Origin: a virus
Lineage: Duplodnaviria; Caudoviricetes
Length of the DNA stretch: 31,780 bases
Strand: one strand, 5' to 3'
Virus record (IMG/VR): IMGVR_UViG_3300009441_000021
Location: 1 to 31,780 of that record
Under the pieces are notes generated by a model. It ran no database searches and had not been told where the DNA came from. It was given only the letters and a program-made list of their open reading frames with translations. Positions 1 to 31,780 of this stretch are shown here, piece by piece (position 1 is the first letter of the stretch; each line of letters starts with the position of its first letter). The translations under genes were made by a program, and so were the position numbers.

Positions 1-78
1 AGAAGAATCTGACGAAGAAGAATCTGACGAAGAAGAATCTGACGAAGAAGAATCTGACGAAGAAGAATCTGACGAAGA
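1..78 (+). repeat. Perfect 15-bp tandem repeat (AGAAGAATCTGACGA) x5.2, encoding EEESD
   Basis: Identical units at 1, 16, 31, 46 and 61; may continue left of the window. Confidence 0.97.
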
Positions 79-364
79 TATACTTGAATCATGTTCTGAG
101 CAATTAAAAAAATGTTACGAAGGTGTGATCAAAGAAGCATGTGCATATGATAAGGATGATTATCCTGACCATACATTAGAATCTTATCTTAAAGAGAATG
201 CTGCATTAGTTGCTGCGTTAACTGCAGAATCGATGGAACAAGCACACGCTGAAATCAAAGATGATGACATGACTATCGAAACATATGAAGCTATGTTGAA
301 TACTGTAAAGGAATCTTATAACAAGAAAATAGAAGAATTAAAAGAAGGTTGGTCAGCTAAATAA
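2..364 (+). CDS. 5'-truncated acidic protein with EEESD repeats; possible internal head/prohead core protein
   Basis: The frame of the listed 125..364 ORF is open back to base 2 (EESDEEESDEEESD...EDILESCSEQLKKCYEGVIKEACAY...), so the GTG at 125 is not the true start. Ends TAA at 364, followed by a hairpin. Confidence 0.75.
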   Translation, partial: EESDEEESDEEESDEEESDEEESDEDILESCSEQLKKCYEGVIKEACAYDKDDYPDHTLESYLKENAALVAALTAESMEQAHAEIKDDDMTIETYEAMLNTVKESYNKKIEELKEGWSAK

Positions 365-398
365 CATTTGATTTGAGTATCATCGAATTAAACTTTTT

Positions 399-429
399 AA
401 AAGGTTCATGTATAACACATGGACCTTTT
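399..429 (+). terminator. Probable intrinsic terminator hairpin
   Basis: AAAAGGTTCATGT (399-411), loop ATAAC, ACATGGACCTTTT (417-429): 13-bp stem with one G-U pair, T-rich 3' end, 35 nt after the stop at 364. Confidence 0.75.
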
Positions 430-449
430 CTATTTAAAAGAGATTAATT

Positions 450-971
450 ATGCCTAGAATACCAGTAGAAATTATTTATATGCAAATAGCCTATCAAACG
501 GCTAAATTGAGTTATGCAGAACGAAGACGAGTTGGTTGTATTATTGTAAAGGATGAACAAATAGTTTCGTTTGGTTATAACGGTACGCCTCATGGATTTA
601 ATAACACATGCGAAGAAACCGAAACCGAAACCGTGTATTATGAAAATCCAGATATTGCAATGGATTTAATAGAAGAACATGGATTTGATTGTAAAAACGG
701 TTGTTGTACTAAAGAAACTACCAGTACAAAAAGAGAAGTCTTACATGCAGAGTCAAATGCCATTACTAAATTGGCAAAATCTACAATGACATCAAATGAT
801 GCAGATCTTTATACTACAACTGCTCCTTGTTTTCAATGTGCAAAGTTGATTATACAGGCAGGAATTAAAAGAGTATATTATTCTGAAGACTATAGAGATA
901 TGAGTGGGGTCGAATTATTGGAAAAAGCTAATATTAAAGTAAAAGAAGTTATATGTTGGAACGCGGATTAG
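450..971 (+). CDS. dCMP deaminase (cytidine/deoxycytidylate deaminase family)
   Basis: RRVGCIIVKD, GYNGTP, catalytic HAE, PCxxC (APCFQCAKLIIQAGIKRVYY). Confidence 0.95.
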   Translation: MPRIPVEIIYMQIAYQTAKLSYAERRRVGCIIVKDEQIVSFGYNGTPHGFNNTCEETETETVYYENPDIAMDLIEEHGFDCKNGCCTKETTSTKREVLHAESNAITKLAKSTMTSNDADLYTTTAPCFQCAKLIIQAGIKRVYYSEDYRDMSGVELLEKANIKVKEVICWNAD

Positions 972-2683
972 ATGAACTTATTGACAAGGCTCTAGAGGAT
1001 AATACCTTTGGTAAGGATTTTAAATTTAGAAAGGGTCAAAGAGAGATCATTGTTAAAATTTGCGAAACATACCTAGAAGATCCTAAATCCACATTAGTAA
1101 TTGATGCACCAACAGGTGCCGGTAAGTCTCTTATTGCTATGTGGTCAGCTCACTTATTAAAAGAACTTGGTAATAGAGGTTACATGGTTACTAGTGACCT
1201 GAGTCTTCAGGATCAATATGAGTCTGACTTCTATGACTATGGTTTGAGATGGCCATCTATTAAAGGTGTAGATAATTATGAATGTTCTGTCAATGGTTTA
1301 CCGTTTTCATTAGGTGATTGCAAACTCAAAGGACTAGGATATGAAGCTGCTGAACAATTGAGTTGTTACAGTTCGTGTAGTTATTTACAAAATAGACGTA
1401 AAGCAATTGATCAACCTATATCATTACTTAATTATTCTTTTTGGTTAATTCAAAGAAATTATGTCGATGCTAAAATGAGACAAGAAGAACGAACAGTTCC
1501 GTTTGAACAAAGAGATTTTGTATTCTTTGATGAAGCACATAGAATAGACGATATTGTTCAAAGTCATTTTAGTCCTCGTATAGATTCCAGTGTCGTTGAT
1601 AAAATGGTGACTTTAAATAGATTTGCTAGCAAGCAAGGTTTACAAGAAGCTACATACACTAAGAATAAATTACAATCACTTGTCAATGATATGATGGTTG
1701 GCGGTAAAGCTGATGTTTTTGAAGCTATGGTAAAATTCGAAAGAATTCTACATGGATATGGAAAGGTTAGGCAGTTTGCAAATAAAACAGCTAAAAAAAG
1801 ATATAAAGTATCTGGAATTCCTAAGGATTGGCAAACAGCGTTTGCTCACTTTGATAGACTTAAAGATATTCACTGTAAAATAGAAGATTATATAAGTTTG
1901 ATTAAAGAAGTAGGTATTGATAAAATGGTACTAGATCAAAACGAACATGAAGCTAAATTCATGTGTGTTGAAGAAAGTCTAATGATCAATAAATACCTAC
2001 ACGAGAAGGCTGATTTTAAAGTATTCATGAGTGCAACTATAGGTGATCCTAGATCTTTCGTTAGAATAATGGGTATTAAGAACGCAAAGTTTATTAGAAT
2101 GGACAATGCATTTAATTACGATAAGTCTCCTGTTGTTTTTGTAAATAGACATAAGCTTTCTTTCAGAGAACGAGAGACAAGTTTACCTAAAGTTGTAGAG
2201 ATATTAGATCAAATTATAAGTAAACATAAGGGACAACGCGGAGTGATTCATACAGGATCATATGCATTTACTAACTATATTAAACAGAATTCTAAACATA
2301 CATTTAGAATTATGGATTATGAAAATTCTAAAGAGAAGGCTCTGATTTTAGAATTGTTCAAAAAGAAAGAAGAAGCCGTGTTGATGGGACCATCATTGTT
2401 AGAGGGTTTAGATTTAAAAGACGACACTAGTAGATTTCAGATATTCTTTAAAGTACCTTATCCATCATTAGGTGATCCGCTAATTAAAGCGAAGATGCAA
2501 ACATCTAATGAGTGGTATGATTGGAAAACAGGTATAAGTATATTACAAGGAGTCGGTAGATCAGTGAGAAGCAAAGATGATTGGGCAGTAACGTATGTCC
2601 TAGATGCTTGCTTTAGAAGTCTGATAAATAAGAAGGGATTCTTCCCTCCTAGTTTTATGGAGAGGGTGAGGACCATTAAATAA
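953..2683 (+). CDS. DinG/YoaA/XPD-family SF2 helicase with Fe-S cluster domain
   Basis: Q motif FRKGQ, Walker A APTGAGKS, KGxxNYxC followed by three more Cys (DC, SCYSSC), DEAH, MSAT, EGLD, KVPYP, motif VI QGVGRSVRSKDD. Confidence 0.92.
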   Translation: MLERGLDELIDKALEDNTFGKDFKFRKGQREIIVKICETYLEDPKSTLVIDAPTGAGKSLIAMWSAHLLKELGNRGYMVTSDLSLQDQYESDFYDYGLRWPSIKGVDNYECSVNGLPFSLGDCKLKGLGYEAAEQLSCYSSCSYLQNRRKAIDQPISLLNYSFWLIQRNYVDAKMRQEERTVPFEQRDFVFFDEAHRIDDIVQSHFSPRIDSSVVDKMVTLNRFASKQGLQEATYTKNKLQSLVNDMMVGGKADVFEAMVKFERILHGYGKVRQFANKTAKKRYKVSGIPKDWQTAFAHFDRLKDIHCKIEDYISLIKEVGIDKMVLDQNEHEAKFMCVEESLMINKYLHEKADFKVFMSATIGDPRSFVRIMGIKNAKFIRMDNAFNYDKSPVVFVNRHKLSFRERETSLPKVVEILDQIISKHKGQRGVIHTGSYAFTNYIKQNSKHTFRIMDYENSKEKALILELFKKKEEAVLMGPSLLEGLDLKDDTSRFQIFFKVPYPSLGDPLIKAKMQTSNEWYDWKTGISILQGVGRSVRSKDDWAVTYVLDACFRSLINKKGFFPPSFMERVRTIK

Positions 2684-2696
2684 AACCAAAAGTACT

Positions 2697-3608
2697 ATGA
2701 AAAAATTATTAATTATTGGCGCATTGTTATTATCAAGTTGCGGATCTTTACAATTTAAATATGGTGCACTGAATCAAGCTGCACATAATCAAGCATTAAA
2801 TGGTAATCCATCGATTACGGTTAAAACATACACTACAACATTTCAAACATTTAAAAATCTAGATCCACAAGATTTGGGCTTATCTCATGGCGGAAGTTGG
2901 ATACACTGTAGAACTCATGGCTTCCATGATCTGAATGATTGGACTGATTTTAGTTACTCACCACAATGGTGTAGACCTAGTGAAGGTTTTACAAGAGCAG
3001 CTTCATGGAATACAAATTGGGCATGGATGCACCAAAACGGTTGGAATAACTGGATGTGGAATCCTAGACATAGATTCAATTATTGGGGCAATAACTGGTC
3101 ACCTTGGATGGGCAATGTACACTATGGATATGGTAACAACTATTATGGATGGGGCCAACAGAACACATGGTATTGGAGTAATGGATATTATGGTGGAAAC
3201 TATATGTATGGTAGAAGATCTAACATGAATGGTAGGCGCGGAAGTTTATTAGGTGCGTATTCTAGAACAACTACAAGAAATAGTAGAGCACATGCTTCTA
3301 TGATAGAATCTACTAAAAGAACTACAAAACCTAGAAGAGTTATTAGAACTAATATTACACCAATTAATAACAATACCACAAAACCTAGAAGAGTTATTAG
3401 AGAGAAGCCGGTAGTTCCTGTGATTAGAAATAATAATACTAGGCCTAGAAATAACACTAGACCTGTGATTAGAAACAATAGTGGAAATAGTAATATAAGA
3501 CCTAGTAATACTAGAACTAACACAAGGCCCGTTAGAACTAACACTACAAGAACTAATAACACTCGCACAACATCAACTAATAAAAGAACTACTAATAAAA
3601 AAAACTAA
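2697..3608 (+). CDS. Putative lipoprotein with W/N/G/Y-rich low-complexity middle and R/T/N-rich basic tail
   Basis: MKKLLIIGALLLSS|C: basic N-terminus, hydrophobic core and lipobox Cys15. Composition is read directly from the translation. Confidence 0.8.
   Translation: MKKLLIIGALLLSSCGSLQFKYGALNQAAHNQALNGNPSITVKTYTTTFQTFKNLDPQDLGLSHGGSWIHCRTHGFHDLNDWTDFSYSPQWCRPSEGFTRAASWNTNWAWMHQNGWNNWMWNPRHRFNYWGNNWSPWMGNVHYGYGNNYYGWGQQNTWYWSNGYYGGNYMYGRRSNMNGRRGSLLGAYSRTTTRNSRAHASMIESTKRTTKPRRVIRTNITPINNNTTKPRRVIREKPVVPVIRNNNTRPRNNTRPVIRNNSGNSNIRPSNTRTNTRPVRTNTTRTNNTRTTSTNKRTTNKKN
3324..3401 (+). repeat. 24-bp exact direct repeat ACAAAACCTAGAAGAGTTATTAGA (TKPRRVIR x2) in the lipoprotein tail
   Basis: Copies at 3324-3347 and 3378-3401; PVIRNN is also repeated downstream. 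Confidence 0.9.
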
Positions 3609-3839
3609 ATGGGATTTAACAAATTAATGCTTCCAGATGTAGATAGATTGGATGAACAATTACAAATTGTAGGTAAAATAGAATTCGGGAAACATTGGCT
3701 GAGGCGATTTCAAAAGTCAGATGCTATTATGGGATCTAACGAATCACATGACTTTATTAAACCTTTTGCAGATTTCGCATATAAAGAAAGCAAACTAATA
3801 TTTGTAAAAGATGAATTGGATACAGATATTAAAAAATAA
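3609..3839 (+). CDS. Hypothetical protein (76 aa)
   Basis: Abuts the upstream stop (TAA-ATG); same strand and packing as neighbours. Confidence 0.75.
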   Translation: MGFNKLMLPDVDRLDEQLQIVGKIEFGKHWLRRFQKSDAIMGSNESHDFIKPFADFAYKESKLIFVKDELDTDIKK

Positions 3840-3843
3840 GTTT

Positions 3844-4464
3844 ATGTCAAAAAAGAAAACACAAGGAAACAACACATTCTATGTTTGGATTAAATCAGAG
3901 AGGATTGGACAAATAGTAGAAGTAGCAGAAGAACAATCTAATCCTACTTGGACTCAATTTACGGATGGTACTCAATGTAACTCTGCACTTATACATGAGT
4001 TTTTAATGGGTGCGGATTCAGAAGATCAAGCAAATAAAATCGCAGTTGATTTTGGTGGAATTACAACGTTTACTAAACCAGAGTCAGCAACACCAGTAAG
4101 ACCTCGCAGAGACATTGAAACAATTGATGCAACACCAGTAAGACCACGCAGAGAACCATTGGCAGAGATTAATGTAATGCAAGAGATGCTCAAGAAAATG
4201 AGTGCTAAAAATAAAGCTGAGATGCCTGTTAAGATTAACATTCCATCTAAAGAAATATATGCACTACTTAAGGATCAAATGGACATTACTAAAAAGGACT
4301 TAAATAGTCAAATAGCAGCGCTCGTAGAAGATCAGATAGATAACCTAAGACAGCAATTAAAAGAACAAATAGAATCATTTATTAATAACTATTATAATGG
4401 AAGAACAAATACAAACAGCAGAACCAGCAGCGACTCAAACTCAGACACAACAGGAGATTCCTAA
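3844..4464 (+). CDS. Hypothetical protein; start more likely 3844 (MSKKKTQG) than 3811
   Basis: ATG at 3844 is 4 nt after the upstream stop and avoids a 29-nt overlap. Internal duplication ATPVRPRR x2; helical/coiled-coil C-terminal half. Confidence 0.75.
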   Translation: MSKKKTQGNNTFYVWIKSERIGQIVEVAEEQSNPTWTQFTDGTQCNSALIHEFLMGADSEDQANKIAVDFGGITTFTKPESATPVRPRRDIETIDATPVRPRREPLAEINVMQEMLKKMSAKNKAEMPVKINIPSKEIYALLKDQMDITKKDLNSQIAALVEDQIDNLRQQLKEQIESFINNYYNGRTNTNSRTSSDSNSDTTGDS

Positions 4465-4822
4465 TCGTAGAGTAAGAAGAGATCAACTAAGACAACAAGG
4501 TATTTTAAAGTATCTTAGTAAAAAGAACTTTCTTGATCCTATTCGTGCAAATTTTAGATCTGAAAATATCAAGACTGGTCAAAAGATTCAGGATATTAGA
4601 CGTGTAAAACTTGAAAAACAATGGGAAGCTAGTTTTATGGCTAAGTTGGAGAGTATGAAAGAAACTTGGTATGAAATCGGCTATAACTCTAAGGAAATGG
4701 AATACCTAGAAGAAGCTGCCGCTATTTTCTTTGCAAAAAATAAAGAAACTTACAGAGAAGATAAAAAGGAAGCTAAACAATTAATGAAGAAAGCTAAAGA
4801 TTCTTTAGCTTCTAGAAAATAA
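4397..4822 (+). CDS. Hypothetical basic helical protein (141 aa)
   Basis: Open frame with AT-rich upstream context; overlaps the low-complexity tail of the previous gene by 68 nt. Confidence 0.75.
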   Translation: MEEQIQTAEPAATQTQTQQEIPNRRVRRDQLRQQGILKYLSKKNFLDPIRANFRSENIKTGQKIQDIRRVKLEKQWEASFMAKLESMKETWYEIGYNSKEMEYLEEAAAIFFAKNKETYREDKKEAKQLMKKAKDSLASRK

Positions 4823-4830
4823 ATTAATAT

Positions 4831-5154
4831 ATGTTAAGTATTGGTATTGAGCCAGCAGATAATGGCGTTATAAAAACATTAGTCGACGATAATGTAAACG
4901 GAGGCGGAGAAGAGTTTGAATCTAGAAACGTCTATGAATTTGAGGGACCATTAAAACGAATAAATCAAGTTAAGTTTATTAAAGATCTTATTTTTGATTT
5001 AGGAATTGATATAGGCACAGAACTAGATGCGGATTATTTACAAATCTATACTGGTTGGGGAAAACAATATGTTGGTACCGAAAAAGAAATTAAAAACAAG
5101 ATCAATATCTTAGAGAACGAAGTCAAGAGATTAGGATCTATATTAGAGAAATGA
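4831..5154 (+). CDS. Hypothetical protein (107 aa)
   Basis: Tightly packed ORF; ATGA overlap with the next gene. Confidence 0.75.
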   Translation: MLSIGIEPADNGVIKTLVDDNVNGGGEEFESRNVYEFEGPLKRINQVKFIKDLIFDLGIDIGTELDADYLQIYTGWGKQYVGTEKEIKNKINILENEVKRLGSILEK

Positions 5155-5552
5155 ATTTAAAAGTAGAAGGTGTTTGGTGTAAGACTAGAACTGAATTTGA
5201 TAGGTTATCCAAGAGTGGTGATTATGATCTAACAGTTTCTTACTATGATATATTTAATCGCTTAATAAAAAGTGATCCAAATAATGTTGAACCTTCTCCT
5301 ATAATTATTTCAATTTACATAAGAAAATCAATTCAAAAAGTATTAGGGGATCTTGGTGAACACAAAGATGCTAAGATCCTCTATATGTTTAAGTCCCTGA
5401 GTTCAGAAACTGTTACTGGTTTCAGAGAATTTATCAACACTATGATCGATGAAGAGTGCGAGTTGGACCTGCTAGTAGTTAACAGGTGTGACTTCCCTAA
5501 GGCCGGAGTCTTAAGCAAATTCGATAATGTTAGGTTTTTAGATAATGATTAA
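5151..5552 (+). CDS. Hypothetical alpha/beta protein, possibly a degenerate P-loop kinase fold
   Basis: ORF coupled to both neighbours. Order of elements resembles AAA_33/PNK-like kinases but there is no Walker A. Confidence 0.65.
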   Translation: MNLKVEGVWCKTRTEFDRLSKSGDYDLTVSYYDIFNRLIKSDPNNVEPSPIIISIYIRKSIQKVLGDLGEHKDAKILYMFKSLSSETVTGFREFINTMIDEECELDLLVVNRCDFPKAGVLSKFDNVRFLDND

Positions 5553-6144
5553 ACACAAGCTCTTTTCTAAGGGCGATCAAATTCACGCCTTAATTTCATC
5601 TACACATCAACCCAACTTATTAATCCCGGTTAGAGCAACCATATATGATGTAAAGTTCGATGATGTAAATCCTCAATACCAAATAAGAGTCAAGAAATTC
5701 TATGATCAAGTATATTTTTTAAAGAAAAATCTTTTTGGTGGTAGATTTATAAGAGATTTTGAGGGTAAATATACTAAACTTAATTTAAAGAGAGGCCTCT
5801 ATTCAACAGTTGATGATATAGAGAAGAATATATTTAATGGAGACAAATGGAAACAATATTTAGTTGTTGTAGATTCAGTATTCTGTACAAGAACTAGAGC
5901 TGAACAGGAAACCTTATTCAATAATATACAAACGTTCCATATAGAGATGAAACTCAAAGAGCTCTATGAACTTGTTAATAGAGCTGTTTATAAAAACGGA
6001 GAATTCTATTGGCACACTAAGGGCGAATACGTAAAATCTTTGCAGAAATTTCTAGGAGATAAATACTCTAAAGATCCTAAATGGATCGACAATCTTCTAT
6101 ATAGACCCGAGACCGACGAAATGGACAACGTCGAATGGGTGTAA
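5545..6144 (+). CDS. Hypothetical protein (199 aa); N-terminus SH3/KOW-barrel-like
   Basis: FSKGDQIHAL...VRATIYDV...YQIRV strand pattern; fold call is tentative. Confidence 0.7.
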   Translation: MIKHKLFSKGDQIHALISSTHQPNLLIPVRATIYDVKFDDVNPQYQIRVKKFYDQVYFLKKNLFGGRFIRDFEGKYTKLNLKRGLYSTVDDIEKNIFNGDKWKQYLVVVDSVFCTRTRAEQETLFNNIQTFHIEMKLKELYELVNRAVYKNGEFYWHTKGEYVKSLQKFLGDKYSKDPKWIDNLLYRPETDEMDNVEWV

Positions 6145-6169
6145 ATATATTATCCTACCATAATACGTA

Positions 6170-6177
6170 GATATATA
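6170..6177 (+). promoter_or_regulatory. Putative late-promoter box GATATATA
   Basis: Intergenic, begins 29 nt before the first structural gene; identical 8-mer in three other intergenic gaps; resembles the T4 late box TATAAATA. Confidence 0.65.
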
Positions 6178-6198
6178 TAAAAAAAGAAATTCATATTT

Positions 6199-8058
6199 AT
6201 GTCAGGAATTACGGACGATGCAAATTTTATTTTTAAAAAAGTACTTGATGTGGTTGATGCCACTACTGGTTTAGAAACTAAAGAATACATTTATGACGAT
6301 GTAGTAAACGGTGGTGAAGTAACTACTAGAGTACTTAAAAACGGTGCGTTAGATGCTGGAACTCCAAAACCAGTAGATGAAAAGGGTTCTGGTAAAACAA
6401 CAATGACTGATGCTAATTTTTCAGAAGCAGCAACTAATAATAGTTCAATGTATCCTGAAAAGGGTTCAAATTCTAAAGCATATAACGTACAGTCAACAAT
6501 AAGTGGCGGTCCTGGTAAAGTTACATATGAAGATAAAGGTGAAACAGTTACCTTTGGAAAGGCACCTAGAAGTTTATTTAATAATTGGACCTTGCTTAGA
6601 TATGCCAATAGAGTTGGCGTTGTCGCAGGTGATGATAGTACGCCATATGATGGCTCGACATATAACAAAGCTGTAACTAATTCGCTTGGAATTAATCGTA
6701 GAAACAATCCAACTGCTAGAAATATTGTAGAGTATTCACAAGAAGTTGGAGGAGCATCATTCTCTTATAGTTATAGCGATTTTATTCAAATGGAACATTA
6801 TGGTCAAATATCTAATGATTATTTGATTACTCTTAGGAGATTTGCATATCCAGTAGGTGATGACTTATTATCTCCTAAGATTGCAGGTACCACAGGAGAG
6901 AAAGTAGACGCATCCGCTCCTGATTTAGCGAGAGCTGTGACATGGCTGTCACCCTCGTTAGGAAATGATTTAAAAGAAATACTTAAATTTAAAACAGGAT
7001 ACGAATGGAAAGAAGCTAAATCAAAAATACAAGAAGCACAATCTAAAAGTGCAGATAGAGGTAAACTTGGAGAGATGATAGATGCAGGTGCAGGTGGACA
7101 AGGTGGAGCAATAGAATCCGGTTTAAATGGATACTCATCAGTACAAGCGAAACAACTTAGACTGAACGGTAATGTAGATCATACTAAAGAAACTTATCCT
7201 AATAAAGTGTTTGGACCTCTTAATATCATTGATAAAGTATTGGCAAGAGAAAAAGGTTTAAAATTTGAACAAGAATTTAAACTTTCATTTCACTATGATT
7301 TGAAAGCATATCCAGGAACTAGTCCTAAAGTTGCATTCATGGATACACTCGCAAATATATTAGCATTAACATATAGTAACGCGCCATTCTGGGGAGGAGC
7401 AACTAGATTCTCTGGATCAGGAGCCACTGGTAAACCATTTGGTGACACAGCTAAATTAGCATCTGGTGATTATGCTGGTTATTTAGGTTCTATTGCAGAT
7501 ACACTCGCAGGTATGGGTGGAAACTTCATGGATCAATTAAAGAAGACAGCTTCTAATGTTGCTAACGGAGAGGGTATTAACAAAATACTGGGTGATTCTT
7601 CAATTCTTGAAAACATCGTTGGTGGTGGACTTATGAAATTAATGGGTGGACCCAGTGGTGGCGAGATCATTAAAGCATTTTTAACTGGTGACCCAACTGG
7701 TCAATGGCATTTGACTATTGGTAATCCAATGAACCCAATAATTGTATGTGGTAATTTAGCATTACAAGAATCCGACTTTAGTTTTGAAGGACCTTTAGGT
7801 TTTGAAGGATTTCCTACTAAAATGAAAGTTGAGATGACCCTAAAACCTGGTAGACCTAGAGATAAAACAGAAATTGAATCTATGTTTAATGCAGGTAGAG
7901 GTAGAATGTATCTACAGCCCGAATGGGCAAATGATGGTGGAGATGGTATTGATGTAGATGCTATGTTTAATGTAGATGCATATGGAGCTAAATCTGCAAA
8001 AGGAAATCTTAAAAATAAACCATATATCAGTAGATTATCTGATATGTCGGCTGGATAA
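6199..8058 (+). CDS. Baseplate tail-tube initiator/cap-like protein (T4 gp48/gp54-like tube fold)
   Basis: FEQEFKLSFHYDL and C-terminal GNLALQESDFSFEGPLGFEGFPTKMKVEMTLKP resemble the terminal strands of tube-fold proteins; directly upstream of a gp53-like gene. Confidence 0.55.
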   Translation: MSGITDDANFIFKKVLDVVDATTGLETKEYIYDDVVNGGEVTTRVLKNGALDAGTPKPVDEKGSGKTTMTDANFSEAATNNSSMYPEKGSNSKAYNVQSTISGGPGKVTYEDKGETVTFGKAPRSLFNNWTLLRYANRVGVVAGDDSTPYDGSTYNKAVTNSLGINRRNNPTARNIVEYSQEVGGASFSYSYSDFIQMEHYGQISNDYLITLRRFAYPVGDDLLSPKIAGTTGEKVDASAPDLARAVTWLSPSLGNDLKEILKFKTGYEWKEAKSKIQEAQSKSADRGKLGEMIDAGAGGQGGAIESGLNGYSSVQAKQLRLNGNVDHTKETYPNKVFGPLNIIDKVLAREKGLKFEQEFKLSFHYDLKAYPGTSPKVAFMDTLANILALTYSNAPFWGGATRFSGSGATGKPFGDTAKLASGDYAGYLGSIADTLAGMGGNFMDQLKKTASNVANGEGINKILGDSSILENIVGGGLMKLMGGPSGGEIIKAFLTGDPTGQWHLTIGNPMNPIIVCGNLALQESDFSFEGPLGFEGFPTKMKVEMTLKPGRPRDKTEIESMFNAGRGRMYLQPEWANDGGDGIDVDAMFNVDAYGAKSAKGNLKNKPYISRLSDMSAG

Positions 8059-8072
8059 AATAATATATTATA

Positions 8073-8957
8073 ATGGAGTTTAAATTATTTGCTAATAAAA
8101 AATTAAGTGAAGATAAAGATAAATTATTTTTAGCTCAGCCAACTATGTTGTTTGGAAGTTTAAATCCAAGCGATTATTTTATGATAGCTAAACATGTTGT
8201 GAAGATAGATGATCTTGTTAGGCCAGATAGAATATCGTTTGAACATTATGGTACAACAGCAGGTTTAGATATTATTCTAAAATTCAATGGTATTTCAGAT
8301 CCATTTTCTATTAATATAGACGATACGTTATGGATTCCTATGGATACAATTCCCTATTTTAAGTTAGAATCTCCATCAATGTTTGAAGATAATCCTATTA
8401 AGAATCAATTTATAAAAACTAAAAGATTAAGTAAAACTGATCAACGTAGATTAAAAGCACTTAAGAAAAAGTATAACAAGGAAAACTTATTACCACCTAA
8501 CGTCATACCTGTTGGTAGAAAAAATTATGAATTTGATGGAACTGACGTAAGATTGGGAATGCAAGCACAAACAGATCCTGTGGTTGCGTCAATTTTAAGT
8601 GACATGTTTCCAATTGATGACTTTAACGATTCTAAAAACGATAGAAAAGATGGAGCAGGTAATCTAACAATAGACACAACAGATAATTCACAACTAGAGA
8701 ATGACAACAACGGGAGTGGAAGCGGAGTAGGAATTAATTACGAAGATCAACTAGATAAGAACAACGGAAACCCTAGAACTGGAAGCGGGGCTGGTGGCGG
8801 AACTGGTAGTGGAACTGGTGGCGGAACTGGTTCAAACGCAGATGGTTCAAAAACTGACACTGCAGATGAAACTGGAGGAAATAAAGGAGATGGAACGTCG
8901 CAAGGAACCAGTGATAATAATCCTACTAATAATCCAGATGCACCTTGCTCTAAATAA
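8073..8957 (+). CDS. Baseplate wedge protein, T4 gp53-like (LysM-like) with Gly/Asn/Asp-rich tail
   Basis: HVVKIDDLVRPDRISFEHYG...IILKFNGISDPFSINIDDTLWIP matches the gp53/LysM signature (RPD.IS..YG....IL..N.I.DP). Confidence 0.8.
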   Translation: MEFKLFANKKLSEDKDKLFLAQPTMLFGSLNPSDYFMIAKHVVKIDDLVRPDRISFEHYGTTAGLDIILKFNGISDPFSINIDDTLWIPMDTIPYFKLESPSMFEDNPIKNQFIKTKRLSKTDQRRLKALKKKYNKENLLPPNVIPVGRKNYEFDGTDVRLGMQAQTDPVVASILSDMFPIDDFNDSKNDRKDGAGNLTIDTTDNSQLENDNNGSGSGVGINYEDQLDKNNGNPRTGSGAGGGTGSGTGGGTGSNADGSKTDTADETGGNKGDGTSQGTSDNNPTNNPDAPCSK

Positions 8958-8963
8958 TAATAT

Positions 8964-11051
8964 ATGGAATTATCAAATAACATATTAGCCGTAGTAGAAC
9001 CTGAAATTAGACCTACTGAGATAAAGATTGATGCTTTAGCTGAAGAAAAGAATGAAAAGAAGGAAGCTGGTGGAGATGACGCAGAAGAATCTAATTTCAA
9101 ACAAACCAGTGTGATTGCAACATTAACACCAATGGTGCTTATTAATGGATACCAATTTAAACCAAGCGATGTAGAATTTTTTGAATTAAACTTAACTGAA
9201 ATACTACCTACATGTAGGTTAACATTACGTGATCAAGAAGGTAAATTCGGAGTAGGAAGTATTCCACGTGATGGCGACTTTTTTACAATACTTATAAACT
9301 CTAAAAATCAAGAAACATTCAAATCAATCCACATGGACTTTGATATAGCTGAATGTGATTCTCCAAAAGAAGGTAATGTTGTTGATGCGACATATACTAT
9401 GTCAGGTTTTTGCAAAATACCTAGGATATATGCAGAAGATTGTAAAAGTTTTGGTGTTGCAAGTTCTTTAGACCATATGGAGCTGATAGCAAGAGATTTA
9501 CAATTAGGATTAGCAACTAATATAGACTCAACTGATGATGAACAAGACAGACTTATGTCATTTGAACCATATCTTGATTTTATTAAGAGCACTATTAAGG
9601 AGAGTTATATTGGTGAAGAATCCTTTCAGAAATTCTGGATAGATTCTTATTATTATATGAATTATGTAGACGTGAATGCTTTGTTCAATTCACCTAACCC
9701 ACCAATAGAAGAGTTTGCTGAGTCTTTGGCCTCAACTGTGGAATCGATGACTCCTAAAAGAGATGACGAAACAAATGCAGTAACAGGGAACGACATTGAA
9801 GTGCCTCTATTGTTAACTAATCATATTGCATTTATGGGAAATAGCGCATTTATAGAATCTAATAAGATTATAAATAATGCAAATGCAATCAGTACGACTG
9901 CTGGTTATGCCAGAGAAGTTACAATATATGATAATAATAGTGATAAAGCAGAGAGAAAACAAGAGTTTAGAATTGAACCATTAGGTGGAAACGATTTAAA
10001 AGAATTAGAAGAGCCACTGCGAGGTAATAGAAATGATACTAGACATGTTGATCAGATAAAATACAAATATATTGGAAGACAAGAAGCTGGAGCAGATGGT
10101 CTTGGTAATGTACACCCTAATGCAGCATTTTCCCAATTACATAATACTCAAAACGAACTAGAAACACAGAAAATGAAAGTAGAGGTAACTCTTAATTCAT
10201 TTAACCCATCATTATACAAGTATCAAAAGATTCCTGTATTAATGTATATTACCAATCCTAAAGCAATTCAACAAAACGAGAGAATTAAAGGTGATAAGAA
10301 AGAACTAGGAATGGATAAAGACGAGCCGTTTGCATTAGGTGAAGATACTGAAGGTATTGCGGAATCTGGCAAAGAATCTCCAAATCAAGCTTTAGATACA
10401 TTTTTGTCAGGCTATTACTTGATTGAAGACATTGTATATAGAACTGAAGAAGGTGAAACTAAACAAATAGTAACGCTTCTTAGAAGAGAATGGCCAACAA
10501 GAACTGAAAATTTAATTAATCCTCCAGGTTTTGAGGATGCAACCGACGAGGAAAAAGCTGACAATGTGGCTGAAAATAGTCCACCTGCAGATGAACCTGA
10601 ACCAACACCTGAACCAACTCCGGAACCAACACCTGAACCAACACCTGAACCGACTCCGGAGCCAACTCCAGAAGAGGAATTAGAAATAGACATAAACTTT
10701 GATTATACTACTGTTTATCAAGATGCCATCAGAAATGACGAGTATGCAATATTTGAAGGTACGTGGACTGCAAACAAAGATATTTTGTTTGATACTTGGG
10801 AAGCATACTTAGAAAATGATTATTGGTCTTTATCATTCTCTGCTAAATTCGGGTTTACAGTGAGAAAAGACGGAACTTGGAAATTAGATTTGAACATGTT
10901 CAAGGACGATCTTGATGATGAGAGCGATTCGAATGATGATGGAACTGTTACTTTCAATTATGAATTTGAAATGATAATAAAAGCAGAAGGTAAAACATTT
11001 AGTAAGAAGGCCCAAGTTACGGTTATTGATAGTCTTGATATACCTTCTTAA
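8964..11051 (+). CDS. Baseplate hub protein (T4 gp27/P2 gpD/VgrG-N-like) with PEPT linker and extra C-terminal domain
   Basis: LPTCRLTLRD near the N-terminus; KMKVEVTLNSFNPSL and LSGYYLIEDIVY...QIVTLLRREW typical of the hub C-terminal barrel; lies between gp53-like and spike genes. Confidence 0.65.
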   Translation: MELSNNILAVVEPEIRPTEIKIDALAEEKNEKKEAGGDDAEESNFKQTSVIATLTPMVLINGYQFKPSDVEFFELNLTEILPTCRLTLRDQEGKFGVGSIPRDGDFFTILINSKNQETFKSIHMDFDIAECDSPKEGNVVDATYTMSGFCKIPRIYAEDCKSFGVASSLDHMELIARDLQLGLATNIDSTDDEQDRLMSFEPYLDFIKSTIKESYIGEESFQKFWIDSYYYMNYVDVNALFNSPNPPIEEFAESLASTVESMTPKRDDETNAVTGNDIEVPLLLTNHIAFMGNSAFIESNKIINNANAISTTAGYAREVTIYDNNSDKAERKQEFRIEPLGGNDLKELEEPLRGNRNDTRHVDQIKYKYIGRQEAGADGLGNVHPNAAFSQLHNTQNELETQKMKVEVTLNSFNPSLYKYQKIPVLMYITNPKAIQQNERIKGDKKELGMDKDEPFALGEDTEGIAESGKESPNQALDTFLSGYYLIEDIVYRTEEGETKQIVTLLRREWPTRTENLINPPGFEDATDEEKADNVAENSPPADEPEPTPEPTPEPTPEPTPEPTPEPTPEEELEIDINFDYTTVYQDAIRNDEYAIFEGTWTANKDILFDTWEAYLENDYWSLSFSAKFGFTVRKDGTWKLDLNMFKDDLDDESDSNDDGTVTFNYEFEMIIKAEGKTFSKKAQVTVIDSLDIPS
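10596..10673 (+). repeat. 12-bp tandem repeat encoding (PEPT)x6
   Basis: CCTGAACCAACA-type units varying only at synonymous third positions. Confidence 0.95.
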
Positions 11052-11065
11052 GACAAAAAAATAAA

Positions 11066-11073
11066 GATAAATA
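11066..11073 (+). promoter_or_regulatory. Late-box variant GATAAATA
   Basis: Intergenic, one mismatch to both GATATATA and TATAAATA, but very close to the ATG at 11078. Confidence 0.4.
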
Positions 11074-11077
11074 ATAC

Positions 11078-12532
11078 ATGTCAGACTTTAAACATATTAA
11101 CGAGTTTAGAAAAGGTTCAATTTTAAGTAAGATCAGTGAAGATCCAACTTATTTGAGTTTCTTTATGATGTTTGATGCAATAGACAGAGAACATTCACCA
11201 TTATTATCAGGACCAGCGGAGGAATATCTTAGACAATTTGTTGATCCTCCTGGATCAACGTCTGACAAACCTGGAAAACATGTTGCAAACTTACGAGCTT
11301 TCAAAAAAGTGTTACTTAAGATCAATAAAGAACTTCCATGGTTTTGGCAGAAACTAAATGGCTTAGAAGCTACACAAGAATATAAAGACATGTCTGAGCC
11401 ATTTAATGGGGCAGAAAAACCAAAAATAGAAATTGAATGCCTAGAAGAGAATGTTGAATTAACAGCATTAGGTTTAATGCAGCTTTACAGAACTGCGGTA
11501 TATGATTATAACAGATTCGTAGAGGTTTTACCAAAAAATTTAAGACACTTTAGAGTTTGGATCGTTATGTCAGAGGTTAGAACATTTCAACAAAGTATTG
11601 GCGCTAGAGATTTTGGTTTATATGGTAATTCAACAACGGCTGCGTCTGTGACAACGCCTTCAGGTTTAAGTCAAATCAAATCAGCTTTGGGTAAAGGTAG
11701 TGAAACACAGATTAAGTCGGTACCTGGTGGATTTGACGAGCCATTAGTAAAAAATTATTCGGCTGAGGCGAAACCGCATGTTATGATAGAATTAGGTCAT
11801 TGTGAATGGGAAACTGATTCTATAAAAGAAATGTTTTCTGATTTAAATAAACAACCTGAACTTAGAAAACCTAAATTGAGCTTTTATTGGAACACATCTA
11901 GTATTACCAGTAATAAATTTGGACCTAACATCTCGAGTCCAGAAGCCTCACCACTAATGCCTACTTCAAAGAAAGATGATGAGTTATATCCCAATACTCC
12001 ATTTAATCCACTTGCGAATATTCAAAACGCAATTAGTGATAAAGTTAATGGAATAGCAGATGGTCTAGTAAATAGATTTAATAATCTAAAGAACAGTTTA
12101 CCGGGCCAGGGCAATAATCCAATGGGTAGAGTATATCCAGAAGGTTTAACTGGGGCTGCGGCTACATTGGCCGAAGCTGGAATGGATAAAGTTAAAGCTT
12201 TATTTATGGATAATGTTCATGGAGCTTCTGGAGCATTAGGAAGTTTAGGAGATATTAATTCTGCTTTAGAAGCTGGTAGTATCAATGGTATTATGAATTT
12301 AGCTGGTCAATTATTTAAACCTAAGCCAAATAAACCGGCTAATGGTAATATGTCTCCACATGGAATATATGATCCAGCAATTGACAGTTCACCTGATGGT
12401 TTTATTAATGAAAAGGTATATGATCCTATTGCACAACAATCAAATAGTCAAACAATATCACCTGGTAGAATTCATGAACCGGGAGTAGATAGTAGTCCAG
12501 ATAATAGTATTAATGATAATGTACACGAGTAA
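11078..12532 (+). CDS. Putative tail-tube-like baseplate protein (gp54/gp19-like N-terminal half)
   Basis: PWFWQKLNGL...KIEIECLEE...LMQLYRTAVYD resembles the tube-fold core; located between hub and spike; low-complexity repeated C-terminus. Confidence 0.45.
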   Translation: MSDFKHINEFRKGSILSKISEDPTYLSFFMMFDAIDREHSPLLSGPAEEYLRQFVDPPGSTSDKPGKHVANLRAFKKVLLKINKELPWFWQKLNGLEATQEYKDMSEPFNGAEKPKIEIECLEENVELTALGLMQLYRTAVYDYNRFVEVLPKNLRHFRVWIVMSEVRTFQQSIGARDFGLYGNSTTAASVTTPSGLSQIKSALGKGSETQIKSVPGGFDEPLVKNYSAEAKPHVMIELGHCEWETDSIKEMFSDLNKQPELRKPKLSFYWNTSSITSNKFGPNISSPEASPLMPTSKKDDELYPNTPFNPLANIQNAISDKVNGIADGLVNRFNNLKNSLPGQGNNPMGRVYPEGLTGAAATLAEAGMDKVKALFMDNVHGASGALGSLGDINSALEAGSINGIMNLAGQLFKPKPNKPANGNMSPHGIYDPAIDSSPDGFINEKVYDPIAQQSNSQTISPGRIHEPGVDSSPDNSINDNVHE

Positions 12533-13245
12533 TGGCAGATGAACTTTTTCAAGATAATTTAAGAGATTCACATTGGTTAGGAGAAGTCGTAGTAAACGAA
12601 GATCCTTTACTTAATGGTAGATGTCGTGTTAAAGTTTATGGTAAATTTGATAAACTTGAGAACGATTCAATTCCGTGGGCAACTCCCATGAATAGAGATG
12701 CAGTGGGTTCTCATCATGTACCAAGAGTTGGTGACATAGTTGCGGTTAGATTTGATAATGGTAACATATATCATCCAGAATATTGGTTTCAAATAGATCA
12801 AAATGACGATTTAAAAACAGATATATTGGAGGCATCTGATGCACCACAAGATGTTATAAGTTTAGTATATGATGCTGAACGAAATGTAAGAATATATCAT
12901 TCTCCCGAGGATGGTTTGGTTATCACTCGTGGTAGTGGAGCTAAGGAGAGACCAATGATACAAATAGACGAAGAAGGATTCATTAAGATAAGCACAGATG
13001 CGAAAATGTTCTTAGACTGTGGTGATATATTCGTTTCAAATGAAGGTGAACCAGGAGCAGATGAGACAGAACCAGCAGTTAGAGGTCAATCTCTACAAGA
13101 TTGGTTACAAATGTGGTTAGACGATTATAATGCACATATTCATCCAACGGGAGTTGGACCATCAGGACCACCGATGCCGCCTACACCTGTAACTGTAGGT
13201 AAACTATCAAGTACACATATTAACTATCAACAAAAAGGTAAATAA
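12532..13245 (+). CDS. Baseplate central spike (T4 gp5 OB-fold / P2 gpV-like) with HxH apex
   Basis: WLGEVVVNEDPLLNGRCRVKVYG...IPWA...VPRVGDIVAVRFDNG OB-fold signature; short beta-repeat region; C-terminal NAHIHPTGVGPSGPP. Confidence 0.9.
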   Translation: MADELFQDNLRDSHWLGEVVVNEDPLLNGRCRVKVYGKFDKLENDSIPWATPMNRDAVGSHHVPRVGDIVAVRFDNGNIYHPEYWFQIDQNDDLKTDILEASDAPQDVISLVYDAERNVRIYHSPEDGLVITRGSGAKERPMIQIDEEGFIKISTDAKMFLDCGDIFVSNEGEPGADETEPAVRGQSLQDWLQMWLDDYNAHIHPTGVGPSGPPMPPTPVTVGKLSSTHINYQQKGK

Positions 13246-13247
13246 TT

Positions 13248-14948
13248 ATGCCAGCAATGTGGCCAACATTTATACCAAATCTAGCCGGCGATATCGCAGG
13301 GCAATCTTTCACTAAACCTGGAGGTGCAATGGTATCTTATGAATTACCTAAAGTTGGAGTTGATCAAGTGCCTATTTTTCCACCATCTACCGATTTAATA
13401 AAATCAATAAAACCAGGTAATCCACTTAACGCTGCATTAACTACTGATCCTACTTCGATGATAAATGCAATTAATCTTGCGCCATTAAGTGGAAGATATG
13501 ATTTTGGTGTAAGAGTCGCTGAAAGATATCTCGAAGCTGTGAAGGGTTTGGCAATGACACCATTTGGTGCAACACATACAAATAATCCAGCGGCTGAATT
13601 TTTGTTGAAGCAGGGATACGGATTAGTTTTTGAAAGACTACTAAAAGAAGGTGATATTCCTTTACAAGATCAAAAGGATGAAGATGGAAACATAATAGAA
13701 ATGGGTAAAGAATCTCACCCTGATTATGCTGATTTTTGCCCAGATCCAGTTGAAACACCAGATCCCGTTGAAGAACAAAAGAAACTAGATAAGAAATTTA
13801 ATAAATTCGTAGATGACTATAAGAGTGATTCCTTGATGGATTTAAAAAAGTTTAGATTTTTTGAATTTCCATGTTTGAGTGGTAATGAGACGCAATCCGA
13901 ATTAGAGAATCTGTTTGCTGCTAGATTGATAGAACAATATAAGACATCTAATGACAAAGCTGAATTTAAATTATGGGCAGAATGTTTGGGCTCTAAAAAA
14001 TATAAAGATAGTACTTTATTAATAAGTGATAAACCATATCCTAATATTAGTACATCGACCAGAGCTGACATATCGTCTGCCGGTTATAACTGGCAATCTT
14101 TAGCGGATAATGTGAGTGATTTATTTATAGCGGGTATAGAAGGTAATGGTCCTACATTAGATTGTCCATTGAATGAATGGAAAATTCAAGTAGCGTATGA
14201 TTTTGACCATAATCCTCCTGAAAATCCAAGCAAAAGACCTAAGATATTAACGTCCAATGTGGTAGCTACTTTTAGTTGGTATCCTGGTTTGAGGCAAGGT
14301 TCTTTTGCTTATATTAATGGATCTGCAGTTACTGCACCTAAGTGGATAAAAACTCCAAATTGGATTGAAAATGTATATGAAGAAAACGAATGGGAAAATC
14401 ATTGGCGTAAAATTCCAAATGCAATGAGCAATGCTAGAACTCCCGAAGATGTGATTGACATAAACCCAACAGCTGGCGGAACTATATTTAAATTTCAAAG
14501 ACAACAAGTAATAGACGCTAAGACTGCTGCGGAAGAATGCGATGATGTAGAAGAAGATAGCAACATAGACTATACTTGGCCAGGCGGTGATCCATATGAA
14601 GAAATGGCAGAAGTAACGATTGCATATTGGTATGCTTGTATTGTGAAACCGTTTGCACCTACACCATCAGCTTTGCCAGCATTAATACCAGCGCCATTGA
14701 CTGGAATTTATATACCAATATACTATGGTGGTAAAAAAAGATTAGCTAAAAATCTTAGAAAGGCTTGGAACACTGGAAAAACATTTAGTGTTATTCCTGC
14801 TCCACAACCACCTGCATTTGCAGTTGCAACAGCAGTTGCTGCAGCTTACGCATTACATTTACTAGAATTTAAACTATTATACTTAGGAGGTATTCCCACA
14901 CCGGTCGGCCCAGTTCCTATGGTTGGTTTTGTACCTGTTGTGTTCTAA
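13248..14948 (+). CDS. Hypothetical, probably virion/spike-associated protein
   Basis: 2 nt after the spike gene; Pro-rich hydrophobic N- and C-terminal segments (…LGGIPTPVGPVPMVG) flanking a hydrophilic middle. Confidence 0.6.
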   Translation: MPAMWPTFIPNLAGDIAGQSFTKPGGAMVSYELPKVGVDQVPIFPPSTDLIKSIKPGNPLNAALTTDPTSMINAINLAPLSGRYDFGVRVAERYLEAVKGLAMTPFGATHTNNPAAEFLLKQGYGLVFERLLKEGDIPLQDQKDEDGNIIEMGKESHPDYADFCPDPVETPDPVEEQKKLDKKFNKFVDDYKSDSLMDLKKFRFFEFPCLSGNETQSELENLFAARLIEQYKTSNDKAEFKLWAECLGSKKYKDSTLLISDKPYPNISTSTRADISSAGYNWQSLADNVSDLFIAGIEGNGPTLDCPLNEWKIQVAYDFDHNPPENPSKRPKILTSNVVATFSWYPGLRQGSFAYINGSAVTAPKWIKTPNWIENVYEENEWENHWRKIPNAMSNARTPEDVIDINPTAGGTIFKFQRQQVIDAKTAAEECDDVEEDSNIDYTWPGGDPYEEMAEVTIAYWYACIVKPFAPTPSALPALIPAPLTGIYIPIYYGGKKRLAKNLRKAWNTGKTFSVIPAPQPPAFAVATAVAAAYALHLLEFKLLYLGGIPTPVGPVPMVGFVPVVF

Positions 14949-14958
14949 AAAATAATAG

Positions 14959-14966
14959 GATATATA
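14959..14966 (+). promoter_or_regulatory. Putative late-promoter box GATATATA upstream of the S1 gene
   Basis: Exact 8-mer in the 45-nt gap, beginning 35 nt before ATG 14994. Confidence 0.65.
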
Positions 14967-14993
14967 ATATGTTACACCTTTAATATAAAATAA

Positions 14994-16286
14994 ATGAACA
15001 ACGAAAAAAACAAAAGAATTAGAATTGGCGAAACCAAAACTAATCAAACACCAGTTGAAGAACTAGACACTATTGTTGAAAACTTAAAAAAAGAGGAAGA
15101 TTCTGGACCTGAAGGTGCAGAATTCTTTGATGAAGCCGGAGAATTTGATTGGGATGCATTTGAAGCTACTTGCCCATCAAGAACGCGAAAACACAATCCA
15201 CATATAAAGACACAGAATGGAGATAAAGTATTTTCTAGGGAAGTATATGCTCAAGAAATGTATGACATTCTTTCAGCACATGACGAATCATTAGGAAATG
15301 TTATAACTATTCTAAACCCAGGAGAAATCCATGAGGGTAAAATATACGCAGTTAGTTCTGAGTTTATTAGTGTAGATATAGGTTACAGAGAATTAATATA
15401 TGTAAAATATGATAAAGAACCTGTAGAAGTTCAGTCATTAAAACCAGGAGACGAGACTGCAGTATTAATTACTCAGCTAAGTAAAAACTCTCATGTACTA
15501 GGAAGTATTAATGGAGGTGTTAAACACAAAGTGTTTATGGATCTTAGAGAAGCTGTCGAATCAGGAGGAACTGCATGGATTGGTACAGTTACACATATGA
15601 TTGAAAACGGAGGTTACATGGTATTAGTACAAGGAATTGAGTGCTTTATGCCAGGATCACTTGCAGGAATTAATAAATTGCATGATTTTGGTTCTATTAT
15701 TGGAACAGAAATGTATGTGGTTCCGGTGAGTTTCTCACCAGACCGAGGTACATTGGTTGTTTCACACAGAAAATACTTACAAGCATTGATACCTAGTGAA
15801 TTAGAGTCATTAAAAGAAACACAAGGTGAAACTCTCACTGGAAATGTGACAGGTACTGCTAAATATGGTGTATTTGTAGAATTTAACAAGTGTTTAACTG
15901 GAATGATACATAATAATGATTTAGACGAAGACACATTAGTTAAATTTAAAGCTAGGGATATTAAACCAGGTGATGAAATTTCATTTATGGTTAAAGATAT
16001 TATTAGTAATACTAAAATTACACTAACACAAAAGGCCAATATAACTGTTAATCCTTGGTTAGACATTCAATCAAGATATCAGATTCCTTCTGTAATACAA
16101 GCAACTGTAAAGACTAAGAAAGATTACGGTTTGTTTATTACAATAGAAGAGGGTGTCACTGGGCTGCTACATGTCAGTGAATTAAGTGAAGAAGTAATGA
16201 GTGTATTTAAATCAGGAGATCCTATTACAGTACAGATTACTAGGATCGATGTTGACTCTATGAAAGTCTTCTTGAAAATGCCTTAA
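14994..16286 (+). CDS. rpsA: Phage-encoded ribosomal protein bS1 homolog (four S1/OB domains, D1-D4)
   Basis: Colinear with bacterial S1: D1 PGEIHEGKIYAVSSEFISVDIG; D2 GGYMVLVQGIECFMPGSL...LVVSHR; D3 GETLTGNVTGTAKYGVFVEF...GMIHNNDL; D4 NPWLDIQSRY...DYGLFITIEEGVTGLLHVSEL. N-terminal EFDWDAFE. Confidence 0.92.
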   Translation: MNNEKNKRIRIGETKTNQTPVEELDTIVENLKKEEDSGPEGAEFFDEAGEFDWDAFEATCPSRTRKHNPHIKTQNGDKVFSREVYAQEMYDILSAHDESLGNVITILNPGEIHEGKIYAVSSEFISVDIGYRELIYVKYDKEPVEVQSLKPGDETAVLITQLSKNSHVLGSINGGVKHKVFMDLREAVESGGTAWIGTVTHMIENGGYMVLVQGIECFMPGSLAGINKLHDFGSIIGTEMYVVPVSFSPDRGTLVVSHRKYLQALIPSELESLKETQGETLTGNVTGTAKYGVFVEFNKCLTGMIHNNDLDEDTLVKFKARDIKPGDEISFMVKDIISNTKITLTQKANITVNPWLDIQSRYQIPSVIQATVKTKKDYGLFITIEEGVTGLLHVSELSEEVMSVFKSGDPITVQITRIDVDSMKVFLKMP

Positions 16287-16307
16287 TAACTATTGCAACG
16301 AGAGCGT

Positions 16308-16315
16308 GATATATA
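16308..16315 (+). promoter_or_regulatory. Putative late-promoter box GATATATA in the 5' arm of a hairpin (16306-16333)
   Basis: Exact 8-mer beginning 35 nt before ATG 16343; GTGATAT pairs with ATATCAT (16327-16333). Confidence 0.6.
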
Positions 16316-16342
16316 TTGAAACGGTAATATCATAATCTTAAT

Positions 16343-17653
16343 ATGCAAAAATTAACTATAGATTCTCCGAGAGAATCAATATTGAATGCGGCACTCATGG
16401 GTGTTGAGTTTGAATTCTATTCTGATCTCGATCTAGAAGTAACCAGAAAATCTCTGGCAAAACTTCTAGATCGAAAGATTAGATTAGAAGATAAAGCACA
16501 TAGTGATTTTGAACCTTCAGCTGAAGAGTTTAAAATAGAACCAGATATGTCTGGTGGTAAAGGACTAGTAGAACTAGTGACTGGGCCAATCCCTTATAGA
16601 AACGCCAGAATAATGGTTATCAAAGTGCTTGATTGGATATCTAAGAATGGATATACTAATGATAGAGCATCAATACACATCAACCTATCATTTGATAAAA
16701 AATATCTAGAAGACCGAGACACTGTCTTGAAAATGAATGTTCTTAAATTCATTCTAGAGTTTGATGAACAACAAGTTTATAAGTTATTTCCTGAAAGAGA
16801 AAAATCTGCGTATGCAAAAAGTGTTAAATGGGTGATGCCAAAATGGGAATCATTTCATTTTGATGCCAATCAAGTAGCTTCTACTAATTTTAAATTTGCC
16901 GATACTAAATATTACGGAATAAACTTTTCTAAGAAGGAGAAGAATTATTTAGAGTTTAGATATATTGGTGGAGTTGATTATGAAAAGAAAGTTGATGATA
17001 TACTATATCTAACTGAGAGTTTTTTAATGCAAATGTGGAAATTATGTAATGATGCTAGATTTAGTAATGAAAATAAAATTGAACTTCAAAGAATTTTAAA
17101 TAGGAATAAACCTGTTTCTGATATGCTGAAAGATTACTCAGCAGTTACAAAGAATTGGCCAAATATACAAATACTGACCGATTTACAAGACAATCCCACA
17201 ATCATAAAGGTGCACTGGGAGAGGTTTAAATTGAGAGTAATGGATTTATTAGTAAATGGATCAATGACTGATGGTATTATTAATTATGACTCCGACTATG
17301 GTGCTGTTCAGATCAAGGATGGTAAATTTCCAACTGTATACTTTTTAGAGAATTTTGAATTTATTGATTGCGAAATAGCAGGAAATGTAGATAATTCAAG
17401 TTTTTATAATTGTGATATATCTGGATCAGCTATTAAGTGGGGTAGTTTATACCAAGGTACTAAAGTAAAAGAATCCAAGGTAGAATCTAGTTACACACAT
17501 GGTAGCTGTGAGTTAACTAATTGTTATGTTGCGGGTCGTGATACCATGTTTAAAGGTAAAATGATAGGCGGTATATTCAGAGAAGGTTTTATGACAAACA
17601 GTGCTAGATTTGAAGACACTGAAATAGTAGTAAGTAAAAAAATAAAAGAATAA
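16343..17653 (+). CDS. Putative amidoligase (COOH-NH2 ligase, Amidoligase_2-like) with C-terminal beta-helix-like repeats
   Basis: Motifs in family order: GVEFEF, PDMS, ELVTGP, SIHIN, KYYGINF, LEFR. Last ~110 aa show ~5-residue periodicity (IDCEI..VDNSSFYNCDISGSAI..VKESKVESSY..LTNCYV). Confidence 0.8.
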   Translation: MQKLTIDSPRESILNAALMGVEFEFYSDLDLEVTRKSLAKLLDRKIRLEDKAHSDFEPSAEEFKIEPDMSGGKGLVELVTGPIPYRNARIMVIKVLDWISKNGYTNDRASIHINLSFDKKYLEDRDTVLKMNVLKFILEFDEQQVYKLFPEREKSAYAKSVKWVMPKWESFHFDANQVASTNFKFADTKYYGINFSKKEKNYLEFRYIGGVDYEKKVDDILYLTESFLMQMWKLCNDARFSNENKIELQRILNRNKPVSDMLKDYSAVTKNWPNIQILTDLQDNPTIIKVHWERFKLRVMDLLVNGSMTDGIINYDSDYGAVQIKDGKFPTVYFLENFEFIDCEIAGNVDNSSFYNCDISGSAIKWGSLYQGTKVKESKVESSYTHGSCELTNCYVAGRDTMFKGKMIGGIFREGFMTNSARFEDTEIVVSKKIKE

Positions 17654-17654
17654 A

Positions 17655-18497
17655 ATGAGTGAAATTAGAAGCGGTTCGAATAATGATCTTACAACTGGAA
17701 GGTATTTTGATCCTAATTGTTTAAATGCATTTTTAGAAGAATTAGGTGATGACATTACCGGAGCATGTATGGTACCTATTAATTTACCACAAAAAGAAAT
17801 TATTAATATAATCAAAAGAGCTAAAAAATGGTTCTATAAGAAGTATGAGTATTCTGTAAAAGAAAACTATTACCATATACCACATTCTATATTTAGTACT
17901 GATTATTTTAAAAGTCGTAGAACACTTAATCTACCTGGCCCTAGTTTAGATGGTGGAGGTGGAGTATATTCAGTATATGGATTGTATGACCTTCAGTCAG
18001 GATGGAATGGCGGTGGAGGTGGAATGGATGTAAGATTCGATTCTGGTTCTGATTTTTCTATGGACAGAATGTTGTTTAGAGGAATGTATGAAGGTGGAGG
18101 AATGTCTGAAGCTGCGGAAGAATTACAATATTATGTATTGAATGCTTCTATGCAAGATTTAACTAGGCAAATATTAAACAATCCTATTTCTTATAGTTAC
18201 TCTAATTTAACTGGAGAATTAAAGTTCATGGGTGATACACCAAAAGGTGATGTTATATTAGAGTTATATGAAACTATACCTGATTGCGCGCTATATTCCG
18301 ATGAAATATTCTTCAGATATGTTAGTGCTAAAGTAAAACAATCTATTGGTTCTAAATTAGCGATCTTCAAGTTTGCGTTACCAGGTAATGTAGATTTTGA
18401 TTATGATGCTATTAAATCAATGGGTGACGATGAATTATCTGCAATTGATGAAGAGATCAAGGGCGATGAAGGCGTTGACTGGATGATGCATTCGTAA
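17655..18497 (+). CDS. Neck/head-completion protein, T4 gp13-like
   Basis: IIKRAKKWF near the N-terminus; C-terminal RYVSAKVKQSIGSKLAIFKFALPGNVDFDYDAIKSMGDDELSAIDEEI matches the gp13 pattern Y..A..K..G..L.KF...LPGGV.......A..E...LEEE. Confidence 0.8.
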   Translation: MSEIRSGSNNDLTTGRYFDPNCLNAFLEELGDDITGACMVPINLPQKEIINIIKRAKKWFYKKYEYSVKENYYHIPHSIFSTDYFKSRRTLNLPGPSLDGGGGVYSVYGLYDLQSGWNGGGGGMDVRFDSGSDFSMDRMLFRGMYEGGGMSEAAEELQYYVLNASMQDLTRQILNNPISYSYSNLTGELKFMGDTPKGDVILELYETIPDCALYSDEIFFRYVSAKVKQSIGSKLAIFKFALPGNVDFDYDAIKSMGDDELSAIDEEIKGDEGVDWMMHS

Positions 18498-18506
18498 ATA
18501 AATAGA

Positions 18507-18514
18507 GATACATA
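18507..18514 (+). promoter_or_regulatory. Late-box variant GATACATA (similar TATACATA at 18882-18889)
   Basis: ATACATAAATAA precedes both the gp25-like and gp6-like starts. Confidence 0.35.
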
Positions 18515-18519
18515 AATAA

Positions 18520-18876
18520 ATGGAATTATATATAAAATATCTCAGTGATCCTAACTATGACGAAACTCAAGTTCAGACTAATGATGAAATAGAAATGTTA
18601 ATCACACAGATTCAAACTGTTTTATTTACAAATACAGGTGAAGTTATGGGAAGTCATAATTTTGGTTGTAACTTGGAAGAACTTATATATGATTTTGGAT
18701 CTAGCGCACACAATATAAAAGCTGTAATTACAGATCAATTGAATCAATATTGTCCACTTGCTAGTAAATATAACTTGGAAGTTAAGATAGATTTTGTAAA
18801 AGGTGAGGTTAGGGATATGGCTTTCATAGATATTACGATAGATAGTAGATATGCTATAAAAATAAGCATGCAGTAA
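18520..18876 (+). CDS. Baseplate wedge subunit / sheath initiator, T4 gp25-like
   Basis: QIQTVLFTNTGEVMGSHNFGCNLEELIYD...ITDQLNQYCP matches the gp25/GPW signature; 118 aa; directly upstream of gp6-like gene. Confidence 0.88.
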   Translation: MELYIKYLSDPNYDETQVQTNDEIEMLITQIQTVLFTNTGEVMGSHNFGCNLEELIYDFGSSAHNIKAVITDQLNQYCPLASKYNLEVKIDFVKGEVRDMAFIDITIDSRYAIKISMQ

Positions 18877-18893
18877 AAAAGTATACATAAATA

Positions 18894-20723
18894 ATGGCAG
18901 AATTAAAATTTTTAAGTACAATTAGAACCGGAGCAAATGCCATAAAGGCAGATGCTAGGACGTATATTTCTAGGGTTTACAACAGGGCAGAAACCCTGTT
19001 TACCGTTGCATCGCCGTTCGCTCAGATAGTAAGTGTCTTATCAGAAATGATGGATCTTATTATGTTCTATATAGAGGATTCTGTTGTAGAACAAAACATA
19101 TACACTGCTCAACAGCCCGAGTCAATATATGGTATGTCTAGATTAACTGGTCATGATGCTACAAGAGGTTTTGCATCAACTGGTGAAATTACATTTAGAT
19201 GGAAGCCCGGTGCAGATATGGTAAAGATTGCTGGAAATACATTAAATATAGAAGGTAGATCAAAACTTAAATTCGAAGCAAATGGTTTAACTTATACATT
19301 ATTAAATTCAGTAGATAGATATAAATTACAAAAAACAAATTACAGTTCATTTAAAACTGCTATCATTCAGGGTGAATTTGAATCACAAACTGTAACGTCT
19401 AATGGTAACAAATTACAATCATTTAATATAAATACCGGTGGAATAACTGATCACAGTAAAGTCAGTGTCAGCATTAACGGTGAAAAATGGATGAAGCATG
19501 AATCTCTATATGATTTGTTATCTAATGAAAAGGCATATTTAATTAAAACCGGAATTAGCGGAGGATTAGATCTTTATTTTGGAAATGGTTCTTTTGGTAT
19601 GATTCCGCCGTTAGGCGCTAGTATTGAAGTAGAATATGTAAAACACGTTGGTCTTGCCGGTAATTTAGATGATTCACCAGATTTAGCAATCAAATGGGAT
19701 GGATCTGGTACAGATTCAAACGGAACAGAACATGATTTGAATGAATTTTTAGATGTGACTATTACTTCTTCACCTAAAATGGGTAGTGATAGAGAAAATA
19801 CAAAATTCACTAAAATAATGACACCATTGGCTAGTAAATCATTCGTACTAGCAACACCAGATAATTATGAATACTTCTTATCAAGATACAACATGTTTTC
19901 GTACATAGATGCATATAACACAACGGATGATCAATACCTGGATGACGATAATGTTATTTATATTTTCGCAGTACCTGATATTAAAAAGAAATTATCTAAA
20001 AATCAAGATTATTTTAGCATGCCTCAGGAAGAAATGTTCTTTGATCAAAGTGAATATGATGCGATGCAAAAAGTACTTGAAGATAGCGGACAACAAATGG
20101 TAACTACAGAAGTTGTATTTGTTAAACCAAAGGTAAGGTATTATAGCATTGACATCAATATTAGGTATTTCGAAGGTTATACTAGGGATGAAATTTATAC
20201 AAGTGTTAGAACTAAACTTTCAGATTATTTACTAAACATCACTCGAAGAGATAAATTGCCTAAATCCGATATCATTTATATATTGGAGGATGTTGCTGGA
20301 ATCGATGCGGTAAATGTTAAGTTTATTTCAGAGACAGAGGAGACAGCTTTAAAGAATGGATATTTTGAATCTATTAACGTTAGTGTTATTCCACAAGAAC
20401 CAGTAACGTTGGAGACTGTTGGTAATGGAAAACAAAAATATGTTTTCTTTAAGAAAATAGAAGATATAAAAGTGGTTCCTGTTGATAAGTCAATTGATAT
20501 ACCATATAGTGTAAAAGGTCTAGACCAGTGGGGAGATATTATTATGGATAAAGAAGAGGTTGCAGTATTCAGAGGTGGATGGCAAGATAGAGATGGAGAT
20601 GTAATAGAGGATGATGTATTAATAAATGCTGAAGCAGCAATTAGTATAAATTTTGAATCAAATCCTGTTCCTAGAACAATCTACACTAGAGTACAGGCTG
20701 GAAATAGAAAGGCACTTAAATAA
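18894..20723 (+). CDS. Baseplate wedge protein, T4 gp6 / baseplate-J-like
   Basis: EQNIYTAQQPESIYGMSRLTGH; LYFGNGSFGMIPPLGASIEVEY...G..GN; GSDRE; LATPDNYE; VAGIDAVNV. Confidence 0.88.
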   Translation: MAELKFLSTIRTGANAIKADARTYISRVYNRAETLFTVASPFAQIVSVLSEMMDLIMFYIEDSVVEQNIYTAQQPESIYGMSRLTGHDATRGFASTGEITFRWKPGADMVKIAGNTLNIEGRSKLKFEANGLTYTLLNSVDRYKLQKTNYSSFKTAIIQGEFESQTVTSNGNKLQSFNINTGGITDHSKVSVSINGEKWMKHESLYDLLSNEKAYLIKTGISGGLDLYFGNGSFGMIPPLGASIEVEYVKHVGLAGNLDDSPDLAIKWDGSGTDSNGTEHDLNEFLDVTITSSPKMGSDRENTKFTKIMTPLASKSFVLATPDNYEYFLSRYNMFSYIDAYNTTDDQYLDDDNVIYIFAVPDIKKKLSKNQDYFSMPQEEMFFDQSEYDAMQKVLEDSGQQMVTTEVVFVKPKVRYYSIDINIRYFEGYTRDEIYTSVRTKLSDYLLNITRRDKLPKSDIIYILEDVAGIDAVNVKFISETEETALKNGYFESINVSVIPQEPVTLETVGNGKQKYVFFKKIEDIKVVPVDKSIDIPYSVKGLDQWGDIIMDKEEVAVFRGGWQDRDGDVIEDDVLINAEAAISINFESNPVPRTIYTRVQAGNRKALK

Positions 20724-21007
20724 TGGGATTATTTACAAATTTATTTAAATATAAGCAAGGTCGAAGATATGATTCTGCGAAGACTAGAAAAGATAGTAGA
20801 TTGAATGATGGTTATGACTATGAAAATGAGTTAGCACCTGGTGAATTCATGGGAAGATCTCTTTCTGGTCACATTCAAAGAAATCAAACAATGAGACATT
20901 TTTTAGTGTTTTTAGATGATGCTATTAAAAACCTTTTAAAAGGCGCAAGATATTTGCATAATTATAAAAATTACACGGTCGATCAAAATACAAAGAAAAC
21001 TAGATAA
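20723..21007 (+). CDS. Small hypothetical baseplate-associated protein (94 aa)
   Basis: TAATG-coupled to both neighbours. Confidence 0.7.
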   Translation: MGLFTNLFKYKQGRRYDSAKTRKDSRLNDGYDYENELAPGEFMGRSLSGHIQRNQTMRHFLVFLDDAIKNLLKGARYLHNYKNYTVDQNTKKTR

Positions 21008-23748
21008 TGTATAATAACTTAAGATTTTTTAAAGGAACAGACTATGATTTAAATTTCACTAAGAATTCTTCTGGTGTATTTAAGGGTACTGTTTACCTAC
21101 CAGAAGTTTCTGAGGGCTTATATGAAACTATTAATTTGTTTATATTAGAAGAGTGCCAACTACTAGGTGATCCTATTATAAATTTTCCAGTTGCTGAAAC
21201 TTCAAATGACGAAAAGTTTTTATTTGAGTGGAATGAAGAGGGACAAGTTGGTAGTAAAGATATTATCATGTATGAGATTGATAATACTGGTAACCTTCCA
21301 GTTATTAAAGAACTAAAATCACAAAAAACTAATTTAGTTGATTCTAGTAAAATAGCGGCGTATGATACTGGAGTAAAGCAATTATTAGAACAAGACAACA
21401 CCGCAATACAAATTAATATTACATTAAATTCATCTACTGCCGGACCACATATTAGAAATCTAAATGTGTATAGCGAATCTGTGGGCATTAAGACTCTCAT
21501 AGCTGTGATAGAAATCTATGGAGAAGTCGTTGCTGAAGATGAAAGATTAAAAGTACTTTTACAGAATTTTGGAGCTACATTGAGTGAGTCAGATTTTATG
21601 TTATTTAAAGATCATGATATCAGTGAGATGTCTCCTGATTTTCAGTTGTTAAATAGAAAGAGAAAAGAATTACTTTTAGAATTACATAACATTAAACCAT
21701 TTGTCGGTACATATAAAGCAGTACTAAACGCAATTGATTTCTTTGGTTATGATAAGATTACTTTAAAAGAGTATTGGTTAAATATTAATAATTCAGTTAA
21801 GAATTTCGGTAAGTTATTTGCGGTACCAGTACCACATTCATCAGTTAGAGGTGAAGCTACTAGGAAGAAATTACCTTTTAAATTACCTTCTAATACTATG
21901 AAAAAGACTAGTAAGTTTAGTCTTGTTTATAGATTAAACGAACCTAATGGTACGTTTGATCATTGGGATATTCCAAATGTGGATGAGGTATTTGATTATA
22001 CACCAGAAGAAGTTTTAATTAAACTATATGGTTTAAAGGCTAAATTACATAAAGAATATCTACCACTTCAGGCTAAAATTATAGATATTACAGCTGAAGG
22101 TGATTATTTTACACAAAGAAATATTAATGTATGGAATATTCAGAATGGTATAGATTACTTCAGTGAAGGACATGACATTAAATTTAGTGCATTTCCTAAT
22201 GATAGACAATTGTTTATAGAAGATATGTCTATGGTATTAAAACCTTCGCTAGATCAAAACGACGATGCATCTAATTATAATTTATTTCTAAATTTGGGAA
22301 TTGCTAATGAGGATACATTGGATACATCTGGTAGGACAGAACTAAAGGATATATTTAAGAAATTCTATGAAACGTATCATGATAGAGAATTACATTCATA
22401 TAACCCAAATATTCCTATTGGATGTCCAGTAATATTAGACGGTACTGAATCATTTGATGATATATGGGATGAAGCTATTTTCACATGGGAAGACGCACAT
22501 GATCCTAATGCTAATTTATTAGTAACTTGGGATAATTGGTGGAAATCATGGGTGTATGAGATAGAATGGATAGTTACTAGCAAAGACCGAGGGTTTAATG
22601 AGACATATAGAGGTGCGATAGATGACTACTTGGTGCTTCCGTTGATATTACCATATGCTGATGTATATACAGTAGAGATGAGAACTTATGATCTATTTGG
22701 ACACAGATCTCATTATAGAATGGATGATTTAATCGATATTAAATTAAAGCAATTAGAGTTATACGGAATATACAAGTGGCTAGAATACGATACATGGGAC
22801 AACAAGAAATTACCATGGTCAAAGTCTGGTGGCTACTGGGACTCGCCTCAGGATAATAAAACAACAATAGATGAAGATATAGCAACTTTATATTTAACTC
22901 TTGACAGGGCAAACTATATTCATTTTGAAGAGGATCAAGGCATTAGGTTTTCAACTGTACGAAGATATGTAGACACATACGCGGAAGTTGGATTTAGTGA
23001 AACCACTGGACCATATACATGGGACGAATCTTCATTCAATTGGTCTGATACAGTACACTTAGCGTGGGATTATATGAGGATTGGACCTGATTTAGCTGCG
23101 AGTTTTAAAATAAACGATATAAGAAATAGCGAAAAGTTATTTATTAAATATAGAAATCCAACAACTGGTCTTATTGAAATAGGTGAACATGTTATACAAA
23201 ATGCTACACCAACTACGGTCAATGACGTTAATGGATGGAAACAGATAATGGATGAGTTAAATGCAAGTACAGATCCTATAATTAGCAAATTTAATTACAA
23301 TGCAGTATTTGAAGATGTAGATGACAATGACATAAGCGATGTGTTTAGGTTTATTTTAGCGGTTGGGTGGGAGTATTCTAGAACTCATGATTTTGAAGAG
23401 GCTGGTATTAAGGCTTTTATTGGTTCTAATTCTAATATAAGTGGAGAGAATCATGTAAAACATTATAACCCAACACATGATGATACTCGTGTTTTTAGTG
23501 ATTATGCAGAAATTGAAAAATCTACGCATGTCACTATATCTACTGATATTTCTAAGTTTCCTGGTAGTAAAAATGCAAAATGGACCATCACTAATATAAC
23601 TAACCCAGAAATCACTGATATATACTATAATAATATGTGGCTGACGTACATCTTTAAAGAACCTGGAGACTATTCAATTCAGTTAGAAGCGGAAGATACA
23701 CATGGCAATAAAAACCTTGTAAAAAGGAACATGTTAAAAGTAAAATAA
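21007..23748 (+). CDS. Large baseplate wedge protein (gp7/P2 gpI-like core) with PKD/Ig-like domains and Trp repeats
   Basis: KPFVGTYKAVLNAIDFFGY...LKEYW resembles the KGT...(I/L)..FG wedge motif; C-terminal WTI...LTYIFKEPGDYSIQLEAED is PKD-like; follows gp6. Confidence 0.6.
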   Translation: MYNNLRFFKGTDYDLNFTKNSSGVFKGTVYLPEVSEGLYETINLFILEECQLLGDPIINFPVAETSNDEKFLFEWNEEGQVGSKDIIMYEIDNTGNLPVIKELKSQKTNLVDSSKIAAYDTGVKQLLEQDNTAIQINITLNSSTAGPHIRNLNVYSESVGIKTLIAVIEIYGEVVAEDERLKVLLQNFGATLSESDFMLFKDHDISEMSPDFQLLNRKRKELLLELHNIKPFVGTYKAVLNAIDFFGYDKITLKEYWLNINNSVKNFGKLFAVPVPHSSVRGEATRKKLPFKLPSNTMKKTSKFSLVYRLNEPNGTFDHWDIPNVDEVFDYTPEEVLIKLYGLKAKLHKEYLPLQAKIIDITAEGDYFTQRNINVWNIQNGIDYFSEGHDIKFSAFPNDRQLFIEDMSMVLKPSLDQNDDASNYNLFLNLGIANEDTLDTSGRTELKDIFKKFYETYHDRELHSYNPNIPIGCPVILDGTESFDDIWDEAIFTWEDAHDPNANLLVTWDNWWKSWVYEIEWIVTSKDRGFNETYRGAIDDYLVLPLILPYADVYTVEMRTYDLFGHRSHYRMDDLIDIKLKQLELYGIYKWLEYDTWDNKKLPWSKSGGYWDSPQDNKTTIDEDIATLYLTLDRANYIHFEEDQGIRFSTVRRYVDTYAEVGFSETTGPYTWDESSFNWSDTVHLAWDYMRIGPDLAASFKINDIRNSEKLFIKYRNPTTGLIEIGEHVIQNATPTTVNDVNGWKQIMDELNASTDPIISKFNYNAVFEDVDDNDISDVFRFILAVGWEYSRTHDFEEAGIKAFIGSNSNISGENHVKHYNPTHDDTRVFSDYAEIEKSTHVTISTDISKFPGSKNAKWTITNITNPEITDIYYNNMWLTYIFKEPGDYSIQLEAEDTHGNKNLVKRNMLKVK

Positions 23749-23762
23749 TAAAAACAATAAAA

Positions 23763-24368
23763 ATGGCAAACATTACTGAAATTTTAGGAACTGACTCAGT
23801 TTCTGCATCGAGACCACTCATTAATAGTAACTTTGAGTTATTAAATGATGAATTAGCATCGGTTACCGCACTATTAAATCCAACTACACTATCACTGTCA
23901 GGTTTGGCAAGTATTAGTACTTCAACGTTAAGCGTTACACAAGGTGGAGTAAATCTTTTGTTAGTAAATAGTTTAGGAGCTACATTTGATACTGCAGTTA
24001 CTTTTGCGAGTAGTGCTAAATTAGGAGGCACATTAATTAAAAGTGGAGCTTTAGGGACTTTCGCAGTACCTACTACACAGGTTACACCATCCTCAATTAC
24101 TGCAATAACGTATATTGTTAGTAGTAATTTTACATTACCAGAAGCAGTGGATGGTCAAGAGTTGACAGTCATTAATGCAAATGAAAATTCTATATCATTA
24201 TTAACATCAAATGGCGTATTCTTAGGTGCAGGATCAATCGCATTGGCTGGAAAAAATTCAACAGTAACATTAAGATGTTTTAATAACACATGGTATGTTA
24301 TTTCATCGTACGATACAGCGTCGTCTTCTACTGGAAGCAGTAACGGAGCAGGTGTTGCAACAATATAA
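23763..24368 (+). CDS. Short trimeric baseplate/fiber-attachment protein (T4 gp9/gp10-like)
   Basis: N-terminal DSVSASRPLINSNFELL coiled segment; C-terminal FTLPEAVDGQELTVIN...STVTLRCFNNTWYVI beta-sandwich pattern. Confidence 0.55.
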   Translation: MANITEILGTDSVSASRPLINSNFELLNDELASVTALLNPTTLSLSGLASISTSTLSVTQGGVNLLLVNSLGATFDTAVTFASSAKLGGTLIKSGALGTFAVPTTQVTPSSITAITYIVSSNFTLPEAVDGQELTVINANENSISLLTSNGVFLGAGSIALAGKNSTVTLRCFNNTWYVISSYDTASSSTGSSNGAGVATI

Positions 24369-24371
24369 ATA
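24364..24371 (+). promoter_or_regulatory. TATAAATA, identical to the T4 late box
   Basis: Overlaps the stop of the upstream gene and begins 27 nt before ATG 24391; could be chance in AT-rich DNA. Confidence 0.35.
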
Positions 24372-24390
24372 AATAAAATTTAAAGAATAG

Positions 24391-26328
24391 ATGGCAACTC
24401 CTCTAGTTAGAATACCGCAGCCCATGGGTGGCACAATGTATGCTTTTGCTTCTTCAGCAAGAGACATGACTAGAGCTTTTAACAGTTCAGATTTAAATTT
24501 TGAGTTTAGTAAATATGCTTTATTAGATCTTCCGGATTTTACTGATTCAGTTAACGGTTCTAACACAATAGATTTCGAAACAAACCTTAAGCAGCCTTCG
24601 GGTCAAGCATACGTTGCTGGAATGCCTAATGTAGATTTCGCACAAACATTTCAGAACTACGCATTAAACTTGGAAGAATTGTTATTGAAAGATGACGATT
24701 ATGATCCAATATTATTACAATCAGATGCTGAAAAGGTATTCTTTAAATGGTTAAGTTCGCTAGGAGCTGTTGATTTTATTGCAGCAGATTCTAATCAAAC
24801 TCAATTAGGTAATTATACTGAAAAGGTAAATGGAACATTTGCTAGTGAAAATTACGATAGAATTGTAAAGTACTTAGGTACAATTGATGTAGAAAATGAT
24901 GTTGCATATCAAGGTAACACATATCATGAGGTTTATATAAACGTTCCTACTTCGGTAGGTTATACGCCAACTGTTTTATTTAAACCAACAAACTACAACA
25001 CAACCGCAACTAAATTATATGCAGCTGATTATATAAAGGGCAGAGAGGGACAAACACACCCTGATCCTAATATAAATATTGATGCAGTGGTTGATGAATA
25101 CGCAACTAATAGCGGACCATATTATGATGTTAGAACAAATGGTACAAATAGTGTTGGTATACAATTCGACGCAAACGCTTATGAAGAGATTAACACCAAT
25201 CCTGATGTTGAATCTTTATTAGATTTTGCTAAAAAAGGTCAAAAGTTTACATTTAATGCAATTCTTGTTTACTATGATCTATATAGTGAATCTATACCTG
25301 CAAATAGAGCAACCAACTTATATGGTATTTTAATATTAGATGATATACAAGATGCATATGGACCTGGTTCTAAGATCAATGAACAAATTAAATATAAACC
25401 AAACGAAGTTACTGGACTAAATGGTAACGCGTTCTCTTTAAAATTAAATTTAAAGTTTAATTCTTCATTAGATAATGTTGGAGTTGAAACTAGTGTAAAT
25501 GATTTTACAACGTTCTCCATGGATTTATTTATGGATACAACAACCGCATTAGAAAATGCAACAGAACTTTTAATACAGGCAAATAATAGATATAATTCAA
25601 TAGTTACTAGACTGGACAGTATAGAGAATTTAGTTACTGCAACAGAAGATGGAGCAGCTCTTACTTCTAGGATAAAGTCATTGGAAGATGAATTTCAAAA
25701 TACATCGATACAATTAGCTGATTCAGATTCTCTTTTACAATTGATCAGCAAAGCACATAATAAAATCAACTCATTAATAGATGGGACTATTCCAGTAGAA
25801 TTACAATACAACACTGATGTTATATTCGCTGGAAAGGGTACAGAAATAGATAAAACAATTGCTAATAAAATTAAAATTAATAGCACAGTTGACGGTTATG
25901 CATTAAACGATGTATTTTTATGGAATATTCCAGGAAAGGTAATAGCCACTCAATTATCAACAAGCTTGCCGTTTGATGCAGGCGTATTGGGGAGTGGATC
26001 ATCTAAGTTTGCTATATGGTCTAAGCTTAGTTTATTTTCTAATAGATTAAGTCTTAAAGGTTTAATATCTTCTGATCCGGAAAGTAATCTTAATATATAC
26101 ATTGACGATAGTGTTGTCTCTTGGAAAACAGGACAAGCATTTAAGATTACATTTGATACAATCAATATGACAGGAAATAACATAAAAATCTGGACTGGTA
26201 CATCATCTGGATTTGATAAATTAATAGCTGATATTGATGGAACACAATTAATAACAAACAAACCATATATTGAATTAGTGTGTACTGATTACACTAACTA
26301 TCAATTTGAAGCCGATATATTAAGATAA
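24391..26328 (+). CDS. Putative virion structural protein (645 aa) with central coiled coil
   Basis: Long ORF in the baseplate cluster; heptad-like segment ALENATELLIQANNRYNSIVTRLDSIENL...RIKSLEDEF. Confidence 0.65.
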   Translation: MATPLVRIPQPMGGTMYAFASSARDMTRAFNSSDLNFEFSKYALLDLPDFTDSVNGSNTIDFETNLKQPSGQAYVAGMPNVDFAQTFQNYALNLEELLLKDDDYDPILLQSDAEKVFFKWLSSLGAVDFIAADSNQTQLGNYTEKVNGTFASENYDRIVKYLGTIDVENDVAYQGNTYHEVYINVPTSVGYTPTVLFKPTNYNTTATKLYAADYIKGREGQTHPDPNINIDAVVDEYATNSGPYYDVRTNGTNSVGIQFDANAYEEINTNPDVESLLDFAKKGQKFTFNAILVYYDLYSESIPANRATNLYGILILDDIQDAYGPGSKINEQIKYKPNEVTGLNGNAFSLKLNLKFNSSLDNVGVETSVNDFTTFSMDLFMDTTTALENATELLIQANNRYNSIVTRLDSIENLVTATEDGAALTSRIKSLEDEFQNTSIQLADSDSLLQLISKAHNKINSLIDGTIPVELQYNTDVIFAGKGTEIDKTIANKIKINSTVDGYALNDVFLWNIPGKVIATQLSTSLPFDAGVLGSGSSKFAIWSKLSLFSNRLSLKGLISSDPESNLNIYIDDSVVSWKTGQAFKITFDTINMTGNNIKIWTGTSSGFDKLIADIDGTQLITNKPYIELVCTDYTNYQFEADILR

Positions 26329-26329
26329 T

Positions 26330-29300
26330 ATGAATACTAACAACTCTATTTCTAATTCGCTCAAGAAGTTACTTGAAATTAACGCAAATTCTTTAAAGAC
26401 ATTTGAGAGAATTAACGAAGCGATAACAACTGATCAAAAGGACGTGTCTTTAGAGATACTAACAGATGGCGGAACCAAAACAGTTTATGTGCCATCGTTT
26501 GGTTTCATGAAACGAGAACTAGAGAGGTTAGATACTAATCTAAAATCTTTAGCAGGTTTAGGTAAAGGTAATACAAGGATAAAACTACCAGACGGTACAT
26601 ATCAGAGTATTATTACTTCTACACTAAAAACACCTGCCAGTGATATTACAAGTTTTAATAGACCTGTAAATTTTTCAACTAAAGCTAATTACTTTTTTGA
26701 AGATTTCTTAAACCCATTATTGACAACTTCGATTGATGTAAGTGGTCAAATACCGAACACGACCGAAAGAGTATTAGTTAAAAGAATTTTAATCGATTCT
26801 TCTAATGCAATATCTGTTGATTATTTTAATACTAATTTTAAAAATAAAGATGGTTTAAATTATAATAATGTAATTAAGGACATTACGAACAATAATATAG
26901 CATATACTTTAGATGAAGATACTAGGGACATGCCATATAGAAACGCACAGTTTACTGGTAAGTTTGATGTATTAAAAATTAGTAATTCTAAGAGGGAACA
27001 ACTTTCTAGTGGAGCTGGTGCTGGAATTGCTGGAGGCGCAGGTGTCACAGTAAAACGTAATATTAAACTGTATACATTAGACAAGTTAACGTACAGTGAT
27101 TCTACTAAAACACTAAATGATACAGAAACTTTAAAGGTAGGATCTGAATTAATGATACAAAGTGGCGCTAGAAATACTAGATACAAAATTACACGTATTG
27201 ATGGATCTACGAATCAAGTTGAATTATTAGTAATCGAAGGATATGAGTCTATTAAATTAGGTGCTGATCAATTAAGTATTTACAAAAATGACACAGCTAA
27301 TCTTAGTATTGATATAAATGTAGGTTTTAATGAAAGAATGTTGGTGTTTGTTAAAGCAATTGATCCCGACTCTAAAATTCTAGCTGAAAACTGGTCACCG
27401 GGAATTGGACTATATAGTAACGAATTAACACTTATACAATCAGATGGTTCAAAAACAAGACTGGATGATTACTATAAGGAAGAAGTTGCAGATTTTGGAA
27501 GATATATTAACGCATTAAAAGAGGATGCTATACCTCCGGCAGCACAAGGTATTACACCTGATGCTCCATCGCTTGACATTAACAACTTTAAGGTAGTACA
27601 AGTTAATACTCACCTGACTGCCAATGATACTGCTGATAAGATTAAGAAATTATCTGCTGATAAGATTACAGTTGAAGAGAAGATCAAAAGATTAGATGAG
27701 ACTATTGTTAAGAAAAGATCTGAGATTTCTACTAAGAAGTATGAATCTGCTATCCAAAAGGATAAAGACAAGAATGAACTAGAGTCTCTTATTACTGAAA
27801 GAACTAGTGAAACGAGTTTATATAATAGTATTGTGAACCAAATACAATCGTTAGCATCTGGGACTAATGCAACTAAGGTTGCACCTAAGTACAGAGTTAG
27901 AGGTTTTTGGGGAGTGCCAACCGCAAAGAAGGTTGCTGATACAGTTGATCAAAATATTGTACAATTTGTTGTACAGTATAGATATTTGTCAACTAGTGGT
28001 AAAGCAAGTGAAGTTACACAACTTCCATTCACAGAAGGTACTAGACAGAAAACAGCAGTATTTTCTAATTGGAATGAAATGAAAACTAAAACTAGAGATA
28101 GATTTAGAGATTCTAAAACTAGAAAGTTTGCATGGCAAAATAGTCTAGTAGAAGATGCACAAGAAGTTAATTTTAATCAATTAGACATTTCTATTAATGA
28201 AGGTGAGTTAGTTGAATTTAGAGTTAAATCAGTGTCTGAAGCTGGTTATCCTGCTAATCCAATATATTCTGAATGGTCAGAATCAATCACGATGGATTTT
28301 CCAATTGCGGAAATAGACACAACTAACGTAGATGCTTTATTAATGTCGAACGCTGCTGAAACAGCGTCAGTTAAAATATCGGAGGAGCTTTCTTCTAAAG
28401 GTGTATATTCGCATATAGATGATTCATTCAGTGCAAACGAGAAATATTACGCACACGCTGCTGTTAATATTGCATCAGGATTCTTATCTGCAGAACAAAA
28501 ACCAATTTCTGTATATGATAAAATTGCAGAACTCGAAGCTCAGATAGCTTCGCTTAAAGGTGCAGTTGAAGTTGAAATCGGCGAATTGGTAGTTAAGATA
28601 ATGGATGAAGATGGTACAGTTACTGTTATTAATAATGGGACCAAAAACCAAATATTCGCAGGTTATTACACGGACGAAGTTGCTAGTTTAACTGTTAAAA
28701 AAGGACATATTGTTACTAAGACATTTAAAATGTTATTAGAAAACACCAAAGCTACTAAATTAGAACTAGTTTCTAGATTAGTTGGTGATAGAAATTTACC
28801 AGCATATAGATCTACCACCGCAGGTTCTGCTATAGCAGATAATGGGTTTGGTGTAATAGAAAACGATAATAATGTAGCAGACGCTGATGTTAAGATTAGT
28901 TCTGATAACTATTATACATCTGAAGGTAAATATGATTTAGTACCTATTCAATATCAAAACATAGATCAAGACTCAATATCAGCATATGACTTATTATCTG
29001 ATGCTCCATATCAGTCTGCACAGAGACGTGGACAATTCGTTTATTCTAGATTCATGGATATTGCTAATCAAAATCCATTGTATATAACTGAATCTTTATT
29101 ATCAACCGCTACTGCGAGTTTGAATAATTATGAATACTCTTTAGGTTATACTAGTATTGGTAGTACGGATGTCGTTGATTTAAAGTCACCTTCTGGAAAT
29201 GGTAATTCAGTTGATTTTATATGGACCGGGACATTTGGTAAGAGTACTACTGGAAGTAGCACAGCTGTAGATTTAAGTGTAGATTTTAGCGCTAGTCAAG

Positions 29301-30088
29301 TAGACGTATGTAGTATAGGTTTAATTGGTGCTGCAAATTACAACAATGGCCTATACATACACAAAGATCATCCTGATTTAGAAAACCTGTACAGTGATTT
29401 AAAGGACAATGGATCTATTGATGAGGCAAGCGTAACAGATGCCGAACAAAAAGCACATGTTCAAGCTATTGTTGATAATGCAATATACACAATGCCTATC
29501 ACGTCAACATATGCAACAGGAACATCGTTTGTATATAGTGGATCTGGATCTGGTACAGGCTCAGGGATTTTTGGCCCGGCAGTAGTTACTGGAAACAACG
29601 CAACTAAACAATTGGCTTTTCAAAAGACTAGCGATTTAATAACACCGGGCGGCAGATCTTTTAAAATGTCATTTGATGCAAATGATCAATATCTTTTAGG
29701 TGGACGTTCATGTGGAGCATTCTTATTTTTATCTCCTATTAATTTGAACACACTAAAGGTAGAGGGTGACACTAAGCAAAGTAGAAAACAAATTAAAGGA
29801 AAAGTAGCAACGCTTGATAATTCTAATGCGCTTTCAGTTGATATTATATTTCAATATAGAATGACTGATTACTTTGGTAATGATCCAGATTCTGACACAG
29901 GACGAGTTGGTGGTCAAGCTAAATTAAGATTTCCTAATTTAACATATACTAAAAAGATAGGTTTAGATATATTTGATAAACATGATCAACAATTTTCATT
30001 TGACTTAGAAGTGTTTGCTAAATATACAGCAAAGGGTAAAAACTTAAACTCTATTCGAGCTGCAAAGCTTACAAGATACGGTGCATAA
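26330..30088 (+). CDS. Large putative virion/tail protein (1252 aa) with coiled coils and an FN3-like domain
   Basis: Coiled coil IKKLSADKITVEEKIKRLDETI...; FN3-like FVVQYRYL...VEFRVKSVSEAG...SEWSES; second coil KIAELEAQIASLKG. Confidence 0.65.
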   Translation: MNTNNSISNSLKKLLEINANSLKTFERINEAITTDQKDVSLEILTDGGTKTVYVPSFGFMKRELERLDTNLKSLAGLGKGNTRIKLPDGTYQSIITSTLKTPASDITSFNRPVNFSTKANYFFEDFLNPLLTTSIDVSGQIPNTTERVLVKRILIDSSNAISVDYFNTNFKNKDGLNYNNVIKDITNNNIAYTLDEDTRDMPYRNAQFTGKFDVLKISNSKREQLSSGAGAGIAGGAGVTVKRNIKLYTLDKLTYSDSTKTLNDTETLKVGSELMIQSGARNTRYKITRIDGSTNQVELLVIEGYESIKLGADQLSIYKNDTANLSIDINVGFNERMLVFVKAIDPDSKILAENWSPGIGLYSNELTLIQSDGSKTRLDDYYKEEVADFGRYINALKEDAIPPAAQGITPDAPSLDINNFKVVQVNTHLTANDTADKIKKLSADKITVEEKIKRLDETIVKKRSEISTKKYESAIQKDKDKNELESLITERTSETSLYNSIVNQIQSLASGTNATKVAPKYRVRGFWGVPTAKKVADTVDQNIVQFVVQYRYLSTSGKASEVTQLPFTEGTRQKTAVFSNWNEMKTKTRDRFRDSKTRKFAWQNSLVEDAQEVNFNQLDISINEGELVEFRVKSVSEAGYPANPIYSEWSESITMDFPIAEIDTTNVDALLMSNAAETASVKISEELSSKGVYSHIDDSFSANEKYYAHAAVNIASGFLSAEQKPISVYDKIAELEAQIASLKGAVEVEIGELVVKIMDEDGTVTVINNGTKNQIFAGYYTDEVASLTVKKGHIVTKTFKMLLENTKATKLELVSRLVGDRNLPAYRSTTAGSAIADNGFGVIENDNNVADADVKISSDNYYTSEGKYDLVPIQYQNIDQDSISAYDLLSDAPYQSAQRRGQFVYSRFMDIANQNPLYITESLLSTATASLNNYEYSLGYTSIGSTDVVDLKSPSGNGNSVDFIWTGTFGKSTTGSSTAVDLSVDFSASQVDVCSIGLIGAANYNNGLYIHKDHPDLENLYSDLKDNGSIDEASVTDAEQKAHVQAIVDNAIYTMPITSTYATGTSFVYSGSGSGTGSGIFGPAVVTGNNATKQLAFQKTSDLITPGGRSFKMSFDANDQYLLGGRSCGAFLFLSPINLNTLKVEGDTKQSRKQIKGKVATLDNSNALSVDIIFQYRMTDYFGNDPDSDTGRVGGQAKLRFPNLTYTKKIGLDIFDKHDQQFSFDLEVFAKYTAKGKNLNSIRAAKLTRYGA

Positions 30089-30089
30089 A

Positions 30090-30142
30090 TTAAATCTGGA
30101 TATATAATACAGACAGATGAACTGTGTTATAAAAAGATTTAA
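30090..30142 (+). promoter_or_regulatory. Two-tier stem-loop containing a GATATATA box (30099-30106)
   Basis: TTAAATCT (30090-97) pairs with AGATTTAA (30135-42); TATAATACAG (30103-12) pairs with CTGTGTTATA (30122-31, one G-U); ends 4 nt before ATG 30147. Confidence 0.65.
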
Positions 30143-30146
30143 ATAA

Positions 30147-31780
30147 ATGAGTGCAATTCAAAGTATACTAATTATAGATACAGGTCAAACAGACGCTGTA
30201 TCTGCTTGTTCCTTTTCGGGAGCAGGCTCAACGGGAGTACAATTTAATAGCAACTCACTTAAACCGGCTAATCTAGATATTCTTTACACTGATTACGGAA
30301 ACCTAATAGTATTTAATGGTGGTGATCAATTCTTTAAGGAAACTGGCGCTAACGGTACAGAAACTTTTAAAGTGGGCGTCGACGGTGCAGTTTCTGAAGT
30401 AGCATCATGTGCGATTCCAGATATTACTGCTCCTGTTATTACTGTAACTGGAAACAATCCTGTTACTGTTGAATTAGGAACGACTTATACAGACGCTGGA
30501 GCCACTGCTGATGGTGGAGAAACAGTTACGGCAGCAGTTACACCAACCGGAACTGTTGATACCTCAATAGTTAGAGAGTATACAATTACATATACGGCAA
30601 CAGATGCTGTAGGAAATATAGGAACAGCCACCAGAACGGTTAATGTTGTTGATACAACGTTACCTTTACTTACTGTAAATGGAGATAATCCAGCTACGGT
30701 TGAAATGGGAGGTACTTATACAGATATTGGTGCAACTTCAGATGGTGGTGAAACCGTTACTTCTACTGGAACTGTTGATACCTCAACCGGTGGAGCGTAT
30801 ACCATTACTTACTCAGCTACTGATGCTGCAGGGAATATAGGAACAGCAACAAGAATAGTGAATGTTGTTGATAATACTGCACCTATAATTACTATAACTG
30901 GAGATAATCCTGCTACTGTTGAATTAGGAACAACATATGATGACGCTGGAGCTACCGCTGATGGTGGAGAAACAGTTACTTCTACGGGAACAGTAACTAC
31001 TTCTATTGTAGGAACATATACGATTACATATACGGCAACAGATGCCAATAACAATACAGGAACTGCTACTAGAACAGTGAATGTGGTTGATACTACTGGA
31101 CCTATAATTACCATTAATGGTAATAATGCACCTACAATAGAGGCTGGTACCAGTTATACAGACGCTGGAGCTACCGCTGATGGTGGAGAAACAGTTACTT
31201 CTACAGGAACGGTTGATACTACTACCGTAGGAACTTACGATATTACATATACGGCAACAGATGCCAATAACAATACAGGAACTGCTACTAGAACTGTTAC
31301 AGTTGTAGATACAAGTCCACCAATTATAACACTAAACGGTGACGCAACATTAAATATAAATGTGAATAGTACATATGCCGATCCAGGCTATACTGCTATA
31401 GATATTCACGATGGGGATATTACTTCAAATGTTCTTGTCACAGGAACAGTAAATACTGCTACTGTAGGAACATATACGATTAAATATAACGTCAGTGACG
31501 CTGTTCCACTCCCTGCAGTTGAAGTGACTAGAACTGTAAATGTAAATGATTCTTCCGCGCCAATTCCTGTAGATGCTGCATATGATGTAGTATGGAATCA
31601 AACATTGGCAATAACTTTAGTGGCTAATGACAATGTAGACACTCCTATAGCTTTAACGTATACTATAATAACTCAGCCAACTAGAGGTAATCTTATTTTT
31701 GTGGATAACAATGCTGTTATTTATGAACACACAGAGAGTACTATTGGATCAGATTTTTTCACGTTTAAAGCAACGGATAC
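30147..31780 (+). CDS. 3'-truncated Ig-repeat adhesin-like protein (five DUF5011/HYR-like domains then a Big_9/cadherin-like domain); not in ORF track
   Basis: Translated by hand from ATG 30147: MSAIQSILIIDTGQ...DITAPVITVTGNNPVTVELGTTYTDAGATADGGE...YTITYTATDAVGNIGTATRTVNVVD (x5)...LTYTIITQPTRGNL...DFFTFKATD; no stop before the window end. Confidence 0.9.
   Translation, partial: MSAIQSILIIDTGQTDAVSACSFSGAGSTGVQFNSNSLKPANLDILYTDYGNLIVFNGGDQFFKETGANGTETFKVGVDGAVSEVASCAIPDITAPVITVTGNNPVTVELGTTYTDAGATADGGETVTAAVTPTGTVDTSIVREYTITYTATDAVGNIGTATRTVNVVDTTLPLLTVNGDNPATVEMGGTYTDIGATSDGGETVTSTGTVDTSTGGAYTITYSATDAAGNIGTATRIVNVVDNTAPIITITGDNPATVELGTTYDDAGATADGGETVTSTGTVTTSIVGTYTITYTATDANNNTGTATRTVNVVDTTGPIITINGNNAPTIEAGTSYTDAGATADGGETVTSTGTVDTTTVGTYDITYTATDANNNTGTATRTVTVVDTSPPIITLNGDATLNINVNSTYADPGYTAIDIHDGDITSNVLVTGTVNTATVGTYTIKYNVSDAVPLPAVEVTRTVNVNDSSAPIPVDAAYDVVWNQTLAITLVANDNVDTPIALTYTIITQPTRGNLIFVDNNAVIYEHTESTIGSDFFTFKATD
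30420..31547 (+). repeat. Five tandem Ig-like domain repeats (231, 219, 219, 219, 240 nt)
   Basis: Units begin at in-frame GAT (Asp) codons at 30420, 30651, 30870, 31089 and 31308; units 3 and 4 share long identical nucleotide runs. Confidence 0.92.

Follow-up and report, generated by a model that had tools for sequence, protein, structure and literature searches.

The window analysed here, a stretch of 31,780 nucleotides (IMG/VR record IMGVR_UViG_3300009441_000021), comes from a large uncultured marine jumbo phage, and the gene pair under study sits in its tail/neck block. Two ORFs were confirmed, both, like all features below, on the + strand. The first (14994–16286) encodes a 430 aa bS1 paralogue with an N-terminal extension, four OB domains, and a Bacteroidia-type F-x-W anchor (F51, W53). 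The second (16343–17653) encodes a 436 aa Amidoligase_2-family protein, in which a GS/GCS fold is joined to a β-helix. A gp5-like baseplate spike gene (12532–13245) lies upstream. Downstream, 1 nt past the ligase stop, follows a neck gene for a gp13-like head-tail adaptor (17655–18497), which carries no promoter motif of its own, and then a gp6-like baseplate wedge gene (18894–20723), which shares the predicted operon of the ligase. The run of tail genes described in the first-pass annotation is clear for these three genes by library matches; the gp25 assignment falls under the Pfam cut-off, several neighbours match nothing, and no library match was obtained for the 566-aa gene immediately preceding S1. 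Exactly as had been stated, the motif GATATATA begins 35 nt before each of the two ATGs, at 14959 and 16308.

Residues 97–398 of the S1 protein align with residues 10–310 of E. coli S1 (E = 3e-38), and residues 108–427 with positions 17–340 of TIGR00717. The N-terminal helix, OB domains D1–D2 (ribosome anchor), and D3–D4 (RNA binding) are collinear; D5–D6 are missing. With four domains and a score of 145 bits versus the NCBIfam rpsA cut-off of 577, the phage protein is thus a paralogue and no rpsA equivalog, and it shares 25–34% identity with cellular bS1. The anchor residues are conserved (F51 in 58/58, W53 in 57/58), and the F-x-W motif also occurs in a Flavobacteriaceae bS1. In F. johnsoniae, the bS1 helix with the matching aromatic anchor contacts uS8 (PMC13000457). 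F. johnsoniae bS1 shares with the phage protein the aromatic anchor at the N terminus and OB domains D1–D4; the phage protein differs in its length of 430 aa and the absence of D5–D6. The collinear OB domains and the anchor motif bear out the identification of this gene as a bS1 paralogue. SD cores precede just 4/136 and 4/123 ORFs, and the host probably belongs to the Bacteroidia. Judged from the sequence, the S1 copy likely docks on the host 30S subunit and aids translation start of SD-less phage mRNAs. Its leader (14971–14993) is AU-rich, non-coding, unstructured (folding z −0.6), and unusually conserved, with a similarity of 0.85 at 66% protein identity, the top value of 11 leaders compared. 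GenBank records of large uncultured phages, as well as Lak phages, also contain S1 homologues. The phage S1 gene is of a kind already reported in 2020: Al-Shayeb et al. described possible rpS1 genes of huge phages, leaving their status as true rpS1 unconfirmed (PMC7162821). Compared with that study, the likeness lies in an S1-domain protein, a huge phage, and genes without SD, while the D1–D4 collinearity, the Bacteroidia anchor motif, and the late-type promoter go beyond it.

The ligase comprises a GS/GCS-fold catalytic domain (16367–17095, approximately residues 9–251) and a C-terminal, right-handed, pentapeptide-like β-helix (17144–17650, approximately residues 268–436). The site positions are E22, E24, D68, E77, H112, N114, N194, E204, and R206, which we take to be catalytic and to represent the metal/ATP motif ExE, E, HxH/N, ExR. 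PF12224 (Amidoligase_2) is passed narrowly, with 22.1 bits against a cut-off of 22 and over residues 19–122 only, and is matched by 5/28 family members. The structure model (pLDDT 87.3) superimposes on E. coli GS with Z 10.8 and rmsd 3.3 over 185 aligned residues, and the fold is recognized by Foldseek with E = 2.7e-4. Among viral proteins, those named phage “amidoligase enzyme” come closest in fold; among solved structures, GS-type ligases of small molecules match best. The fold matches include PafA (Z 8.0, rmsd 4.0) and Dop (Z 8.3, rmsd 4.3), with PafA scoring level with other GS-fold proteins; the ligase has no PafA Pfam match, and PDB sequence searches with the ligase and its alignment returned 0 matches. 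Model, fold matches, and residues together substantiate the proposed ligase of the GS/GCS fold, whose site is intact in the phage studied here. The metal/ATP residues are kept in the window ligase, in 53/54 close and in 32/32 distant homologues. In 39/129 aligned representatives, in contrast, the site is degenerate with both domains retained, a count that rests on remote-sequence alignments and includes one row cut at the N end. The genomic context of degenerate copies is known for the lineages L152 and L153 only, and searches for the loci of one degenerate-site representative and one distant member found none.

With 233 representatives at 50% identity (E ≤ 1e-30), the family is large, and nearly all of it is viral; all records are uncultured, and no isolate phage with the ligase was found. 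One Atu_ph07 supplement does not name an amidoligase. Our literature search, which left subscription journals mostly out of reach, found no paper on the family or on the S1–ligase pair; the supplements of PMC7162821 may list them. Like PF12224 and phage amidoligases, the ligase has the GS/GCS fold, and the conserved positions (acidic, His/Asn, Arg) are common to them as well. It differs from them in the fused C-terminal β-helix and in its place among tail/neck genes without a GATase/ATP-grasp cassette, and its family in the degenerate site of about 30% of divergent members. Phage amidoligase enzymes of the phiEco32/LUZ24 type were reportedly described by Iyer et al. in 2009; the adjacent GATase, ATP-grasp, and second ligase that mark this type of cassette are all absent from the 24 window ORFs. 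PafA and Dop, the precedent for ligation onto protein lysines, have the GS/GCS fold in common with the ligase (Z 8.0–8.3), whereas no proteasome context was seen here and GS, GshA, and YbdK match as well. A match to QnrC (16.9 bits against a cut-off of 500) reflects the repeat fold only and was discarded, as was the idea of the β-helix as an acidic DNA mimic, given its near-neutral mean net charge of −0.5 to −3.9.

The motif copy at 14959–14966 forms a late-type promoter of the S1 gene with a predicted start at 14971 (motif start + 12). The copy at 16308–16315 heads the ligase–neck–wedge run, with a predicted start at 16320 in the loop of a hairpin. The copy number across the window lies within the range expected by chance (5 versus 3.66 ± 2.05 expected; 32/100 shuffles reach 5). 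Their placement is non-random: four of the five (6170, 14959, 16308, and 30099) sit 29–48 nt ahead of a gene start, and the next intergenic exact copy downstream of 16308 is found only at 30099. Among distinct leaders of relatives, the exact motif is present before S1 in 34/34 and before the ligase in 44/45 cases, compared with 0/43 for the neck gene. In five related contigs, the main coding strand has 143 copies and the opposite one 2, and the motif precedes portal, head protease, major head, head closure, sheath, tube, and fibre genes. In six genes the ATG follows exactly 12 nt past the motif start, and in none is it closer; in a distant clade this distance is mostly 12–14 nt. GATATATA is likely the genome-wide late promoter of this lineage, and the strand bias together with the placement before virion genes supports late-type promoters on both genes. 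Because the motif occurs genome-wide, its sharing is no evidence for joint action of S1 and ligase, and its occurrence before many genes rules it out as a pair-specific signal. Since it also precedes a ribonucleotide reductase gene, “late” is here inferred rather than timed. A search of the window found no early-type promoter for S1; early-type motifs occur only at 390 and 3759, 12–16 kb upstream. As a weak hint, two metatranscriptome contigs from one study begin at the S1 promoter.

Between the two genes, a predicted RNA hairpin (16300–16339; 16 pairs, −10.3 kcal/mol) begins 13 nt past the S1 stop and ends 3 nt short of the ligase ATG; the promoter of the ligase lies within the 5′ arm. Ligase leaders fold with a mean z of −2.72 (31/41 below −2), compared with −0.78 to +0.34 for the leaders of nine other genes. 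The promoter pairs with the start region in 73/77 S1-adjacent leaders versus 1/34 others, and the stem mostly starts 6–13 nt past the S1 stop. In contrast, the predicted late ligase leader is unstructured (mean −0.5). The G-U pairs in the stem and a variable spacer of 20–27 nt favour an RNA element and disfavour a DNA operator. Covariation is modest (score 0.101 versus 0.085 for a one-column slide): RNAalifold gave no consensus structure on a first, wider alignment of 29 leaders, and the hairpin was recovered by per-sequence folding and a trimmed alignment. As it is restricted to one clade, its tie with S1 adjacency amounts to a single evolutionary event. On these predictions, we regard the hairpin with some confidence as an element that acts as RNA and keeps the two genes separate. 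A comparable arrangement is known from T4, in which genes e, soc, 49, and I-TevI have a late promoter inside a start-hiding hairpin (PMC3014915, PMC2988022). The layouts agree in the promoter in the 5′ arm, the predicted start in the loop, and the 3′ arm over the initiation region. They differ in that the T4 motif is TATAAATA as opposed to GATATATA, and the present system has an SD-less host and a hairpin that is only predicted; furthermore, the T4 hairpins block early read-through, whereas the nearest upstream promoter here, that of S1, is of the same class. What appears to be new is a ligase promoter inside a conserved predicted hairpin that would mask the beginning of the ligase gene on RNA reading through from S1.

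Linkage across relatives was the check that the first-pass annotation had set for its proposal of one translation/modification cassette of S1 and ligase, and the proposal fails it: the two genes are not linked more tightly to each other than to their flanking genes. S1 lies upstream of 108/147 distinct ligases (18/39 clusters; one further cluster is split 1:1), whereas a tail/neck gene lies within 6 kb of 145/147 (38/39 clusters). This latter link persists through inversions and rearrangements, and the ligase keeps to the tail/neck block in phages from an estimated 280 kb to 735 kb. If the pair were one unit, the ligase would modify or partner phage S1 or ribosomes carrying it, and the hairpin would serve as a coupling device, opened by ribosomes finishing S1 or by S1 itself. 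The co-occurrence that the first-pass annotation asked to check is indeed found, as all near-complete ligase genomes checked carry S1 (GenBank 6/6, including two apparent duplicates; IMG/VR 3/3). The two genes are adjacent in two of three main branches, and in one of these the stop of S1 and the start of the ligase overlap (49/67 loci), suggesting coupled translation. Considering the ribosome footprint, the start of the hairpin stem falls near the edge of a ribosome terminating on S1, and PafA and Dop appear among the fold matches. However, adjacency is lost in the entire branch of 480–735 kb relatives, where S1 and ligase are 49 to >200 kb apart (seen in four distinct huge phages from GenBank and in two contigs that are 97–98% complete), the very unlinking that the first-pass annotation had named as refuting its proposal. 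Moreover, at five loci, on fragments only 23–36% complete, the ligase with its own motif stays at its site without S1. S1 was not detected in five fragments of 23–46% completeness, which does not show its absence. Conversely, S1 is kept beside a degenerate ligase in L153, and Lak-B2 has an S1 homologue and no ligase. The ligase also has its own promoter, and many small-molecule ligases rank at least as high as PafA. S1 and ligase very probably do not form a cassette, and joint action as one unit is improbable. With the ligase staying with tail/neck genes and the hairpin likely separating control, the two are probably neighbours and not one machine.

The ligase could instead be an ordinary phage amidoligase, acting late in infection on a small molecule, a cell-envelope polymer, or a DNA base; the hairpin would limit harmful activity, and the tail-gene position would be merely regulatory. 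We consider this unlikely. The nearest viral folds and the best solved matches fit it, β-helices are often polymer binders, and a GATase lies ~17 kb from the ligase in 2/5 near-complete relatives (none in the other 3/5). Amidoligases of other phages co-occur with DNA hypermodification genes (PMC8989533). Yet no GATase, ATP-grasp, or modification genes adjoin the ligase, its β-helix is not strongly acidic and thus no clear DNA mimic, and the tail/neck link outlasts rearrangement; repeated site loss with both domains retained would be unusual for a purely metabolic enzyme. A further alternative, less doubtful but still not favoured, concerns the hairpin: it may mainly be the 3′ end of an abundant S1 mRNA, as a weak terminator or nuclease barrier, with start hiding as a side effect. 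In two samples, metatranscriptome contigs covering S1 stop at 16302, and the ends of two further contigs fall within the 3′ arm. This is a weak hint, as the data come from a single study and the ends of an RNA cannot be read off contigs; the hairpin is crossed by other contigs. The ligase gene is thinly covered in these data, but contigs do not allow genes to be ranked. A canonical terminator is ruled out by the lack of a U-tract and an empty terminator scan, whereas canonical terminators follow the head genes in a relative. The fixed position of the 3′ arm, ending 0–6 nt before the ATG in 63/63 leaders, likewise speaks against a mere 3′ end. Finally, and with the least probability, the family might be a lineage-wide core protein ligase of phages, a viral PafA counterpart that covalently tags or cross-links tail/neck proteins, or ribosomes carrying phage S1, while particles are assembled; in many lineages it would have become a catalytically dead assembly factor, with the hairpin as a switch tying its synthesis to S1.

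We lean slightly towards two separately controlled late genes, S1 serving translation start and the ligase tail/neck assembly. Late RNA polymerase would start 12 nt after the first base of each motif, yielding a short S1 mRNA and a separate ligase–neck–wedge mRNA. On S1 read-through RNA, the hairpin would conceal the region in which ligase translation starts, and it may also supply the 3′ end of the S1 mRNA, while RNA begun in the hairpin loop would be unstructured and hence translated. The weakest step concerns the protein itself: the β-helix would bind a phage assembly protein, and in members with an intact site the GS-fold domain would, at the cost of ATP, create an amide or isopeptide bond at a carboxylate of the bound protein. 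As about 30% of divergent members lack the site, binding would be the function common to all. Known from uncultured records and no isolates, the ligase owes its assigned assembly and ligation step to gene context; a role in virion assembly is tentatively proposed, at slightly under even chances. Action on virion proteins, the third option of the first-pass annotation, matches this context best. Late genes may also cluster for regulatory reasons alone.

The kinds of components found here are known, and the ligase family is large, viral, and without a described function in the literature searched. The +12 start offers a usable definition of the late promoter for this phage lineage, and the promoter within the predicted hairpin would provide, for an SD-less host, a control element defined exactly enough to be tested. 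If the ligase modifies virion proteins, it would represent a new step in phage assembly.

Two late genes under separate control are the best reading of the S1 and ligase pair. Both open reading frames, the S1 gene (a phage bS1 paralogue of 430 aa at 14994-16286, plus strand) and the gene of an Amidoligase_2-family ligase (436 aa, 16343-17653, plus strand), were confirmed together with the copies of GATATATA at 14959 and 16308, each 35 nt 5′ of its ATG. The motif occurs five times in the window, which does not exceed chance expectation, and four of these copies precede gene starts; almost every long ORF of the 31,780 bases lies on the same strand. Among relatives, GATATATA is conserved in 34/34 distinct S1 leaders and 44/45 ligase leaders, and in five related contigs (126-176 kb) the main coding strand carries 143 copies and the opposite strand two. 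Matches of 23 scanned proteins encoded downstream of the motif include portal, head protease, major head, head closure, sheath, tube, and tail fibre, as well as two ribonucleotide reductase subunits. The motif reads as the late promoter of the whole lineage and resembles the late promoter TATAAATA of T4, as given in an excerpt of PMC3014915.

In six genes, the ATG lies exactly 12 nt 3′ of the first base of the motif and in none does it lie closer; the transcript start was therefore placed at +12. The 5′ end of one metatranscriptome contig is exactly 14971, and a second contig from another strain opens with identical leader letters; these starts, from a single study and from contigs, which cannot show RNA ends, weakly hint at a transcript start at the S1 leader. 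This leader (14971-14993) is near-invariant across phages whose S1 proteins share only 66% identity, and is a candidate S1 autoregulation site or strong initiation signal. In a distant branch (loci L268-L297, L161, and L163), the ligase ATG mostly follows a AATATATA or TATATATA motif by 12-14 nt, and hence the ligase mRNA there is probably leaderless; the six genes with the same +12 spacing belong to two closer relatives. A second promoter-like motif, AAAC-TTT followed after 11-16 nt by TATAA, is found at 390-420 and 3759-3790, where it precedes a dCMP deaminase gene and a 217-aa ORF. It is strand-biased in two relatives and probably represents an early or middle promoter. The window opens with this deaminase gene and a DinG/YoaA-type helicase gene (450-2683).

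A stem of 16 pairs (16300-16339) is predicted for the ligase leader, the promoter lying within the 5′ arm and the predicted transcript start within the loop. Its folding z in the window alone is modest (-1.9), while 31 of 41 distinct ligase leaders fall below -2; the leaders of nine other genes are unlike them. The hairpin is present in 73/77 S1-adjacent ligase leaders versus 1/34 others, a count that includes only L393 from the branch with overlapping genes, and it is retained at L153, a locus of a related phage, despite a degenerate ligase site. Across 63 leaders, 80.9% of cells at the stem are paired compared to 30-50% with slid partners, and changes on both sides occur at 7/18 stem pairs; the covariation score barely exceeds one slid control, and the structure was derived from the same sequences. 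Across three contigs, 6/44 pairs of promoter and gene carry such a stem: those of three ligases, of the long gene at 30147 and the gene that matches it in position, and of one head-closure gene. The promoter-in-hairpin is thus, as predicted by folding, a recurring device, as in T4. The second example in the window (30090-30142; 18 pairs, -14.1 kcal/mol) precedes the long ORF beginning at 30147 and continuing past the window end (at least 544 aa), and the related phage G002 shows the same arrangement at the equivalent place. The ligase hairpin may also mark the 3′ end of the S1 mRNA: four metatranscriptome contigs of a single study end inside it, two of these ends being placed by joints that have just 21 letters to one side, and three others cross it.

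The S1 protein is collinear with cellular bS1 over domains 1-4 and scores far under the rpsA cut-offs. F51 is kept in 58/58 homologues and W53 in 57/58; these residues correspond to the aromatic helix of F. johnsoniae bS1, its contact to uS8, in an excerpt of PMC13000457. SD cores were found upstream of just 4/136 and 4/123 ORFs in two relatives, with starts called mechanically. The best isolate matches of the neck protein are mostly Tenacibaculum and Chryseobacterium phages, and a contig of one relative was binned with a Flavobacteriaceae genome; the host is likely a member of the Bacteroidia. S1 genes in phages were reported in 2020 (PMC7162821, in excerpt); a 2022 paper reported that phage bS21 is expressed late (PMC9723584), and its main text, as excerpted, mentions neither bS1 nor an amidoligase. 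Between the spike gene and S1 lies a 566-aa gene (13248-14948) with a proline-rich conserved end and no family match, which is missed or replaced in several relatives.

The ligase passes Pfam Amidoligase_2 narrowly. Its confident model (pLDDT 87.3) contains a domain of the GS/GCS fold, matching GS with Z 10.8 and rmsd 3.3 (185 aligned) and PafA with Z 8.0, and a right-handed β-helix, matching antigen 43 with Z 9.1 and rmsd 3.1; left-handed helices superpose only at rmsd of about 11. Pentapeptide_4 is matched by 15/28 family members. The family is large, its atlas clusters are 99-100% viral, and 6/8 matches in cellular genome bins are adjoined by phage tail or S1 genes. The residues we take to be catalytic, presuming their GS-fold roles, are intact in the window ligase and in 53/54 close and 32/32 distant homologues, and in a further branch H112-N114 is replaced by Q-x-S in 39/48 ligases. 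Among the window ligase and the 128 of the best 150 representatives with at least 380 aa, all 8 core residues are present in 71, whereas 19 deviate at 1-2 and 39 deviate at 4-8 with both domains retained. At L152/L153 (7329-8630), an orthologous ligase is degenerate at its site (D68N, E77R, H112Q, R206K versus the window), and S1, promoter, and hairpin are all retained. Two complete relatives encode a glutamine amidotransferase domain (G021:C1:295608-295940, G022:C1:306290-306625) in a 470-aa ORF that lies some 17 kb 5′ of the ligase gene.

The first-pass annotation had speculated that S1 and ligase may act together as a cassette. S1 is also present in every one of the six GenBank records and the three near-complete contigs that bear the ligase, and adjacency may be ancestral on a midpoint-rooted tree built without a root or support test; Lak-B2, a Lak phage, carries an S1 homologue and lacks the ligase. 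Four arrangements occur: S1, a hairpin with promoter, then ligase in the clade of the window; a ligase start overlapped by the S1 stop, without motif (49/67 loci); a ligase at its site with its own motif and S1 absent from the site (5 loci); and a ligase 49 kb to over 200 kb distant from S1. For the 147 distinct ligases flanked by 3 kb or more on each side (39 clusters), drawn from searches seeded in few clades rather than a random sample, a tail or neck gene lies within 6 kb of 145 (38/39 clusters) versus S1 upstream of 108 (18/39 clusters). We consider the cassette unlikely. The ligase promoter is the sole exact intergenic motif ahead of the neck (gp13-like, 17655-18497) and wedge (gp6-like, 18894-20723) genes, and hence likely drives the entire ligase-neck-wedge run. 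Inserted in the tail block of a 462-kb phage (L160) are two related ORFs, each roughly 400 aa long, that share their N terminus (1743-2921 and 7451-8656) and are probably mobile genes.

Separate control of the two late genes is preferred. In this reading the ligase, whose chemistry and substrate are presumed, would serve tail and neck assembly, to judge from the genes around it and from the persistence of members that have lost the site.

Follow-up and report, generated by a model that had tools for sequence, protein, structure and literature searches.

A four-domain homolog of ribosomal protein bS1 conserved in a clade of T4-like aquatic jumbo phages

Aquatic jumbo phages of one T4-like clade carry, as a core gene, a trimmed and divergent homolog of ribosomal protein bS1. 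The copy described here lies in a 31,780-nucleotide stretch of DNA (the window) from a large uncultured aquatic phage, in which the S1 gene is placed among tail genes. Late in infection the encoded protein probably engages the ribosomes of the host, a reading we favor because the residues for ribosome docking and for RNA binding are both kept (see below). If the protein is indeed incorporated, a core gene of a widespread clade of aquatic phages would replace a central component of host translation initiation, and if it also selects mRNA, the product would be a virus-made specialized ribosome. The family offers residue-level, testable evidence on whether phage S1 proteins are true ribosomal S1, and F. 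johnsoniae provides a tractable system, for which bS1 has been purified and both cryo-EM and in vitro assays of initiation are established (PMC13000457; PMC9976891).

Phage S1 genes have been in print, unvalidated, since 2013-2020. They were noted in viromes (PMC3877843) and left out as ambiguous by Mizuno et al. (PMC6375957). Al-Shayeb et al. (2020) then described "possible rpS1s" in SD-poor huge phages, commenting that true rpS1 is hard to confirm and allowing that it may act either on the ribosome or away from it (PMC7162821); the first-pass annotation of this DNA also pointed to S1-like genes in huge phages. A survey of the open-access literature found no paper with an experimental test of a phage bS1 or an account of its anchor, insert or promoter. 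Neither PMC12123416 nor PMC12880540 mentions bS1, the word "ribosomal" does not occur in the moraphage paper, and no S1 entry was found in the available portions of the supplementary files and discussion of Al-Shayeb et al., whose Table S8 may list members of the clade.

What kind of S1 protein is encoded here? The NCBIfam rpsA models span residues 80-429 with a best E-value of 1e-46, residues 97-424 align colinearly with residues 7-338 of E. coli bS1, and Pfam S1 rises above its cut-off in two stretches only of the protein. An AlphaFold2 model, built from a 35-sequence alignment (mean pLDDT 71, pTM 0.38), contains four OB barrels, whose strands lie at 112-171, 195-258, 280-345 and 366-428, together with helices at residues 53-64 and 85-100, and the C-terminal end comes two residues past the final D4 strand. 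The four S1 domains colinear with D1-D4, ending directly after D4, that had been read from the letters are thus recovered by profile and by model. The N-terminal extension was described less exactly: its EFDWDAFE motif is present (residues 50-57), but about 85 residues precede the anchor helix, not the roughly 100 first suggested.

The models, the alignment and a Foldseek search of the AlphaFold2 model all describe tandem S1/OB domains from D1 onward with no fused catalytic domain, and bS1 chains are the top Foldseek matches. Non-ribosomal S1 proteins (PNPase, Tex, RNase R, CvfD/GSP13 and NusA) were considered as candidates and rank well below the rpsA models and bS1 chains, which supports assignment as a true bS1 homolog. 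On the other hand, the protein falls under every full-length rpsA cut-off (best 159 bits vs 524), scores 121 bits against the cut-off of 368 for the four-domain model PRK06676, and at 430 aa (366-447 aa in the 120 homologs listed) is shorter than the about 590-620 aa of a six-domain protein. Because it has neither a full-length equivalog score nor six domains, its sequence marks phage S1 as a trimmed, divergent bS1 homolog rather than a standard RpsA. No PHROGs family matched the protein in a profile search. The features of the gene and its surroundings are collected in Table 1.

Table 1. Positions in the window of the phage S1 gene, its parts and its neighbors
Feature	Position	Strand	Basis and remarks
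gp5-like baseplate OB-domain gene	12532..13245	+	Pfam/PHROGs; two genes upstream of S1
Upstream neighbor, 566 aa, no family match	13248..14948	+	Pfam, PHROGs, locus comparison
GATATATA box, likely phage late promoter	14959..14966	+	Conserved upstream of S1
Four-domain bS1 homolog, 430 aa	14994..16286	+	Profile, alignment, AlphaFold2 model, Foldseek
Variable low-confidence N-terminal tail, residues 1-43	14994..15122	+	pLDDT <50 for 1-40; 1/43 columns invariant
Bacteroidota-type F-x-W helix motif, residues 49-57	15138..15164	+	F51, W53, E57 invariant, 35 sequences
Phage-specific insert of ~25 residues (58-82)	15165..15239	+	Spacing, core motif, complex model
Anchor helix, residues 85-100	15246..15293	+	Y85/M89 align with E. 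coli F5/F9
D1 and linker helix	15321..15563	+	AlphaFold2 model, residue map; D128/R132 = E. coli D39/K43
D2, with phage-specific loop at residues 218-229	15576..15818	+	44/85 columns invariant
D3	15831..16076	+	Y291, F294, H306, K341 conserved; model, residue map
D4	16089..16277	+	Y378, F381, H393, K424 conserved; Pfam, model, residue map
Second GATATATA box (16308-16315) within predicted hairpin over amidoligase leader	16300..16339	+	Folding
Amidoligase_2-like gene, 436 aa, directly downstream	16343..17653	+	Pfam at cut-off; fixed neighbor
Neck (Ad2), gp25-like and gp6-like baseplate genes	17655..20723	+	Pfam/PHROGs

Relatives of phage S1 are encoded on 174 IMG/VR stretches, and the protein search gave 1573 matches, from which the motif and length counts use the 120 listed. 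In the best 80 of the 174 loci (56-100% identity, many of them near-duplicates), amidoligase-like and neck genes lie 3' of S1 in 80/80 cases. A check anchored on the neck gene found S1 in 75/75 loci with at least 2.7 kb of upstream sequence, the other 5/80 being left out for an upstream flank of <2.7 kb, so the gene order proves to be shared across related phages. The placement first proposed, between a spike-associated gene and the neck/gp25/gp6 genes, is correct in outline, with a gp5-like gene upstream and neck, gp25-like and gp6-like genes downstream, but the 566-aa orphan and the amidoligase-like gene intervene. In L076-L078, one to three genes are inserted between the homolog of the 566-aa protein and S1, and the box still stands before S1. 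The amidoligase-like protein, whose Atlas clusters are 99-100% viral, has a pentapeptide-like C-terminal part, and its gene also occurs in six huge-phage records.

The S1 gene is under purifying selection, with a whole-gene dN/dS of 0.04-0.15 (9 pairs, synonymous sites partly saturated), and its GC content is the same as that of its flanks. D2 is the most conserved domain, and constraint is loose only at residues 1-43. The gene set of two partial relatives is T4-like and includes a gp55-like late sigma (its gene occurs in G001), and from CheckV values the genomes of the relatives are estimated at roughly 270-310 kb.

How might such a protein engage the ribosome? In E. coli, residues F5 and F9 of bS1 stack on F32 of uS2, and D39 and K43 form salt bridges (PMC4288201). 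The N-terminus of F. johnsoniae bS1 associates with uS2 and uS8 (PMC13000457; PMC9976891), with an aromatic F-x-W helix at residues 11-20 touching uS8 (PMC13000457). The uS2-anchor residues have clear counterparts in 35 phage sequences: F5 corresponds to Y85 in 35, F9 to L/M/F89 in 35, D39 to D128 in 34, and K43 to R132 in 35. The F-x-W motif was found in 22/22 Bacteroidota S1 proteins and 0/58 other bacterial S1 proteins (80 fetched), and a slightly different pattern detects it in 119/120 phage homologs listed. VSH[RK] is present in 120/120 phage homologs listed, and VSH in D2 of 21/22 Bacteroidota S1 proteins; the resemblance to Bacteroidota S1 that was first noted holds for the N-terminal motif. 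The distance from the F-x-W motif to D1 is 73-76 residues in the phage proteins (108/120 listed were measurable) versus 48-51 in hosts (20/22 measurable). The core motif of the insert occurs in 120/120 phage homologs listed and in 0/80 bacterial S1 proteins, and a similar stretch is seen in Lak.

A three-chain complex of phage S1 residues 40-192 with uS2 and uS8, using proteins of an uncultured Flavobacteriales genome as stand-ins, was modeled with a score of 0.64, against 0.01 for the best control. The 0.64 mark is met by 116/157 solved and 2/215 mismatched pairs, a calibration that is only roughly applicable to a three-chain job with custom alignments. At least 84% of contacts agree between runs, with a partner pLDDT of at least 72. 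The predicted interface involves residues 51, 53, 56-57, 77-81, 85-93 and 132-134, and the contacts of lowest error are a predicted pairing of insert residues 77-81 with residues 31-35 of uS2. Structure prediction therefore agrees with docking on uS2, but considering that the E. coli S1-S2 complex has already been solved, the score may reflect memory of that structure.

If the docking residues are retained, it would seem natural to assign them to the ribosome, but the S1 residues that contact uS2 also serve Q-beta replicase (PMC4288201), and host S1 stimulates T4 RegB up to 100-fold (PMC3014915). Perhaps phage S1 is instead an off-ribosome RNA chaperone or the cofactor of a phage enzyme, with the docking residues kept for that partner. 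The loop at residues 218-229 of D2 (15645-15680) is nearly invariant in the clade, similar in huge and Lak phages, and its motif is found in 0/80 bacterial S1 proteins. Since D2 is the most conserved domain and this phage-only loop its most conserved element, there is a hint of a partner other than the docking site, and the dual possibility left by Al-Shayeb et al. (PMC7162821) accommodates such a function. Nevertheless, the near-universal retention of the F-x-W helix, whose contact in the host is uS8, and the passing score of the uS2/uS8 complex both argue for the ribosome, and we regard an exclusively off-ribosome role as unlikely.

The RNA-binding surface is similarly well preserved. Residues Y205, R254, Y290 and R341 are NMR reporters of RNA binding in E. 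coli S1 (PMC6237739), and they map to Y291, K341, Y378 and K424 in phage S1. Among 35 sequences, Y205 corresponds to Y/F in 35, R254 to K in 35 and R341 to K/R in 35, and Y290 is Y in 35. E. coli R252 aligns with N/D, so that 4/5 of the D3-D4 RNA-binding residues are kept. E. coli lacking D5-D6 of bS1 is viable, and D1-D3, which still binds the 30S subunit, is the minimal functional unit (PMC3858243); the four-domain phage form and the three-domain Lak form fit these results. They also bear on the idea that phage S1 is a decoy, which would sit at the site on uS2 and dampen translation in the host instead of promoting initiation. The absence of D5-D6 and the extra predicted contact strand could be read in that way, but E. 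coli is viable with D1-D4 (PMC3858243), the RNA-binding residues of D3-D4 are conserved, and a late-type box suits support of translation better than shut-off. We consider the decoy quite improbable.

The leaders of the phage genes are A-rich and SD-poor. With an assumed anti-SD probe, SD-like pairing was counted in 1/26, 8/131 and 8/130 leaders, compared to 14.8% of background. In F. johnsoniae, bS1 stimulates SD-less initiation (PMC13000457; PMC9976891), and it was originally proposed that the phage protein biases ribosomes toward SD-less, A/U-rich structural messages. However, Bacteroidia mRNAs also lack SD sequences (PMC13000457), so a preference of this kind would not by itself favor phage over host, and that part of the proposal is not supported.

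When would the protein be made? The number of GATATATA copies in the window is at chance level (5 vs 3.66 expected, with 32/100 shuffles reaching 5), but 4/5 of them lie in intergenic DNA (446/31780 bases), just 5' of gene starts. The box is found in 32/32 distinct upstream sequences of S1 and 34/34 of the amidoligase-like gene, and upstream of none of 11 other neighboring genes in the relatives. It is strand-biased (32:0 in G001 and 1:26 in G003, two relatives) and precedes 23/167 ORFs in the former and 18/166 in the latter. A scan of 23 boxed proteins identified 7 head/tail proteins (portal, protease, major capsid, sheath, tube, head closure and one virion protein), 3 with other functions, among them a ribonucleotide reductase subunit in G001, and 13 without a PHROG match. 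Genes without the box in the relatives include replication genes, which were picked by eye, and also terL and two structural genes. For comparison, the late box of phage T4 reads TATAAATA (PMC3014915). Because the box is conserved, strand-biased and positioned 5' of head/tail genes, it likely behaves as a late promoter, and late expression of S1, as proposed in the first-pass annotation, is a reasonable inference.

Metatranscriptome contigs cover the S1 gene in 4/4 runs from 2 studies; in one study, a contig at 14971-16302 starts 5 bases past the box and a second contig ends at 16302. Contigs of this type cannot show the start or level of a transcript or the RNA origin of the material, and they are not counted as evidence.

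Folding of the S1 leader revealed no extra structure relative to shuffles (mean z -0.2). The hairpin 3' of S1, at 16300-16339, places the amidoligase box in its 5' arm and the leader of that gene in its 3' arm; for most of the 30 distinct relatives examined, its folding energy is -9 to -15 kcal/mol (mean z -2.9), and an amidoligase transcript starting beyond the box is nearly unstructured when folded. The arrangement resembles the occlusion of read-through mRNA from the T4 e, soc and I-TevI genes (PMC3014915). RNAalifold yielded no consensus structure from a 22-row alignment of the hairpin, and we therefore make no claim of covariation.

Taken together, a ribosomal role for phage S1 could proceed as follows. 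The protein would be made late from the box, a candidate gp55-type late promoter. Its F-x-W helix, anchor helix and D1 would bind uS8 and uS2 of the small subunit, docking either instead of host bS1 or next to it, and D3-D4 would bind SD-less phage leaders and so recruit phage mRNA. The benefit would most likely be that ribosomes are kept loaded with S1 for the bulk synthesis of virion proteins once host rpsA expression ends; selectivity for phage mRNA is possible in such a scheme but is not required.

Packaging of S1 in the virion, as was initially suggested, and its injection with the DNA to capture ribosomes at once would also go with its late-type box and its fixed place amid baseplate and neck genes. 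Yet 0/120 of the S1 homologs listed have a capsid-targeting-like leader, and in 5/7 distant loci there is no adjoining neck or baseplate-wedge gene, S1 closing the structural block or lying outside it. These results speak against packaging, which we judge very improbable. The leader pattern is our own, assembled from leaders in the relatives, on the CTS concept (PMC9026906); in its loose form it is found in 10/228 and 15/214 ORFs of two relatives (L103-L118), as a short initial stretch similar to the capsid-targeting sequences of T4. Finally, some phage-labeled records do hold bacterial rpsA, but a mis-assembled or decaying host gene is a negligible prospect here and is ruled out by the common order in 80/80 independently assembled loci (best 80 of 174), along with the purifying selection, the matching GC content and a long phage-only branch.

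Where, then, does the phage gene come from? In a phage-collection search with 37 matches, six huge-phage records (LR756500-LR756504 and LR745206) and Lak phages contain homologs with 27-40% identity, and identity to cellular S1 is 25-31%. A quick tree of D1-D4 (60 rows, with long-branch warnings) has a branch of 3.8 substitutions (SH-aLRT 100) with 14/14 phage rows on the same side, lying outside Bacteroidota. A constrained clade of phage plus Bacteroidota (30 rows) has a p-AU of 0.55 and so is not rejected, and domain by domain the phage protein is no nearer in identity to Bacteroidota than to E. coli. Comparison with RpsA upholds bS1 homology. The scan for cellular relatives covered 1/64 of genome parts (600 stretches, best 80 kept), and closer cellular S1 proteins may therefore exist.

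By sequence comparison, the homologs of the huge phages, the Lak phages and the present clade form one long-branched phage group. The huge-phage "possible rpS1" proteins share with clade S1 their one-branch homology, the D2 loop and SD-poor genomes, and LR756500 has the gp5-S1-amidoligase-neck order of the clade, with small inserts. The "possible rpS1s" of Al-Shayeb et al. have up to six domains (PMC7162821), whereas clade S1 has four domains and the F-x-W anchor; Lak S1 has three domains with anchor and insert, and the five LR proteins examined are without F-x-W. Bacteroidia bS1 resembles phage S1 in D1-D4, the anchor helix, the equivalents of D39/K43, the F-x-W motif and the RNA-binding residues, but phage S1 lacks D5-D6 and has the ~25-residue insert before the anchor helix and the phage-only D2 loop. 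Phage S1 belongs to the reported huge-phage S1 group, with a predicted action like that of bS1. The bS1 of cyanophage PhiMa05 (PMC13157829) is likewise phage-encoded and a proposed replacement for the host protein, but it belongs to a six-protein set and groups with Vampirovibrio ribosomal proteins; it is absent among the 37 phage-collection matches to phage S1.

The F-x-W motif, the SD-poor leaders, the recorded Prevotella host of Lak and the matches of a second ribosomal protein, bS21, all point to Bacteroidota as the likely host. The bS21 gene is found in 2/5 long partial contigs of relatives, and bS21 of G001 matches Bacteroidota only (4/4) in a plasmid collection, which is narrow. In two relatives it is flanked by dnaJ-like and phoH-like genes and sits on the coding strand (1468-1659 in L081 and 1492-1674 in L082). 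A bS21 match also occurs in five of the six huge-phage records that bear S1. Chen et al. (2022) described bS21 as an initiation protein encoded among structural genes in ~300-kb aquatic Bacteroidetes myoviruses, with a model of late substitution (PMC9723584), a close parallel to the scheme above. In those phages bS21 lies antisense beside terL/portal, in contrast to its position in the clade, and the main text of that paper makes no mention of bS1 (PMC9723584).

Could these elements belong together? In a broader reading, which we hold to be doubtful as a whole, S1 would represent an ancient vertical bS1 lineage of Bacteroidota jumbo phages, rebuilt as a ribosome-reprogramming factor in which the insert, the D2 loop and bS21 all have parts. 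The insert would add a strand to uS2 and thereby out-compete host bS1, the D2 loop would recognize late transcripts or the late transcription machinery, and phage bS21 and S1 would together make specialized ribosomes that prefer phage late mRNA.

Two further boxed genes deserve mention. One, in G001 (L103 10600-11553), has a capsid-targeting-like leader and a RimK-like family match (E 8e-9), annotated as "ribosomal protein S6 glutaminyl transferase", which may make it a third connection to the 30S platform. The other, at 30147-31778 of the window, encodes five bacterial Ig-like repeats before it is cut by the contig end, and is probably a virion surface protein.
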